From Dehalococcoidia bacterium (GTDB lineage: Bacteria > Chloroflexota > Dehalococcoidia > Plut-88900), in NCBI GenBank assembly GCA_965249275.1, contig CBDFLQ010000006.1, positions 1 through 64,000 of the forward strand: a stretch of DNA of 64,000 bases. The letters are read 5' to 3'. The notes under the pieces were generated by a model, which saw nothing but the letters and a program-made list of their open reading frames with translations, had not been told where the DNA came from and ran no database searches. The position numbers and the translations under genes are program-made. Each line of letters starts with the position of its first letter. The stretch's first letter is position 1. Below are positions 1 to 64,000 of the stretch, piece after piece.

Positions 1-887
1 CAACTGGTCAAGGCAGGGAAGCATCCCGTTTCCGCTTCGCCCAGGACTTCTACTCCTTCCACGGCACTAGCCGTCAGACCTTCGCCAAGTACTACAACCG
101 GTTCCTCCTCTCCCCCTCCGACAACGCCTTCCTCCCCCGTAAGCGGGGTCCCGGGTGGAAGTCCCGCCGCACCCTGCCCTACATTGAGCAGAAGGTCATC
201 AACGAGCGCCTTAACGGTACCAACCGTTACGAGATCTATGCCATACTCAAACCCATCCTTAAACACAACACCCCTAAGCCCTCCACCATCTACGCCATCA
301 CCAGACGCCACGGTTTCAATAGGCTCACAAAGCCGATGCAGCAGTCGAAGCGCAAGATCATCAAGACCCGGGCAGGAGAGCTGGGCCACCTGGACAGCCA
401 CTACCTCAGCCGGGATACCATCGTGGGCACTAAGCACCGCTACTACCTCGTGGCCCTCATCGACGCCTTCACCCGTCTGGCCTGGGCCGAAGTGGTTGGA
501 GACATCAAGAGTCTCTCCGTGATGTTGGCTACTCTGAAGTCCATCAATTTCCTTAACGTGGAGTACGGCATCCAATTCGAGGCTATCCTCACCGACAACG
601 GCCCCGAGATGGCCTCCCCAAGGAACACCCAGGGCCACCCTATGGAACGCATGCTCAATGAACTGGGCATAAAGCACCGCTACACCCGCCCTTATAGGCC
701 CCAGACCAACGGGAAGATAGAACGGTTCTGGAGAACCTTGAACGAGGACCTGCTGGAGGGGACAACCTTCGAGTCGGTCTCGGAACTGAAGGACGAGCTT
801 CAGCAATACCTGATCTACTACAATACTCAGAGACCCCACCAGGCAATGGACGGAAAGACCCCTTTGCAAACCCTTAAATCTCTCTAA
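1..887 (+). pseudogene. IS481-family DDE transposase, 5'-partial, apparent 1-bp deletion at about 25-27
   Basis: Integrase core motifs (HLDSH, LTDNGPEM, PYRPQTNGKIERFWRTL, YNTQRPHQ); GCATCCCGTTT here vs GCATCCCCGTTT in copy 2 shifts the frame (could be a sequencing error). Confidence 0.7.
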
Positions 888-916
888 TTCTGTCAACGAA
901 TTACCTGACATCTACA
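1..916 (+). mobile_element. IS481-family insertion sequence, copy 1 (left end outside window)
   Basis: Near-identical to the reverse complement of 56205-57121; right end TGTCAACGAATTACCTGACATCTACA (891-916) ends in ACA as IS481 ends do; flanked by GGAATGAC. Confidence 0.92.
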
Positions 917-1165
917 GGAATGACAGGGGGGCTGGGGTGGAGGCGGGGGTGAGGGCGATGTATTGGCAAAACTGGGCCTCCCCCCGCTCGACCCTTCGAT
1001 GCTCCAGAGGCGCACTTTCAGCATGCTCAGGATGAGCGGCCCCTCCCCAAGGATGGATTCACTCCTCGGCGCATCTTCGACCGGCTCTCGGCGGCCGGAA
1101 TCACGGGGGAGAAGGGGGTGGGTTCCTGCCTACGCAGAAACGACGAGGGGCAAGGGGGGTGGGGA
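917..1165 (-). repeat. Composite cluster of REP-like palindromic repeats, reverse orientation
   Basis: Half GTCATTCC repeat at 917-925; CCCTTCGA..GCTCAGGATGAGCGG at about 990-1040; GGATTC..GGAATCACG at about 1055-1105; GGTTCCTGCCTACGCAGAAACGAC at about 1121-1144. Confidence 0.7.
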
Positions 1166-1241
1166 ATAAGGTGTTGCACAACCATCACAAATACGACACG
1201 ATAGTGTTGCCTCATCAGCCCTCAACAAGAAGGAGCACATC

Positions 1242-2120
1242 ATGACCGAATACAACACTATCCTCTACGAGAAGCAGCGCAAGGGCGTCCTCATCACCCT
1301 CAACCGCCCCGAGACCCTGAACGCCATCTCGCAAGAGGTCGCGACCGAACTCAGTCATGCCCTCTACGCCGCCGACGCCGACCCCGAGGTCCGCGCAGTC
1401 GTAATCACCGGCTCGGGCCGGGCCTTTTCGTCGGGCTACGACATCGGAGCGGGACGCCCAATGGAATGGCCCTCGGGACTGCCAGAAGGCGCCAACATCG
1501 CCGAGCAGATTGAGTTTCAGCGGAACCATGACAAGCAGGAGCAGGCCAACCTCCTGCAGATTTGGGACATGGGAACGCCCGTCATCGCCGCAGTGAACGG
1601 CTGGTGTCTCGCTGGAGCCTCCTGGTACGCCCTCGCCTGTCATATGACCTTCGCCTCAGACCAGGCCGTCTTCGGTCAGCCCGAGGTCCGTATGGGCGAC
1701 GACACAAACTTTTTCTGGGTGCTCAACGCCGGGTACAAGCACGCCCTGCGTTACGCCCTCACCGGTGACCACATCGACGCCCATGAAGCCCTCCGCATCG
1801 GTCTGATCAACGAGGTCGTGCCCCACGATCAGCTTATCGACCGCTGCTTCTCCATCGTCGAGCGCATCGCCATGAACGCCCCCGAGACCGTGAAGATTAA
1901 CCTTCAGGTCGCCACCCAGGGCCTGAACATGATGGGCCTTCGCAACGCCCTCCTCCTCAACAACGAGATGAAGGCCCTCGCGCACCTCTCCCGCAGCCGA
2001 GACTTCTACCAGCCCCTGGACGACGCCCAGCGCCGCGGCGGCCTCCGCGAGTTCCTCAAGCTCCGCGACGGCCCCTTCATCCCCGAGCCCTTTGGCCCCA
2101 GGTCCAAGCCCCGGGAATAG
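1242..2120 (+). CDS. Enoyl-CoA hydratase/isomerase (crotonase) family protein
   Basis: ITLNRPETLNA, GRAFSSGYD, IAAVNGWCLAG, FGQPEV motifs; AGGAG RBS. Confidence 0.9.
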   Translation: MTEYNTILYEKQRKGVLITLNRPETLNAISQEVATELSHALYAADADPEVRAVVITGSGRAFSSGYDIGAGRPMEWPSGLPEGANIAEQIEFQRNHDKQEQANLLQIWDMGTPVIAAVNGWCLAGASWYALACHMTFASDQAVFGQPEVRMGDDTNFFWVLNAGYKHALRYALTGDHIDAHEALRIGLINEVVPHDQLIDRCFSIVERIAMNAPETVKINLQVATQGLNMMGLRNALLLNNEMKALAHLSRSRDFYQPLDDAQRRGGLREFLKLRDGPFIPEPFGPRSKPRE

Positions 2121-2144
2121 TTTCAAGGACCCAGGAGAATTCCC

Positions 2145-3440
2145 ATGAATGCCAGGACCGCCGACGCCGTAGTAATCGGGGCGGGGATAGCCGGTTGCGC
2201 CACCGCTTACTACCTCTCTAAAAAGGGCCTCAACGTAGTAGTCGTCGATAAAGGCCAGGTCGGGGACGAGCAGTCCAGCCGAGCCTGGGGTTTCGTGCGC
2301 CAACAGGCCCGTACCGCCCGCGAGCTGCCCCTGATGATTGCCGGGGCCACCGTATGGCAGGAGATGGAGCGCGAGCTTGGCGCCGACGTCGAATGGAACC
2401 AGGGTGGCTCACTCACCCTCGCGGGAGACGAGGAGATACTCGGCAGAATCCGAGCGTGGCTGAAGGTCGGCGAGCAGTTCGGCATCGAGACCCGGTTCCT
2501 GACCAACGACGATGTGAAAGAGCTCCTTCCAGCCATGCGTGGCGAGTGGCTCGGGGCCATGTACACCCCGAGCGACGGCCACGCCCAGCCCCACAAGGCA
2601 ACAAACGCGATTGCCATCGGCGCACGCGAGCACGGCGCCCTTTTCAGGACAATGGAGGCCGTCGAGGGCATCGAGGTGACCGACGGCCGGGTCTCCGCCG
2701 TAGTCACCGAAAGGGACCGTATCGTCACCCGGAACGTAGTCTGTGCAGCCGGGGCCTGGTCCCACAAAGTGTCCAGTATGGTCGGGCTTGCACTTCCTTA
2801 CCGGATGGTGCGGGCGAGCGTCGGCCAGACTAATCCTACAGATCACGTTACCGACATGGCGGTCATCGGGCCCCGGATCGCTTTCCGGCAGAGGCCCTCG
2901 GGCGAGTTCTATATCGCACCGGGTCCCGGGGGCACCGACTACGACGTCGACCTGGACAGCTTCAAACACATCCGTCTCTTCATGCCAAACTTCCGGCGGA
3001 ACCGGGAAATGTTCCGTGTCCACGTCGGGAGAACACTGATAAAGGACGTCCTGAGAAGCCTGCCCGGCTCCTCCTCCCGCCGACACCCCTTCGCCCACAC
3101 CGTCGGCGTCGAGCCGGAGCCTAACAGGAAGGTTATCGACAAGGCCCTGGTCACCTTCAAGTCCATGTTCCCCGATCTTCAGGACCTCAAGATTGAACAC
3201 TATTGGTCGGGTCGCATCGACGCTACCCCCGACGCCCTCCCCGTTATAGGCGAAGCCGACTCCCCAAAGGGTTTCTACTTCTGCACGGGGTTCAGCGGTC
3301 GGGGCATAGGCATCGGGCCGATCGCGGGCAAGGTCACTGCCGAGCTAATCGCCGACGGCAAGTCTTCCGTTGACATCCATGCCCTCCGGCACAGCCGATT
3401 CGAGGAAAAAGACATGGATATGATCAAGGCTGTGGTCTGA
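2145..3440 (+). CDS. FAD-dependent oxidoreductase, D-amino-acid oxidase/dehydrogenase family
   Basis: VIGAGIAG FAD motif, QSSRAWG, DATPDALPVIG, GFSGRGIGIGP. Confidence 0.9.
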   Translation: MNARTADAVVIGAGIAGCATAYYLSKKGLNVVVVDKGQVGDEQSSRAWGFVRQQARTARELPLMIAGATVWQEMERELGADVEWNQGGSLTLAGDEEILGRIRAWLKVGEQFGIETRFLTNDDVKELLPAMRGEWLGAMYTPSDGHAQPHKATNAIAIGAREHGALFRTMEAVEGIEVTDGRVSAVVTERDRIVTRNVVCAAGAWSHKVSSMVGLALPYRMVRASVGQTNPTDHVTDMAVIGPRIAFRQRPSGEFYIAPGPGGTDYDVDLDSFKHIRLFMPNFRRNREMFRVHVGRTLIKDVLRSLPGSSSRRHPFAHTVGVEPEPNRKVIDKALVTFKSMFPDLQDLKIEHYWSGRIDATPDALPVIGEADSPKGFYFCTGFSGRGIGIGPIAGKVTAELIADGKSSVDIHALRHSRFEEKDMDMIKAVV

Positions 3441-3450
3441 CGCCCCCCCG

Positions 3451-4062
3451 ATGACAACACGCCACTCGAGGTTCGACCTCCCCAGGCAACACCCGCACCC
3501 CGAGTCTGAAAAAAAGAGAATAGCCAGTCCCAAGGCACTCCTGACAGCCGATCCCCTCGCCTGGTTGATGACCCTCCACCCGCTCATTGTCGGGTTGATA
3601 TTTCTGGTTCTCGGGTGGGGTTCGCTTCTCCTCATAGCTTGGCGTCTCGAAGTTATTACCAGCGTCTTCCTACGCAGCCCGGCCTTCATGTTCGGTGACC
3701 TCGTCCTCCTGCCCCTCGCCACCGCCATCATGTCTTCCTTCTACCGGTCCGCCTCCATCGAGATACCCAGGGAGTCGGGGGTCGGAATTACAATCGCTAG
3801 TGCCCTCATCGCAGCCATTTCGGCGGGGGCCACGGCGGCCTTCAGCATCTTCCTATCCGAGACCTATCACGGCATATGGTCGGTGCCCCACAACCTTTTC
3901 ATCGGGCTCTTCGCCTACGTCTTTGTATCTTTTCTTCCCCGTGCTTTCTACGAAATTGCCTTCGGCTTCAAGACAAGGAAGACCTACCTCCTTGCCCCGA
4001 TAATGCTCCTTCCGATGGCCCACATCACGCTCAAGTCCTTCCTCGGCGGCTCACTCCCGTAG
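3451..4062 (+). CDS. Hypothetical membrane protein (about 5 TM segments; start uncertain)
   Basis: Multiple hydrophobic stretches; co-directional with the upstream gene; stop TAG lies within a GTAG repeat. Confidence 0.6.
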   Translation: MTTRHSRFDLPRQHPHPESEKKRIASPKALLTADPLAWLMTLHPLIVGLIFLVLGWGSLLLIAWRLEVITSVFLRSPAFMFGDLVLLPLATAIMSSFYRSASIEIPRESGVGITIASALIAAISAGATAAFSIFLSETYHGIWSVPHNLFIGLFAYVFVSFLPRAFYEIAFGFKTRKTYLLAPIMLLPMAHITLKSFLGGSLP

Positions 4063-4084
4063 GGGCGGTTCGAGAACCGTCCTC
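4059..4084 (+). repeat. GTAG-type REP-like palindrome
   Basis: GTAGGGGCGGTTCGAGAACCGTCCTC hairpin; relatives at 45426 and 58410. Confidence 0.65.
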
Positions 4085-4200
4085 CCCCCTTCCAACCACC
4101 CCGCAAGGAGAGGCAACCCCTCATACTTGCCCCTTTACAAAGGCGGGCGATGTTAGAATACCCTCAATTCAACTATCACACTTCAACCGGAGGCAATGCC

Positions 4201-5061
4201 ATGACTCAAGCTGCCGTATCCAACTGGGGAAGATGGGGCGCCGACGACAGTATCGGAGCCCTTAACCTCCTTACACCCGACGTGATGCTCAAAGCCGTCA
4301 AGCTCGTTACCAAGGGCAAGGCCTACAGCCTCGCCGTGCCCCTGGAGCGTAGCGGTCACCAGCACGTTCCCTTCCACAAGACCTGGAAGGTCACCTTCAC
4401 CTCCCCCGGCCCCGACGTCAGCTTCACTGAAGACGTCCTCACCATCGACACCCATTCCGGCACCCACATCGACTCCCTCGGGCACACCTGGGCCGAGGGC
4501 CAGTTCTATAACGGCTACTCGGAGGAGCAAGTCTTCAAGGCCGGTGTTCGCAAGATCGGCATCGACCAGGTGAAGACCATGGTCGGCCGCGGGATCATGC
4601 TGGACGTTCCCCGGTACCGGGGAACCGAGCACATGGGCCCCGGCGAAGTCTTGACCGGCGAAGAGATGGACGCCGTCGCTGCGTCTCAGGGCATAGCCAT
4701 CGAGCCTGGGGACATCCTCCTCTTCCGCACCGGCTGGCACACCGTCTTCTACAGCGACTACGCCCTCTGGAGCTCCGGCGTCCCCGGCCCCGACGGCTCC
4801 CTTGCTCCGTGGCTCAAGGAAAGAGACGTTTGCGCCATCGGGGCCGACCAGCCTACTATCGAAGTACAAGGGGCTGTCGACGGGTATGGGGCCAGCATGC
4901 TCCATCGCTTCGCCCTCCGAGACCTCGGCGTCTACCTGCTGGAAAACATGAACCTGGAAGAGCTGGCTCGAGACCAGGTCTACGAGTTCATGTTCGTCGG
5001 CGCACCTCTCCCTCTCACCGAGGCCTCGGGCACCCCTTGGAACCCCGTAGCGCTGGTGTAA
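4201..5061 (+). CDS. Cyclase family (kynurenine formamidase-like) metal hydrolase
   Basis: NWGRWGADDSIGALN, HSGTHIDSLGH, GDILLFRTGW, LLENMNL; GGAGG RBS before ATG 4201. Confidence 0.9.
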   Translation: MTQAAVSNWGRWGADDSIGALNLLTPDVMLKAVKLVTKGKAYSLAVPLERSGHQHVPFHKTWKVTFTSPGPDVSFTEDVLTIDTHSGTHIDSLGHTWAEGQFYNGYSEEQVFKAGVRKIGIDQVKTMVGRGIMLDVPRYRGTEHMGPGEVLTGEEMDAVAASQGIAIEPGDILLFRTGWHTVFYSDYALWSSGVPGPDGSLAPWLKERDVCAIGADQPTIEVQGAVDGYGASMLHRFALRDLGVYLLENMNLEELARDQVYEFMFVGAPLPLTEASGTPWNPVALV

Positions 5062-5121
5062 CCGGCTAACCCGGCATACCGTCTAAATCGAATCGACACC
5101 TCAATCGGAGGAACCCAGACA

Positions 5122-7089
5122 ATGGCAACCACCCCATTTCCCAACCTGTTCAGTCCACTGACCATGCGAAACGTCGTCATTCGAAACCGCATTGTCAGCA
5201 CGGGCCACGCGACGGTCCTCGCCGAAGACGGTATGCCAGGGCCCAAGCTCAACGCCTACCAGGCCGAGAAGGCCCGAGGCGGTGCAGGCCTGATCATCTG
5301 CTACGGCTCTGCTGCCGTCCACGATTCCTCCCCTGCTTTCGACTGGGGTGGCGTCGAACTGTATAACGACAAGGTAATCCCCTACCTCATCAATGCCTCT
5401 GCCGCCGTCCACAAGCACGGCGCAAAAATCTTCGCCCAGATTTCTCACCGGGGCCGACGCGGCGCCTCCGACCTGTCCTGGACGCCCCTTCTAGCCCCCT
5501 CCGGCCTCCCTGAGCGCGTCCATAGGGAGACGCCTCACGAGATGGAGATTGAGCAGATCAACGATGTAGTCCGGGCTTATGGAAAGGCTGCTGGCCGGCT
5601 CAAGGCCGGTGGATTCGACGGTGTCGAGATCATGATCGGCTCGGGACACCTCCCCGAGCAGTTCCTCTCTCCCTTTTCCAATAGGCGCACCGATGCCTAT
5701 GGCGGCTCGCTCGAAAACCGTGTTCGATTCTCAAAGGAAGTCATGGAGTCGGTCAGGGAAAACGTGGGAGAGGACTTCGTGGTAGGCCTTCGGGTCGGGG
5801 GTGAGGATGAGAGAACCAAGGGCGGCCTTTCCCGTGCCAACCAACTCGATATAATCGAAATTCTCGAGGCCACGGGCCAAGCCGACTACCTGAGCGTCGT
5901 AGGTGCGACGCCTGAATACATGATGGGGCAGTCGGAGGCCGTGCCTGCGATGTGGTTCAAGACGGGCCTTTGGGTCGACTGGTCCGCCGAGGTCAAGCGC
6001 AATAGCAGCCTCGCCATCCTAATCGCAGGCCGGATCACCGACCCCATGCAGGGCGAATGGATCGTGTCCGAAGCCAAGGCCGACCTGGTAGCCATGACCC
6101 GGGCAATGATCGCCGACCCACACCTCGCCAACAAGGCTCGCGAGGGCCGTGTCGAGGATATTCGCCCGTGCATCGGCAGCAACCAGGGCTGCATCGGGCG
6201 TCTTTTCCACGGTAAGCCCATCACCTGTATCCACAACCCGGTCATCAGCCGGGAGACCGAGCTTGCTGTCGTCAAACCCGCCAAGAGCAAGAAAAAGGTT
6301 GTAGTCGTTGGCGGCGGGCCTGCGGGCCTGGAAGCCGCCCGAGTCGCCGCAGAGCGCGGTCACAACGTAGTCTTGCTCGAAAAGAAGCCGGTCCTGGGAG
6401 GGCAGATCACCCCTTACACCAAGGCCGCGGGCCGCGAGGACTTCGGGGCGATAACCATCTGGCTGGAAGAGCAGGCCCGAAAGCTGGGCGTCGACATCCG
6501 ACTCGCCACCGAAGCCACCGCTGACTCCATCCTCGCCGAGTCCCCCGACGCTGTCATCATAGCCGCCGGCTCGGTAGCCCTGCCCCCCGACATCCCCGGT
6601 GCAGAGTCGGGGCCCGTCGTCACAACCGAAGAGGCCCTGACCAAGGAAGTGGACTGGGGTGACAAAGTGCTGGTAATCGATCAGGACGGTCATCACAAGG
6701 GCCCCGCCGTCGCCGAGCAATTGGCCTTGCAGGGCAGCAAGGTTGAGGTAGTCTCCGACCTCTTCACCGTCGGCGAGGACATCGACATCAGCGTCAAACC
6801 CCTGGTCTACCAGCGTCTCTACACCAACCACGTCACCCTCAGCCCCAACACCGAGGTTAAGGAGATCCGGGAAGAGCAGGTTGTCCTTCGGAACATCTAC
6901 AACAACGAAGAGCGCACCGTGGAAGGCGTCACAACGATAGTCCACGCGGGTCTGCGTCGGGCGCAGGACGACTTGTACAAGACACTAAAGGGTAAGGTAG
7001 ATGACGTCCGGCTCGTCGGCGATGCAATGGCCCCCCGCCGCATCCACGACGCCATTCTTGAAGGGACTCGGGCTGGGAGGGCTGTTTAA
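5122..7089 (+). CDS. NADH:flavin oxidoreductase (Old Yellow Enzyme/FadH-like, FMN + Fe-S + FAD)
   Basis: GFDGVEI, QFLSPFSNRRTDAYGGSLENRVRF, CIGSNQGC..C, VVGGGPAGLEAA. Confidence 0.92.
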   Translation: MATTPFPNLFSPLTMRNVVIRNRIVSTGHATVLAEDGMPGPKLNAYQAEKARGGAGLIICYGSAAVHDSSPAFDWGGVELYNDKVIPYLINASAAVHKHGAKIFAQISHRGRRGASDLSWTPLLAPSGLPERVHRETPHEMEIEQINDVVRAYGKAAGRLKAGGFDGVEIMIGSGHLPEQFLSPFSNRRTDAYGGSLENRVRFSKEVMESVRENVGEDFVVGLRVGGEDERTKGGLSRANQLDIIEILEATGQADYLSVVGATPEYMMGQSEAVPAMWFKTGLWVDWSAEVKRNSSLAILIAGRITDPMQGEWIVSEAKADLVAMTRAMIADPHLANKAREGRVEDIRPCIGSNQGCIGRLFHGKPITCIHNPVISRETELAVVKPAKSKKKVVVVGGGPAGLEAARVAAERGHNVVLLEKKPVLGGQITPYTKAAGREDFGAITIWLEEQARKLGVDIRLATEATADSILAESPDAVIIAAGSVALPPDIPGAESGPVVTTEEALTKEVDWGDKVLVIDQDGHHKGPAVAEQLALQGSKVEVVSDLFTVGEDIDISVKPLVYQRLYTNHVTLSPNTEVKEIREEQVVLRNIYNNEERTVEGVTTIVHAGLRRAQDDLYKTLKGKVDDVRLVGDAMAPRRIHDAILEGTRAGRAV

Positions 7090-7196
7090 CTTTCCCCTTC
7101 CCGTGGAGCCGTTCAGCCGCTACCCCTGAAATTGTAAAGAGGTCGCTAGATCGGACGGGGTCGGGGCGAGCGGTTCTCGATACACGTCTTCCGGGT

Positions 7197-7225
7197 TTGA
7201 CCCGTATTGCAAGTCCAACTAGAAT
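7197..7225 (+). promoter_or_regulatory. Putative sigma70 promoter
   Basis: TTGACC-17 bp-TAGAAT upstream of the 7306 gene. Confidence 0.6.
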
Positions 7226-7305
7226 GCGCCCTCCCATCAGTGTTGTCCTTGAGGGCAGGGGCAACACGAAACGCGGAATCCCAGCAGCACAAAAAAAGGA
7301 GTTTC

Positions 7306-7806
7306 ATGACCCGTTTTTGGATGGTCTCAATATTAATCGGTCTCGTTCTGGCAATCTCTCTAGCCGGTTGCGGCAGCAGCAGCTCGGAATCCGGCGAGGC
7401 TGGTGACAATTCAGAGAATGGAGAGCACAGTAGCGGCTCAGAGAGTGGCGAGGGCGGCGACGACTCGGAGAGTGGTGAGCACAGCAGCGAGTCGGAATCC
7501 GGTGAAGACGATGGCGAAGAAGAATCCGGCACCCAGTTTTCTCTAAACGAGACCTTCGATGAGGTTCGCGCCGGCGCCCGGCTGATTCTTCGGTATGACT
7601 CGACCTCCAACGCATTTGTGGGCATGGTCGAAAACACCACGGAGACCACCCTAGCCCGAGTCAGGGTAGAGGTCCATCTCTCCAACGGAATTGAGCTAGG
7701 CCCGACGACGCCCGTCAATTTGGCCCCAGGACAGATAGCTGACATCACCCTTCCTGCGAGCAGTCAGCCCTTCACCTCCTGGAGCGCCCACCCGGAAGTC
7801 GGATGA
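7306..7806 (+). CDS. Lipoprotein with acidic S/E/G/H repeat linker and a beta-rich C-terminal domain
   Basis: Lipobox LAGC after a hydrophobic signal; 18-aa SESGE..GEHSS repeats; AAGGAG RBS. Confidence 0.8.
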   Translation: MTRFWMVSILIGLVLAISLAGCGSSSSESGEAGDNSENGEHSSGSESGEGGDDSESGEHSSESESGEDDGEEESGTQFSLNETFDEVRAGARLILRYDSTSNAFVGMVENTTETTLARVRVEVHLSNGIELGPTTPVNLAPGQIADITLPASSQPFTSWSAHPEVG

Positions 7807-7863
7807 CCCCGGACTAGCTGGAGGGAGGAGGATGGTCTCAGGCGGCATTGTTAGACTGAAGAC

Positions 7864-8355
7864 ATGGCTACTGACAAGTCTTTCACCATCCGACAAGAAG
7901 ATCCCCGAACTGAGGCGGTGCGCATGCTCATCGGGGAGCTGGATGCTTATCTGGACCCGCTGTACCCGAAGGAAAGCCAACACGGATACAGCATCGAGAA
8001 ACTGGTGGCCCAAGGAGTCGAGTTCTTCGTGCTATTCGAAGACGAAACACCGGCCGCTTGCGGAGGCGTGCAGTTCTTCGGCGACCCAAACGGAGCTGAC
8101 GAGGACTACGGTGAAATCAAGCGCATGTATGTCTGCCCCGAGTTTCGTGGTAGGGGCTACGCCAAGAAGATGCTCCAACACCTGGAAGAACTGGCTACGA
8201 CCAGAGGGTTTCCCAAGGTGCGACTGGAAACCGGGATTTCCCAGCCGGAAGCCATCGGCCTCTACGAACGGAACGGTTATTACAAGATCCCACCGTTCGG
8301 AGACTACTGGGACGACCCGCTCAGCTTCTTCTACGAGAAGAACCTAGGCGGTTAA
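7864..8355 (+). CDS. GNAT family N-acetyltransferase
   Basis: GEIKRMYV, FRGRGYAK, LETGISQPEAIGLYERNGY. Confidence 0.92.
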   Translation: MATDKSFTIRQEDPRTEAVRMLIGELDAYLDPLYPKESQHGYSIEKLVAQGVEFFVLFEDETPAACGGVQFFGDPNGADEDYGEIKRMYVCPEFRGRGYAKKMLQHLEELATTRGFPKVRLETGISQPEAIGLYERNGYYKIPPFGDYWDDPLSFFYEKNLGG

Positions 8356-8387
8356 CCGCGAACTTCCGAATGCAGAGCGCTGCCTCC

Positions 8388-9146
8388 CTACGCCAAATAC
8401 CCTCCGTCCACCTTCATCAAGTTCCCGTTCACGTACGAAGCCGCATCCGAGCACAGCCACACCACCACCTCCGCCACTTCCGCCGGATCTCCTTGCCGAT
8501 GCAGCGGCGTTCCCTCGAGGAGTTGGCGGCTCTTGTTCGGGTCGGCGCCCCAGAGCCGCTCGACCATCGGGGTGTCTATAGTGCCGGGACATATCGCGTT
8601 GACCCGCACCCCTTGCCCTCCAAACTCCAGCGCCGCCGACCTCGTAAGCCCCGCCACCCCGAACTTGCTCCCAGTATACGGCCCTAACCGCGAGCTCCCT
8701 TTCAATCCGCTTATCGACGACGTGTTGACTATCGCCCCTCCGCCTGCGGCAACCATCACCGGAATCTCGGACTTCATGCACAGCCACACGCCCTTCAGGT
8801 TAACCGAGATCACCTTGTCGAAATCAGCCTCCGAACATTCGACCAGGCTGCCCGTCGGGCCCTCGATTCCCGCGTTGTTATAGGCGTAGTCCAGATGCCC
8901 GTGGCTCGCCACCACGCGCGATACCATCGCCTCCACCTCAGCGGCCTTGGACACGTCGACCCGCCAGAAGTCCACCGTCGCCCCAAGCTCACCTGCCAGC
9001 CGTACCGTCTCTGCGCCTCCGGCTTCGTCCAGGTCGACGGTCGCAACCGTGGCCCCTCTCTTCGCAAAGGCCAGCACAGCCGCCCTCCCAATCCCCGACC
9101 CCCCGCCGGTCACCAAAGCCACCTTGCCAGTCATATCACCAGCCAT
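8388..9146 (-). CDS. Short-chain dehydrogenase/reductase
   Basis: TGGGSGIG, NNAGI, YTGSK catalytic YxxxK. Confidence 0.93.
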   Translation of the reverse strand: MAGDMTGKVALVTGGGSGIGRAAVLAFAKRGATVATVDLDEAGGAETVRLAGELGATVDFWRVDVSKAAEVEAMVSRVVASHGHLDYAYNNAGIEGPTGSLVECSEADFDKVISVNLKGVWLCMKSEIPVMVAAGGGAIVNTSSISGLKGSSRLGPYTGSKFGVAGLTRSAALEFGGQGVRVNAICPGTIDTPMVERLWGADPNKSRQLLEGTPLHRQGDPAEVAEVVVWLCSDAASYVNGNLMKVDGGYLA

Positions 9147-9194
9147 GAGATACCTCCATTACAGGTCCCATTTCAAACCCGACGCCCCTAAAGA

Positions 9195-9233
9195 TGTCAT
9201 TCCGAGGCTCCGCGAGTAATCTAGGACTTGCCC
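9195..9233 (+). repeat. GTCATTCC..GGAATC palindromic repeat (family 1)
   Basis: TGTCATTCCGAGGCTCCGCGAGTAATCTAGGACTTGCCC, 1 mismatch to the 34754 copy. Confidence 0.85.
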
Positions 9234-9321
9234 AAGCACGAATAGGTTACATGAACCCCCAGTTCACACCATCCTACCACTCTCGCAATACCCTCATAAA
9301 CCGGAATGTTAGAATACCCCC

Positions 9322-10290
9322 ATGAAAGCCATCCGAGTCGAAGAACAGGGCGGCCCGGAGGTCATGGTCTACCGGGACTTCGAACTGCCACCCCCCGCCC
9401 CCGGCCAAGTCCAGATCAAACAGGAAGCCATCGGCGTCAACTTCCGGGACATCTACCAGCGCAGCGGCGAGTACCCCATGAAGCTGCCCTACACCCCCGG
9501 CACCGAGGGCTCGGGCACGATAACAGCCCTTGGCGATGGGGTAACCGGCTTCAGCGTCGGGGACCGGGTGGGCTATTACGGGGCTCTTGGGGCCTACGCC
9601 GAGATAACCAACGTCCCCACCCGACGCGTCATCAGCCTCCCCGAGGACTGCTCCTTCGAACGCTCAGCCGCGGTCATGGGGCAAGGCACTACCGCTCACT
9701 ATCTCGTCCACAGCTGCTACCCGCTTAAGGAAGGCGAAACCTGTCTCGTCCATGCCGCCGCCGGGGGTCTCGGGCTTCTCATGGTCCAGATGGCCAAACG
9801 CCTTGGCGCGACCATCATAGGCACGGTCTCGACCAAGGCAAAGGCGGAGGCCGCAAAGGCCGCGGGGTGCGATGAAGTCATCATCTACACCGAGCAGGAC
9901 TTCGAAGTAGAGGTGAAACGCATAACCGGGGACGCCGGAGTACATGTCGTCTACGACAGTGTCGGCAAGACCACCTTCGATCAGAGCCTCCGGTGCCTAA
10001 GGCGAAGGGGTTACCTGGTCCTATGCGGTCAGTCCAGCGGCCCAGTACCCCCCTTCAACCCCCGAGTCCTGAACTCCCTCGGCTCCCTCTACCTGACCCG
10101 GCCCTCGGGCGTCGACTATTCATCGACCCGTGAAGAGCTCGAGTGGCGCTTGAACGACGTTCTATCGTGGGTCGCCTCCGGCGAACTTAACGTCACCATC
10201 GACTCCATAGCCCCCCTCCCCCAAGCCCCCGACACCCACATCCGTCTCGCCAGCCGGGCCACGATAGGCAAACTGCTACTCAAGCCTTAG
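9322..10290 (+). CDS. qor: NADPH:quinone oxidoreductase (MDR/zeta-crystallin family)
   Basis: AIGVNFRDIYQRSG, VHAAAGGLG, VVYDSVGKTTF, GSLYLTRP. Confidence 0.9.
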   Translation: MKAIRVEEQGGPEVMVYRDFELPPPAPGQVQIKQEAIGVNFRDIYQRSGEYPMKLPYTPGTEGSGTITALGDGVTGFSVGDRVGYYGALGAYAEITNVPTRRVISLPEDCSFERSAAVMGQGTTAHYLVHSCYPLKEGETCLVHAAAGGLGLLMVQMAKRLGATIIGTVSTKAKAEAAKAAGCDEVIIYTEQDFEVEVKRITGDAGVHVVYDSVGKTTFDQSLRCLRRRGYLVLCGQSSGPVPPFNPRVLNSLGSLYLTRPSGVDYSSTREELEWRLNDVLSWVASGELNVTIDSIAPLPQAPDTHIRLASRATIGKLLLKP

Positions 10291-10427
10291 TCCCCGCATC
10301 CCGAAGGCACAACTCTCGTGGTTGTCCGGTGGATGCGGGTTCCTCGCCGGTTGACAAACAACCCACCCTATACTACAAACTCAACCTACCGCTTACACCT
10401 GCGTCTAATATGGCCCACGGAGGTCCC

Positions 10428-11522
10428 ATGGCTGAACTGCTTCTGGTCGGCACGACCCATTACCCTCCCCTCATCTATCCCGACGAGGGCATGTATTCCC
10501 AGCTACGCAAGCATGTCGAGAGCGACCGCACGCCACCCGACATGAAGATCGAAGCCAACTGGCCGGAGGCAATGCAGCAGGAATATGGACCCAACGGGGC
10601 CAACGCCCAGGCCTCTGCTGCCGCCCACCGGGACCGCCTCGTCTCATCATTCCGGGCCCTCCGCAAGGAGATCGACGACTTTAACCCCGACTTCGTCCTG
10701 ATCTGGGGCGACGACCAGTACGAGAACTTTCGCGAAGACCTCGTGCCTCCCTTCTCCATCTATATCAGCGACCAATTTGAGACCCAGCCTTTTCATAGAA
10801 AATGGTTCACTCCCGATGGCACCCAGGTCTTCAACGTCTGGGATGAGTCCATCGACAAAACATTCACGCATCGCGGCCACCCTAACGCCGCCAAGTATCT
10901 GACTACCAAGCTGCTGGAGTATGGCTACCCGATGCCCTACTCCTACAAAAACCTGCACTTCAGCGGCCTGCCCCACGCCTTCATGAACACCCTCCTGTTC
11001 CTGGACTACGACCGCACGGGGTTCGACTACCCTGTTGTCCCCTTCCACGTCAATTGCTACGGCTCGAGCGTCGTGCGGAACAGGGGCGGCAGCTTCCTGA
11101 ACGCCGAGGAAGGCGCCGAACCCGACCCCCCTGCCCCTTCCCCCAAACTCTGTTTCGATGTCGGGGCGGCAACTGCCAAGGCGCTTTTGGAAAGCCCATA
11201 TCGGGCAGTTCTCATCGGCTCATCCAGCTGGTCTCACGCATTCCTTACACCCAAGAACCACCTCCTCTGGCCCGACAATGACGCCGATCTCGCCCGCTTC
11301 GAAGAGCTCCGGGACGGCAACCAGCACCTCTGGGCCAACCTCTCCCTCGACCAGATCGAGGAGTCGGGGCAGCAGGAGTTGCTGAACTGGGTTTGCCTGG
11401 CAGGCGCCCTGACTGAAACCGGATACCAACCCGAGATCGTCGACTTCATGCAGACCCATATATTCAACTCCTCCAAGTGCATGATGGTGGCCAGGGCCCC
11501 CGCCGCGACCCCGGCCGGCTAG
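10428..11522 (+). CDS. LigB-type (class III) extradiol ring-cleavage dioxygenase-like protein
   Basis: GTTHYP, WGDDQYENF, LPHAF, IGSSSWSHAF, QELLNW; GGAGG RBS before ATG 10428. Confidence 0.78.
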   Translation: MAELLLVGTTHYPPLIYPDEGMYSQLRKHVESDRTPPDMKIEANWPEAMQQEYGPNGANAQASAAAHRDRLVSSFRALRKEIDDFNPDFVLIWGDDQYENFREDLVPPFSIYISDQFETQPFHRKWFTPDGTQVFNVWDESIDKTFTHRGHPNAAKYLTTKLLEYGYPMPYSYKNLHFSGLPHAFMNTLLFLDYDRTGFDYPVVPFHVNCYGSSVVRNRGGSFLNAEEGAEPDPPAPSPKLCFDVGAATAKALLESPYRAVLIGSSSWSHAFLTPKNHLLWPDNDADLARFEELRDGNQHLWANLSLDQIEESGQQELLNWVCLAGALTETGYQPEIVDFMQTHIFNSSKCMMVARAPAATPAG

Positions 11523-11549
11523 CACAAGGACAATGGAAAGCAGGATGAC

Positions 11550-12842
11550 ATGGTAAGCACTGCTCCGAGAACCCAGGAAAACATTGGCATCGCGGAGGTG
11601 GCTCCCCAGAGAGGGGACGAAGTCTTCGGGGCGTCACAGGTCGGGCCCTTCGACTACGTTCCCAAGGTCGGCTTCCGGGAGTACTGGTACCCGGGCGTCT
11701 GGTCGAAAAAGGTCGGTAGTAAGCCGGTTAACCTCAAGATGCTTGGCGACGAGCTTGTCCTATTCCGGGGCAAGGACGGCAACGTTGTTGCCCTGAACGA
11801 GTGGTGTCCCCATCGCGGGGCCCGGCTCTCACGGGGCTTCTGCGAGTTCAAGGGCACGGTCACCTGCCCCTATCACGGCTACACTTTCGACGAGACCGGC
11901 AAGTGCGTGGCCGGCCTTATCGAGACTGAAGACTCCCCGATGGTCGGGAAGATGCGCTCTCGCAAATACCCCACCGCCGAGTGGCGAGGCATCGTCTTCA
12001 TCTGGATGGGCCAGACCGAGCCCGTGCCCCTGGAAGAAGACCTGCCCTGGGAGTTCAAGGATCCCACCCTCAATGATCGCCGCTACACCCGGGTCAAGGA
12101 CTGGGAGGTCAACTGGACCGAGCCCGTCAACCAGGGCGTCGACTACCACGAGTTTTATCTGCACCGGAACGTCAACTTTTGGCGCTTCGTCGACTGGCGG
12201 CTCCCCTTCTGGCGACCCAAGCCCGTCTACACCGGCGGCGTGAAGATCGTCGAAGAGGGGGACGACTTCGTAACCCTTCACCAGAAGAACGTAATCTTCG
12301 GAGAGGCGGAATATCCCGGCCTTGGCAAATGGCCGCGAAAGACCTGGTGGCGAAAATTGAAATCCCCCGATGCCCCTGTATCGGGCTCAATTCCCACTGC
12401 CAAGGGAGAGGATGCCTGGGCCACTTACAACCACAACGCCGAGCTTCCCAGCAAGGTCCGTGTCTGCGTCGGCACCTTCGTTCACATGCGATGGGGCATC
12501 CCCCTGGACGAGTACAACACCCGCATGTGGACCTTCACCCTCTGCAAAACCCCCAAGACCTTCCTCGGACGTTTCTGGCAGGACGTCTGGTACTACTTCT
12601 GGCGCAAGCCTGCGGCGGTAGTGGCCATCAACGAAAAAGAGGACCTGGTGGTCTTCAAGAAGGAACGCCTAAACCTCGAAGGCCCGCAGAAGCTCTCGGG
12701 GCTCGACGTTGGCGTGATCCGGTTCCGCAACCACCTCGCCCGACGCTCCCGTGACTTTCGACGCCTCGGCGGGGCCCACGGTTGCCTAAAACAACCCCCC
12801 GACCCCCAGCTCGCCTCCCGTCACAACGGCTCTTCCGGCTAA
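11550..12842 (+). CDS. Rieske non-heme iron oxygenase alpha subunit (CarAa/OxoO-like)
   Basis: CPHRG..CPYHG Rieske ligands; GFREYWYP N-terminus; NQGVDYHEFYLH mononuclear-iron motif. Confidence 0.88.
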   Translation: MVSTAPRTQENIGIAEVAPQRGDEVFGASQVGPFDYVPKVGFREYWYPGVWSKKVGSKPVNLKMLGDELVLFRGKDGNVVALNEWCPHRGARLSRGFCEFKGTVTCPYHGYTFDETGKCVAGLIETEDSPMVGKMRSRKYPTAEWRGIVFIWMGQTEPVPLEEDLPWEFKDPTLNDRRYTRVKDWEVNWTEPVNQGVDYHEFYLHRNVNFWRFVDWRLPFWRPKPVYTGGVKIVEEGDDFVTLHQKNVIFGEAEYPGLGKWPRKTWWRKLKSPDAPVSGSIPTAKGEDAWATYNHNAELPSKVRVCVGTFVHMRWGIPLDEYNTRMWTFTLCKTPKTFLGRFWQDVWYYFWRKPAAVVAINEKEDLVVFKKERLNLEGPQKLSGLDVGVIRFRNHLARRSRDFRRLGGAHGCLKQPPDPQLASRHNGSSG

Positions 12843-12874
12843 CTACTCCTTCACCCGAGATTGCAGGCCGTCCC

Positions 12875-14551
12875 ATGCACGCTATGACTACTCTTGATGA
12901 ATTCGAGGACTTCACTAGCCTTGAGATGAGGAGGAGGATCGTGGACTCGGTCTTCGAGTCCATTGATCTCCTATCCAAAGAAGCCCGTGACTCCATAAAG
13001 GACGCCGTTGGTCCCATAGATGGATTCAGGCCGGGCAAAGACGTGCCTAAGGGCATGCTCAGGGCCGAGTGCCATAAGCTTTCCAAGAAATTGAACTTCT
13101 TTTCCATGGTCATCATGCCAGTGTGGGCAGAGGCGAACCCGGACTTGCTAAAGCTGGTCTCCAATCACATGAATGGCTGCCCTCCTCCCAACGCCGACAA
13201 GAAGGCACTGGACGACTATTCCTCCGAGCAGGTTGAAACACTGGCCCGCCAGCATGATCAATATGACAGGGAGGACCTGCTGATCATGGTCCGATATTGC
13301 GCAGCGGATACGGACTCTTCTCTCTTCGGCGAATCCGCCCCGGCCGAGATGGGCTCGCCCTATGCCTCCGTCCCGGGCATCGGTATTACCCAATTCCTCT
13401 TATGGCTCGCCTATATCCCTGCCGACGCCGCCGAGTGGGACGTACTCGTGCCACGATTCGCTTCCGACCTCACGGACCTCATCTCCCGCAAGGCAGGGGA
13501 ACGTTCCGCCGTCGCAAAGCTCTCCACGGGCCTCACCGACTTGAAGACCCTCCACACCAATGCACTCAGCTTCTTTCAGGCCGACACCTCCAACTGGTCC
13601 CCCGCCAAAATCGCCTGGGTCGGCTCCCAGGATGCCCTTCAGCAACAGGCCGCTTCCCTCGGCCAAGCATTGGAGGAATATTCTCAGGCTGACCGCCGCG
13701 GCAACAACTTGACTGAAGAGCGCAACCTTCGCGAGCAGCGAGATCAACTGGAGAAGGCCATCGAGTCCCGCATCAAGCGCATCAACGAACTACTCCAGGA
13801 CGCCAATCCTCCCGAACAAGCCCATCGGCGCACTACTCTCCAGGAATTCCTGGATGATCTCAATGCCCTGGTCGAGGACGATGCCGATGTCCCCGATGCG
13901 GGTCCCGAGCGGCAAGCCGGATCCGACGCCCTCTCCAATGCCGGCGAGAAGGAGCGCGCCCTGGAAGAGCAGTTGGCAGGACTGGAGAACGAAAACCGAG
14001 GGCTGGAGGACGAGGTGCGCCGCCTTCAACGGCAGGTAACCTTGTGGCGCAGCAACTACGAGACCGAGCGGCGAAGCAAGGACGACTCCGAGCCCGACCC
14101 CATACCGACGGAGTTTACCAGCGTCGCCCACGTCCTGGAAATCGCTGAGCGCCGCTTCGCCGATAGACTTGTGTTCAAGTTCAACTCGGCATCGGAACCC
14201 GACTATCCCTACGACACTCCCGCCGACGTGTGGAACGCTCTCGAATGGCTTGCCACAGCGTATTACGATTCCCACACCGGAAAGATCAGTATCCCCAACC
14301 TAAGTGACTCCCTGCGCGACGTGTCCCGCTTCCGGTACACGCCCCACCAGTCGGGCACCACTATCGGCATGTACCCGGACTCCTACTACACCCGAATAAA
14401 CGGTCACAAGGTGCTTCTAAAGGAGCACATGGGAGCAGGGATAGACCGGAGCCCGACCAATTCCATCCGGATAGCCTTCAACTGGGACAAGCAGTCCGGC
14501 AAAGTGATCGTCGGGTACATCGGCCTCCACCAGCACAACCGCAAGACCTGA
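12875..14551 (+). CDS. Hypothetical coiled-coil protein with a possible RelE/BECR-like C-terminal domain
   Basis: Long ORF filling the gap; two heptad-rich segments; C-terminal EHMGAG..SIRIAFNWD..VIVGYIGLH; start 12875 or 12884. Confidence 0.7.
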   Translation: MHAMTTLDEFEDFTSLEMRRRIVDSVFESIDLLSKEARDSIKDAVGPIDGFRPGKDVPKGMLRAECHKLSKKLNFFSMVIMPVWAEANPDLLKLVSNHMNGCPPPNADKKALDDYSSEQVETLARQHDQYDREDLLIMVRYCAADTDSSLFGESAPAEMGSPYASVPGIGITQFLLWLAYIPADAAEWDVLVPRFASDLTDLISRKAGERSAVAKLSTGLTDLKTLHTNALSFFQADTSNWSPAKIAWVGSQDALQQQAASLGQALEEYSQADRRGNNLTEERNLREQRDQLEKAIESRIKRINELLQDANPPEQAHRRTTLQEFLDDLNALVEDDADVPDAGPERQAGSDALSNAGEKERALEEQLAGLENENRGLEDEVRRLQRQVTLWRSNYETERRSKDDSEPDPIPTEFTSVAHVLEIAERRFADRLVFKFNSASEPDYPYDTPADVWNALEWLATAYYDSHTGKISIPNLSDSLRDVSRFRYTPHQSGTTIGMYPDSYYTRINGHKVLLKEHMGAGIDRSPTNSIRIAFNWDKQSGKVIVGYIGLHQHNRKT

Positions 14552-14556
14552 CCTCT

Positions 14557-15717
14557 TTAGTTAAACCCGTACAGGTTGGCCGCGTTCTCGCAGACTATCT
14601 TCCTGAACACTTCCGGTTCCAGGTGCCCGAGTGTCTCTTCGATCACCTTGCGGGACTCGGGGAACACGCCGTCCGGGTGCGGGTAGTCGGAACCCCACAT
14701 GATGCTGTCCACCCCGATCCTGTTCACTTGGTCCATCGACACGTACTCGTACTGGAACGTGGAGAATCCCTGCCTTCGCCAGTATTCGCTAGGCTTAAGG
14801 TTCAGACCCAGGCGGAAGAATTTGTCCTCGTACTCCATATCCATCCTTTCGACCACGTAGGGGATCCATCCAATCCCGCACTCCCCAAGTACGAACCTGA
14901 ACCCCGGATACCGCTCGCACGCCCCCGACAGAATCACAGCCAACACAATCTCCGCGCCGGACAGCTGGAACGTCACGGTGCTCATCCCCTGGTGTATTGT
15001 TCCATATTCGGCTTCGTCCTCGGGGTCCGGGCCCCGGAGCTCGAGGCCCAGGGCATGGAACGACACCGGCATACCAAGCTCTTGCGAGGCTTCCCACAAA
15101 GGGTTCCAAGCCCCGTGGTACATCGGCTTAGTCATCTTCTTCACGTTGATCTCGGCTCCCCGCAGCCCCGACTCCGCCGCAAGACGCAGTTGACGCGCCG
15201 CATCCTGGGGATCGTGAACGCTTAGACACCCGAGAGCGGCAAGCCGCTGCGGGTTCGCCTTAACGAAATCGCCGACCCACGCGTTGTAGACGTCATAGAC
15301 CGTTGCCAGGACCGCCGGGTCCTGGAACCCGGGAATTGAGAACGCTCCCCCACCGATGGCGAGAATGCCATACATCACTTCCGCGTCGATGCCATCTATG
15401 TCCTGGTCCTTGACCCGAAGCTCAACGCTGGAAGGATGGTATATACCTTCGTCTATGCCAGAGAAGAAACCGACGTCGTCCATTTTGTCCAGCAGCTTGG
15501 ACTGGCCGCGCACGTATTTGCTGAAGTTGCCGGTCAAACCCCCACCCCCGACCCCCGCTACATCGGTGTCCTCCACCATCCATCGGGGCCCGGCATCCGT
15601 GTCCTTTACGCGGGGCATCCTGTCCTTCATGTCCGCCGGAGCACCCTCAACGAACATATCCCCCGGTAGCCACGTTATGTCGAGATGCGTGTCTGCGGAG
15701 ATGAATTCGTAGCTCAT
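14557..15717 (-). CDS. Amidohydrolase family protein (Amidohydro_2)
   Basis: ISADTH, PVSFH, LGECGIGW, MWGSDYPHPDG. Confidence 0.92.
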   Translation of the reverse strand: MSYEFISADTHLDITWLPGDMFVEGAPADMKDRMPRVKDTDAGPRWMVEDTDVAGVGGGGLTGNFSKYVRGQSKLLDKMDDVGFFSGIDEGIYHPSSVELRVKDQDIDGIDAEVMYGILAIGGGAFSIPGFQDPAVLATVYDVYNAWVGDFVKANPQRLAALGCLSVHDPQDAARQLRLAAESGLRGAEINVKKMTKPMYHGAWNPLWEASQELGMPVSFHALGLELRGPDPEDEAEYGTIHQGMSTVTFQLSGAEIVLAVILSGACERYPGFRFVLGECGIGWIPYVVERMDMEYEDKFFRLGLNLKPSEYWRRQGFSTFQYEYVSMDQVNRIGVDSIMWGSDYPHPDGVFPESRKVIEETLGHLEPEVFRKIVCENAANLYGFN

Positions 15718-15756
15718 TTTGCATTTCCCTTTCTCATTATGTAACGTGACCCCTAT

Positions 15757-16920
15757 TTATCCTCTCACAAAAAGCTCTGTTGGGAAATCGGTAATTACCT
15801 CGTGCCCCGACTCTGTGACCGCCACTGTTTCGCTGGTCCCGACACCGTACTCGCCGTGCTCCCTTAGCGCCGGAACCACGTGGAATACCATGTTGGGTCG
15901 AAGCTCCCGTTCGTCGTGGTGCTTCAAATCGATGATGTGTCCCTCGCCCCACGTTGGAGGATACCCGACCCCCAGCCCGTACCCCACCCGTTTCCTGAAG
16001 TGCGGCTCGAAACCCCGAGCGTCTATCACCTTCTGGCAAGCCTCCTGGACATCCCGAGACCGTGTCCCAGGCCTAATGGCCTCGATGGCTGCTTCCATAG
16101 CTTCCTTGCAGGCGTCGTGCATCCGCTGCAGCTCGGGGCTCGCTTCCCCAACCGCCGCCGTCCTGAACAAGGGTGAAGTGTACCGGTTGAAGGTTGCGCC
16201 TATCTCGATAGCCACGGGGTCGCCTCGCTCCAGAGTCCGCCGGTGATACGTGGTATGCGCTATCCCCGACTTAGGTCCGGCGGTCACAATCGGGCTGTTG
16301 CAGAAGAATTCGCCGCCGGTGTCGGTCATCGCACGGTACGACTCGGCGGCCACGTCGTTCTCCGTCTTTCCCACCTCTATAGCCTCTATCGCCGCCTTCA
16401 TCCCCGCCTCCGTACACCGCGCCGCCCTCCGGAAATAGGTCAACTCCAGCTCCGATTTGATCAGGCGCACCGACTCCACGATACCCGTCCCATCCACCAA
16501 GCGTCCGCCGACTAAACCATCCAGTTTGTTGTACGAGCCAACAGTTAAGAATGGGCTCGTCTGCTCCGCCCCGAGACTCGCGTTCGAAAGGCCGAGGTCG
16601 CTCAGTGTGCGGGCCACTGCGGCCTCGGGGTCCTCGTGGTCCTGGTAGGTTTCAATCGACTCGAACCAGGCTGTTGCCAAGGCGATGGGCCGCTCCAACA
16701 GGCGGAGGACCAGAACAGGCTCCCCGGTAAGAGGAACAACCAGGCATTGCCAGTTGTTGAAGCCCGCCGTGTTATATCCGGTGAGGTAGAAAAGGTTGGC
16801 CGGAGAGAACTGCAGCAATGCGTCCAGCCCCTTCTCCTCCATCCCGCGCCGCACCGCAGACAACCGTCTCTCGAACTCCTCTTTCGGAAAGGTCTGCCCG
16901 AATTGCTCTCCGTATTCCAA
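15757..16920 (-). CDS. M24 Xaa-Pro peptidase/creatinase-like protein (ectoine hydrolase DoeA-like)
   Basis: NLFYLTGY, RLIKSELE, AHTT, GYGLGVGYPPTWGE, GTSETVAVT; AGGAGG RBS before TTG 16920. Confidence 0.85.
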   Translation of the reverse strand: MEYGEQFGQTFPKEEFERRLSAVRRGMEEKGLDALLQFSPANLFYLTGYNTAGFNNWQCLVVPLTGEPVLVLRLLERPIALATAWFESIETYQDHEDPEAAVARTLSDLGLSNASLGAEQTSPFLTVGSYNKLDGLVGGRLVDGTGIVESVRLIKSELELTYFRRAARCTEAGMKAAIEAIEVGKTENDVAAESYRAMTDTGGEFFCNSPIVTAGPKSGIAHTTYHRRTLERGDPVAIEIGATFNRYTSPLFRTAAVGEASPELQRMHDACKEAMEAAIEAIRPGTRSRDVQEACQKVIDARGFEPHFRKRVGYGLGVGYPPTWGEGHIIDLKHHDERELRPNMVFHVVPALREHGEYGVGTSETVAVTESGHEVITDFPTELFVRG

Positions 16921-16953
16921 GCTTGCTCCTCCTTCTTGTCTAAGCCCCAACCC

Positions 16954-18345
16954 CTACACCGTTGGCATCACCCACCCACCGAATCGTTCCTCGACGTGCG
17001 CTAGCACTGCCAGGACCACGTCTTCCCTCCAGGGTCGAGCCACGATCTGCACATTGATAGGCAGTCCCTCAGGTGAAGTGCCCGCCCGGACCACCCCGCC
17101 CGGCCACCCGGTGAGATTGTACGCCGACGTATGGCTGTACTCCCGGTAAATGCCGCCCAGCTTCCATGTTCCGTGATGCGTAGCCGGGAACGCCGCAGTG
17201 GGACATACGATGATGTCGTAATTTTGCATGTAGGCCAGCATGTCTGATCGGTAAGCATCCAGCTCTTCCAGAAGCAGCATCAGTTCGGCGCTCGACACAG
17301 GTTCGACCGTCCCCTGCCTGCGCCCGATCTCCTCGCTGACCTTCGTCGTTCCCGCGGCATCCAGCATCCTCTGAATCCATGCGCCTCCGTCGGCGTATTC
17401 GATGCTCTCGTAGAGCCTGGTGGCCTGCTTCAGCGCTTCCGGCACCGACTCCTCGACCTCCACCCCTGCCTCCCCCAGCGCCGAGGCCACGGCCTGGACC
17501 ATGGCAGTCGTTTCCGCCGTCGGTTCGATGTTGCCGTTGTTGGAATGGAATGCCGCCCTTAGCCCCTTGATCGAGACCTCGGAGGGATTAAGCAATGGCA
17601 TGGGCACGAGCCCCGGGTCCCGGCCGTCGGGCCCAGCGATTACTCGCAGGACGAGGTCCAGGTCTTCAACGTACCGGGTCATCGGTCCGATGGTAGTCAA
17701 CGCGTCCAAAGCTCCCATCCCCCACGGCACGATATGTCCCGTCCTCGACACCCGCCCGGAGGTCGGTTTGATCCCCGCAATCCCACAGACGTGGGCCGGG
17801 GCCCGTATGCTTCCTCCCGTGTCGCTGCCCAGGTCAAAGGGCACTCCGCCGGATGAGACAATTGCCGCTGCTCCGCCGCTGCTGCCGTTCGGATTCCTGT
17901 CCAGGTCGTAGGGGTTGTTGGTGCGTCCGTAGATCAGGTTGTCCGTCTCACCGTGGAGGGTTAGTTCAGGCGTGTTGGTCTTGCCCAGAAGAATTGCACC
18001 CGCCCCCCGAAGCCGCTTCACTACCGTGGCATCTTCTTCGGGCACGAACTTCGCCCTGCCAAGGGTACCGCCCGTGCTTATGACACCCTCGGTGTCCAGG
18101 GAGTCTTTGATCGTCATCGGGACTCCGTGCAAGGGACCTAGGGAGTCGCCCTTGGCCCGTGACTCGTCCGCCGCCTTCGCCTCATCCATCGCCCGGTCGG
18201 TGCAGAACTGCACCACCGCATTGAGCTTCGGGTTCACTTCTTCGATCCGGCTCATGCAGCCTTCGACCAGCTCCACCGCAGAGACCTCTCCCTTGCTAAC
18301 CAGGCCCGCCAACGTCTTCGCAGACGAATAAATCACGTTCTCCAT
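16954..18345 (-). CDS. Amidase signature family enzyme
   Basis: GVPMTIKD, GKTNTPE, GSSGG, GSDTGGSIRAPA; GGAGG RBS. Confidence 0.93.
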   Translation of the reverse strand: MENVIYSSAKTLAGLVSKGEVSAVELVEGCMSRIEEVNPKLNAVVQFCTDRAMDEAKAADESRAKGDSLGPLHGVPMTIKDSLDTEGVISTGGTLGRAKFVPEEDATVVKRLRGAGAILLGKTNTPELTLHGETDNLIYGRTNNPYDLDRNPNGSSGGAAAIVSSGGVPFDLGSDTGGSIRAPAHVCGIAGIKPTSGRVSRTGHIVPWGMGALDALTTIGPMTRYVEDLDLVLRVIAGPDGRDPGLVPMPLLNPSEVSIKGLRAAFHSNNGNIEPTAETTAMVQAVASALGEAGVEVEESVPEALKQATRLYESIEYADGGAWIQRMLDAAGTTKVSEEIGRRQGTVEPVSSAELMLLLEELDAYRSDMLAYMQNYDIIVCPTAAFPATHHGTWKLGGIYREYSHTSAYNLTGWPGGVVRAGTSPEGLPINVQIVARPWREDVVLAVLAHVEERFGGWVMPTV

Positions 18346-18415
18346 ACCAGCCCTCCCTCCGAAGCTAACAACGTGCGACAAGAGTAATACTCTCCGCCCC
18401 ATTCTTCAATCACAC

Positions 18416-18443
18416 CGTCATTCCAGCCCCCGCGAGGAATCTG
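18416..18443 (+). repeat. Family 1 palindromic repeat
   Basis: CGTCATTCCAGCCCCCGCGAGGAATCT. Confidence 0.75.
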
Positions 18444-18599
18444 AGGCATTTCTCTCGCCAATCCACCCTTTCTGTACCCATAAACGAGTGTCCGATGTTC
18501 CTCCTCTTTCTCTCTATGTGGGGCTAGGTTAAGGGTGTTGTAGTATCTATTCTCCGCTTGCACAACCCCCCACCCATCCCATATCCTCCCACCCAACCT

Positions 18600-19826
18600 A
18601 TGAATTCGCCTACCCCACCCGAAAGACCCCTCCAAGGTATTGAAGTCCTCGACCTGAGCCTCGGACTCTCAGGCGGCTACTGCACCAAGATGCTCCGAGA
18701 CCTCGGCGCTGAGGTCATCAAGATCGAGCCCCCAGGCACGGGAGACGACACCCGGTCCCTGGGCCCCTTCCTCAACGACGACCCTAACCCCGAGACCTCG
18801 GCCCCCTTCCTTTATCTCAACCAGGGCAAGAAGAGCATCACCCTTGACATCGCCCGCCCCGAGGCCCGGCCCGTCATCAAACGCCTCGTCGCCGAGTCAG
18901 ACGTCGTCATTGAGTCTTTCAAGCCTGGCTATCTCTCGGGGCTTGGGCTGGACTACGAAAGCCTTTCGAAGATAAACCCGACGCTGATAATGGCCTCCAT
19001 CTCATACTTCGGTCAGGAGGGCCCGTACAACCAATATGAGGGCTCGGAGATCGTGGCCTATGCCTTTAGCGGCTACATGTACATCACAGGTGACTCCGAC
19101 CGCGAACCCCTCAAGGCCGGCGGCTATCAGTCCGAGTACCACGGCGGCATCTCCGCCGCCATGGCCGTTCTCGCCTCTCTAAACTACCGAGACCTCACCG
19201 GCGAGGGCCAGTACATCGACGTTTCGACCATCGAGGCCATAGCTTCCACATTCGAAGGCGTCTCTTACTATTCCATGTTCGAGCATGAGAACGTCCTCCC
19301 CCGACGGCAAGGCACCCGGCTCATCCACACCAGCCATCGCGCCCCCTACCCTTCCACCCTTCTCCCCTGCAAGGACGGTTGGGTCCACGTCCACTATTCT
19401 CCCTCCTTCCCAGAGGGCCTGGCCGTGCTAACCGGGAACCAACGCCTCGCCGAAAACGATCTGATGACTGCTCTGTCGGGTCACGCCGACGAAATCGACG
19501 AACTGGTCGTTGACTGGATGAAAGACCTGACCCGCGAAGAAGTCTACGAGCGCTCCCAGGAATTGCGCATACCCTTCACCAAGGTCCAGTCCATCCCTGA
19601 GGTCATGTCCGACCCCCAGAACGAGGCCCGTACATTCTTCCGCGAGGCAGACCATCCCGTCGCGGGAACCCTCAAATATCCCGGCACGCCCCTCGCGCCT
19701 TGGGCGGAGGATGAATCCCCTGGTCGTGCGCCTCTTCTCGGAGAACACACCACCGAAGTCCTCCGTGACACTCTCGCCTTATCTGACGCCGAGATTGCCC
19801 GCCTCCGGAAACAGGGGATTATCTAG
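18600..19826 (+). CDS. CaiB/BaiF family III CoA-transferase
   Basis: DLGAEVIKIEPP, LNQGKKSITLD, GEGQYIDVS, RAPLLGEHT. Confidence 0.92.
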   Translation: MNSPTPPERPLQGIEVLDLSLGLSGGYCTKMLRDLGAEVIKIEPPGTGDDTRSLGPFLNDDPNPETSAPFLYLNQGKKSITLDIARPEARPVIKRLVAESDVVIESFKPGYLSGLGLDYESLSKINPTLIMASISYFGQEGPYNQYEGSEIVAYAFSGYMYITGDSDREPLKAGGYQSEYHGGISAAMAVLASLNYRDLTGEGQYIDVSTIEAIASTFEGVSYYSMFEHENVLPRRQGTRLIHTSHRAPYPSTLLPCKDGWVHVHYSPSFPEGLAVLTGNQRLAENDLMTALSGHADEIDELVVDWMKDLTREEVYERSQELRIPFTKVQSIPEVMSDPQNEARTFFREADHPVAGTLKYPGTPLAPWAEDESPGRAPLLGEHTTEVLRDTLALSDAEIARLRKQGII

Positions 19827-19828
19827 CC

Positions 19829-21085
19829 ATGCGTACGGACGCAAAGCGTATCCTTCCCCTCACCGGTGTCCGCGTTCTGGACTTGACCAACGTAATAGCC
19901 GGGCCCGTAGCCACTCGGGTGCTCGCCCATCTCGGAGCGGAGATCATCAAGATTGAGCTTCCCTGGGGCCGCAGCGTCGGCAACATGGCCATCTTCACCT
20001 CCGACAAGTCGCAGGAGCGCTCCTATAACAAGAACGCCGGCTTTAACGAGGTCAACCGCGCGAAATGCAGCCTCTCCCTGGACCTCGCCGACACACGCGG
20101 TAAGGCCCTGTTCGAGGAGCTTGTTTCAATTAGCGACGTCGTCATCGAGAACTACAGCCCCCGGGTCATGCCTAATCTCGGACTAACCTACGACCACCTC
20201 CGCACCCTCCGCCCCGACCTCATAATGGTCGCCATGCCGGCCCTCGGGCGTCCCGGCCCCTGGAGCAATCACATATCCTTCGGCCCCGGCACCGAGGGTC
20301 TGGGCGGCATGTGCCACGTCACCGGCTATCAGGACGGCGCGCCTAGCAAGCCCGGCAATTTCTACAGCGACCAGACGTCCGCCTTCCACGTCGCCACCGC
20401 CATCATGGCCGCAATTTGGAAGAGACGCCGCACGGGACAGGGCAAGCAGATCGAGATGGTCCTGCGAGACGTGACTATGGCCGTGATCGGCGAGTATTTC
20501 CTCGAATATCAGCTCACGGGCCGGTCCCCGACCCGCATCGGCAACCGACACCCTTCCATGGCCCCCCACAACGTCTACCGCTGCAAGGGTGACGACGCCT
20601 GGGTCGTCATAGCCGTCACCTCCGAGGCCGAGTTCGATAGCCTCTCCGACGCCACGGGCAACGCCCAGTGGAAAACCGACGACCGCTTTTCCACCATGTC
20701 GGCCCGACTCCAAAACCAGGACACCCTCGACAGTCTTATCGAAAAATGGACGGGCGAACGCACACCCCAGGAGGCGATGCACCATCTCCAGGCCGCAGGA
20801 GTCAGGGCCGGGGCAGTCCTCAAATCAACCGGGGCCCTCGCCGACCCCCAATACCAGGCCCGCGGCTTCATCGACCATACCCACCACCCGGAGGCCGGAG
20901 ACTTCAAGCACCCCGGCGTATCCTTCAAGTCCTCCAGGCCCCTAGCCGACTTGGGACGTCGTGCTCCTCTCTTTGCAGAGCACAGCGATTGGGTCCTCGA
21001 TGACCTGCTCGGCGTCCCACCCGAGGCTGCTGAGACCCTCCACTCCGAGGGTGTCGCTCCCCTTGTCCCCGTCACCCGGCAATAG
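19829..21085 (+). CDS. CaiB/BaiF family III CoA-transferase
   Basis: VLDLTNVIAGP, VVIENYSP, APHNVYRCKGDDAWV. Confidence 0.92.
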   Translation: MRTDAKRILPLTGVRVLDLTNVIAGPVATRVLAHLGAEIIKIELPWGRSVGNMAIFTSDKSQERSYNKNAGFNEVNRAKCSLSLDLADTRGKALFEELVSISDVVIENYSPRVMPNLGLTYDHLRTLRPDLIMVAMPALGRPGPWSNHISFGPGTEGLGGMCHVTGYQDGAPSKPGNFYSDQTSAFHVATAIMAAIWKRRRTGQGKQIEMVLRDVTMAVIGEYFLEYQLTGRSPTRIGNRHPSMAPHNVYRCKGDDAWVVIAVTSEAEFDSLSDATGNAQWKTDDRFSTMSARLQNQDTLDSLIEKWTGERTPQEAMHHLQAAGVRAGAVLKSTGALADPQYQARGFIDHTHHPEAGDFKHPGVSFKSSRPLADLGRRAPLFAEHSDWVLDDLLGVPPEAAETLHSEGVAPLVPVTRQ

Positions 21086-21156
21086 CCACCAAGCCCCCTT
21101 AATGGCACAATAGATTCGCAAACGCCCTCACCTCTCCGAAACGGAGGTCAAAGCTG

Positions 21157-22287
21157 ATGTCCCTAAAAGACAAGTACTGTATCGTCGGGGCGGCAACCAC
21201 TAAGTTTGGCCGTGTCCCGGGCGTCTCCCCCCTCCAGTTCACTGTGGAGGCCGCCAAGCTCGCCATTGAGGACGCCGGCCTTGAAAAGAACGACGTAGAC
21301 GCCGTTCTCTGCAAGTACCCCCCGACTGGCTTCAAGGGCCTCTGGGCACACAAGGTCTCCCAGGCCCTCGGCATCCAGCCCGTCATAGCCGCGACCATCG
21401 ACCAGGCGGGTGCGACAAACCTCGGCCTCGTCCAGTACGCAATGATGGCCATCGAGGCGGGCCTCATCACCACCGCCGTCTGCTGTTACGGCGACAACCC
21501 CCTCTCCGGCAATCCGGGCACCTACGGTCGACCCGTCGGTACCGACGCCGCTTACGGCATGATCGGTGCCCCCGGCGGCTACGCCATGATTGCCCAACGT
21601 CACATGACCGAGTTCGGGACCACCAGCGAGCAGCTCGGCGCCGTTGCTGTTTCCACACGAGGCTGGGCCTCCAAGAACCCCAACGCCCACAAGCGAGATC
21701 CCTTGACCCTGGAAGACCACCAGGCCTCTCGTTATGTCACCTGGCCTCTCCACCTCCTGGACTGCTGTCTCGTCTCCGATGGCGGGGCTGCCGTTGTAGT
21801 CACCTCCGCCGACCGGGCCCGACACCTCCGCAAGCCTCCCGTCTATGTCATGGGCATCGGCCAGCACCACATCGCCTGGGACCTCCCCCACCGCCCCACC
21901 CTCACCACCAGCGGCGCCAAGATTTCCGGCGAAAAAGCCTTCCAAATGGCGGGCATCGGCCCCGGAGACATCGACGTCTGCGAGATATATGACTGCTTCA
22001 CTATCGTCCCCATCATCACCCTGGAAGACTACGGCTTTTGCGCCAAGGGCGAGGGCGGAGCGTTCGTCGCCGACGGCCGCACGGGCCCCGACGGTTCCCT
22101 CCCCATGAACACCGGCGGCGGTCTCCTCTCCGAAAGCGGCATGGCCGGTATGCAGCTCCTCGTCGAGGGCGTTCGGCAACTGAGAGGTGAAGGCGGCGAC
22201 CGGCAGGTCAAGGGCGCCGAGACAGCTCTCGTTAGCGGACAGGGCGGAATCATGCACACCCACGCAACGGCAGTCCTGCGGAGATAG
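21157..22287 (+). CDS. Thiolase family protein (SCP2/lipid-transfer type)
   Basis: DCCLVSDGG, IYDCFT, NTGGGLLS; adjacent to a DUF35 gene. Confidence 0.9.
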   Translation: MSLKDKYCIVGAATTKFGRVPGVSPLQFTVEAAKLAIEDAGLEKNDVDAVLCKYPPTGFKGLWAHKVSQALGIQPVIAATIDQAGATNLGLVQYAMMAIEAGLITTAVCCYGDNPLSGNPGTYGRPVGTDAAYGMIGAPGGYAMIAQRHMTEFGTTSEQLGAVAVSTRGWASKNPNAHKRDPLTLEDHQASRYVTWPLHLLDCCLVSDGGAAVVVTSADRARHLRKPPVYVMGIGQHHIAWDLPHRPTLTTSGAKISGEKAFQMAGIGPGDIDVCEIYDCFTIVPIITLEDYGFCAKGEGGAFVADGRTGPDGSLPMNTGGGLLSESGMAGMQLLVEGVRQLRGEGGDRQVKGAETALVSGQGGIMHTHATAVLRR

Positions 22288-22290
22288 CAC

Positions 22291-22701
22291 ATGACCACCG
22301 ACTACGCCAAACCCCTGCCCGAAATCACCGCGGACAACCAACCCTTCTGGGAGGGCTGCAAGCAACACAAGCTCCTTCTCCAACGCTGTTCTCAGTGCAG
22401 CCACCTCAGGGACACCGCACCCATTTGCCCAGAGTGCTGGTCTGCCGACCACGATTGGGTCGAGGCCTCTGGGCGCGGTACCGTTTACTCCTGGATAGTC
22501 GTGCATCAGCGCTATAGCAGAGCCTTCGAAGACGACCTGCCCTACAACGTCACCATCGTCGAGCTTGAAGAAGGCCCCAGATTGCTCACCAACCTGGTAG
22601 AGATTGACAACTACGACATCCGCCCGGGCCTCTCCGTAGAGGTCGTATGGGACGACGTGACTGAAGAAATCACCCTCCCCAAATTCCGCCCCCGCCCCTA
22701 G
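22291..22701 (+). CDS. Zn-ribbon/OB-fold protein (DUF35), thiolase partner
   Basis: PFWEG, CSQC..CPEC, GRGTVYSW, VELEEGPRL. Confidence 0.92.
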   Translation: MTTDYAKPLPEITADNQPFWEGCKQHKLLLQRCSQCSHLRDTAPICPECWSADHDWVEASGRGTVYSWIVVHQRYSRAFEDDLPYNVTIVELEEGPRLLTNLVEIDNYDIRPGLSVEVVWDDVTEEITLPKFRPRP

Positions 22702-22728
22702 CCCCCACCCCCCGCAAGGAGCCCCGAC

Positions 22729-23502
22729 ATGGCCCTGATATATGAAAAGAAGGGCAAAATCGCCTATATCACCCTGAACCGACCCGAGGTCATGAACGCC
22801 ATGGACCCCGAGATGTACCAGGCGCTTTCCGAGGCTTGGGTCGACGTCCGGGATGACCCCGATATCTGGTGCGCAATCATCACCGGCGCCGGAGACCGGG
22901 CCTTCACCGCCGGGGCAGACCTCAAGAAGACCATCCCCCGTGAACAGGAAAAGTGGCGCTTCTGGCAGACCCAGGACGAACAGATTCTCAACCGTGGCCT
23001 CGAGGTCTGGAAACCTGTTATAGCCGCCGTCAACGGCTACTGCCTCGCTGGCGGCATGACCCTCCTCCTAGCCACCGACCTCCGGGTTGCTGCCGACCAC
23101 GCCCAGTTCGGCCTCTCCGAGGTCAAACGCGGCATCCTGCCCGGCAACGGAGGCACCCAGCGCACCCTTCGCCAGCTCCCCTACCCCGTCGCCATGTGGC
23201 TCCTCCTCTCCGGCGAACACCTCACCGCCCAGGAGGCCTACCAGTACGGCCTCGTTAACAAGGTGGTCCCTCTGTCGGGGCTGATGGAGGAGGCGGAGCG
23301 AATGGCCGACGTGGTCTGCAAGAACGGCCCCCTCGCCGTCAGAGCCATCAAGGAACTCGCCGTCCGGTCACAATATATGCCCCTTGATCACGGCCTCCGG
23401 ATGGAAGAGGCCATACAACAGGTTCTCATGACCACCGAGGATGCCAAGGAAGGCCCTCGGGCCTTCGCAGAGAAACGTCCCGCCGACTTCAAAGGCCGCT
23501 GA
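22729..23502 (+). CDS. Enoyl-CoA hydratase/isomerase
   Basis: ITLNRPEVMNA, AFTAGADL, AVNGYCLAGG, EGPRAFAEKR. Confidence 0.93.
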   Translation: MALIYEKKGKIAYITLNRPEVMNAMDPEMYQALSEAWVDVRDDPDIWCAIITGAGDRAFTAGADLKKTIPREQEKWRFWQTQDEQILNRGLEVWKPVIAAVNGYCLAGGMTLLLATDLRVAADHAQFGLSEVKRGILPGNGGTQRTLRQLPYPVAMWLLLSGEHLTAQEAYQYGLVNKVVPLSGLMEEAERMADVVCKNGPLAVRAIKELAVRSQYMPLDHGLRMEEAIQQVLMTTEDAKEGPRAFAEKRPADFKGR

Positions 23503-23530
23503 CACCCGCACCCCTCCCAGGAGAGCCGAC

Positions 23531-24712
23531 ATGTCCGACTCCACGGAACGCTACCAACTCCCCGAACAGCTCAGGATGGCCGCGGGCGCCGTCCGGGACT
23601 ATGTCAGGAACGAGATCGTCCCCCTTGAGCAGCAGATCCCCCACGACTCAATACATCTACCCAAAGATGAATATGACCGGCTGGTCCCCGTTGCCAAAGA
23701 CATGGGCATGTGGTGCACCGGGGTCCCCACCGAGTTCGGAGGTGGGGGCCTTTCGCTCTTCTCCCAGGTCGTCATCGACGAGGAGATGGTCCAGCACGCC
23801 GCCGGTCTCTACTGCCCCGTATATGGCACTATGGGCGAGCCCCCACCCGAGATTATCTTCGCCGGCAACGACTACCTGCGCGACACCTACGGCATCCCGA
23901 CCGTCCAGGGCCAGCGCAAGGCGTGGTTCGCAATCACCGAGCCCAGCGGCGGCTCAGACCCCGCCCGTGCCATCCAGACCCGAGCCGTCCGCGACGGCGA
24001 CGATTGGGTAATCAACGGCAGCAAGGTTTTTATATCAGGAGCGCTCTGGGGCGACTGGGGTGTCGTCTTCGCCCGCACCAACCCAGAGACCCGACGCGGC
24101 GTCACTGCCTTCGTCGTCGAAAACTCGTGGCCCGGCTTCGATTTGACTCCGATACCCGTCATCCGCGCCTACACCCCGGCACAGCTCTTCTTCCAGGACT
24201 TGCGCGTTCCCGCCCGAAACGTCCTGGGCGAGGTGGACGGGGGTTGGGATATCCTCGCCAACCAGCTGCTTGCCCGGGGCCGCATACCATACTCGGCGGC
24301 AAATCTTGGCGTCTCGGTTGCCGCTCACAGAATGGCCGTCGCATACTCCAAGACCCGCGAGACCTTTGGCGCACCCCTCTCCACCCGACAGGCCATCCAA
24401 TGGATGCTCGTCGACTCCGAAGTCGAAATCCGCACCTGCCGATGGCTCACCTGGGAAGCCGCCTGGAAATACGACGCCGGAGAGGATTTCCGCCAAGAAG
24501 CGTCAATCGCCAAGCTCCATTCCGCAGAGGTGCTGGCCCGGGTCGTCGACCGCTCCCTCCAGATCCACGGCGGTTATGGTGTGACCCAGGAAATGCCCTT
24601 CGAACGCTGGTATCGCGAAGCAAGAGTCCGGCGCATAGGCGAAGGAGCGCAGGAAGTCAACAAAATGCTCATCGCCCGTGAAATCCTAAACCCGGGCGGC
24701 GGTCGCAGGTAA
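23531..24712 (+). CDS. Acyl-CoA dehydrogenase
   Basis: FAITEPSGGSD, INGSKVFIS, RETFGAPL, QIHGGYG, RIGEGAQE; AGGAG RBS. Confidence 0.93.
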   Translation: MSDSTERYQLPEQLRMAAGAVRDYVRNEIVPLEQQIPHDSIHLPKDEYDRLVPVAKDMGMWCTGVPTEFGGGGLSLFSQVVIDEEMVQHAAGLYCPVYGTMGEPPPEIIFAGNDYLRDTYGIPTVQGQRKAWFAITEPSGGSDPARAIQTRAVRDGDDWVINGSKVFISGALWGDWGVVFARTNPETRRGVTAFVVENSWPGFDLTPIPVIRAYTPAQLFFQDLRVPARNVLGEVDGGWDILANQLLARGRIPYSAANLGVSVAAHRMAVAYSKTRETFGAPLSTRQAIQWMLVDSEVEIRTCRWLTWEAAWKYDAGEDFRQEASIAKLHSAEVLARVVDRSLQIHGGYGVTQEMPFERWYREARVRRIGEGAQEVNKMLIAREILNPGGGRR

Positions 24713-24813
24713 ATTCTGTATGTTATCGACCAATTGTAACTGCCTGTTGTTGCATCTTTACATCGGTTTTCCTTCATTTGTGCGTGAATGCCCACCATTG
24801 AAAGCATGAGACT

Positions 24814-25857
24814 ATGAGGATAATTCTCGCTATTTTCATTATGGTTATGGCCGTCGGGGCAGCGTGTAATGACGCAGAGGAGCCAGAGGTTGAACCGAGT
24901 CTGGCCGCCGACCAGCTCAAAGCCATTATCCAGAGAATCGAAGCCCTAGAAAGCGCCGCAGCGATTCCGAGTCCGGAACCGATCCAGACGGCCACGAGAA
25001 CCCCTCCACCGACTCCGGTTGCGACAGCGACAACCCCTCCGATCATGGCTCCGACCGCGACAGCCCTTCCCACTCCTGCTCCAACTGCGACACTGTCGTC
25101 AACACCGATACCGGTGGGTCGGCAGGACATTTGCTACCGGAGCTTACCTGTCCAGGAAGCGCTGATAAACAAATTTTCGAACACCTACCTGTGTGCGGCC
25201 ATTCAAGTCGCGGAGCTATTTCGCGTTACGGAGCTTAATATCGAAGCAGAGGGCTATCCTCTGAAAAGGACCGACTTTGCCGACATGCCCAACCTCAAAA
25301 GGCTTGATGTGGATACAGACCTGGGCGGCTGGACGCCGGACGCATTCCACGACCTATCCGGATTGGTGCATCTTCGGCTGAACTTCGACGTGTTTGACTC
25401 TAGCCTAACGGCCTTGCCTGAAGATTCTTTTAGTGGCTTGCCATCAGGATTGATGCAATTGGAGTTCACAATAAGCCCGCGTCACTCCGATTGGGACGAA
25501 AAGCAAGCGATAGAATTTCCATCCGACTTGTTTGCTTCAGTTCCTCACCTTAAACATCTGGTCATCTATCTCAACAACAATGGACGCGGCGCGCACTTGG
25601 AGCTTGATCCCCAAGCCTTATCTGGCCTAAGTCAACTGGAATCCCTCTACCTTCGCGGGCCATTTGCTGCAATTCCGCGTGAAACGTTTGCCGACTTAGC
25701 GTCGCTAGACGATCTGCGATTGGAGTACTCTATCAGCCGCGACCCCCACGTCCTCTACTTTCCAACACTAGAGATGGTATTGAAGTTTAGCGAGTATTGC
25801 AGCAGGAATTCAGATATCTGCGTAGTTGCAGGGCTATTAAACAGTGCAGAAGGGTAA
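24814..25857 (+). CDS. Leucine-rich-repeat lipoprotein with Pro/Thr-rich linker
   Basis: Signal ending GAAC; PTPVATATTP linker; LRR-like LPEDSFSGL, LFASVPHLKHL, LSGLSQLESLYL; lower GC than neighbours. Confidence 0.8.
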   Translation: MRIILAIFIMVMAVGAACNDAEEPEVEPSLAADQLKAIIQRIEALESAAAIPSPEPIQTATRTPPPTPVATATTPPIMAPTATALPTPAPTATLSSTPIPVGRQDICYRSLPVQEALINKFSNTYLCAAIQVAELFRVTELNIEAEGYPLKRTDFADMPNLKRLDVDTDLGGWTPDAFHDLSGLVHLRLNFDVFDSSLTALPEDSFSGLPSGLMQLEFTISPRHSDWDEKQAIEFPSDLFASVPHLKHLVIYLNNNGRGAHLELDPQALSGLSQLESLYLRGPFAAIPRETFADLASLDDLRLEYSISRDPHVLYFPTLEMVLKFSEYCSRNSDICVVAGLLNSAEG

Positions 25858-25935
25858 ATTACACCCTTCTAAGCACCAAATCCTTTGCAGCGCACTGAGA
25901 TGTGGCTAATTGAAGTTTCAGACTAAGGTTGTTGA

Positions 25936-27096
25936 CTAAAACTCGCCCGTCGGCTCCATGCCCAGGAAGAACTGGCCTGCCTTCTCGTAGTGCTCCATCC
26001 GACCTTGGATCTGCTGAGTAATCACGTGGGCATCCTGGAACCGACGCTGTATCGGATTGTGTTCAAAGATCGCATCCGACCCGCACAGGTTGTACGCCAT
26101 GTCCGCCACCTGCGCCCCCGTCCGAATCGCATGCGTGCTCGCTAATCGTATCTTTATGCGTTCTTCCAAAGTTAGCGCCCCCGACTTGCAGACCGACTCC
26201 CATGCCCCCTCCGCAGCCTCAAACAAAAACGCTCTCGCCGACCGCCATGTCGCCTCCGCCTGGCCTAAAGCCCGTTGGAACGTCGCCTTCTCCCTGAGCA
26301 GCGCGCCCTCGCGCTCCGGCCTCTTTGTACACCCCAGCTCGATGGCTGCGTCCAGCGCTGCCCTCGCCACCCCCAGCGCCACGCACCCGAAACCCGAGCA
26401 AAAGATCAGTGTCATCGGCATCGCGTACAGCGGTCCATCATCCCAGGGCGGCGCGCCCCAGTCGAATGTGTAGGATTCCGGCACGAAGAGGTCTTCTATT
26501 TCGAAGTTGAAGCTTCCCGTGCCCCGGAGCCCGTTCACGTCCCACACGTCGACCAGCTTCACTTCCTCTTTGCGCATGACGAGCAAAAGGTCGTCCCCGC
26601 TCCGGGACCCCATCCTCGCCCCGATCTTGTTCTTCGGGACCAGGGCAATCATCCAGTTGGCGTGATGACACCCGCTGCTGAACCGCCAGCTGCCCGTGAG
26701 ACGGTAGCCACCTTCGACGGGTGTCGCCTCAGTGCTCATCGGCGGACCATTGGCCAGAACGGCCCGCTCGTCGCTCCAGATTTCCCGGGCCGTAGACTCC
26801 GGGATCTTGACCGACTGCAAGGGGAGCACCGAGTTTTGGTTAACACACCACCCCGTCGAGCCGTCTGCCTCGGCAAAGGCCTGTACCACGTTCAGGTAGT
26901 CCGGATATTCCATCTCGTATCCGCCGAGAGACCGGGGCACGAGCATTCGAAAGAACCCGCCGTCGGTGATCGCCTCCGCCACCTCCTTGGAAAGCTCTCG
27001 ATTGAGATCGCCTTCCCCAGCCGTCTTCCTGATCAACGGCCCGAGATCCCGCGCCGCCTCCAGGAATGACCCGACTTTGCCGCGCGCTACTGCCAT
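25936..27096 (-). CDS. Flavin-dependent monooxygenase, acyl-CoA-dehydrogenase fold (HsaA-like)
   Basis: ADGSTGW, GSWRFSSGCHHANW, WDVNGLRGTGS, QRRFQDAH. Confidence 0.88.
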   Translation of the reverse strand: MAVARGKVGSFLEAARDLGPLIRKTAGEGDLNRELSKEVAEAITDGGFFRMLVPRSLGGYEMEYPDYLNVVQAFAEADGSTGWCVNQNSVLPLQSVKIPESTAREIWSDERAVLANGPPMSTEATPVEGGYRLTGSWRFSSGCHHANWMIALVPKNKIGARMGSRSGDDLLLVMRKEEVKLVDVWDVNGLRGTGSFNFEIEDLFVPESYTFDWGAPPWDDGPLYAMPMTLIFCSGFGCVALGVARAALDAAIELGCTKRPEREGALLREKATFQRALGQAEATWRSARAFLFEAAEGAWESVCKSGALTLEERIKIRLASTHAIRTGAQVADMAYNLCGSDAIFEHNPIQRRFQDAHVITQQIQGRMEHYEKAGQFFLGMEPTGEF

Positions 27097-27165
27097 CTCT
27101 ACTCTTCCCTCATAGGTAGCCGTCTCGGCGATTTCAGCATTCGTATGTACCTCGAAACGCCGGTC

Positions 27166-28017
27166 TTATATCTGGCTGTACCCCGACCCCGGCTTGGTAA
27201 CTCCCACGCCCTGCCCCTCTCCCATCATCCCGTATTCCTTCAATATCTCCTGGGTGTAGGTAACCCTGCCCGTTATCTTTTCCTGGGGCTCGGTGGCAAG
27301 GAGTAGCGTGGCCTTTGCCATCAGATCAGGGTGCTCTCCCTTCGGGTCATCCATGCTCGACACTAGCTTGTGGTAGAGAGTGCCGGGGGTCGGCACCACC
27401 ACCGACGGCGAAAGGCACGTCACCGACACCCCGTACTCGAATACCTCCAGCGCCAGCCCTTGCGTGAACCGCTCCAAAGCCGCCTTCTCTGCCCCGTAGG
27501 TAGTGTCCCCTATATTTTCCTTTGACTCATCGTTATACGGCCCTCGACCGGGCCCTATGGCTGAACTCGACGATATGTTCACGATGCTGCCGCCCTTGGC
27601 CTCGATCATGTCGGGCAGGACCAGTTGACTCAGCAGAAAAGGTGCGTGCACGTTCACCGACCACGTCCGCAGCCACCGGTTCAGGGGATAATCTTTGATC
27701 GGAATAAAGTAGGTCAGGGCAGCGTTGTTGACCAGCACGTCGGCGGGGCCATAGGCCGCTTTGGTCTCTTCGACCAGCCGTTCGCAGTCCTCTGGCAGAG
27801 AGATGTTCGCCGCAATTGCCGTCGCCTCTCCCCCCGACTCCCGGATCTGGGCGCACGTCAACTCTAGCGAGCCTTCGAGGATGTGGTCTCCCTCTTTGAG
27901 GGTTCGCGCCACACACACTAGCTGTGCCCCCTCCTTCGCAAACAGTCGGCTGATCTCCGCCCCGATCCCCCTGCTCGCACCCGTAACTATCGCAACTTTA
28001 CCGTCCAGTTTACCCAT
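27166..28017 (-). CDS. Short-chain dehydrogenase/reductase
   Basis: TGASRGIG, VNNAA, YGAEK. Confidence 0.92.
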   Translation of the reverse strand: MGKLDGKVAIVTGASRGIGAEISRLFAKEGAQLVCVARTLKEGDHILEGSLELTCAQIRESGGEATAIAANISLPEDCERLVEETKAAYGPADVLVNNAALTYFIPIKDYPLNRWLRTWSVNVHAPFLLSQLVLPDMIEAKGGSIVNISSSSAIGPGRGPYNDESKENIGDTTYGAEKAALERFTQGLALEVFEYGVSVTCLSPSVVVPTPGTLYHKLVSSMDDPKGEHPDLMAKATLLLATEPQEKITGRVTYTQEILKEYGMMGEGQGVGVTKPGSGYSQI

Positions 28018-28127
28018 TGCTTACTCCTGTACCCGAGGCTTCCATTTCCCACCTCGCGGCTCGGCCCATATTATCATGTATTTCCCCACTCATACCCTCC
28101 CAGAGTGAGTTAAGGGGGAGTCCGGTA

Positions 28128-28160
28128 CCCTCTACCTCGATGAGAGAGGGCTAGGGTGAG
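28128..28160 (+). repeat. CCCTCT..AGAGGG REP-like palindrome (family 4)
   Basis: CCCTCTACCTCGATGAGAGAGGGCTAGGGTGAG; relative at 57448. Confidence 0.55.
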
Positions 28161-28277
28161 ACCTCCCTCCGTTCGCTCACCTCAGCCTAGCATTAGAGGT
28201 AAGCCCCCTATCGATAAACCCCCTACACATAGAGTAATATGCCCACACCTCAAGTCTCATCAATGCGGGAGAAGAAC

Positions 28278-29150
28278 ATGGCAACCTACGACTACAAGAC
28301 CGGCCTTCAAGAAATCGGCGACGGCGTCTTTGCTTACATCCGGGAGGGCATCGGCTGGGACATCTGTAACTCCGGCCTCATAGTCGGCGACGAGGAATGC
28401 CTTGTAGTCGACGCCATGATGGTCGGCAGCATGGTCAGGACTTTCCTCGAAGATGTCCGCAAGGTCACCGACAAGCCCGTCCGCTACGTAGTCGACACTC
28501 ATCACCATGCCGACCACGCCTTCGGCAACCAGTTCTACCGCCCGGAGGCCAACGTCATCGGCCACGAGGGTTGCCGCGACTCCCTTATGCGCCGGGGCGC
28601 CGACCCCGACGTCCTCACCAAACGCTGGCCCCAGTACGAAGACGACTGGCGTCAGTTGGAGTTGACTCCTCCAAACGTCACCTATGAAGGCAATATGACC
28701 GTTCACCTCGGCAACCGCTCCGTGGAGCTCATCCACCCCGGCCCTGCCCACACATTCGGCGACACACTCATATACCTGCCCGATGAAAAGATCCTCTTCA
28801 CGGGAGACGTGGCCTTTCAATACCTCGTCCCACTCGCCGCCGACGGTCACGTATCCAACTGGATCAAGGTTACGAAACGACTCCGCAACGACATGGATAT
28901 CGAAACCATGGTCACGGGGCACGGGCCGGTGGCCAAGAAGGAGGCCATCGGCTGGACTCACCGCTATTTCAGGGCCCTGAAGAAGCACTGCAAAGAGTAT
29001 TTCCGACTGGGCAAGAGCCCCGATGATGCCGCCGCCGACTTCTCTCTGGGCGAGCTCGAAGGCTGGCAAGAGCCGGAAAGATCGTACATCAACGCCCGGC
29101 GTATGTTCCTGGAAATGCGGGGAGGCTCCTTCGAGGAGCGCACCGGGTGA
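28278..29150 (+). CDS. Metallo-beta-lactamase-fold hydrolase (cyclase-like)
   Basis: THHHADHAFGN, AHTFGD, FTGD, TGHG. Confidence 0.92.
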   Translation: MATYDYKTGLQEIGDGVFAYIREGIGWDICNSGLIVGDEECLVVDAMMVGSMVRTFLEDVRKVTDKPVRYVVDTHHHADHAFGNQFYRPEANVIGHEGCRDSLMRRGADPDVLTKRWPQYEDDWRQLELTPPNVTYEGNMTVHLGNRSVELIHPGPAHTFGDTLIYLPDEKILFTGDVAFQYLVPLAADGHVSNWIKVTKRLRNDMDIETMVTGHGPVAKKEAIGWTHRYFRALKKHCKEYFRLGKSPDDAAADFSLGELEGWQEPERSYINARRMFLEMRGGSFEERTG

Positions 29151-30091
29151 CCCAGGTCAAGGCCCCATTCTTCCGCGCCCGAAGGCTCGGGCACGCCAAC
29201 CTTTTCGTCACCGACGTCGAAAGGTCTCTCGACTTCTACAACCGTGTCGTCGGCATCGAGGAGGTTTACCGCAAGGCCGCACCGACTGACCTTCAGGGGC
29301 CCGCGGTCGGGGGCTTCCTCAGCAACGGGAACACCCACCACGATATCGCCGTATTCCGGCACCCCTCCGCCCCCACCCTCAATCACCTGGCCTTCGAGCT
29401 TGAGTGTGAGGCCGACCTGATCGAAGGTTACCGCGCTGCCGCTGACGCCGGTACAACCTTTCGCGTCTCGGACCACGACATCACCCGCAGCCTTTATACC
29501 CGTGACCCCGATGGCAACGGCATCGAAATCTACTCCGATTCCACGAAGGAGTGGCGGAAAATCCGCGGGGACGGGCGCACTGTCCGCTACGGGGAAGCTC
29601 CCTGGACCCCCGGCGACCCATCCCGCTTCACCTCAGTTGACTCCCGAAACTACCACGAAGATCCGGAGCTACGCCGCGTCGACCAAGCGGTCTTCCATCC
29701 GAAACGCATAACCCACGCCGTCCTGAATGTCGGTGATATGGAAGCGTCCTTGGCTTTCTATACCGGCATCCTGGGACTCCAAGTCCACCGAGGCAGCCCC
29801 GCCGACGGCTATGTGGTGCTCGGCGGAACGACCGACGGGGAACACATCATCCTCATCCCCGCCCCCGACTCAGAAGCCGCGGGCCTCCACCACGCCGGCT
29901 TCGAAATGTGGAGCAACGCCGACTTGAACCAAAGCAAGTTCAGCCTTCAAGATACCGGCTTGACCCTTGCAGAGGAAATAAACACAGACGCCCGCCGTTC
30001 CCTCTTCATCCGGGACCCGGACGGCTTCCTCCTCGAGTTCTACACAGAGTTGCAGCCCAACACCCCCTGCCCCTTCGCTGGCCCCAAATAG
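29147..30091 (+). CDS. VOC family protein, catechol 2,3-dioxygenase-like (two domains)
   Basis: LGHANL, THHDIA, LNHLAF, RDPDGNGIEIY, RDPDGFLLEF; GTGA overlap with the upstream gene. Confidence 0.85.
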   Translation: MTQVKAPFFRARRLGHANLFVTDVERSLDFYNRVVGIEEVYRKAAPTDLQGPAVGGFLSNGNTHHDIAVFRHPSAPTLNHLAFELECEADLIEGYRAAADAGTTFRVSDHDITRSLYTRDPDGNGIEIYSDSTKEWRKIRGDGRTVRYGEAPWTPGDPSRFTSVDSRNYHEDPELRRVDQAVFHPKRITHAVLNVGDMEASLAFYTGILGLQVHRGSPADGYVVLGGTTDGEHIILIPAPDSEAAGLHHAGFEMWSNADLNQSKFSLQDTGLTLAEEINTDARRSLFIRDPDGFLLEFYTELQPNTPCPFAGPK

Positions 30092-30104
30092 GCCCCTCTT
30101 TATA

Positions 30105-30245
30105 CCATCCCGAGGCCCCGCGAGGGACCTAAAGCGCCTATCCAATATTCTCGTGCCGACAATACAGTGCTGCCATTTTCATTAAAAGACAAGTCGACCA
30201 TTTGGACCCGAATCGCCGCCCGCTGATCCTGAGCATATCGAAGGG
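30105..30245 (+). repeat. Family 1 repeat (30105-30132) and family 2 repeat (30220-30245) between convergent genes
   Basis: CCATCCCGAGGCCCCGCGAGGGACCT and CCGCTGATCCTGAGCATATCGAAGGG. Confidence 0.65.
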
Positions 30246-30255
30246 CTAGTCGGGT

Positions 30256-31593
30256 CTACCGGCTCCCCCCCACCCGACTCGGCGGCCTCTCCAAAAACTC
30301 AGCCGCCAACCTGAGCCCCGTCTCCCTCACTAACTCCCTTTCCTCCTCCTCTGACCCCGCAGGTGCAACCCGCAAAATCGTGTCGCTTCCATATGTCGAG
30401 ACCTGGCCCTCGCCTTTGGTATTCAGCCCCTTCGGGTCCTCCCCCCGGGCCACCGCCCGGATCCCTTCCCGCATCATCCTTCGCATCTGTATTACACCGC
30501 GGTCCGTAGTCACCAGGTGTTCCAAAGCGTGTCGGGCTATCAACCTCTGCCCGACCTGCGCATCATAGTCCGCAGGATACCGCTGTCGGTCTTCATATGA
30601 CCGAGCCCGTCCAGCTAGTTGGGCCGCAACCGCAAACCCCGGATTCTTCGTGTATTTATCTTCCTCACCCTCCGGCACCCGAACAAACGTGAACTCCAGG
30701 GTTTCAGTGTCGTTCTTGGGCACCCGCCAACGGAAGATGCGGGGCAGTGCGCAGAGCATCTCCTGGCCGTTCGCGTATTCGGGAGGCAAAGCCCGTGGAT
30801 CGGGAATTTGAGCTATGTTTGGAATTACCCACTCGATGGTCCGCGACCAGATGTCCCCTCCGACACGGCGCGTCTGGAAGCAGTTCAGGCCCGCGGGCGT
30901 CTCCATTACGTCGAATGCACCAACGTCCTTCAGCCCTTCCATGGGCCGGCCCTCGACGTCCGTGAACTGCACGTTGCTCACCCGGGCATGGAGAAAGCTC
31001 TCGTGCACCGGGTCAACTACGTTGTCCATGATCTGCAGCCAGTTGCAGTGCTTTACGTTCTTGGTCCCGACCTCCAGCCGGAACCCCGGTCTATCGAATA
31101 CGTCGTAGACGGGAAACGGGGGTCGTCTATCGGGCGGGCCCATGTAAGCGAATACCAGTCCTCGGTACTCGTGCACGGGGTATGAGCCCTGTCGCAGCCT
31201 GTCCTTGAGCGTCGAGTCCGCAGGTTCTCCCGGCGTTTCCAGGATCGTCCCGTCCACGTCGAACTGCCAGCCGTGATAGCAGCACCGGATTCCCTTGTCC
31301 TCGACCACCCCGAACTCCAGCGAAGTGCCACGATGCGGACAATGCAATTCCAGCAGCCCGACCTTCCCGCCCTTGTCCATGAACGCGACCAGGTCCTCGC
31401 CCATTATCTGAATCCGCAACGGCAAGTCTCGTAGCTCATCCGAATGAGCCACCGGCTGCCAGAATCTGCGCAGGTACTCGCCACACGGAGTCCCGGGGCC
31501 CGTGTGTGTAAGCTCCGCGTCCTCCTCCGGCACCTCACTATGGTAGTAGGCGCCATAGGGCTCGGTCAGGAACGCCGGTCTCGTCGTGGTCAT
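30256..31593 (-). CDS. Rieske oxygenase alpha subunit (phthalate/vanillate-type)
   Basis: GPGTPCGEYLRRFWQP, CPHRG..CCYHGW, NVVDPVHESFLH. Confidence 0.92.
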   Translation of the reverse strand: MTTTRPAFLTEPYGAYYHSEVPEEDAELTHTGPGTPCGEYLRRFWQPVAHSDELRDLPLRIQIMGEDLVAFMDKGGKVGLLELHCPHRGTSLEFGVVEDKGIRCCYHGWQFDVDGTILETPGEPADSTLKDRLRQGSYPVHEYRGLVFAYMGPPDRRPPFPVYDVFDRPGFRLEVGTKNVKHCNWLQIMDNVVDPVHESFLHARVSNVQFTDVEGRPMEGLKDVGAFDVMETPAGLNCFQTRRVGGDIWSRTIEWVIPNIAQIPDPRALPPEYANGQEMLCALPRIFRWRVPKNDTETLEFTFVRVPEGEEDKYTKNPGFAVAAQLAGRARSYEDRQRYPADYDAQVGQRLIARHALEHLVTTDRGVIQMRRMMREGIRAVARGEDPKGLNTKGEGQVSTYGSDTILRVAPAGSEEEERELVRETGLRLAAEFLERPPSRVGGSR

Positions 31594-31601
31594 GCTGGCC
31601 T

Positions 31602-32657
31602 CTACCGGAACTGGGGCATGATGCTGTTGGAAATCTCCCGCATGTTGCTCTTCTGGTCGATGATCGCGTACTGGACGCACGATACCCCGTTCAGGCCCAG
31701 TTCTTGAAGGTCGTATATCTTCTCGTCAATGTCCTCGACGGGCCCCGACAGATTGATGGTGTCAATTACCCTCTGCGATGCCAGGAGCTTGTGCTTGGCG
31801 TGCAGAGACTCGTGCTCGTAGGGGTTGAAGTTTTCGTGTATGTTCTGGAATTCGGCCACCAGGCCCGGACTCTTCTTCTCCAGCCGCCGGTACAGTTCCT
31901 GGGCCTCGGGTGTGTTGCGTTTGAAAATCGAGCGATAGAGTCCATTCGCACAGGACGACGCATAGGAGGCAACCTCATGTTTCGCCTCCTCCTTGGAACC
32001 GGTGATGTACACCTCTGTCCGAGCCCAGGTCTTGATCTTGGAAGGGTCACGACCCGCCCGATTGGCCCCTGTCTCAATCTGCTCCAGGTTCCACTTGATG
32101 ATCTCCGGCTCACCAGCCCCGAACATGAGAATCTCGTCCGCGACCTCGCCGGCAAGCTGCATTGCCCTCGGCCCGAGGGGCCCCATGATCACGGGTATCG
32201 ACTGGCCGTTGAACGGCGTGTTCCTGATCCACTCCGAGTGCCACGTCTGGCCCCACAGCTCCGCATCCCCTCCTGAGGTGTATGACTTCAGAAAGTTTAC
32301 TGTCTCTCTTTGCATCTTCAGGCTAACCGGCCCCCGGGTCGCCTTCCCCGCCTCCCTCGCCCCCGCCCCGAGGCCGATGAACGCCCTGCCCCCCGTGAGT
32401 TCCCGCAGGCTCGCAGTGAAGTTGGCGATGACCGCCGGGTGGTACATGAACGGGTCGCACACACCCTGGCCGATATGGATCCGCCGCGTGTTCATCGCCG
32501 CGATGGTCATCATGCCGAAGCATTCCCTCGACACGTTGCTCTGATCGACGAATGTTAAGTGGGTGTATCCCCCCTCATCGGCAACCTTCGCATGTTCAGC
32601 GATCTCATCGAACCGCAGCTCCGCCCCCAGCCCGATCCCGAAGTCCATTCTCGCCAT
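31602..32657 (-). CDS. LLM-class flavin/F420-dependent oxidoreductase, tandem copy A
   Basis: TRRIHIGQGV, TGGRAFIGLGAG, GPRAMQLAGEVAD. Confidence 0.9.
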   Translation of the reverse strand: MARMDFGIGLGAELRFDEIAEHAKVADEGGYTHLTFVDQSNVSRECFGMMTIAAMNTRRIHIGQGVCDPFMYHPAVIANFTASLRELTGGRAFIGLGAGAREAGKATRGPVSLKMQRETVNFLKSYTSGGDAELWGQTWHSEWIRNTPFNGQSIPVIMGPLGPRAMQLAGEVADEILMFGAGEPEIIKWNLEQIETGANRAGRDPSKIKTWARTEVYITGSKEEAKHEVASYASSCANGLYRSIFKRNTPEAQELYRRLEKKSPGLVAEFQNIHENFNPYEHESLHAKHKLLASQRVIDTINLSGPVEDIDEKIYDLQELGLNGVSCVQYAIIDQKSNMREISNSIMPQFR

Positions 32658-32792
32658 TGCATTTCTCCTATTTCGTCCTGTTGGTAGGCCCCGCGTGGGT
32701 GGGATCTGCGTCCGCTCCCGGCTTCTCCCATTATTGCTTGGCGCCGAAGCGGAGCGTTAGTAGGCCAACCCTGGTTGTAGTCATGCCCGCGT

Positions 32793-33848
32793 CTATCGGA
32801 ACTGAGGCATGATGCTGTTGGAAATCTCCCGCATATTGCTCTTCTGGTCGATGATTGCATATTGGACGCATGAGACTCCGCTGATCCCTAGCTCGTGCAG
32901 GTCGTAAACTCTTTCGTCTATGTCCTCCAAGCGTCCCGTCAGGTTGATGGAGTCGATCACCCTCTGCGTCGCCAGGTATTTGTGTTCGGCATGCAAAGAC
33001 TCGTGCTCGTAGGGGTTGAAACCCTCGTGGATTTTCTTGTACTCATCCACCAGGCCGGGGCTCTTCCTTTCGAGCCTCTGGTACAGGTCCTGGGCCTCAG
33101 GTGTGTTGCGTTTGAAGATCACTTTGTACAGCTCGCTTGCACAAGACGCCGCATAAGAAGCTACCTCGTGTCTCGCCTCCTCCTTGGACCCTGTAACGTA
33201 AACCTCTGTACGAGCCCATGTCTTGATCTTGGAGAAGTCCCGGCCCGCCCGGTTGGCCCCCGTCTCGATCTGCTCCAGGTTCCACTTGATTAACTCCGGC
33301 TCCCCTGCTCCAAACATCATGATTTCATCGGCAACTTCGCCGGCAAGCTGCAAAGCTCGTGGCCCGAGGGGGCCCATGATCACGGGTATCGATTGTCCGT
33401 TGAACGGCGTGTTCCTGATCCATTCGGAGTGCCACGTCTGGCCCCACAGCTCCGCATCTCCTCCTGAGGTGTAGGACTTCAGAAAGTTTACCGTCTCTCG
33501 TTGCATCTTCAGGCTAACCGGCCCCCGAGTCGCCTTGCCGGCCTGCCTCGTCCCCGCCCCAAGACCAATGAACGCCCTTCCCCCGGTAAGCTCCCGCACA
33601 CTGGCCGTAAAGTTGGCAATGACTGCCGGGTGGTACATAAACGGGTCGCACACACCCTGCCCTATATGGATCCGGCGCGTGTTCATCGCCGCGATGGTCA
33701 TCATGCCGAAGCATTCTCTCGACACGTTGCTCTGATCGACGAATGTCAGGTGGCTGTATCCCGCCTCGTCGGCTACCCTTGAATGCTCCGCAATTTCATC
33801 GAATCGCAGCTCCGCCCCTAGCCCGATCCCAAAGTCCATCCTCGCCAT
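32793..33848 (-). CDS. LLM-class flavin/F420-dependent oxidoreductase, tandem copy B
   Basis: Same length (351 aa) and nearly the same sequence as copy A. Confidence 0.9.
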   Translation of the reverse strand: MARMDFGIGLGAELRFDEIAEHSRVADEAGYSHLTFVDQSNVSRECFGMMTIAAMNTRRIHIGQGVCDPFMYHPAVIANFTASVRELTGGRAFIGLGAGTRQAGKATRGPVSLKMQRETVNFLKSYTSGGDAELWGQTWHSEWIRNTPFNGQSIPVIMGPLGPRALQLAGEVADEIMMFGAGEPELIKWNLEQIETGANRAGRDFSKIKTWARTEVYVTGSKEEARHEVASYAASCASELYKVIFKRNTPEAQDLYQRLERKSPGLVDEYKKIHEGFNPYEHESLHAEHKYLATQRVIDSINLTGRLEDIDERVYDLHELGISGVSCVQYAIIDQKSNMREISNSIMPQFR

Positions 33849-33919
33849 TGCATCCCTCCTGGCTCATCCTGCTTACGGGCTCCTCGCTCCCCGAAAAATA
33901 TCCTTATGCCGCCGACCTG

Positions 33920-34306
33920 TCAAACTTCAGGATGTTCCCGCAAAGGCACGAATATCGAAATCCGGGCCTCGGGTCCCACCTCCCGCGTGTAGTGTCCCTC
34001 CCCTGCTACATCCTCGGCAATCAGAACGTCACCCGGGCCTATCACCCGCTTGTCCCCGTTCCCAACTTCTATCTCAACCGACCCGGTCAACGTGAAAACC
34101 GCAACCTGTCCCGGAGCGTGGTGCCACGGGTTGGACCGCTCCGGGTCGAACCGCTGCACTACTATCCCGCCATGTATGACCGCCCGGGCATCCTGCGGCC
34201 ATCCACTTTCCAATGCCTCAAGCTCCGGCTCGATATCCTCGAAGTGTGACCGGCCATCTTCCCCTTGGTACAATCGTACAATTGCCAAATTCTTCTCCTC
34301 ATTCAT
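33920..34306 (-). CDS. Cupin-like protein
   Basis: DGRSHFED, WHHAP, GPGDVLIAEDVAGEGH. Confidence 0.85.
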   Translation of the reverse strand: MNEEKNLAIVRLYQGEDGRSHFEDIEPELEALESGWPQDARAVIHGGIVVQRFDPERSNPWHHAPGQVAVFTLTGSVEIEVGNGDKRVIGPGDVLIAEDVAGEGHYTREVGPEARISIFVPLREHPEV

Positions 34307-34368
34307 ATTCGTGAAGCTGTCCTCTCTTACCCGTCATCCCCACCCCATCCGTAGTATCATACCCTCCC

Positions 34369-34716
34369 TTGAGATACCTAATCAGCTTCGACGTAGACGG
34401 CACATTGGAAGTCGGAGATCCGCCGGGACCCATCACCCTGGCCCTCGTAAAGCAGGCCAAGGCCCTTGGCCACGTCATCGGCAGTTGCTCCGACCGCACC
34501 CACTCAGACCAGGCCAACCTCTGGCGCACTCACGGCATCGAAGTCGAATTCACGTCCCTGAAGTACGAGCTTCCCGAGGTCCTCGCCCGCTTCCCCTCCG
34601 ACCGCGCAATCCATGTCGGAGATTCCCACGTGGACCGCATGTACGCAGAAAAAGCCGGTTTCACCTACCTCACCCCAGACCCCGACGCCGTCGCCGCACT
34701 CCTTACCCCGGAATAA
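34369..34716 (+). CDS. Small HAD-family hydrolase
   Basis: FDVDGTL motif I, HVGDS motif; TTG start. Confidence 0.82.
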   Translation: MRYLISFDVDGTLEVGDPPGPITLALVKQAKALGHVIGSCSDRTHSDQANLWRTHGIEVEFTSLKYELPEVLARFPSDRAIHVGDSHVDRMYAEKAGFTYLTPDPDAVAALLTPE

Positions 34717-34753
34717 CCACTCCCCACCAAATCCTTCCCCATCACCTCTCGTC

Positions 34754-34792
34754 TGTCATTCCGAGGCTCCGCGAGGAATCTAGGACTTGCCC
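34754..34792 (+). repeat. Family 1 palindromic repeat (consensus-like copy)
   Basis: TGTCATTCCGAGGCTCCGCGAGGAATCTAGGACTTGCCC. Confidence 0.85.
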
Positions 34793-34853
34793 ACGCTCAC
34801 TACTTTCTAGGTCCTACTCCCCCCGCTCGTTTCGCGCGGCGTAGGCCTGGGTG

Positions 34854-35858
34854 CTACCACGCAAACGCCCTTTTCGGATTCTCGACAGTGACTTGCCGTA
34901 TCACCTCTTCCGACACCCCCGCCTCCCGCAGCCACGGCAAGAACGTGCGCTGTATGTGCCCATAGTCCGGCGCATGGTCTTTTTCTGCCGTCGGCCCCGA
35001 CTCCGGCGCCCTGCCGACCTCTTTCACGAACAAGTCATGGGATAACATGATCTGGTCCTGATACCCCAACCCAAGCAACCCCGACACCATCGCAGAATTA
35101 GTCCTGTCCGACACCACGGTCTGGATACCGATTGTGTCGAACGCTACGAAGCAGCCACGCTCCAATATCTCAACGATTTGACCCACGTTCGTAGTCTGCG
35201 AAACATGCCCGATTATGCACCGTTTAGGGTCGGCCCCAGCAGCGACCAGCGTCTCAATGTGCGCTAACCCCACATTTCCCGAGGGCCAGTCTGCCGAGTC
35301 TGTATGCGTGCCGATCGGTGTGCCCAACTTTGCCTGCACGCGCGCCGCCGACTCCAGGACCCGACGATCGCGTTCGGAAAGGAGCTGGTCCAGAGGCGCA
35401 CTGGGTCCAATGGGCCGCTCATGAGGCTGCAGCCGCGTCCCGACCTTTATTATCCCGCACCTGACGCCCTCATCCACTGCTCCTTCCTCAATTTCCCGCA
35501 TGAAGAAATCTTCTATCGCCTCTGTGCTCTGCGCCTCCCAGTAGGCAGGATACCCCCACGCTCCGAATATGCCTGTGCATGCCACTATGTCCCACCCCGA
35601 GGCCCGGGACAGTTCCACCATCAGCCCCATGTCTCGGCCCAGATCGGCGGGCGCCCAGTCTACAAGACCCGATATCCCAAACTCCTCTCCAGCTGCCTTC
35701 AGTTGCGCCGCCCCTTCCTCGACGGCCTTCCCTCGGTCGAAGACCGACGCGGGGTCGGACGGAGCCCCGAGCAGATGAAAAAAAGTGTGCTCGTGGGGAA
35801 GAATGTGCCCCATATCCGCCGGGTCTTTGTCGCCTAGAACGGTCCTGATTTTGGGCAT
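34854..35858 (-). CDS. Phosphotriesterase-related protein, tandem copy A
   Basis: IRTVLG, PHEH, IIKVG, THTD, IGH, LSHD, VENPKR. Confidence 0.9.
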   Translation of the reverse strand: MPKIRTVLGDKDPADMGHILPHEHTFFHLLGAPSDPASVFDRGKAVEEGAAQLKAAGEEFGISGLVDWAPADLGRDMGLMVELSRASGWDIVACTGIFGAWGYPAYWEAQSTEAIEDFFMREIEEGAVDEGVRCGIIKVGTRLQPHERPIGPSAPLDQLLSERDRRVLESAARVQAKLGTPIGTHTDSADWPSGNVGLAHIETLVAAGADPKRCIIGHVSQTTNVGQIVEILERGCFVAFDTIGIQTVVSDRTNSAMVSGLLGLGYQDQIMLSHDLFVKEVGRAPESGPTAEKDHAPDYGHIQRTFLPWLREAGVSEEVIRQVTVENPKRAFAW

Positions 35859-35906
35859 CTCATCTCTCCATCAAACTGTTGGCTACTTACATGGGAATTC
35901 ACTGGG

Positions 35907-36911
35907 CTACCATGCAAGCGCCCTCTTAGGATTCTCGACGGTTACCTGCCGGATCGCTTCCTCCGACACCCTCGCGTCCCGCAGCCACGGCACGAACTCC
36001 CGTTGAATGTATCCGTAGTCCGGCGCGTACTTAAGACCGGCATTCGGCCCGCTCTCCGGCACCCTACCGACCTCTTGTACATGCAGATCATGGGACAGCA
36101 ATATCTGCTTTTCGTATCCCAGCCCGATCAACCCGATCACCATCGCCGCCTTGGTACGGTCCGTCACCACGATCTCGATTCCTATGGTGTCGAACGCCAC
36201 GTAACATCCCTTCTCCAACACTTCGATAACGTAGCCCAGATTAGAGGTGTGGGAAGCGTGGCCTATGATGCATTTCTCGGGGTTCGCCCCGGCGCCCGTC
36301 AGCGTTTCAATCTGCTCCAGACCTACGTTCCCCAGACGCCAATCTCTTCTGTCGGTGTGCGTCGTGATCGGGACACCGAGTTTGCCCTGCACCCGAGCCG
36401 CTGCTTTCAATACCCTTCTGTCTTGATCAGAAAGAAGCCGTTCCCCACTAGACACGGGAGCCGTCGGTCTTTCGTGGGGCCGAAGCCGGGTCCCGATTTT
36501 TATAACTCCACACCTCACTCCCTCGTCAATTGCTCCATCCTCGATTTCTCGGGTAAAGAACTCCTCAATCGCTGCATCGCCCTGTCCTTCCCAGTAGGCC
36601 GGATAACCCCAAACACCAAATATCCCTGTCGCCGCGACAATGTCCCACCCAGAGGCCCGGGACAGTCCCATCAGCAAGCCCATGTCCCGGCCAAGATCAT
36701 ATGGCGCGCAGTCCACCAGCCCCGACACTCCCTGCACGGCGTTCACGGCCCTCAGCTTGGCCGCGCCTTCCTCCACAGCCTTCTCCCGATCAAATACCGA
36801 AGCGTGGTCGGACTTTGCCGCCAGGAGGTGGGGAAAGGTGTGCTCATGGGGAAGAATATGCCCCATCTTCGCAGAGTCTTTGTCACCTAGCACCGTTCTT
36901 ATCTTGGCCAT
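35907..36911 (-). CDS. Phosphotriesterase-related protein, tandem copy B
   Basis: Same motifs and same 334-aa length as copy A. Confidence 0.9.
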   Translation of the reverse strand: MAKIRTVLGDKDSAKMGHILPHEHTFPHLLAAKSDHASVFDREKAVEEGAAKLRAVNAVQGVSGLVDCAPYDLGRDMGLLMGLSRASGWDIVAATGIFGVWGYPAYWEGQGDAAIEEFFTREIEDGAIDEGVRCGVIKIGTRLRPHERPTAPVSSGERLLSDQDRRVLKAAARVQGKLGVPITTHTDRRDWRLGNVGLEQIETLTGAGANPEKCIIGHASHTSNLGYVIEVLEKGCYVAFDTIGIEIVVTDRTKAAMVIGLIGLGYEKQILLSHDLHVQEVGRVPESGPNAGLKYAPDYGYIQREFVPWLRDARVSEEAIRQVTVENPKRALAW

Positions 36912-37036
36912 GTCAATTCTCCAGTTTCTCGCGTTTGTCGACTCCCTGCCCGATTATATCCCACACCCCACCCCACCTTTCCCCGATTGACCAATCCCAT
37001 TACACTACCTTCAATCCAAGACCGCGGGAGATTGCC

Positions 37037-38044
37037 ATGCCAGACACAGGAATCGTCGAAAGGCTAAGCACAGGCGAGCCCATGCTCATGGACGGAGGCA
37101 CGGGCTCCGAGATTCAGCGTAGAGGCGCCAACGTCCTCATCGACGCCAGTGCCGATTCCGAGATCCTCGCCTGGTCCGCCACCGCCAACGTTGACTATGC
37201 CGACGTCGTCCAGCAGGTGCACCAAGACTACTTGCGCGTCGGCGCCGAGATAATTATCAGCAACAATTTCTGGGCCACCCGCAGCCGACTCGGCCTCATT
37301 GGTCTCAGCGAGCAGTGGGAGAAGTACGCCTATGCCGCCGGCGAAAATGCCATCCGCGCCCGAGACGCCGTCAACCCCAACGCCTACGTCTTAGGCGGCA
37401 TCGCCGCTCCCTACACCCAGGACTACCGCAAACCCTATACCCAGTCCGACGTCAAGACCCTAGGCTCCGAGCGCTACGCCGAGGAGTTCACCGGCCCCGG
37501 CAAAGTCCTCGCCGACCTGGGAGTCGACGCCCTTCTCGCCGAGTATGTCGGCTACATCGAGGACTGCGTCGCCGCCGTAGATGCCCTGGCAACCATCGGC
37601 CTACCCGTATTCCTGGGAGTCCGGCACATTACCGAATACGGCTGGATGCAATATGGCGAGACCCTGACCGATCTCGCAAAGGCCCTGGAAGGTCACCCTG
37701 TAGAAGGCGTCCTCCTGATGTGCTCTCGCCCCGAGTGCGTTTCCGTGGGCCTGATCGGCCTAAATAAAGCTTTTGATGGGGTGGTCGGGGCATATGCCAA
37801 TGTCGGATATAACCCCATGGCCCCCGTCAGCGGCCGCGTCCACAAGGGAGGCGACCTCCTTTCCGGCTACAGCCCCCTCCGCCTCGCCGACTTCGGGCAG
37901 GACTGGCTCGACATGGGCGCCAAGATAATCGGCGGCTGCTGTGCCACGGGCCCCGAGCACATCATTGCCCTCAACAACGTGATGCACCCTTCCCCGCCCC
38001 TTGTCGCCGACCACGCCGGTTATCACGTGCAGTCGTCCGTTTGA
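37037..38044 (+). CDS. Homocysteine S-methyltransferase family protein
   Basis: MDGGTGSEI, HQDYLRVGAEII, LLMCS, IIGGCCATGPEHI; GGAG RBS before ATG 37037. Confidence 0.9.
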   Translation: MPDTGIVERLSTGEPMLMDGGTGSEIQRRGANVLIDASADSEILAWSATANVDYADVVQQVHQDYLRVGAEIIISNNFWATRSRLGLIGLSEQWEKYAYAAGENAIRARDAVNPNAYVLGGIAAPYTQDYRKPYTQSDVKTLGSERYAEEFTGPGKVLADLGVDALLAEYVGYIEDCVAAVDALATIGLPVFLGVRHITEYGWMQYGETLTDLAKALEGHPVEGVLLMCSRPECVSVGLIGLNKAFDGVVGAYANVGYNPMAPVSGRVHKGGDLLSGYSPLRLADFGQDWLDMGAKIIGGCCATGPEHIIALNNVMHPSPPLVADHAGYHVQSSV

Positions 38045-38047
38045 CCC

Positions 38048-38428
38048 ATGCAGAGCGCTTCCCTCCCACCCGAGCCTCAGGCCACCGCCCCTGACGGCTC
38101 GGCTATCCGCTTCCTAATGAAAGGCAGCCGTGGAGAGCTCAACCACTTCACCCTGCCCCCTCACCAGACTTCGACCGCGGTCGTCCACCGCTCAATAGAG
38201 GAGATCTGGTACGTTCTTGAGGGCAAAGGCCAGGTGTGGCGTCAACAGGGTGATAATGAGGAGGTCCTGGACTTGCGTCCAGGCGTCAGCTTCGATATCC
38301 CCACCGGCGCCCGATTCCAGTTCCGCAACACCGGCCCCGAGCCCCTCTCCGTCCTCATAGCCACCATGCCCCCCTGGCCCGGAGAAACCGAAGCCACCCC
38401 CATCCCCGGCCCCTGGCCCCCTTCTTAA
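38048..38428 (+). CDS. Cupin domain protein (mannose-6-phosphate isomerase-like)
   Basis: APDGSAIR, HRSIEEIWYVLEG, FQFRNTG, TMPPWPG. Confidence 0.88.
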   Translation: MQSASLPPEPQATAPDGSAIRFLMKGSRGELNHFTLPPHQTSTAVVHRSIEEIWYVLEGKGQVWRQQGDNEEVLDLRPGVSFDIPTGARFQFRNTGPEPLSVLIATMPPWPGETEATPIPGPWPPS

Positions 38429-38474
38429 ATCCCCTCTCTCCTCTCCATTATCTCACCGACCACCCCCCTTGCTC

Positions 38475-38522
38475 TGTCATCCCGATTGTCGTGTCATCCC
38501 GAGGCCCCGCGAGGGATCTAAG
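38475..38522 (+). repeat. Family 1 repeat preceded by a partial copy
   Basis: TGTCATCCCGATTGTCG then TGTCATCCCGAGGCCCCGCGAGGGATCT. Confidence 0.75.
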
Positions 38523-38586
38523 GCGTCTGCCCACCACTCACCCTAACCGTACCCACTACTCATCCATTCAGGCGTGGGCCAAAACG

Positions 38587-39741
38587 TCACCCCACCGGCA
38601 CCCTCCACTTCTCAATCGTTTCCTCATTCAACTCTATCCCGAACCCAGACCCCTCCGGCACGAGCATGTAGCCGTCCCGAATCTCAGGCTGCTTCTCCGG
38701 CAGGTCGTACCACAAGGGGTCCCGGTCAGGGTCAGGAAAAATCTCAACCGCAATGCCGTGGGGCACCGACGCCAGAAGATGCAACGCTATTTGCGGCTCC
38801 TCGTGGTGCGCCATCCCGATACCAAAGGCCCGAGCCATCCCTGCGATTCTTCGCCACTCCGTCACACCCCCGGCTATCGTCACGTCCACGTTCAGGATGT
38901 CCACTGCGCCCCGAGCCACGAGGTCCCGGCACCCGTGCCTCGATATCTCACCCTGCCCCGCATTCACGGGTATTCCCTCCCACCGAACGCGGGCATTGCC
39001 TTCGATCTGGTCCTGCCACTGCACCGGCTCTTCCAGCCACGCCAGCCCGATATCCCTCGCTCCCCTCGCAAACCGCACCGCCTCATCGACAGTCCAAGCC
39101 TGGTTTGCGTCCACACTGAGCAGAAAATCTTCGCCTCCCACCCGACGACCCAGCCTCGTTCGCTCCAAGTCTTCCTCTATCGACAGCTTCCCCACCTTTA
39201 GCTTCAGCCCGAATACACCCATGCTTTTGTACGTCTCTATCTCCTCGACGAGACTCTGCATAGGGTCCCCGTCTCGGATGTATCCGCCGATAGCTATAAC
39301 TCTCACCCTGTCCCGAAACCCGCCCAGCAGCTTGTACACCGGCTGACCCAAGACCTTGCCCAGTGTGTCCCACAGCGCGTTGTCCACCGCTGCAATCGCC
39401 TGAGTCACGACCGCGTGCTTCCCCATGTTGATTACGTGCAGCCCCCTCCAGGCCAGGTCCACCGGCGCATCCCACATCCTCTCCCAGTGCCGCTCGACGT
39501 CCCTCACGTCCTCCCCGGCCAGCATCGGCGCAAAAACGTCGTTCACTATCTGACAAATCTTGACGTCGTTCTCATCCTCATCCCCGCCATATATCTGCCC
39601 GACAACCCCGCCCTCCAGCTCCACCCGCGTCACGATAGTATTCCTGCTCGAAATGTAATACGTTCCCCCATGAAACGGCTCCCTCAGCCGCCTCACCAGG
39701 GGTATCGCCTCAATGCGCTTGATCTTCATTGTCACCTTCAT
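38587..39741 (-). CDS. Mandelate racemase/muconate lactonizing enzyme (enolase superfamily)
   Basis: AVDNALWD, KLKVG, VDANQAW, WLEEP, GQGE, GGVTEW; start 39741 or 39729. Confidence 0.92.
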   Translation of the reverse strand: MKVTMKIKRIEAIPLVRRLREPFHGGTYYISSRNTIVTRVELEGGVVGQIYGGDEDENDVKICQIVNDVFAPMLAGEDVRDVERHWERMWDAPVDLAWRGLHVINMGKHAVVTQAIAAVDNALWDTLGKVLGQPVYKLLGGFRDRVRVIAIGGYIRDGDPMQSLVEEIETYKSMGVFGLKLKVGKLSIEEDLERTRLGRRVGGEDFLLSVDANQAWTVDEAVRFARGARDIGLAWLEEPVQWQDQIEGNARVRWEGIPVNAGQGEISRHGCRDLVARGAVDILNVDVTIAGGVTEWRRIAGMARAFGIGMAHHEEPQIALHLLASVPHGIAVEIFPDPDRDPLWYDLPEKQPEIRDGYMLVPEGSGFGIELNEETIEKWRVPVG

Positions 39742-39847
39742 ACTTGCCAGCCGGCCCAATTACGTGTCATCCGGAGACATCGAGAGAGAGCTAGGACTTG
39801 CGCAAATTTTCCGCAAGCCATCTATGCCATATTTGTGTATTCTTGAT

Positions 39848-40777
39848 CTACGGCTCCTCGCAAAAGGGTAGATTTAGACGGTAAGTGTATCTATCCGTAA
39901 TTGACCGCCATGTGTGCGGTTTACATCCTGCCAGTCGATTGCTGTACAGGGACAACGATTCCAGGTTGTCCAGATCCCCTAGCTCAGGGGGGATCTCTCC
40001 GGTAAACCTTCCATGGAGTTGTAGCACTTCTAACCTTCTCAGGTTGCCTAGCTCAGAGGGTATCTCTCCGGTAAACCCTCCGTGGAGATGTAGCACTTCT
40101 AACCTTCTCAGGTTGCCTAGCTCAGAGGGTATCTCTCCGGTAAACCCTCCGTGGAGATGTAGCACTTCTAACCTTCTCAGGTTGCCTAATTCAGGCGGTA
40201 TCTCTCCCGTCAAACCATAACCGTCGCTATTCAGGCGCAACTCTTTCAAGTTGTTCAGATTGCCTAGCTCAGGCGGTATCTCTCCCCTAATCCCTCCAAG
40301 GAGATCCAGCACTTCCAATTTGCTCAAATTGCCCAACTCAGGAGGTATTTCTCCGTTGTACCAATACGCCCCGAACCCCCGCGCTCCAATTTCTAACACG
40401 GTAATCCGCCCCCTGCCATCGGTTTTTATCCCTCCTATCCAGTTCTCATGCCCAGTAAACACATCGATATTTTCGAGGAACGTTTCCCACCTATCGAGAA
40501 GAGTGTCACCCTCTTGAATAGATGTCCTCCATAGCTGGATACTTGGGTCGGTCTCCCATTGATCGAAAGGTATGTGAAGGTATGGAGGAAGGAATTGTTC
40601 TGCGACTGTTCCATTGGTTGAGTGGAACAGTGCAACCATCGCAGCCCTGTCCGTTTCAGCGCTGCCCCCGTCCCCCGAGCAGGCCTGCGTCAGTAGGATT
40701 CCCCATACCATGACCAGCAGCAGCACAAATACGCGATTTATCCTCCACCCCACCCACCCTTTGAAAACGGTCATCAT
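39848..40777 (-). CDS. Plant-type leucine-rich-repeat lipoprotein (eukaryote-like protein)
   Basis: Signal ending TQAC; ETDRAAMVALFHSTNG cap; six GEIP(P/S)ELG(N/D)L repeats. Confidence 0.88.
   Translation of the reverse strand: MMTVFKGWVGWRINRVFVLLLVMVWGILLTQACSGDGGSAETDRAAMVALFHSTNGTVAEQFLPPYLHIPFDQWETDPSIQLWRTSIQEGDTLLDRWETFLENIDVFTGHENWIGGIKTDGRGRITVLEIGARGFGAYWYNGEIPPELGNLSKLEVLDLLGGIRGEIPPELGNLNNLKELRLNSDGYGLTGEIPPELGNLRRLEVLHLHGGFTGEIPSELGNLRRLEVLHLHGGFTGEIPSELGNLRRLEVLQLHGRFTGEIPPELGDLDNLESLSLYSNRLAGCKPHTWRSITDRYTYRLNLPFCEEP
40021..40188. repeat. Perfect 69-bp tandem repeat (about 2.4 units) inside the LRR gene
   Basis: Units start at 40021, 40090 and 40159; each encodes LRRLEVLHLHGGFTGEIPSELGN. 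Confidence 0.9.
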
Positions 40778-41802
40778 CCCCCCAACTCCCCCCTAACCAC
40801 CCGGGCCCCGTCGACCAGCGCCTTCAGCTTCAAGTAAGAGATCCACCGAGGCAACTGAAAGAAACCGCAGTCGGGGTTCAGGTGCAGCTTCTCGGCGGGC
40901 ACGTACTTCAACACCTCCCGTATCCTCTCCGCCACGTCTTCCGCCGTCTCCAGGTAGAAGGACTTTATGTCCACTACACCGGCCCCCAACTCCTTCTCTC
41001 CGTCAAACTGCTTCCAGATGTCGCTTTCACTCATCTCCCGGTTGGCGAATTCCAGCACCAGTTGGTCGGCCTTCACGTCGTTCAGAGCAGGGAACATCCA
41101 GCCGTACGTTCGCTTTCCTCGGGGCCTGCTCATAAGATTGCCGAAACAGATGTGCAGGGCGTGTTTCGCCTTCACGCCATCGATACAAGCGTTGTAAAGC
41201 CTCACCCATTCATCCACCTCACCGGGAACGACTGCATAGGAAGGCTCGTCCATCTGGATAAATTGCGCCCCCTCCGAGACCAAGGCCTTCAATTCTGCAT
41301 TGATCACCTCCGTCAGTTGCCAGCAAAGTTCCAGTTGATTCTTGTAGGCAGTCCCGGGCCTGATGTGGATGGTCATGGTCAAAGGCCCGGGACACGTGAC
41401 CTTGATCGGTTTGTTTGTATTGGCCTTGGTGAACTTGAACTCATCCACTATCCCCAGCCCAGAGGGCAAGGTGACTTTTTCGATCGCGCGGTATCGGGTC
41501 GGGGTGTCGTAGCCGTACAAGCCCGTCTTGCGCAACGGAGGTTCAACCGCGAGCCCCGTCATTCTCTTCGGAAAGCTCTGTACGAAGTACCACCGACGCA
41601 TCTCCCCATCCGACACCATGTCAATGCCGGCCCGCTCCTGGTCCAGGATCGCCATTCTGCAAGCGTCGTCGTAGACTTCCCGGATGTCGGTCTCACCATA
41701 CTCACCCTGATCAATCTTTTCCAAAGCCGTAAGGAGCCAGCCGGGATACGCATAGCTCCCGATAACGCTTGTAGGCAGAATTGGAAGAGTCTCGTTGCTC
41801 AT
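40774..41802 (-). CDS. Cobalamin-independent methionine synthase, catalytic-domain-only (MetE-C/core type)
   Basis: GSYAYP, SDGEMRR, PGPLT, QMDEP, HICFGN, NPDCG; AGGAG RBS. Confidence 0.88.
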   Translation of the reverse strand: MSNETLPILPTSVIGSYAYPGWLLTALEKIDQGEYGETDIREVYDDACRMAILDQERAGIDMVSDGEMRRWYFVQSFPKRMTGLAVEPPLRKTGLYGYDTPTRYRAIEKVTLPSGLGIVDEFKFTKANTNKPIKVTCPGPLTMTIHIRPGTAYKNQLELCWQLTEVINAELKALVSEGAQFIQMDEPSYAVVPGEVDEWVRLYNACIDGVKAKHALHICFGNLMSRPRGKRTYGWMFPALNDVKADQLVLEFANREMSESDIWKQFDGEKELGAGVVDIKSFYLETAEDVAERIREVLKYVPAEKLHLNPDCGFFQLPRWISYLKLKALVDGARVVRGELGG

Positions 41803-41879
41803 GTGCCTGCTCCTTCTTTGTAATGGCACCAGTCTATAGGAACCACTTCCCTTCAACAAAACCTTACCCTCCGCCTTCC

Positions 41880-41910
41880 GTCATTCCCGTGACCCGACAA
41901 GAAAATCCAG
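41880..41910 (+). repeat. Degenerate family 1 repeat
   Basis: GTCATTCCCGTGACCCGACAAGAAAATCCAG. Confidence 0.55.
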
Positions 41911-41955
41911 ACCCAGGGGCTGATCCCGTTCACAAAGAGGGATGACATCACCCCC

Positions 41956-41984
41956 TTGACATTATAAGACATGTGTTCTATTAT
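41956..41984 (+). promoter_or_regulatory. sigma70 promoter with a degenerate LexA-type box abutting the -10
   Basis: TTGACA-17 bp-TATTAT; AGAC-ATGT-GTTC at 41967-41978 vs GAAC-N4-GTTC. Confidence 0.6.
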
Positions 41985-42079
41985 TGGGCCAGTCTAGACC
42001 ACCACACTCAACCACCTTAAGGAGGTACCAAAAACTAGGGAAGCCCACCCGGCCCACCCGAGGACTCAACGCCCAAGCC

Positions 42080-42640
42080 CATCCCAACGGCCCATACACG
42101 GGGCCCGCGGCACAAGCGAAAGTGGAACATCCGCCTATGGAGGACCGCCATCTCCTCATCCCACCGGGTCTCGTGTCCCCTTCCCTGACCACCCAGGCGA
42201 TGGAGGGTCCATCGACTCTACGCGGCACGCCCCCTTCCAGGGGCCCCTGCCGAATCGGTGCCCCCTATCAGGGGAGCGCCTATGCGTCGGCATCTACTTT
42301 GCCGGCGAAGCTAAACGGCCCGGCGTTACCGGGATTAGGGCCATCAAGCCCCTACGCGGCTCCACCGTCGTCACCATCGGCGAACTCCATTCCGCCCATG
42401 ACGACTTCGAGCCGAATGCTGTCCCGCACAGCGGTCGAGCGCTGATGCGGGACGGATTGCCCCACCCAGGGACGCCCTCGACACCGGCAAGTCCCCAAAG
42501 GCATGCGTGGGGATACGGCAGGACAGCCGCCGATGTGATAGATCCGCTGTGGTGGACCACAAGCGTCGGCGTAGGTGCCATAGTCATCCTTCATCAGAGT
42601 CCCGGACCTTCCATCGCCTTCCCCTCACCACTAGACAGAA
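42080..42640 (+). pseudogene. Decayed terminase-large-subunit-like fragment A (boundaries approximate)
   Basis: Homologous to 57608-58330; reads GSAYA/VGIYFAGEA..RGSTVVTIGEL..GLPH..WGYGRTAAD..SVGVGA..GPSIAFP with a frameshift near 42285; family call is from remembered motifs. Confidence 0.5.
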
Positions 42641-42804
42641 CCGGAACCCCACAATCGAAGATCCGCCTCAGGAGGACTGAAGAAAAGGCAGGTGTGTCAC
42701 TAGTCTACCGAACGAGTACAGGGGCACGACCACCCCACCCAACATGCGCTATAATCTTTTCGGCCAAGTTGATACTAGTCCCACATAGCCTGACGGGATT
42801 GCAC

Positions 42805-43968
42805 ATGACTAACAAAAACCTGTTCCCCGTATCCGTAGTCGGCAGTTGGGCCCGGCCCCCGTGGGTCGTGCAGGCCCTTCGCAAGAAGCAAGCCGGCGAA
42901 CTTTCGCAAGACAAGTTCGACGAAATCGCCGACCAGGCTGTTCTCCTCGCCATCAAGTACCAGGAAGACGCTGGAGTCGATATCATCACCGACGGCGAGA
43001 TGCGAAGGGACAACTTCTACTCCTTCGCAGTCGACAAGCTGAACGGCATGCGCCTGATGAAGGTCTCCGAGCTCATGGACTACATGAAGGACCGAGCCTC
43101 CTTCGAAGAGGTGCTCAGGGCCCTGGACGTGCCCGCCTTCGCCATCAAGAGCCCCATCGCCATCGACAAGTTGTCGGCCCGCGATGGCCTCGCCCTGGAC
43201 GAAGCTGACTTCCTAATGGACCACACCGACAAGCAGACCAAGATCCCCCTCCCCGGCCCCTACCTTCTCACCAAGTCCGCATGGTTCGAAGGCCTCTCCG
43301 ACACCGCTTACCCGGACCAGGAAGACCTTTCCAGGGACGTGATTGGCATCTTGCGGGAAGAGGTCCTAAGGCTGAAGGAGCGGGGCGTCGACTTCATCCA
43401 GTTCGACGAGCCCACCCTCTCCCAGGTCGTCTACGGAGACGAAAGCGCCGAGACTTTCATGTGCGCCGCCATGGCCACCCGTAAAGACCCTCGCGACGAG
43501 CTTGAGTCCGCCGTACGCATGATGAACGAGACCGTCGAGGGCATTGATGGCGTCAGGTTTGGCGTCCACGTCTGCCGGGGCAACTGGAGCCGCAAGGAAA
43601 ACGTCTTGCTTAAGGGCAACTACGGCCCCCTCCTCCCCTATCTCATGGCCATGAACATCGACCAGCTCGTCCTCGAATACGCCACCCCTAGGGCCGGGGA
43701 GATGGAGGTCTTCAAGGAGTTCCGCAACGAAAAGGAGATCGGCTTGGGCGTCGTGAACCCGCGCACCGAGGAAGTCGAGTCTCCCGACCAGATCGTGGAG
43801 CGGGTCCGCGAGGCCCTCGACTACTTTGAGCCCGAGCAGGTCTTCCTCAACCCCGACTGCGGTTTCGGCACCTTCGCCGAGCGCTCCATGAACACCGACC
43901 CCATCGCCTACAAGAAGCTCCAGTCCATAACCACGGCCGCAGAGAAGCTAAGAGTAGAGTTCGGTTAG
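42805..43968 (+). CDS. Cobalamin-independent methionine synthase II family protein (catalytic domain only)
   Basis: VVGSWARP, TDGEMRR, PGPY, QFDEP, HVCRGN, LEYATPRAG, NPDCGF. Confidence 0.9.
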   Translation: MTNKNLFPVSVVGSWARPPWVVQALRKKQAGELSQDKFDEIADQAVLLAIKYQEDAGVDIITDGEMRRDNFYSFAVDKLNGMRLMKVSELMDYMKDRASFEEVLRALDVPAFAIKSPIAIDKLSARDGLALDEADFLMDHTDKQTKIPLPGPYLLTKSAWFEGLSDTAYPDQEDLSRDVIGILREEVLRLKERGVDFIQFDEPTLSQVVYGDESAETFMCAAMATRKDPRDELESAVRMMNETVEGIDGVRFGVHVCRGNWSRKENVLLKGNYGPLLPYLMAMNIDQLVLEYATPRAGEMEVFKEFRNEKEIGLGVVNPRTEEVESPDQIVERVREALDYFEPEQVFLNPDCGFGTFAERSMNTDPIAYKKLQSITTAAEKLRVEFG

Positions 43969-44014
43969 TAACCAGCCCGACCGCCTACAGGTCCGCCTTT
44001 GGAGGAATAAAACA

Positions 44015-44536
44015 ATGGCAGAAGAGTTGAATGGGCTTAGACCCGAAAAGTTGAACGAGATTCTCAACTCCCTCAAAGACCCAGAGGTCAAGAAAGCCAT
44101 CAGCGGCCCCTGGCGTTCCCGCGTAAGGTGGCAGACCGGCTTCAAGGGCAAGGCCTACACCCGTACCCACACCGTCGACTTTGACGAGCCCGAAGGCCTC
44201 GACGCGACCGACACCGCCGCTTCCGCCCACGAGCACATCCTCTCCGCCGTCGGTGGCTGCATGATGGTCGGCTTCGTCCTCAACGCCACCAAGCGCGGCA
44301 TCAAGATCAACGACCTTGAAATCGCCCTCGAAGGCCACTTTGACAACATCCTCAAGTGGGCTGGGCTTGACGACGGTAACCCCGGCTACGGCAAAATCAA
44401 TGCCAAGATCTACGTATCCGCCGACGCCGACGAAGATGCCCTCAGAGAGGTCTGGAAGCTCGCCGTCGAAGGCTCGCCCGTCGCCAACACCGTGGCCCGC
44501 GCCACAGAGATCATCCCCGAGTTCGAAAAGATATAA
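44015..44536 (+). CDS. OsmC family protein
   Basis: DEPEGL, EHILSAVGGC, GIKINDLEIALEG, SPVANT; GGAGG RBS. Confidence 0.88.
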   Translation: MAEELNGLRPEKLNEILNSLKDPEVKKAISGPWRSRVRWQTGFKGKAYTRTHTVDFDEPEGLDATDTAASAHEHILSAVGGCMMVGFVLNATKRGIKINDLEIALEGHFDNILKWAGLDDGNPGYGKINAKIYVSADADEDALREVWKLAVEGSPVANTVARATEIIPEFEKI

Positions 44537-44571
44537 GTCCTTGCCTGCTATCTCTCCTTGGAAAAACAGAG

Positions 44572-44610
44572 TTGTCGGAGATTGCGTTGCAATCTCCGAC
44601 AATTTAATTC
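44572..44610 (+). terminator. Perfect 14-bp hairpin plus T-rich tail; candidate intrinsic terminator or REP
   Basis: TTGTCGGAGATTGC-GTT-GCAATCTCCGACAA-TTTAATTC. Confidence 0.6.
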
Positions 44611-44629
44611 TTAATGAGAAGGTGGGGAA

Positions 44630-45409
44630 TTGAGCCCCGTAACCTGGGTCACCCCCGACTGGGTCCGAGAACATCTCGCTGACCCCGACATCATCCTCCT
44701 AGACCCCCGACGCCCGATGAAGTACATGTCGGGCCACCTCAAAGGGGCTGTCAACCTTCCCGTCTACACCGCATTCGACGAAGAAGCTCGCCTGATGGAC
44801 CCCGAGCCCCTCGCTCGCTGGGCCGCCGACGCGGGCCTCACCAACAATCGCACCCCTCTCCTCTACGACTCTGTCGACGGCCAGACCGGCGCAATGTTGT
44901 CTTGGGTTCTCCAGTATCTCGGCTGCCCCGAAGTCCTTCTGATGGACACTTTCTTCGAAGGCTGGGCCAAGGCTGGCGGAGAGGTTTTCTACCGCCCTGT
45001 CCCTCCCACCCCCGCCGAATTCTCTCCCACTCCCAACGAATCGATCAGGGCTCGGTGGGAGGATGCCTCACGGGCTTCCAACGCCTCGCTTATAGACTTT
45101 AGAAGCGAGCTTGAATACTTAGGTCGGGACGACGAGCCGGGGACCGGAGGCCACCTCCCTGGCGCCCGACACCTCGAATGGCGCTCTCTTGTGGGAGAAA
45201 ACAACGCCTACCTCGCCCCCGACGACACCCTTGCCTCGATGCTTCAGCCCCTAGCAGCCGACTCACGCGAGGTCGTCGCTTACTGCCGCACCGGGCCCCG
45301 GGCCTCCCTCGGCTTCCTCGCCCTCTCGAAGCTCGGTTACACTCCTAAGCTCTACGACGGCTCCATCACCGACTGGCTCCGCCACAACGGCCCCCTGGAA
45401 ACGTCCTAA
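44630..45409 (+). CDS. Sulfurtransferase (tandem rhodanese domains)
   Basis: GHLKGAV, GHLPGA, YCRTGPRAS, LYDGSITDW; TTG start. Confidence 0.9.
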   Translation: MSPVTWVTPDWVREHLADPDIILLDPRRPMKYMSGHLKGAVNLPVYTAFDEEARLMDPEPLARWAADAGLTNNRTPLLYDSVDGQTGAMLSWVLQYLGCPEVLLMDTFFEGWAKAGGEVFYRPVPPTPAEFSPTPNESIRARWEDASRASNASLIDFRSELEYLGRDDEPGTGGHLPGARHLEWRSLVGENNAYLAPDDTLASMLQPLAADSREVVAYCRTGPRASLGFLALSKLGYTPKLYDGSITDWLRHNGPLETS

Positions 45410-45425
45410 CTCTTCTCCCCAGCCC

Positions 45426-45580
45426 GTAGGGACAACCGGCTGGTCGCCCTCCTCTCACCCCTTGAACGTCATTTCCGTGCTCCAACGCGGGCAGAAGGGG
45501 CGCCGTGGCGTGAATCCAGGGGAGGGGCCGCTCACCCTGAGCCGAGTCGAAGGGTCGAGCGGGGGGTGCCCGCGTAATGC
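45426..45580 (+). repeat. Composite repeat cluster (GTAG REP + family 1 variant + family 2)
   Basis: GTAGGGACAACCGGCTGGTCGCCCT; CGTCATTTCC..GAATCCA; CCGCTCACCCTGAGCCGAGTCGAAGGGTCGAGCGG; homologous to about 965-1105 on the minus strand. Confidence 0.75.
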
Positions 45581-45611
45581 CAACCCCTCATGGTTCCCCA
45601 ACGCCAGCCCC

Positions 45612-46709
45612 TCAATTCACCGCAAACCCATACAAGGCCGCCGCATTCTCCCTCACGATTTTCCTCTTAGCATCCTCGCCGATTCCGGCGAACTGCCTCT
45701 CCACTACCTCACGGGAATGGGGCCATGTCCCCTCGTGGTGGGGGTAGTCGTTGCCCCACAGCAATCTTTCGGGCCCGTAGTAGTCCAACGTGGTCATAGC
45801 TACAGGGTCGTCCCCGAAGGTCACATATCCCTGCCTCTTGAAATACTCACTGGGCAGCATGTCCAGCTTAGGCCGGGCATACATGTGGTGCTTCTGGTAG
45901 GCCTCGTCCATCGCGTGGAGCTCCCAGGCCAGCCACCCCGCCCCCGACTCCACGATCACGAAGTCCATCTTCGGATGGTCCATCAGAACCCCTGAGGAGC
46001 ACAGGTAGACCAGCAGCTCAATCCCGTCCACCAGCGCGCCCATGATGTAGTTGATCACCGCTCCCCCCGGCCCCCGCTCCACCCTCGGGTCCCGACCGCT
46101 GCTTATGTGAAAGTTCAGCGGGACGCCGGTCTCTTCTACCGTTTCCCAGATCGGCTTGTATTCGACACGATTGTAAGGCGGGTCCACGACGCTCGGCAGG
46201 AAGAACGATCCCATCCCCAACCCCGCCGCCCGGCGCATCTCCTGGCAAGCCCAGGGGATGTCGATAACCGGGATCAAGGCTGCCATTGCAAACCGGTCCC
46301 TTCGGCTGCCGAACAGTTCCGTCGTCCAGTCGTTATAGACCCGTGCCACCTCACCTTGGAATTCAGCGTCGGGGGAACAAGCCATCTCCAACCCGAACGT
46401 GCCGGGATAGACCACCTCCGCCCCGACCCCATCGATGTCCTGTGCGTTGAGCCTGTATCCCACGTCCCAACCTTGCAGCCGGCCCTGTTCCCTCAGCTTG
46501 TCCTCGTCCGTTTTCTCGTCCGACCCCATTGCCATTTTCTTTGGCCGCATGCCGTCCTGGATCATCAGCCGCTTCCCGTCCCGCACCTCGATATGCGGGG
46601 CCTTGTGCCGAAGGTGCACAGGCAGTCTCTCCTGCCAAAGCTCCAGGGGCTCGTCCACGTGTGAGTCCGCCGATATCAGCTTATCTTCAAACATATCCCT
46701 CTCCTGCAT
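45612..46709 (-). CDS. Amidohydrolase family protein (Amidohydro_2)
   Basis: ISADSHVDEP, LNFH, VESGAGW, WGNDYPHHEGTWP; start 46709 or 46694. Confidence 0.92.
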   Translation of the reverse strand: MQERDMFEDKLISADSHVDEPLELWQERLPVHLRHKAPHIEVRDGKRLMIQDGMRPKKMAMGSDEKTDEDKLREQGRLQGWDVGYRLNAQDIDGVGAEVVYPGTFGLEMACSPDAEFQGEVARVYNDWTTELFGSRRDRFAMAALIPVIDIPWACQEMRRAAGLGMGSFFLPSVVDPPYNRVEYKPIWETVEETGVPLNFHISSGRDPRVERGPGGAVINYIMGALVDGIELLVYLCSSGVLMDHPKMDFVIVESGAGWLAWELHAMDEAYQKHHMYARPKLDMLPSEYFKRQGYVTFGDDPVAMTTLDYYGPERLLWGNDYPHHEGTWPHSREVVERQFAGIGEDAKRKIVRENAAALYGFAVN

Positions 46710-46798
46710 CCAGAAATAACACTATTGTTGATGCCCCACTTTAGCATGTCCCTACCCTTCCCTAAGCCTCATAATATTCGTAATTCTAGTAATTGCAA

Positions 46799-46830
46799 TG
46801 TCATCCCGAGGCTCCGCGAGGGATCTAAAG
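46799..46830 (+). repeat. Family 1 palindromic repeat
   Basis: TGTCATCCCGAGGCTCCGCGAGGGATCTAAAG. Confidence 0.8.
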
Positions 46831-46916
46831 CGCTCGCCCAGAATCCACCCATCGTTACGCCCAACACGCGCCGCTCCCCTCTAGCCTCTCAGGCCCCAAC
46901 CCCTTATCATCCCACC

Positions 46917-48386
46917 ATGTCCAGAAAGATCGGCTACCAGTCAAAACTCACCTCCCCCGAGGAGGCCGTCCGAGTCGTTAAGTCCGGCGACCTCGTCTAC
47001 ATCCCCGCCCCGCCCCAGCCCTCAGCCGTCATGCAGGCCCTCGCAGACCGCCGCGACGAGCTACGCAACGTAAAGGTCTGCATAGACAGCCACGTCTTCG
47101 ATCCCGGATGGCTCCAACCCGGATGGGGCGATTCCTTCTATATCGTCACCGAACAGTTCCTGGGCCTTGGTATCGACGCCTACAACGACCATCATATAGA
47201 TTACTCACCCCTCCTCAATACAACCCGTATCCCCAGCCTCCTGGCAAAGGGCGTCCCCAGGCCCATCGACGTTATTCTCATCCTGGTCTCGCCCCCCGAC
47301 GCCAACGGCTTCTGCAGCTTCGGCTACGCCCCCTGGGACAAGGCCAAGTTGGCGAAACTCTCCAAGGTCGTTCTAGCCCAGGTCGACGAGACCCAGATCC
47401 GCACCCATGGGTCCAACTACATCCACGTAGACGACATCGACATGATGGTCGAGCACACCGACCCCCTTCTCTCCGAAGAAGAGGCCAACCAGACCATCTA
47501 CTCCTCCTCAGAGCCCGATGTACGCTCACTCCTTACAACCCTTCTCCCAAAGATGTCCCTCGACGAGCGCACCCGCTACCTCCCCCAGTTGGCCGTCTTG
47601 ACTGCCAAGCAGGTGCGCACCTTCGCCTCCCGAATGGGCTGGACTGAACCCCCTGAAATCGCAAGGTCCGTCGCCGACTATGTCGCAGAGTTAGTCCCGG
47701 ACGGTGCGACATTGCAGACCGGCATAGGAACTCCCGGAGGATATCTTCCGATGCTAGGCGCTTTCGACGGCAAGCAGGACCTCGGCTGGCACTCGGAACT
47801 GGTGGCACCCGGCGCACTTTCGTTGATAGAGCGTGGTATTTTCACCGGGGCCCGAAAGACCATCCACCGCGACAAGGCAATCTTCACCTGCCTGCACGGC
47901 GCAACCGCCCCCGAGATTGAGTTCGCCCACAACAACCCTGCCATAGAGCTCCTCTCCTCCGACTACGTCGTCAACGCCCGCACAATCGCCCAGCACGACA
48001 ACATGGTCTCCATAAACAATGCCCTTTCCGTAGACCTGACCGGCCAGATCAACGCCGAGTCCGTCTTTGGCGCTCGGCAGATCAGCGGTACGGGCGGCCA
48101 GCTGGATTTCCAGTTAGGCGCAATCATGTCCAATGGGGGTCGGGCCTTGACCCTCCTCTGGTCTACGGCCCTCGACGGCGCGGTGTCTCGGATTGTCCCC
48201 CAGCTGGAGGAACGCAGCGTCGTAACCGTGCCCCGCACCTTCGCCGACACCATAGTCACCGAGTACGGCATCGCCCGACTTCTCGGCAAGTCCATCCGGG
48301 AACGGGCCCAGGAGCTCATCAACGTCGCCCACCCCAACTTCCGCCCCGAGCTCAAAAAAGCCGCCGAACGCCTCTTCTATCCCTAG
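46917..48386 (+). CDS. Acetyl-CoA hydrolase/4-hydroxybutyrate CoA-transferase family
   Basis: SPPDANGFCSFG, LQTGIG, WHSE, VDLTGQINAE, SGTGGQLDF, IVTEYGIA, AHPNFR. Confidence 0.9.
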   Translation: MSRKIGYQSKLTSPEEAVRVVKSGDLVYIPAPPQPSAVMQALADRRDELRNVKVCIDSHVFDPGWLQPGWGDSFYIVTEQFLGLGIDAYNDHHIDYSPLLNTTRIPSLLAKGVPRPIDVILILVSPPDANGFCSFGYAPWDKAKLAKLSKVVLAQVDETQIRTHGSNYIHVDDIDMMVEHTDPLLSEEEANQTIYSSSEPDVRSLLTTLLPKMSLDERTRYLPQLAVLTAKQVRTFASRMGWTEPPEIARSVADYVAELVPDGATLQTGIGTPGGYLPMLGAFDGKQDLGWHSELVAPGALSLIERGIFTGARKTIHRDKAIFTCLHGATAPEIEFAHNNPAIELLSSDYVVNARTIAQHDNMVSINNALSVDLTGQINAESVFGARQISGTGGQLDFQLGAIMSNGGRALTLLWSTALDGAVSRIVPQLEERSVVTVPRTFADTIVTEYGIARLLGKSIRERAQELINVAHPNFRPELKKAAERLFYP

Positions 48387-48412
48387 CCACTGGCCGAACG
48401 GGGGTAGGGAGT

Positions 48413-48450
48413 CCGCTCGCCCTGAGCCCGTCGAAGGGTCAACCGAGCGG
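48413..48450 (+). repeat. Family 2 repeat (CCCTGAGC..GTCGAAGGG)
   Basis: TCGCCCTGAGCCCGTCGAAGGGTCAACCGAGCG, identical to 61759-61791. Confidence 0.85.
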
Positions 48451-48518
48451 ACGGGGCGGGGATGCTTGCTCACCCCACCCCCCCACCACCCCTCCCCTAC
48501 TCAATCCGTTCCCCCCGG

Positions 48519-48543
48519 TGGTAACATGTAAGTTACGTAACTT
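48519..48543 (+). promoter_or_regulatory. Extended -10 plus perfect 14-bp palindromic operator candidate
   Basis: TGGTAACAT (48519-48527) then AAGTTACGTAACTT (48530-48543). Confidence 0.55.
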
Positions 48544-48572
48544 GGCGAACACAGCAAAGAGAGACCATCCTA

Positions 48573-49865
48573 GTGCGCGTTGAATTGGCCTACGGAACCA
48601 AGGGCCTGACCATCGACCTCCCCCCCGACCGAACCACGGTCATTGAACCCGCCTACCCCGCCCCCCTCCCCGACCCCGAAGCCGCCATCCTTCACGCTCT
48701 CCGCGACCCAATAGACTCTCTCCCACTCCGGCAACTTGTCCGCGAGTCCCAATCCGTAGCCATCTCCGTCTGCGACGTGACCCGGCCCGTGCCTACGGGC
48801 ACGATCCTCCCAGTCCTGCTCGGAGAACTGAGCCACGTCCCCAAGGACCGGATAACCATCCTGGTCGCCACCGGCACTCATCGATCCAACTCTCGTGAGG
48901 AACTCGAAGGGATGCTTGGGCCCGAGATTGTCAGAGACTATTCCGTCGTCTGCCATAGCGGTTTCGATCCCGACTCCCTCGTCCCCGCCACCCCACCGAT
49001 CGATGGCGTACCGGTCCTCCTCAACCGACGCTGGGTGGAGTCCGACGTCCGCATAACCCTCGGACTTGTCGAGCCCCACTTCTTCGCTGGGTTCAGTGGC
49101 GGCCCCAAGATGGTCGCACCCGGCCTCGCGGGCGTTGACACCATCATGAAACTCCACTCCGCCCCCCTCATCGGCCACCCCGACGCCACGTGGGCCGTCA
49201 CCGAGGGCAACCCCGTCCACGACGCCATCCGACGCATCGCTCGGGACACGGGTGTGAGCTTCAGCATCGACGTGACCGTGGACGACGCACATCGCATCAC
49301 CAGCGTCCATGCAGGAGAGCTCTTCGCCGAGCACGCTTTCGCTTGCGCCTTCGCACGTGATGTCGCCATGCGCCCCACCCCCGAACCCTTTGACGTGGTA
49401 ATCACTACCAACAGCGGCTATCCCCTGGACCTAAACCTCTACCAGGCCGTGAAAGGCCTCTCCGCCGCCGCCCAGGTCGTTAAGCCCGGCGGCTCGATAA
49501 TCTGCGCCGCCGAATGCCGGGACGGCATCCCCGATCACGGCGACTACAAGTCGCTTCTCACTTCCCGCCAAACCCCCGCCGACTTGCTGTCGATGGTCGA
49601 GGCCCCTGGATTCTCCCGCCAAGACCAATGGCAGGTCCAGATACAGGCTCGGCTCCAGCTAAAGGCCAACGTCTACCTTAAATCCGACTACCTGACCCCC
49701 GAGCAAATAGAAGCAGCCCACATCCATCCCATCTCCGACCTGCAGGCCACGGTGGATGAAGTTATAGATTCCTACGGCCCCGAGGCCACCGTTTGCGTGC
49801 TGCCCCAGGGGCCTCAGACCATAGCTCACGTCGACCAGCCTATGCCGGCCGGCATGAGCGCGTGA
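48573..49865 (+). CDS. larA: Nickel-pincer-dependent lactate racemase family
   Basis: CDVTRP, ATGTHR, EPHFFAGFSGGPK, GYPLDLNLYQAVKG; GTG start. Confidence 0.9.
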   Translation: MRVELAYGTKGLTIDLPPDRTTVIEPAYPAPLPDPEAAILHALRDPIDSLPLRQLVRESQSVAISVCDVTRPVPTGTILPVLLGELSHVPKDRITILVATGTHRSNSREELEGMLGPEIVRDYSVVCHSGFDPDSLVPATPPIDGVPVLLNRRWVESDVRITLGLVEPHFFAGFSGGPKMVAPGLAGVDTIMKLHSAPLIGHPDATWAVTEGNPVHDAIRRIARDTGVSFSIDVTVDDAHRITSVHAGELFAEHAFACAFARDVAMRPTPEPFDVVITTNSGYPLDLNLYQAVKGLSAAAQVVKPGGSIICAAECRDGIPDHGDYKSLLTSRQTPADLLSMVEAPGFSRQDQWQVQIQARLQLKANVYLKSDYLTPEQIEAAHIHPISDLQATVDEVIDSYGPEATVCVLPQGPQTIAHVDQPMPAGMSA

Positions 49866-49875
49866 GGTTCTTATC

Positions 49876-52125
49876 ATGACCAACATCTACCGTTTCACTG
49901 ACGACTGCGAAGACAAAGCCCTCCTCGGCAACAAGGGCGCCAATCTCGTCACCATGACCCGGCTGGGCCTTCGTGTGCCACCTGGTTTCGTCGTATCTAT
50001 TGACGCTTTCAAGGAATACAGGGACAGTAGCACCCTTCCCCTTGACGAAATCGACGAGGCCCTCGCCTGGCTCTCTGAAAAGTTGGGCCGCTCCTTCGAT
50101 AATGGTCTCACGGTATCCGTCCGCTCCTCCGCGCCCGTCTCCATGCCCGGCATGATGGACACCGTCCTCAACGTTGCCAGCCGGGAAGAGGTCCTTTCTT
50201 GCTTGAAGACCGTCTTAGGCTCCTGGGACAACCCCCGAGCAAATGAGTATCGACGCCTTCACGAAATCCCCGGAGATATAGGCACCTCCGCCGTCGTCCA
50301 GTCCATGGTCATGGGCAACCGGGACGAGATGTCAGGCACGGGCGTCATCTTCAGCCGGAACCCGAGCACCGGTGCCCGAGGCCTCTTTGGAGAATATCTG
50401 CCCGTCGCCCAGGGCGAGGACTTGGTGTCGGGCGTCAGGACCCCACAGAGCATCGACGCCCTTAAAAGCCAGATGCCCGACGTCTATGAGGAACTGGAGG
50501 GCCTCTCCCGAGACCTCGAACAGCATTTCCACGACATGCAGGACGTAGAGTTCACCGTCGAGTCCGGCAACCTCTTTATGCTCCAGACTCGCTCCGGCAA
50601 GCGCAGCGGCCAAGCCGCCGTCAAGATCGCCGTCGACATGGTCGAGGACGGGCTCTTAACCCGCAACGAGGCCCTACTCCGCATCACCCCCGACGACATC
50701 CGATCGCTCCTCCACAATCGCATCCAGTTCCCCGAACGCCACCAGGCCATCGCCCGCGGCCTCAACGCAGCCCCGGGCGCCGTCTCCGGCAGGGTCGTCT
50801 TCGACCCCCTGGAGGCCGTCTCAGTCGCCAAGACCTCCGGCGGCGTAATCCTCGTCCGCCCCGAGACCAGCCCCGACGACATCCAGGGCATCGCAGCAGC
50901 CGGCGGGGTCCTCACCTCCCGCGGCGGTCTCACCTCCCACGCCGCCATCGTCACCCGGGCAATGGGCAAACCCTGTGTCTGTGGCGCAGAAGAAGTTACC
51001 GTAGATCTTAAAGACCAGTCCTTCAGCGTCGGAGGTACTGTTGTACGCAAGGGCGACGTGATCACCGTTGACGGCTCCAGCGGCAGCGTCTACCAGGGCG
51101 CTCTTGCCCTCCTTGAGGCCGAGGCCACCCCCGAGCTCGCCAAACTCCTCAGCTGGGCCGACGAGACCAAGCAGATCGGCGTCTGGGGCAATGCCGACAC
51201 CGCGGAAGGCGTAGCCCTGGCCAAGAAACACGGCGCAGAGGGCATTGGCCTCTGCCGCACCGAGCGACAGTTCACCGGCAAGGAGCGGCTCGACGCCATC
51301 CGCGACTTTATCCTCAGCGATTCCCAGGAACAGGAAGAGAAGGCCTTGGCCAACCTCCGAAAACTCCAGAAGCGCGACTTCCTATCGCTCTTCAAGGCCC
51401 TCGGCGACACCCCCGTCATCATCCGCCTTCTCGACCTCCCCCTCCACGAGTTCCTGCCCGTCGAGCAGGACACGGACGACCCCAAGCTCAAACGCCGCCT
51501 CGAAGACCTCCAGGAGGTCAACCCCATGCTCGGGCACAGGGGTGTTCGACTCGCCGTCACCACGCCTCTGGTCTACGCCATGCAGGTTGAGGCCATCGCC
51601 GAGGCCCAGGCCGAGACCAGCGCCCGCGTCTCCATCATGGTCCCTCAAGTAATCACCTTGCAGGAACTCCTATGGGTCAAAAAGCACATCGAGGGGCTCG
51701 GCTTCCGCATCGGCATCATGATGGAGACCGTTCGAGCCTGCATGAGGGCCGCGCCCCTCGCTGAAGAGGCCAGCTTCTTCTCCTTCGGCACCAACGACCT
51801 CACCCAGGCCGTCTACTCCTTCTCCCGTGAGGACGCCGAGAAGAAGTTCCTCACCACCTACCTCGAAAACAGCCTCCTCGACGATAACCCCTTCGAAATT
51901 ATCGACGTCAAGGGCGTGGGTAGGCTCATGGAAACGGCTATTAGCTGGGCCCGAGAAGAGAAGCCCAGCCTGGAAATCGGCGTCTGCGGCGAACATGCCG
52001 GCGAGCCCCGCTCCATCCGCTTCTTCCACGATGCCGGTGTCAGCTACGTAAGCTGCAGTCCCTACCGCATCCCCATAGCCAAGCTCACCGCCGCCCAGGG
52101 CGCCATCCTCAACCCACGAGTCTAG
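49876..52125 (+). CDS. ppdK: Pyruvate, phosphate dikinase (compact form, 749 aa)
   Basis: GNKGANL, SMPGMMDT, QGEDLVSG, LQTRSGKR, TSHAAIV, GLCRTE, SFGTNDLTQ, CGEHAGEP. Confidence 0.92.
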   Translation: MTNIYRFTDDCEDKALLGNKGANLVTMTRLGLRVPPGFVVSIDAFKEYRDSSTLPLDEIDEALAWLSEKLGRSFDNGLTVSVRSSAPVSMPGMMDTVLNVASREEVLSCLKTVLGSWDNPRANEYRRLHEIPGDIGTSAVVQSMVMGNRDEMSGTGVIFSRNPSTGARGLFGEYLPVAQGEDLVSGVRTPQSIDALKSQMPDVYEELEGLSRDLEQHFHDMQDVEFTVESGNLFMLQTRSGKRSGQAAVKIAVDMVEDGLLTRNEALLRITPDDIRSLLHNRIQFPERHQAIARGLNAAPGAVSGRVVFDPLEAVSVAKTSGGVILVRPETSPDDIQGIAAAGGVLTSRGGLTSHAAIVTRAMGKPCVCGAEEVTVDLKDQSFSVGGTVVRKGDVITVDGSSGSVYQGALALLEAEATPELAKLLSWADETKQIGVWGNADTAEGVALAKKHGAEGIGLCRTERQFTGKERLDAIRDFILSDSQEQEEKALANLRKLQKRDFLSLFKALGDTPVIIRLLDLPLHEFLPVEQDTDDPKLKRRLEDLQEVNPMLGHRGVRLAVTTPLVYAMQVEAIAEAQAETSARVSIMVPQVITLQELLWVKKHIEGLGFRIGIMMETVRACMRAAPLAEEASFFSFGTNDLTQAVYSFSREDAEKKFLTTYLENSLLDDNPFEIIDVKGVGRLMETAISWAREEKPSLEIGVCGEHAGEPRSIRFFHDAGVSYVSCSPYRIPIAKLTAAQGAILNPRV

Positions 52126-52228
52126 AATGCCGGATGATAAATCGTCGTGGTTGCCCTCGCCAGACCACGCACACGCATGTCCACTATTGGGTATGTGGTA
52201 ACATTCTCCTTGACTGCTCGCCCCAACC

Positions 52229-52420
52229 ATGCCAAAAGTGCGAGAAGCCATACGCATCGTCGAGAGGGACGGTTGGCGGTTAGACCGGATGAAGGGCAGC
52301 CACCGCCACTTCAAACATCCCGTCAAACCCGGAACTGTCACCATTCCAAGTCATCTCGGTGATGACTTAAACATAAATACTTGGCGAAGCATCTTGCGGC
52401 AAGCGGGTCTTAGGAGGTGA
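52229..52420 (+). CDS. hicA: HicA family toxin
   Basis: GWRLDRMKGSHRHFKHP..VTIPSH..SILRQAGL. Confidence 0.93.
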   Translation: MPKVREAIRIVERDGWRLDRMKGSHRHFKHPVKPGTVTIPSHLGDDLNINTWRSILRQAGLRR

Positions 52421-52425
52421 AGGCG

Positions 52426-52776
52426 ATGAAGCTAACCTACGTGGTGGTCTTTGAACAAACTCCCAACAACTACTGCGCCTACGTCCCCGATTTGCCGGGT
52501 TGCATCTCCACCCATAAGAACTGGGACGGCATCAAGGCAATGATCAAAGAGGCCATCACCGGCCATGTTGAGATTACCCACGAATACGGCGAACCCGTGC
52601 CGCCGCCACAGATGTCGATCGAAGACGCCCTGGCCTACCACCGTTCCATCCCCAACAACTACGGTGGCTACTTCCCAACCCCCTACGACCTGGAAAAAGA
52701 GGACCCGGTCGCCATCCTGGAGGTTGAGGTTGAGGTCAACTTGGAAGGCGTTTCCGCTACCGCCGCGGGCGGTTAG
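52426..52776 (+). CDS. hicB: HicB family antitoxin
   Basis: YVVVFE..YCAYVPDLPGCIS..IKEAITGH; AGGAGG RBS overlapping the hicA end. Confidence 0.88.
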   Translation: MKLTYVVVFEQTPNNYCAYVPDLPGCISTHKNWDGIKAMIKEAITGHVEITHEYGEPVPPPQMSIEDALAYHRSIPNNYGGYFPTPYDLEKEDPVAILEVEVEVNLEGVSATAAGG

Positions 52777-52884
52777 CATTCACCTTTCCATTGACAACCG
52801 AAAAGCGAGTCCCATGGCCCCGCAGGGTATAGAATTCGCCCGTTTAAGTTCCTCCTTGGACATCCCTTCCCTCTAGACAAAGAG

Positions 52885-52965
52885 GCATAAGAAAAGCGCG
52901 GCATTCTTGATGTTCAACAAAACAGGGCGGGCGGGTGGGAACCCATTACCCCGGGGGGTTGGTGG
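52885..52965 (+). repeat. Hairpin plus CAAnAAAACAGGGCGGG element (family 5)
   Basis: CAACAAAACAGGGCGGGCGGGTGGGA vs CAATAAAACAGGGCGGGTGGACGGGA at 57381. Confidence 0.5.
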
Positions 52966-52991
52966 GGGCCTCCCCTCAACCAGCGTTCACC

Positions 52992-53927
52992 ATGACCAAA
53001 TTCACCTTCGGCATGTCCTTCCACGAGACCTACCAATACTCCCGGCAGGCCGTCATCGACTACGCCCGGGCCATCGAGTACCTCGGCTACGACACCCTCT
53101 GGATCACTGAGAACGTCCACTCCGGCGCCGACTCCCTCGAACCCCTCACCACCCTCTCCTTCATGGCCGCCCACACCGAGCACATCAACTTTGGCCCCTC
53201 CGTAATCCTCCTTCCCTTGCGAAAGGCAGTCGGGCTGGCCCACGCCGTCGCCACCCTAGACCGGTTGTCTGGGGGCCGGGTGGTCCTGGGTGTCGGGAAC
53301 GGAGGCACCGTCCCCGGCTCCTTCGAAGCCTACGGCGCATCCATCCGCCAGCGTGGCCGCTACTGCGACGAGGCTCTGGAAGTGATGAAATCCCTCTGGA
53401 CCGGCGACCCCGTAACCTTCTCCGGCAAGCTCCTTGACTTGGACAGCTACGTCCTTGGCGGACGCCCGACGGTAAATCCCCACCCTCCCATCTGGATAGG
53501 GGGCACGGCGGAAGGTGTCCTCAAAAGGGCCGCTCGGTTCGCCGACGGCTTCATCCCCCACAGCATCAGCCCCGAGCTATATCAAGACCTATGGGGCAGA
53601 ATCGAGGAGCACTGCGCGGCCATCGGCCGGGACCCGGCTTCTATAACCAAGGCCATCCAGTTCTACTTTTGCATCGACGACACGCGTGCCGAGGCGCAAC
53701 ACATCGCCGAAAAGGCCCTTGAGCACCGATATCAACGCTCCATGTCCCTCGCCCCAACCGATGATACCCACTACGCCCTCGGCGCCCCCGACGACATCGC
53801 CCGCACCATCCAGACCTTCGCCGACATCGGCGTCACCCACTTCGCCTTCTCCAACGCCCGCCCCCCGCACCAAGTCATGCCCCAAATCCAGACCCTCGCC
53901 CAACAGGTAATCCCCCACTTCCGCTAA
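52992..53927 (+). CDS. LLM-class flavin-dependent oxidoreductase
   Basis: LGYDTLWITE, ATLDRLSGGRVVLGVG, PPIWIGG, RAARFADG. Confidence 0.92.
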   Translation: MTKFTFGMSFHETYQYSRQAVIDYARAIEYLGYDTLWITENVHSGADSLEPLTTLSFMAAHTEHINFGPSVILLPLRKAVGLAHAVATLDRLSGGRVVLGVGNGGTVPGSFEAYGASIRQRGRYCDEALEVMKSLWTGDPVTFSGKLLDLDSYVLGGRPTVNPHPPIWIGGTAEGVLKRAARFADGFIPHSISPELYQDLWGRIEEHCAAIGRDPASITKAIQFYFCIDDTRAEAQHIAEKALEHRYQRSMSLAPTDDTHYALGAPDDIARTIQTFADIGVTHFAFSNARPPHQVMPQIQTLAQQVIPHFR

Positions 53928-54122
53928 CCTTTTCTTCCGTCATCCCCATCCCCTGACACGAAAATCCATCCCCTCTCCCATCGGGTATAATTGGATACTA
54001 CACGCGTGCCGACACCGGAAGATTAAAAAGACCCTACCCTTATTATTCTTCGCTAATTCTAATCCTGACAACCCTGGAGCATGATCTCGAAGCGGCGGAA
54101 CAAACCTGGAGACTTTAGCAAT

Positions 54123-56036
54123 ATGGCCAACCCTGACTCAACACGTGAAGCGGACCGGCCCAGGGGGCTGGTGAGGCGCACCGCTGCCTACTTCCGTCCC
54201 TACTGGATCAGGGTCGTGGGAATCACGCTGCTCATCCTCGTTACTGCCGGGCTCGGGGTGGTCAACCCGTTGATGATACGGGAGGTGTTCGACTCCGCCC
54301 TGTTCCCGCTGTCCGGCGCACCACCCGACCTGACCTTGCTGTGGATTCTGGCCGGGGTGATGGCCGGGGTCACCGTGGTCACCGGCGGTCTTGGGATCGT
54401 CCAGACTTACATGACCAACGTAGTGGGTCAGCGCGTGATGCGGGACCTGCGGGACCGGCTCTACAATCACCTCCAGAGCCTGTCACTGGGGTTTTTTACT
54501 GGTGCCCGCACCGGTGAAATCCAGTCCCGCATAGCCAACGACGTGGGAGGGGTTCAGAACGTCGTAACCAACACGGTGTCCAACGTTTTGTCGAACACGG
54601 TCATCGTCCTAAGCACGCTGGTCGCCATGACCATTCTCTCGTGGCAGCTTACGCTGGTGGCCGTGGGCATCGCTCCCGTCTTCTTCCTGCTCACCAAGGT
54701 AGTTGGCGACCGCCGCCGCGCGGTGACGGCCGAGTCCCAGAAGGCGGCCGCTGACATGACCGCCACCACCCAGGAGACTCTATCGATCTCCGGCATCATG
54801 CTGGCCAAGCTGTTCGGCAGACAGGGCCAGGAGAGCGGACGCTTCCACAGCGAAAACCAGAGGCTGGCCGATCTCTCCGTGCGCCTCCAGATGACGGGGC
54901 AGTTCTTCTTCGCCGTGATGCAGATATTCTTCTCCGTCTCTCCCGTCGCCATTTACCTGATAGCGGGCTACCTTCTCACCGGGAGCGCGTTGGGGGGAAT
55001 CACCGCCGGCACCCTGGTCGCCTTCACCACGCTTCAGTCGAGGCTGTTCTTCCCGCTGGGCAGCCTCTTGCAGGTGTCGGTGGAGCTCCAGGCCTCGATG
55101 GCCCTGTTCGAGCGCATATTCGGTTACTTGGACATCAGCCCCGACATTACGGACTCGCCCAGCGCGGTCAGAATGGGCCCTGGGGAGGTGCGGGGCCGTG
55201 TCTCGTTCGACTCTGTGCGCCTATCATATGGGATCGAGCCGGACAACGGTTCGGCAGACCAGCGATGGGCCCTGGATGGCGTGACCTTCCACGTTGAGCC
55301 CGGGCAGTTGGCCGCCTTTGTGGGACCTAGCGGCGCAGGCAAGACGACCATTTCTTACCTGATTCCACGCTTGTACGACCCCACTGCAGGATCGGTGATG
55401 ATTGACGGACTGGACGTCCGGGAGATTAGCCTGGCAAGCCTGGCCCGACTCACCGGTTACGTGACCCAGGAGAGCTACCTTTTCCACTCGAGCATTAGAA
55501 GCAACCTGCTCTACGGGAACCCCGGGGCCACTCAGCAGGAGATCGAAGCCGCCGCCCAGGCTGCCTACATACACGAAAGGATCATGGACTTCCCCGAAGG
55601 CTACGATACAGTGGTCGGCGAACGCGGCTACCGGCTGTCCGGGGGTGAACGCCAGAGGCTTTCCATAGCCCGGGTGATCCTTCACGATCCCCGGGTGCTC
55701 ATAATGGACGAGGCCACGTCGGCCCTGGACTCGGGAAGCGAACGCCAGGTCCAGGCGGCCCTGGAGCCGCTGATGCGTGGCCGGACTACCATCGCCATAG
55801 CCCACCGTCTCTCCACCATCCTCTCGGCAGATGTGATCTTTGCCATGGACCAAGGCAGGATCGTGGAGCAGGGAACTCACGATGAGCTGCTCAGACAACG
55901 GGGGTTGTATGCACGGCTCTACGATGACCAGTTTGAGGGTGGGCGCATTGAGTGTCGCTGCGAGGACGGGGTAGTGCTCTGCGACGGCACTATCGAGCGA
56001 TTTGACACGGCGGCTCTGCCGGTTCTCGGCAGCTAG
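54123..56036 (+). CDS. ABC exporter, fused permease/ATP-binding (MsbA/MdlB-like)
   Basis: Six TM segments; GPSGAGKT, LSGGERQR, LIMDEATSALD, IAHRLST; start 54081 or 54123. Confidence 0.93.
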   Translation: MANPDSTREADRPRGLVRRTAAYFRPYWIRVVGITLLILVTAGLGVVNPLMIREVFDSALFPLSGAPPDLTLLWILAGVMAGVTVVTGGLGIVQTYMTNVVGQRVMRDLRDRLYNHLQSLSLGFFTGARTGEIQSRIANDVGGVQNVVTNTVSNVLSNTVIVLSTLVAMTILSWQLTLVAVGIAPVFFLLTKVVGDRRRAVTAESQKAAADMTATTQETLSISGIMLAKLFGRQGQESGRFHSENQRLADLSVRLQMTGQFFFAVMQIFFSVSPVAIYLIAGYLLTGSALGGITAGTLVAFTTLQSRLFFPLGSLLQVSVELQASMALFERIFGYLDISPDITDSPSAVRMGPGEVRGRVSFDSVRLSYGIEPDNGSADQRWALDGVTFHVEPGQLAAFVGPSGAGKTTISYLIPRLYDPTAGSVMIDGLDVREISLASLARLTGYVTQESYLFHSSIRSNLLYGNPGATQQEIEAAAQAAYIHERIMDFPEGYDTVVGERGYRLSGGERQRLSIARVILHDPRVLIMDEATSALDSGSERQVQAALEPLMRGRTTIAIAHRLSTILSADVIFAMDQGRIVEQGTHDELLRQRGLYARLYDDQFEGGRIECRCEDGVVLCDGTIERFDTAALPVLGS

Positions 56037-56137
56037 GTCTGGACACGCGAGTCGCCGGGGGTTGTCTGCGACGTTCAACCATGACCCTGGTCCACACCCT
56101 CTCCCAACAAATCATCCCCCCTCCCTCCAACCAACCC

Positions 56138-56170
56138 TCTCATGCTGAGCAGCGCCGAAGGCTCGAGCGA
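56138..56170 (+). repeat. Degenerate family 2 repeat
   Basis: CATGCTGAGCAGCGCCGAAGGCTCGAGCG. Confidence 0.55.
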
Positions 56171-56204
56171 ATGCGCACTTCACCCCCCTCTCCCCCGTCA
56201 TTCC

Positions 56205-57260
56205 TGTAGATGTCAGGTAATTCGTTGACAGAATTAGAGAGATTTAAGGGTTTGCAAAGGGGTCTTTCCGTCCATTGCCTGGTGGGGTCTCTGAGTATTG
56301 TAGTAGATCAGGTATTGCTGAAGCTCGTCCTTCAGTTCCGAGACCGACTCGAAGGTTGTCCCCTCCAGCAGGTCCTCGTTCAAGGTTCTCCAGAACCGCT
56401 CTATCTTCCCGTTGGTCTGGGGCCTATAAGGGCGGGTGTAGCGGTGCTTTATGCCCAGCTCATTGAGCATCCGTTCCATGGGGTGGCCCTCGGTGTTCCT
56501 TGGGGAGGCCATCTCGGGGCCGTTGTCGGTGAGGATGGCCTCGAATTGGATGCCGTACTCCACGTTAAGGAAATTGATGGACTTCAGAGTAGCCAACATC
56601 ACGGAGAGACTCTTGATGTCTCCAACCACTTCGGCCCAGGCCAGACGGGTGAAGGCGTCGATGAGGGCCACGAGGTAGTAGCGGTGCTTAGTGCCCACGA
56701 TGGTATCCCGGCTGAGGTAGTGGCTGTCCAGGTGGCCCAGCTCTCCTGCCCGGGTCTTGATGATCTTGCGCTTCGACTGCTGCATCGGCTTTGTGAGCCT
56801 ATTGAAACCGTGGCGTCTGGTGATGGCGTAGATGGTGGAGGGCTTAGGGGTGTTGTGTTTAAGGATGGGTTTGAGTATGGCATAGATCTCGTAACGGTTG
56901 GTACCGTTAAGGCGCTCGTTGATGACCTTCTGCTCAATGTAGGGCAGGGTGCGGCGGGACTTCCACCCGGGACCCCGCTTACGGGGGAGGAAGGCGTTGT
57001 CGGAGGGGGAGAGGAGGAACCGGTTGTAGTACTTGGCGAAGGTCTGACGGCTAGTGCCGTGGAAGGAGTAGAAGTCCTGGGCGAAGCGGAAACGGGGATG
57101 CTTCCTTGCCTTGACCAGTTGATACTCATGGATGAGGAACCGCCACTTCTGAATGTAGTTCCGTTCAAGGGTGAGGTCCTTGCTATTGTCTCGCATTCTC
57201 GCCTCCAGATTGGTGTTGGCCTCTTATACCAATCTGTCAACGAATTACCTAACACTTACA
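56205..57260 (-). mobile_element. Complete IS481-family element (1056 bp) with 5-bp ATTCC target duplication
   Basis: Imperfect terminal IRs TGTAGATGTCAGGTAATTCGTTGACAGA / TGTAAGTGTTAGGTAATTCGTTGACAGA; ATTCC at 56200-56204 and 57261-57265. Confidence 0.95.
56234..57196 (-). CDS. IS481-family DDE transposase (intact, 320 aa)
   Basis: Integrase core motifs; GGAGG RBS; lies between the IRs. Confidence 0.93.
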   Translation of the reverse strand: MRDNSKDLTLERNYIQKWRFLIHEYQLVKARKHPRFRFAQDFYSFHGTSRQTFAKYYNRFLLSPSDNAFLPRKRGPGWKSRRTLPYIEQKVINERLNGTNRYEIYAILKPILKHNTPKPSTIYAITRRHGFNRLTKPMQQSKRKIIKTRAGELGHLDSHYLSRDTIVGTKHRYYLVALIDAFTRLAWAEVVGDIKSLSVMLATLKSINFLNVEYGIQFEAILTDNGPEMASPRNTEGHPMERMLNELGIKHRYTRPYRPQTNGKIERFWRTLNEDLLEGTTFESVSELKDELQQYLIYYNTQRPHQAMDGKTPLQTLKSL

Positions 57261-57340
57261 ATTCCGATGCCCCGCGAGGAATCTAGGACTTGTCCTCTCA
57301 CACCCTCCCTCGCCTTTCCTCCCTCTCCCCACTTGGTAGC

Positions 57341-57486
57341 GATATATCAGCCATGCTGCAGAGCAACATGGCTGATATATCAATAAAACAGGGCGGGTGG
57401 ACGGGACTCAACTTATCCCGGCGGGGTCGGGAGGGGCGTGTCCTACCCCCTCTCCCTCTGATGGGAGAGGGTTGGGGTGAGGGTGA
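57341..57486 (+). repeat. 15-bp-arm inverted repeat, family 5 motif and family 4 palindrome
   Basis: GATATATCAGCCATG-11 nt-CATGGCTGATATATC (57341-57381); CCCTCTCCCTCTGATGGGAGAGGGTTGGGGTGAGGG (from 57448). Confidence 0.75.
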
Positions 57487-57518
57487 TCCTCTTCCCCGGT
57501 AGGTGTGGCATAATCCCC

Positions 57519-57547
57519 TTGACCCGTGTGAACATCTGTGCTATATT
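57519..57547 (+). promoter_or_regulatory. sigma70 promoter with a LexA-type box abutting the -10
   Basis: TTGACC-17 bp-TATATT; GAAC-ATCT-GTGC at 57530-57541. Confidence 0.62.
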
Positions 57548-57607
57548 CACACCCAGGCCTGACACCCCACGTCGGCCCTAATCAAGGAATAGGACAAAAG
57601 GAGTCCC

Positions 57608-58441
57608 ATGAGTCGCACATGGCTAATCAGGCCCCGTCGTCACAGAGCGGTATCGGACCGCCCGGCCAACGACACGCGCCTCCTCCCCAATCCCTTTCCG
57701 CTCACAATCCCACCCTTCAACTCCCACTACAAGCGCTGCTCCAAGGCCGAACGCCTCCGCCTCCGCAGCGATCAATCAACGTCCCGTTCCCAGCACGGAA
57801 GGTTCCCGGACAAATCACGGCTTGCCCTTTCCAAGGGCCCCTGCCAAGTGCGCGCCCCACTCACCCGGCGCACCATCCTCGCCCCCTCAGGCGACGCCTC
57901 GGAGCACAGCGTCATGTCGCTCCCTCGGGCCATAGCGCCCCCTCCGGACTCCCCCGGCCTAGACCTTGCTGGCGAGTCCGAACAGTCGGACACCCTCCGA
58001 CTCAAAACAAACACACCATTTAAGGATTCCACCGTCGTCACCACCGGAGAACTCCCGACTACGAACGCCGGTCACGGGTCCTCGCTCCCATCCCTTAGGA
58101 TGGTCGGGCGCTTCTGGTGGTCGAGACTGCCCCACACCGAGATTACCTCGCGTCTCTTCCGCATCCTCTCAGAAGCACGGGGCTGTCGCAGAGTCGTCGT
58201 TGATGTGGAACATCCGCTGTGGCGGACAATACGCATCGGTGCAGGCGTCGCCGCCTTCTTGCGCAACCGTCCGGGACCTTCCATCCGCCACCCCTTCCTC
58301 CTCTCCCAACATTCCGGCCTGCTTACTCCGTCATTCCTGCGGAGGCAGAGCCTGCCCCTGCGGAGGCAGGAATCTATCCCCGGAGGCGGGGCCGGGGCGC
58401 TCCCCCCCCGTAGGGACGACCGGCTGGTCGCCCTGGGGTGA
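57608..58441 (+). pseudogene. Terminase-large-subunit-like fragment B (open 277-codon frame, diverged)
   Basis: AAGGAG RBS + ATG; GLDLAGESE..KDSTVVTTGEL..WWSRLPH..GCRRVVVD..IGAGVAAFL..GPSIRHPF; the 3' end runs into repeats. Confidence 0.55.
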
Positions 58442-58513
58442 GGCGCCCTCCCACCACCCACGAAAGGCCCCGTCTACTAGCGCACTCCCACGCCGGGAAA
58501 ACCCGGGTTTTCC
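58330..58513 (+). repeat. Repeat cluster: family 1 variant with internal 21-bp insert, GTAG REP, 18-bp palindrome
   Basis: GTCATTCCTGCGGAGGCAG-AGCCTGCCCCTGCGGAGGCAG-GAATCT; GTAGGGACGACCGGCTGGTCGCCCT; GGAAAACCCGGGTTTTCC (58496-58513). Confidence 0.75.
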
Positions 58514-58649
58514 GCAAAACAATCAAAAATCACGCCTGAGTCCGCGCATCAATCAAAACCCGCCACCCACGAAAGGAGCCGCCTAACCACCCCTCACCCC
58601 CATACGCTATAATGCCCCCCAACACCCCTCCCCACCGGAGAACCCGCCC

Positions 58650-59681
58650 ATGAAAATGGACTTCAGCGTCGCCTGGGGCCGAGAGCTCGCCACCTACGAA
58701 ATCGCCGACCATTCCATAGCCGCCGAAGAGGCCGGCTTCGACATGCTCGGCATCATCGACACCCAGAATCTCGCCCGTGACCCCTACCCCGCCATGACCA
58801 TCGCCGCCCTGAACACCAACCGAGTCCGCATCGGCCCCTCCGTCACCAACACCTTCACCCGGCACCCTTCCGTAACCGCCAACGCCATGGCTACCATCGA
58901 CGAAATATCCGGCGGTCGAGCCTGGGTCGGCCTGGGCTCGGGTTTCAGCGCCGCCCGCACCATGGACGTCGGCGTCCAGCCAATGACCCTCCTCGAAAAC
59001 GTCATCAACTTCATCCACACCTACACCTCCGGCCAGGAGGCCGAGTTCAACGGCGCCAAGATGCACAACGAGTGGATTAGCCGACGCCTCCCCGTCTACG
59101 TCCACGCCGCCGGGCCCAAGACCTGTGACATCGGCGGCAGACTCGGCGATGGGCTCCTGCTCGCCTCCAAGGGCAGCCCAATCGTAGCCCGCTGGTGCCT
59201 GGACCTCGTCCGCCGCGCCGCCGAGTCCGCAGGCCGTGACCCCGATGACCTCGACATCCGGGTCTGTCTACCCATATTCGTCGAAGAAGAAGGGGGCAAG
59301 GGCTGGGACGAGATGGCAGCCTCCGTCGCCACCATGTGCACCGGCTTCTACCTCTCTATATTCCGACACGACCGAAACCCCGCCGTCCGCAGCCTCATCA
59401 GCCAACTCGACGCCGACCTCCTCCAGGACCTCAAGCGTGTCCACGACGCCTATGACTACTACCAACACGAACGCGTCGACGCCGACCACGCCAAGCTCGT
59501 GACCCGCCAGCTCGTCGACTTCGTCGGCCTCTACGGCACCGCCGACCAGATCTGCGAACGCATCTACGAGCTTCAGCAGGCCGGGGTCAAAGCCCTCGAC
59601 TGCCACATGTGGACCTTCATCGACAAGAAGAAGCAGATGCGCCTTATCGGCGAAAAGATCATGCCCTATTTCAGGAACTAA
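58650..59681 (+). CDS. LLM-class flavin/F420-dependent oxidoreductase (related to the 31602/32793 pair)
   Basis: RIGPSVTNTFTRHP, ISGGRAWVGLGSG; shared YQHE..HAKL and DKK..MR..IMPYFR C-terminus. Confidence 0.9.
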   Translation: MKMDFSVAWGRELATYEIADHSIAAEEAGFDMLGIIDTQNLARDPYPAMTIAALNTNRVRIGPSVTNTFTRHPSVTANAMATIDEISGGRAWVGLGSGFSAARTMDVGVQPMTLLENVINFIHTYTSGQEAEFNGAKMHNEWISRRLPVYVHAAGPKTCDIGGRLGDGLLLASKGSPIVARWCLDLVRRAAESAGRDPDDLDIRVCLPIFVEEEGGKGWDEMAASVATMCTGFYLSIFRHDRNPAVRSLISQLDADLLQDLKRVHDAYDYYQHERVDADHAKLVTRQLVDFVGLYGTADQICERIYELQQAGVKALDCHMWTFIDKKKQMRLIGEKIMPYFRN

Positions 59682-59709
59682 CCCCGAGACCCGATACGGA
59701 GGACAAGAC

Positions 59710-60570
59710 ATGAGCGACAATTCGACCAGAGGCATTACCGACTGGCACACCCACTGCTACCTCCCCGAGCACCGCAGCCCCGAGGCCATGGCCGAGCGCA
59801 TCAAGTACGGCGTCCGCGGTGGCGAGGCTTGGCCCGAGGAGCACCGTGCCGCGATGGATGAAGGCAACATCACCCAGTTCGTCGTCGTCAACGTCCCTCG
59901 GCGCCCGGGCCACGAGGTCCCCAACGAGTTCATCGCCGAGTACTGCTCTCAGTACCCTGGCCGTGCCATCGGCCTCGCTTCCGTCCACCCCAACGACCCC
60001 ACCGCCTTCGATGATTTCGAGAACAGCGTCAAGAACCTCGGCCTCAAGGGCCTGAAGCTCTCCCCCGTCTACCAGGGCTTCGACCCCTGGTCCCCAGAGG
60101 CCTGGCGCCTCTACTACATGGCCCAGGACTTCGGAGTCCCCGTCATGTTCCACATGGGCGGCATGTACGACCCCAAAGGCACCCTCGAATGGGGAGACGT
60201 CCTAGCCCTGGACAAAGTCGCTCGGGCCGCACGCGACCTCAAGATAATCGTCGCCCACTTCGGCCAGCCCCAGATGCAGGAGACCGTCATGCTCCTGCGC
60301 AAGAACCTCAACGTCTTCACAGACCTCTCAGCCCGGTTCCACCGCAAGTGGCAGCTCTACAACGGCCTCCAGGTCGCCATCGAGTACAAGGTCACCGACC
60401 GCATTCTATTTGGCTCCGACTTCCCGGTCATGAAGCCCGGCCTCGCCGCCGACGCCTTCCGCAACATCAACGACTGGGGTGACGGCATCAAGCTCCCCCC
60501 CATCCCCGCCGACTTCATAGACGAGGTCCTCCACAACCGCCCCTTCTCCATAATGGGCCTTGAAGCCTAA
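59710..60570 (+). CDS. Amidohydrolase family protein
   Basis: DWHTH, GLKLSPVYQ, VMFHMG, AHFGQP, LFGSDFP. Confidence 0.92.
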   Translation: MSDNSTRGITDWHTHCYLPEHRSPEAMAERIKYGVRGGEAWPEEHRAAMDEGNITQFVVVNVPRRPGHEVPNEFIAEYCSQYPGRAIGLASVHPNDPTAFDDFENSVKNLGLKGLKLSPVYQGFDPWSPEAWRLYYMAQDFGVPVMFHMGGMYDPKGTLEWGDVLALDKVARAARDLKIIVAHFGQPQMQETVMLLRKNLNVFTDLSARFHRKWQLYNGLQVAIEYKVTDRILFGSDFPVMKPGLAADAFRNINDWGDGIKLPPIPADFIDEVLHNRPFSIMGLEA

Positions 60571-60602
60571 ATCTAGGCCGTACCCGCGGCGCGGCAACGT
60601 CT

Positions 60603-61703
60603 ATGAATAACGAGCTGCGCTCATTCATCAAGGAGTCCCTGGAGCGCGGTCAGTCCAAGGACGCCATCCACGCCGTCCTGACGCAATCGGGGTGGGAGGA
60701 TGGCGAAGTGCGAAACGGCCTGGCGTCCTTCGCCGACGCGGACTTCCCCATCGCAGTTCCCAGGCCGACCCCCTATCTTCATGCCCGCGAGGCGTTCCTT
60801 TACCTCGTTTCCTTTATAGCCCTGTACGTCTCGGCCATCAGCTTCGGCTTCTTGGTCTTCGGCCTCATCGACCATACCTTCCACGACCCCCTTGCCTACC
60901 GCGACCGGTTCCCATCGACTGGAGAAGCGACCTCCATAGCCTCGGTCATCGTGGCCTTCCCCCTCTACCTGTTCCTGATGAAACGCCTGGGCTCGGAGAT
61001 GGCGGCGGAACCGGAAAAGCGGCGGTCGCTGGTGCGGCGATGGCTGACCTACCTCACCCTCGTAATAGCTGCGGGATTCATTCTCGGAGACGTGATTGCC
61101 CTGCTCGCCAACTTGCTGACAGGCGACCTGGCCTTCCTATTCTTACTGAAAGGCCTCGCCATACTGGCAGTCACCGCCTGCATATTCGGGTTTTACCTGT
61201 GGGACATGCGCCGGTCGGAGACTCTGGCCGTCAGTGCCAACGCCACAAATGCCCTGCGTGTATTCTTGGGCATAGTCGTCCTCTTGGTCGTCGCCTGCCT
61301 GGCATATTCAATGTTTCTATTGGGCACCCCCGGGGAGCAACGGAGCCTGAGGTTCGACGAGCAGCGAATTTCCGACCTGAGAAACATCGCTCACAACGTC
61401 GACCTCTACTGGGAGACCAACCAACAACTGCCCGAGAGCTTCGATGACATGTCGGGCACGAGATATTCCATCATTTCTATACACGACCCGGAGTCCGAGG
61501 AAGAATACGAATATCGGGCAATTGAGGAAGCCGGCTATGAGCTATGCGCCGTTTTCTCCGCAGATTCGGCCAGATCCATTGACCCCGACCGCCCATATTC
61601 AGCCGGGTCATGGGACCACGGCACAGGACGCACTTGCTTCCAACTAGAGGCGCAATCGCAGCAACCCCCACCCCCCGCTGCCCCATCTACAGGAGATGGC
61701 TAG
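60603..61703 (+). CDS. Membrane protein, DUF5671-like
   Basis: AREAFLYL, RRWLTYLTL, FGFYLWD, DEQRISDL, YELCAVF, WDHGTGRTCF. Confidence 0.8.
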   Translation: MNNELRSFIKESLERGQSKDAIHAVLTQSGWEDGEVRNGLASFADADFPIAVPRPTPYLHAREAFLYLVSFIALYVSAISFGFLVFGLIDHTFHDPLAYRDRFPSTGEATSIASVIVAFPLYLFLMKRLGSEMAAEPEKRRSLVRRWLTYLTLVIAAGFILGDVIALLANLLTGDLAFLFLLKGLAILAVTACIFGFYLWDMRRSETLAVSANATNALRVFLGIVVLLVVACLAYSMFLLGTPGEQRSLRFDEQRISDLRNIAHNVDLYWETNQQLPESFDDMSGTRYSIISIHDPESEEEYEYRAIEEAGYELCAVFSADSARSIDPDRPYSAGSWDHGTGRTCFQLEAQSQQPPPPAAPSTGDG

Positions 61704-61754
61704 TCTAAGGTGAATCCTGCCCCCCCCACAACTTCGGTTGGGTGGGGAAATCCC

Positions 61755-61791
61755 CCGTTCGCCCTGAGCCCGTCGAAGGGTCAACCGAGCG
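61755..61791 (+). repeat. Family 2 repeat
   Basis: 33-nt core identical to the 48417-48449 copy. Confidence 0.85.
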
Positions 61792-61815
61792 AAAGGTGGG
61801 GCGGCAATGGCCCCC

Positions 61816-62814
61816 TCACACCCCCCACACCACCTCCCCCAACCCCTTCAACGTCGCCATCCGATTCTTCGCAGGCAGCCGGAACGTCACCTCTTCCGGC
61901 CCCAACGCCACAATCTCCCTCACACGCTCCCGACACTCCTCCACCCTCCCAACAATCGCCGCGTGCCTGACCAACGCATCCGAGGCCAAGCCGCCCTCCC
62001 CCGCGGACGGCGACCTGCCAAATGACTTCGCACCCCTGATCACTGCAACCTCGTCCCGGAGCGCTTGCGGGGTCTCCTCCTGCCAGCTCGCCGGGGCCCG
62101 ACGAAGCTGATATGTTACTACCGGCCTCACCCGCTCTATCGCCGCTGCCGGATCGTCGTCCCAGGAGATGGTCAGTTGAACGTGCGCCTCGACTTCACCC
62201 GGGCCCTGACCCGCCGCCTCCGCCGCACCACGCAGCCGACGAATCTTGGACGCCATAGCCTCCGCGTCCGATGGTCCCGCAATAAGCGCTCCCTCAGCAA
62301 GCTCGCCCGCCATCTGGATCATCTTCGGCCCCCACACCGAGAGATATATCGGGATTCGACGCTCGACCGAATGCACCCGGTATCCACCCGACCGCCCTAC
62401 CTTGACCTCTTCCCCCGAGACTAAATCCCGCAGGCCCTCAAGCCTCTCCCTGAACCGCGCCATCGACTCCGTCCGAAACCCGACCGCGTTAGCGGAACCC
62501 GGCGCTCCCCTCCCCATCCCCAATACTGTCCGACCATCGCTCAGGTCATCCAGTGTCGCTATGCCGTTGGCTATCACCGAGGCGTGCCGAGTCAGGGGGT
62601 TCGACACCCCCGGCCCGAGCCTGATCCTCTCAGTTGCCTGCGCTGCGACGGTCAACGCCACGTAAGCGTCCTTCGTATAGATGGGCGTATCCCACACCCA
62701 GAGTGTCGAAAACCCCATTGCCTCGGCTTCCCGCGCCACGTCCCCTATCTCCCTCACCGGCGTACGAGGGTCGGCCCACGTTATGATCCCGAATCGCGTA
62801 TCAGACAATTGCAT
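61816..62814 (-). CDS. LLM-class oxidoreductase (Mer-like)
   Basis: TERIRLGPGVSNPLTRH, LSDGRTVLGMGRG, GPKMIQMAGELA. Confidence 0.9.
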   Translation of the reverse strand: MQLSDTRFGIITWADPRTPVREIGDVAREAEAMGFSTLWVWDTPIYTKDAYVALTVAAQATERIRLGPGVSNPLTRHASVIANGIATLDDLSDGRTVLGMGRGAPGSANAVGFRTESMARFRERLEGLRDLVSGEEVKVGRSGGYRVHSVERRIPIYLSVWGPKMIQMAGELAEGALIAGPSDAEAMASKIRRLRGAAEAAGQGPGEVEAHVQLTISWDDDPAAAIERVRPVVTYQLRRAPASWQEETPQALRDEVAVIRGAKSFGRSPSAGEGGLASDALVRHAAIVGRVEECRERVREIVALGPEEVTFRLPAKNRMATLKGLGEVVWGV

Positions 62815-62915
62815 ATCCTCGTCTACAATGGGTTGTGCGGGTGTCCTTACCCCGCCAGGACAGTATAATCCGTGTTGTACGGGACTTTTGGATACTAAGC
62901 CGAGGAAATGAAGAC

Positions 62916-64000
62916 ATGCTTGACCTCTTGATAACCAACGGCCTGATAATCGACGGTGCAGGAGGCCCCGGCTTCTACGCCAGCGTCGGTGTCCGAGGCG
63001 AAGACGTAGAGATAATCCGCGGCGACGTTTCCCATGTCGAAGCCACCCGGGTTATCGATGCCACCGGCCACGTCGTCTCCCCCGGATTCATCGACGTTCA
63101 CTCTCACGGCGGTTTCACCATCCTGAAAGAGCCCCTCCACGAGCCCAAGGTACGACAGGGCGTCACCACCGAGCTTATCGGCATCGACGGAAACTCCGCC
63201 GCCCCTTTCAAGACCCAGGAGGACCTTCACCGCTTCATCGAGATGGATGCCGGCCTCAATGACAGGCCTCCTATGCCCACCGACTGGTCCTCCGTTGCCG
63301 ACTTCCTCGCCCTCTATAACAACAACGTCTCCGTCAACATCTGCTACATCCTCGGCAACTCCCCGGTCCGCATCTGGTCCGTCGGCTGGGACGACAGGCC
63401 CGCCACCGGCGCTGAAATCGAGGACATGAAGTCGGTCATCAGGGAGGCGATGGAAGACGGCGCTTTCGGCCTATCCACGGGTCTTGACTACCCGCCCGGC
63501 GGCTACGCCGACACCAATGAACTCATCGAGCTTTCGAAGACCACGTCAGCAATGGGCGGCTTCTACCACACCCACACCCGTGCCTCCCTAAAGTCCCAGG
63601 GCCTCCTGGCCCCCTGGCACGAGGCCATCGAGATCGGGCGCAAGAGCGGCATCCCGGTCCACCTCACCCACTACCGGCAGAGCGCACAGGGCGTAGGGTC
63701 ACACCTCGACTACATCGGACTCGTGGAAGACGCCCGCGCCGAGGGCATGGACGTCACCTTCGACTGCTACCCTTACATTTACTCCAGCACCCGCGCCACC
63801 ATCGAGCTCCCGCTATGGACCATGGACGGCGGCCCCGAGCGCATCTTCGAAGTCCTCTCCAGCCCCGACGACCGGGCCAGATTGGTGGCGGAGATGAAGT
63901 CCGGCGGCCGGGACGCGACGGCCAACTGGCTGACCAACCTTCAGAAAGAGCACAACAAGCAATACGAGGGCCTATCGGTGAAGGAAATCGGGCGGATGCG
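62916..64000 (+). CDS. N-acyl-D-amino-acid deacylase (D-aminoacylase), 3'-partial
   Basis: Translated by eye: MLDLLITNGLIIDGAG, PGFIDVHSH, RQGVTTE, GLSTGLDYPPG, DCYPY; runs off the window end. Confidence 0.9.
   Translation, partial: MLDLLITNGLIIDGAGGPGFYASVGVRGEDVEIIRGDVSHVEATRVIDATGHVVSPGFIDVHSHGGFTILKEPLHEPKVRQGVTTELIGIDGNSAAPFKTQEDLHRFIEMDAGLNDRPPMPTDWSSVADFLALYNNNVSVNICYILGNSPVRIWSVGWDDRPATGAEIEDMKSVIREAMEDGAFGLSTGLDYPPGGYADTNELIELSKTTSAMGGFYHTHTRASLKSQGLLAPWHEAIEIGRKSGIPVHLTHYRQSAQGVGSHLDYIGLVEDARAEGMDVTFDCYPYIYSSTRATIELPLWTMDGGPERIFEVLSSPDDRARLVAEMKSGGRDATANWLTNLQKEHNKQYEGLSVKEIGRM

Follow-up and report, generated by a model that had tools for sequence, protein, structure and literature searches.

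IS1397, ISKpn1 (IS3 family) and ISPsy8 insert into dispersed intergenic palindromes (REP/BIME) by means of a DDE transposase of the rve type, as does the IS481-like element analyzed here. They carry two ORFs with a frameshift and belong to another IS family, whereas this element has one ORF; it also differs in the class of repeat it occupies (apparently CGTC-tagged), in its entry at the junction of tag and stem, and in its 5-bp duplication. REP-type targets, including the Neisseria dRS3 repeat, are likewise described for IS621, ISPpu9, ISPpu10 and ISPa11 (IS110 family) and for PivNM-type recombinases (excerpts of PMC1525189, PMC3733652 and PMC11893778). The IS110-type enzyme is a DEDD enzyme, unrelated to the DDE transposase of our element; targeting in that family proceeds via a bridge RNA (excerpts of PMC11208160), and its elements are generally without inverted repeats (excerpts of PMC1525189). 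The latter source lists REP-targeting members in the IS3, IS110, IS4, IS256 and IS5 families and makes no mention of IS481. ISfinder entries aside, we found no report in print of REP-targeting by IS481, or of the targeting of CGTC REPs by any IS.

Our element has a single-ORF DDE transposase, TGT ends and a short target of specific sequence in common with Bordetella IS481 and the elements closest to it. For IS481 proper the target is the palindrome NCTAGN and the duplication is 6 bp long, whereas the target here is an asymmetric word of ~9 bp within a REP, with a 5-bp duplication. The ISAba32 subgroup (IS1202 family), whose transposase is a relative of those of IS481 and IS3, also has TGT ends and a duplication of 5–6 bp; its insertions keep a constant spacing from XerCD sites, which are short, conserved and found again and again on many replicons, and the idea of a "safe haven" has been discussed for it (excerpts of bioRxiv 10.1101/2022.12.17.520857). 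Its target is a recombinase binding site entered in a fixed orientation (left end towards the XerC arm), in contrast to the REP entered in both orientations by the element described below.

The insertion sequence and its transposase

The window (the whole 64,000-nt stretch of Dehalococcoidia DNA analyzed here) holds two copies of the element, with the following features:

56205–57260 (−), IS481-like insertion sequence, copy 2, complete, 1056 bp, with inverted repeats at both ends
57233–57260 (−), left inverted repeat (IRL), 28 bp, begins TGT, upstream of the transposase start
56205–56232 (+), right inverted repeat (IRR), 28 bp, begins TGT, downstream of the transposase stop
56234–57196 (−), transposase ORF, 320 aa, with D157/D224/E266 (from the ORF list and Pfam rve_3 and rve)
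56196–56199 (+), CGTC tag of the repeat split by copy 2, directly 5′ of the duplication
56200–56204 (+), ATTCC duplication, left copy, the first five stem bases of the repeat
57261–57265 (+), ATTCC duplication, right copy, directly abutting copy 2
57266–57295 (+), remainder of the split repeat (loop, 3′ arm GGAAT, tail)
1–916 (+), IS copy 1, truncated where the window begins, delimited by alignment with copy 2
917–924 (−), the 8-mer GGAATGAC abutting the IRR of copy 1; as GTCATTCC, the duplicated 5-mer plus GTC

The two inverted repeats of copy 2 agree at 25 of 28 positions. Over the 916 positions aligned, copy 1 differed from copy 2 by seven substitutions and a gap of one base; its C run at 25–27 has one C fewer. 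Its right terminus is the same inverted repeat (IRR, 889–916), which abuts the same 8-mer just as the first-pass annotation of this DNA had described. Elements nearly identical to copy 2 (1046–1056 bp) were found in Dehalococcoidia genomes in our search for relatives, and this IS481-like insertion sequence is probably active or was so until recently. In three lineages the inward portion of the inverted repeat seems, by eye, to resemble the target word.

The transposase is a single ORF without a programmed frameshift and is of the rve-type DDE class, as is characteristic of IS481. Pfam matched rve_3 (6e-23) and rve, and of all NCBIfam models the best was IS481 (NF033577; 186.5 bits, 7e-55, below the curated cutoff of 224), followed by IS3 (86.5 bits). 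Residues D157, D224 and E266, which we take from familiar motifs to be the catalytic triad, are invariant across six aligned sequences of 56–75% identity, an alignment that excludes one relative with in-frame stop codons (L063). For the first 150 residues the sole Pfam match was a non-significant one to HTH_19 (E = 0.03), and a PDB sequence search gave only weak matches, among them the IS21-type IS5376 transposase and integrase cores. The nearest plasmid-borne annotated IS481 transposases (labelled "IS481 family transposase") are ~31% identical or less, and no named IS relative emerged from the protein search. Given the NCBIfam score below the cutoff and the ~31% identity to annotated IS481 transposases, we regard the element as a divergent relative of IS481, this being the nearest family by profile; the IS481-family assignment of the first-pass annotation stands in that form.

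Terminal inverted repeats starting with TGT are used to define IS481 (excerpts of bioRxiv 10.1101/2022.12.17.520857), and those of the window element begin in this way. Duplications in the family span 2–15 bp, with 6 bp in most members (excerpts of PMC10045372), so that the 5 bp seen here fall inside the range and not at its usual value. By analogy with IS3-type elements, movement would probably be by copy-out-paste-in.

The repeat and the insertion point

Removing copy 2 and one ATTCC rebuilds a 38-mer that matches an empty repeat at 34755–34792 with three mismatches (shuffles gave no match) and that at 9196 with four (by eye). The earlier claim that the rebuilt repeat matches these empty ones was correct, its positions (9195 and 34754) being one base too low. 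The empty repeats are as follows:

34755–34792 (+), empty repeat, closest to the rebuilt target (three mismatches)
9196–9233 (+), empty repeat with one 3′-arm mismatch
18417–18441 (+), empty repeat, shorter variant
58330–58374 (+), empty repeat, long-loop variant
38493–38530 (+), empty GTCATCCC variant with ATCCC/GGGAT arms
46800–46837 (+), empty GTCATCCC variant with ATCCC/GGGAT arms

The window contains eight copies of the 8-mer GTCATTCC, where shuffles predict 2.7, and six of the eight sites are unoccupied: four clear hairpin repeats (9196, 18417, 34755 and 58330), a degenerate repeat at 41880, and a site at 27070 (minus strand) inside a coding ORF. A few further degenerate copies of the repeat are present in the window, and the count of empty sites runs from 6 to 10 with the degeneracy allowed, making an earlier figure of about ten roughly right. 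Hairpins with ATCCC arms numbered only three in the DNA examined, and Rfam returned no matches over the whole window at gathering thresholds. The dispersed repeats are intergenic, which fits the earlier idea of a safe landing pad.

We compared 80 elements, namely the two window copies and 78 related loci (the distinct loci from the best 80 of 95 relatives, ~6–7 kb each); all are surviving insertions, and the sample is hence shaped by selection. Both ends were readable in 64, of which 60 show a perfect 5-bp duplication and four none (L004, L017, L035 and L051). In every one of the 60, the three bases immediately 5′ of the duplication are GTC; the base before them is a pyrimidine in 59 (C 32, T 27), and the duplicated 5-mer begins with AT in 58 (ATTCC 41, ATTGC 9, ATCCC 3, ATTCT 2, ATCCT 2 and three singletons). 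The target consensus is thus YGTC followed by the duplicated 5-mer, with entry exactly at the junction of tag and stem; the proposal that a dispersed intergenic repeat is entered at one constant base is borne out. Among 15 one-ended elements, the GTC side was visible in 10 and the remaining hairpin in five.

This rule crosses phyla: Dehalococcoidia, a Coxiellaceae MAG, Bradyrhizobium, Rhodopseudomonas, Parvibaculum and other Alphaproteobacteria all keep it, over transposase identities of 50–98%, and the one visible flank in a Nitrospinota MAG also fits it. The 5-mer varies by host: ATTCC in Dehalococcoidia, ATTGC in Bradyrhizobium, Rhodopseudomonas and other Alphaproteobacteria, and ATCCC or ATCCT in the Coxiellaceae MAG. 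We noted that it differs between lineages as the host's own repeat does.

A "type 1 association" (Tobes and Pareja 2006) calls for insertion at the same position and for a REP in 100% of cases. Here the position is the same in all 60 elements, directly after GTC; an exact hairpin is present in 40 of the 60, and most of the others are degenerate repeats. Two targets, L013 (intergenic) and L043, contain no recognizable repeat, and that of L043, with the 5-mer ATCAT, reads by eye like coding sequence. The association of the element with the repeat is therefore strong, not total.

Judged by its sequence, the target repeat appears to be a CGTC-tagged REP of the NTS-SRM family, of the Neisseria dRS3/NTS kind. 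The tag of these REPs, CGTC but often TGTC or CCTC, is an unpaired tetranucleotide at one end (excerpts of PMC3733652); a stem starting with AT and a link to dRS3/NTS have also been described (excerpts of PMC3733652 and PMC11893778), and dRS3 is a CGTC-1 REP (excerpts of PMC1525189, PMC3733652 and PMC11893778). The invariant GTC and the AT at the start of 58 of 60 stems agree with these descriptions. Several targets in OZ240224.1 match the printed NTS consensus by eye, and the targets there combine stems of 8 bp with loops of 4 nt and a tail beginning with CCA, where a stem of 8–9 bp, a loop of 4–5 nt and a CCA-like tail are expected. In the window-type repeat the stem measures 5 bp and the loop ~12 nt, and the tail opens with CTAGG, so that this repeat would be an atypical variant of the CGTC REP. 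REPs of this family are also expected to flank a small GIY-YIG gene (ssnA type) somewhere in the genome, and putative GIY-YIG genes adjoin the repeats in four of the loci (L005, L041, L064 and L025). According to a 2013 survey, CGTC REPs lack an associated transposase.

Both orientations of the element occur, GTC adjoining the IRL in 24 elements and the IRR in 34, with two ambiguous (binomial p = 0.24). The fixed orientation previously suggested is therefore wrong as a general statement; the same relative orientation is true of the two window copies only. Among 52 elements (from Dehalococcoidia, Coxiellaceae and the window), no pair has both distal flanks in common. With the distal flanks unrelated, the insertions are independent, and the distal flanks of copies 1 and 2 are themselves unlike on alignment, in agreement with the earlier view that the two do not derive from one insertion. 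A survey of the flanks of other copies had been put forward as a check, and it revealed no majority of unrelated insertion sites.

The loops of the interrupted repeats also vary between sites. A one-sided flank of ~1 kb is common to L005, L009 and L015 and is a separate IS110-family element, lying inside the same repeat and entering after GGAATC in its 3′ part. L015 has only its left flank in common with positions 33500–34716 of the window. The only clear orthologous site is that of copy 1 and L024, filled in both genomes, and no clean filled-versus-empty orthologous pair was found between the window and OZ240215.1. The L010 locus was considered as an orthologue of the copy 2 locus and rejected, the likeness consisting only of repeats and a 66%-identical stretch of an ABC transporter.

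Readout of the target

The best explanation, which we hold to be probable, is that an IS481-like DDE transposase targets the YGTC-AT word at the tag/stem junction of CGTC REPs. The enzyme would pick a short asymmetric word consisting of pyrimidine-GTC, AT and three more bases (ATTCC in the window lineage), and would cut with a 5-bp stagger directly after GTC, so that five stem bases are duplicated. This word would be the junction of the unpaired CGTC tag and the stem in REPs, including Neisseria dRS3/NTS and the Ssn-related motifs. As the repeats are numerous and intergenic, nearly all insertions would land there with little harm, and both orientations would arise because the IS ends scarcely differ from each other and each is able to join the GTC side. 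We infer that the transposase itself reads double-stranded sequence, and its preference at positions 3–5 of the duplication appears to have shifted with the host's own repeat. The lineage-specific 5-mers fit a co-evolved preference and a reading of YGTC-AT only, with context supplying the rest, equally well.

The first-pass annotation had left the choice between a sequence-specific and a hairpin-specific transposase, and it is the former that the evidence favours. Recognition of a hairpin or cruciform, or of a single-stranded hairpin at the replication fork with GTC-AT as its conserved base, would account for the exact inverted copy of the duplicated 5-mer that lies within 45 nt in 40 of 60 targets (chance ~4% each), and for the way in which the 5-mer follows the stem of the host repeat from lineage to lineage (ATTCC, ATTGC, ATCCC). 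A hairpin offers two equivalent arms, yet the GTC-flanked arm was used in 40 of 40 exact hairpins and the other arm in none (p = 1.8e-12). Predicted DNA hairpin energies of the targets lie between 0 and −10.9 kcal/mol, fall short of −3 kcal/mol in 21 of 60, and for the window-type repeat are no better than for shuffled sequence; L013 and L043 have no partner arm at all. Occupancy of GTCATTCC did not differ between sites with an exact hairpin (15 occupied, 19 empty) and those without one (5 occupied, 10 empty; Fisher p = 0.54), a test covering 49 sites in the window and the OZ240215.1 flanks, that is, DNA beside IS copies and not whole genomes, and confounded in that non-repeat sites are often genic. 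Both orientations are, moreover, expected of a DDE enzyme acting on duplex DNA and not of strand-specific hairpin-reading enzymes, and we consider hairpin recognition unlikely. Several of the "non-hairpin" targets are degenerate repeats, and a helping role of the hairpin may exist.

A specificity that is not intrinsic, in which a host or repeat-associated protein such as a GIY-YIG Ssn nuclease guides the transposase to the repeat, seems distinctly improbable to us. In its favour, a tblastn search with the GIY-YIG protein of L005 found matches directly beside the targeted repeat in L005, L041, L064 and L025 (the L005 ORF, the one of the four compared with Pfam, matches GIY-YIG), and Ssn nucleases bind NTS-type hairpins in single-stranded DNA (excerpts of PMC11893778). 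The same search gave no match in the window, insertions occur at the same 8-mer outside repeats (e.g., L013), and Ssn apparently cuts a few nucleotides 5′ of its motif and in single-stranded DNA only (excerpts of PMC11893778), which is not the insertion point seen here. Scarcely credible is random insertion with survival only in harmless repeats, or segmental duplication of the element with its flanks, despite the intergenic position of the repeats and the one-sided flank common to L005, L009 and L015. Selection cannot yield insertion at a single base within a 38-bp repeat (60 of 60) or in one arm exclusively (40 of 40). Duplication is contradicted by the lack of any pair with both flanks in common and by the IS110-family identity of that one-sided flank, and both ideas by the differing repeat loops and the two orientations. 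Direct sequence readout by the transposase remains the likeliest mechanism, because the GTC-flanked arm was used in every exact hairpin and because many targets are predicted to fold weakly.

Significance for the repeats and their hosts

IS elements that land in palindromes are already known from other IS families, mostly at GTAG-type REPs. New here are an IS481-like DDE element that inserts, precise to the base, at an asymmetric 9-bp word of which three positions vary naturally, which opens the target choice of this enzyme class to experiment, and a specific transposase partner for the CGTC REPs, the family including Neisseria dRS3/NTS and the Ssn-related motifs. For annotation, positions of the element become predictable and split repeats recognizable. 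As elements of two unrelated families, IS481-like and IS110, enter the one 38-bp repeat each at its own base, these repeats are hotspots of rearrangement in Dehalococcoidia genomes.

A wider reading, which we offer tentatively and would not yet favour, is that an IS481-like subclade found across three or four phyla or more is a dedicated lodger of the CGTC REP/Ssn-related repeats, reading the YGTC-AT junction with three positions retuned per host. If true, this would be the first transposase family tied specifically to CGTC REPs, a compact protein-only enzyme with a 9-bp insertion site and an evolving specificity, and the repeats would be portable attachment sites that allow harmless settling in any genome carrying them.

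The IS481-like element and its relatives

The window contains one complete IS (copy 2) and one that is cut by the window start (copy 1), with the following features:

1–916, IS copy 1, truncated by the start of the window; GGAATGAC (917–924) directly adjoins the end that can be seen
56200–56204 and 57261–57265, ATTCC duplication directly abutting both ends of copy 2
56205–57260, IS copy 2, 1056 bp, with its ORF on the minus strand
56205–56232 and 57233–57260, 28-bp terminal inverted repeats of copy 2, beginning with TGT and agreeing at 25 of 28 positions
56234–57196, minus strand, transposase, a single ORF of 320 aa

Seven substitutions separate the two copies, along with a single-base gap in the C run at window positions 25–27 (three C in copy 1 vs. 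four in copy 2), and the DNA past GGAATGAC at copy 1 is unlike the flank of copy 2. The missing C would shift the transposase frame, and may reflect either a genuine inactivating mutation or an assembly error in the homopolymer.

The 320-aa protein matches rve_3 and rve in Pfam, and among NCBIfam models it scores highest against the IS481 transposase (E = 7e-55; 186.5 bits, which falls under the curated cutoff of 224 for this model), followed by IS3 (86.5 bits). Residues D157, D224, and E266, which we take to be the catalytic triad by the IS3/IS481 motifs, do not vary when the protein is aligned with five relatives (56–75% identity). Residues 1–150 showed no significant Pfam match. Residues 1–60 are strongly conserved throughout the clade in the alignment.

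A transposase search of genome contigs returned 95 relatives, the best 80 of which resolve into 78 distinct loci (L-numbers; positions within them are locus coordinates); with the two window copies, these make up 80 elements, whose ends were placed by their inverted repeats. Among these best 80 of 95, 27 of the 78 loci lie on one Dehalococcoidia chromosome, OZ240215.1 (90–98% protein identity), and nine further Dehalococcoidia assemblies carry relatives at 68–93%. The window's organism is related to that of OZ240215.1, given that their flanks are 89–97% identical where alignable. Beyond Dehalococcoidia, the same 80 include a Coxiellaceae MAG (48–65%), a Nitrospinota MAG (65%), and Bradyrhizobium, Rhodopseudomonas, Parvibaculum, a Trinickia MAG, and uncultured Alphaproteobacteria (50–56% over full-length matches). 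We did note one Bradyrhizobium element (L067, NZ_CP120694.1) with 2098 bp between its inverted repeats vs. 1050 and a protein match restricted to residues 111–313, which probably holds a nested insertion.

The targeted repeat

Without copy 2 and one ATTCC, the flanks join into a 38-nt unit with three mismatches to the uninterrupted unit at 34755–34792 (shuffles gave no match) and four, by eye, to the unit at 9196; the first-pass annotation had described this rebuilt repeat correctly, with two of its quoted positions one base low. Repeats in the window are situated between ordinary metabolic genes. Across the elements, the targets are short intergenic stem-loops with a (C/T)GTC start, followed by a stem with AT as its first bases. 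Left unnamed at first pass, the repeat belongs to a class that is already known, the CGTC-tagged REP superfamily of Di Nocera and colleagues. As described in the available text of PMC3733652, these REPs have the tag CGTC (frequently TGTC), stems nearly always starting with AT, and a short tail; their family CGTC-1 is the Neisseria dRS3 repeat, and the hosts listed there include Bradyrhizobium, Rhodopseudomonas palustris, and Coxiella, with Chloroflexi absent from the list. The available part of a 2025 paper extends dRS3 to a 28-nt NTS and to degenerate ‘Ssn-related motifs’, which flank small GIY-YIG single-strand nucleases, and several OZ240224.1 targets agree by eye with the NTS consensus printed there (PMC11893778). 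The window-type repeat, with its 5-bp stem and ~12-nt loop, is an atypical CGTC REP variant.

Small GIY-YIG genes lie directly beside targeted repeats at L005:2558–2902, L041:2567–2899, L064:2493–2777, and L025:3984–4220 (calls for which the Pfam check covers the L005 ORF only), with repeats on both sides in L064 and L025, in agreement with the repeat–ssnA–repeat layout in the available part of PMC11893778. A tblastn search of the window with the L005 GIY-YIG protein came back without a match.

An IS110-family element (~1.1 kb) also sits inside the targeted 38-bp repeat (L005:1477–2587, and in L009 and L015, all OZ240215.1), at a fixed but different point, where GGAATC meets the tail TAGGAC. 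The ORF of this element (315 aa) matches DEDD_Tnp_IS110 and Transposase_20 in Pfam, and L015 holds IS110-family and IS481-like elements in one repeat. The repeat is therefore a common target of two unrelated IS families.

The intergenic stretch at 56037–58649, bordered by genes for an ABC transporter and a luciferase-like monooxygenase, is unusually long (2.6 kb including the IS) and dense in C-rich and G-rich short hairpin modules in addition to the targeted repeat. A near-perfect palindrome of 41 nt, its arms 19 nt long, forms another dispersed intergenic module here, with a conserved AATAAAACAGGGCGGGTG stretch after it (window 57341–57381; also L009:1493, L010:4071, and L037:174). In both the window and L010, the palindrome sits ~75 nt downstream of the targeted repeat; only part of this spacer is present in L037, and L009 carries the module in reverse sense. 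An Rfam search of the window, this module included, gave no match.

Position and orientation of insertion

Both ends were readable in 64 elements, 60 of them with a perfect 5-bp duplication; a further 15 had one readable end (the GTC side in 10, the remainder of the hairpin in 5), and one, L057, has no flank and shows nothing. Each of the 60 duplications has GTC immediately 5′ of its 5-mer on one strand, preceded by C in 32 and T in 27 (59/60), which bears out the fixed insertion base proposed at first pass. The IS enters exactly at the tag/stem junction, and the first five stem bases are duplicated: ATTCC in 41 cases, ATTGC in 9, ATCCC in 3, ATTCT and ATCCT in 2 each, and ATCAT, GTTGC, and GAAAC/GTTTC in 1 each. 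The remaining four two-ended elements have one flank replaced (L004), one additional C (L017), or a GTC-type flank on both sides (L035 and L051), the last as expected from recombination of two copies (inversion or deletion).

Segmental duplication as the source of the copies is excluded, as no pair among the 52 Dehalococcoidia, Coxiellaceae, and window elements has both distal flanks in common. The first-pass observation is confirmed overall, and its idea that the IS uses intergenic repeats as landing pads was judged right. The fixed orientation it also claimed fails: the end adjoining GTC is the inverted repeat upstream of the transposase start (IRL) in 24 elements and that downstream of the stop (IRR) in 34 (binomial p = 0.24; two ambiguous, with palindromic flanks), and single genomes contain copies of both orientations. 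The copy 1 site (window 889–2735) is orthologous to L024:1–2964 on OZ240215.1 (flanks ~92% identical over 1.8 kb), where the site is also filled, by a copy facing the opposite way. Most OZ240215.1 copies carry a one-base IRR variant relative to both window copies, which suggests that the two sets stem from separate bursts and, therefore, that this repeat was struck twice independently.

Sequence or structure as the recognized feature

All 40 exact hairpins, in which the 5-mer is present twice, once per strand, were entered in the GTC-preceded arm (p = 1.8e-12), so a hairpin and 5-mer are insufficient for targeting. As DNA, the 40-nt targets have predicted folding energies from 0 to −10.9 kcal/mol (median −4.35; 21/60 weaker than −3), and window-type targets have no stability advantage over their own shuffles. 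Targets that lack a partner arm include L013 (intergenic with the full 8-mer) and L043 (coding-like by eye with the 5-mer ATCAT). Among GTCATTCC sites in 185.6 kb of OZ240215.1 flanks and the window, 15 with an exact hairpin were occupied and 19 empty, compared with 5 and 10 of those without (Fisher p = 0.54), in a small sample drawn from DNA adjoining IS copies where non-repeat sites are often genic, hence selected against, and several ‘non-hairpin’ sites are decayed repeats. Given the arm choice, weak hairpins, armless sites, and occupancy, direct reading of a ~9-bp duplex word is favoured. The lineage change of the 5-mer fits a retuned sequence preference and a reading of YGTC-AT only equally well.

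In the mechanism we propose, the DDE transposase would bind both near-identical IS ends, capture target DNA at YGTC-ATTCC, and make joins staggered by 5 bp directly after GTC, the GTC side being joinable by either IS end; kinship with IS3-type enzymes suggests that this may proceed by copy-out-paste-in.

IS481 itself has the target NCTAGN and a 6-bp duplication. Most IS481-family members produce 6-bp duplications, according to the available text of PMC10045372, compared to 5 bp in this element. Among relatives, the ISAba32 group of IS1202 comes closest to this behaviour: in the accessible part of its description, it inserts beside XerCD sites with a 5–6 bp duplication and in one orientation only, whereas this element uses both (bioRxiv 10.1101/2022.12.17.520857). 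REP targeting by IS elements in general is already established, with the IS3, IS110, IS4, IS256, and IS5 families on record in a survey whose available portion leaves IS481 unmentioned (PMC1525189). Our literature search, ISfinder entries aside, found no IS481 link to REP, dRS3, CGTC repeats, or Ssn-related motifs. The evidence for CGTC-REP targeting is clean and broad, and the element belongs to a divergent IS481-like subclade that spans phyla and is specific for the tag–stem junction of CGTC-type REPs. These repeats, in their authors' words, ‘apparently lack a dedicated transposase’ (PMC3733652, in the text available), a gap that IS481-like targeting fills.
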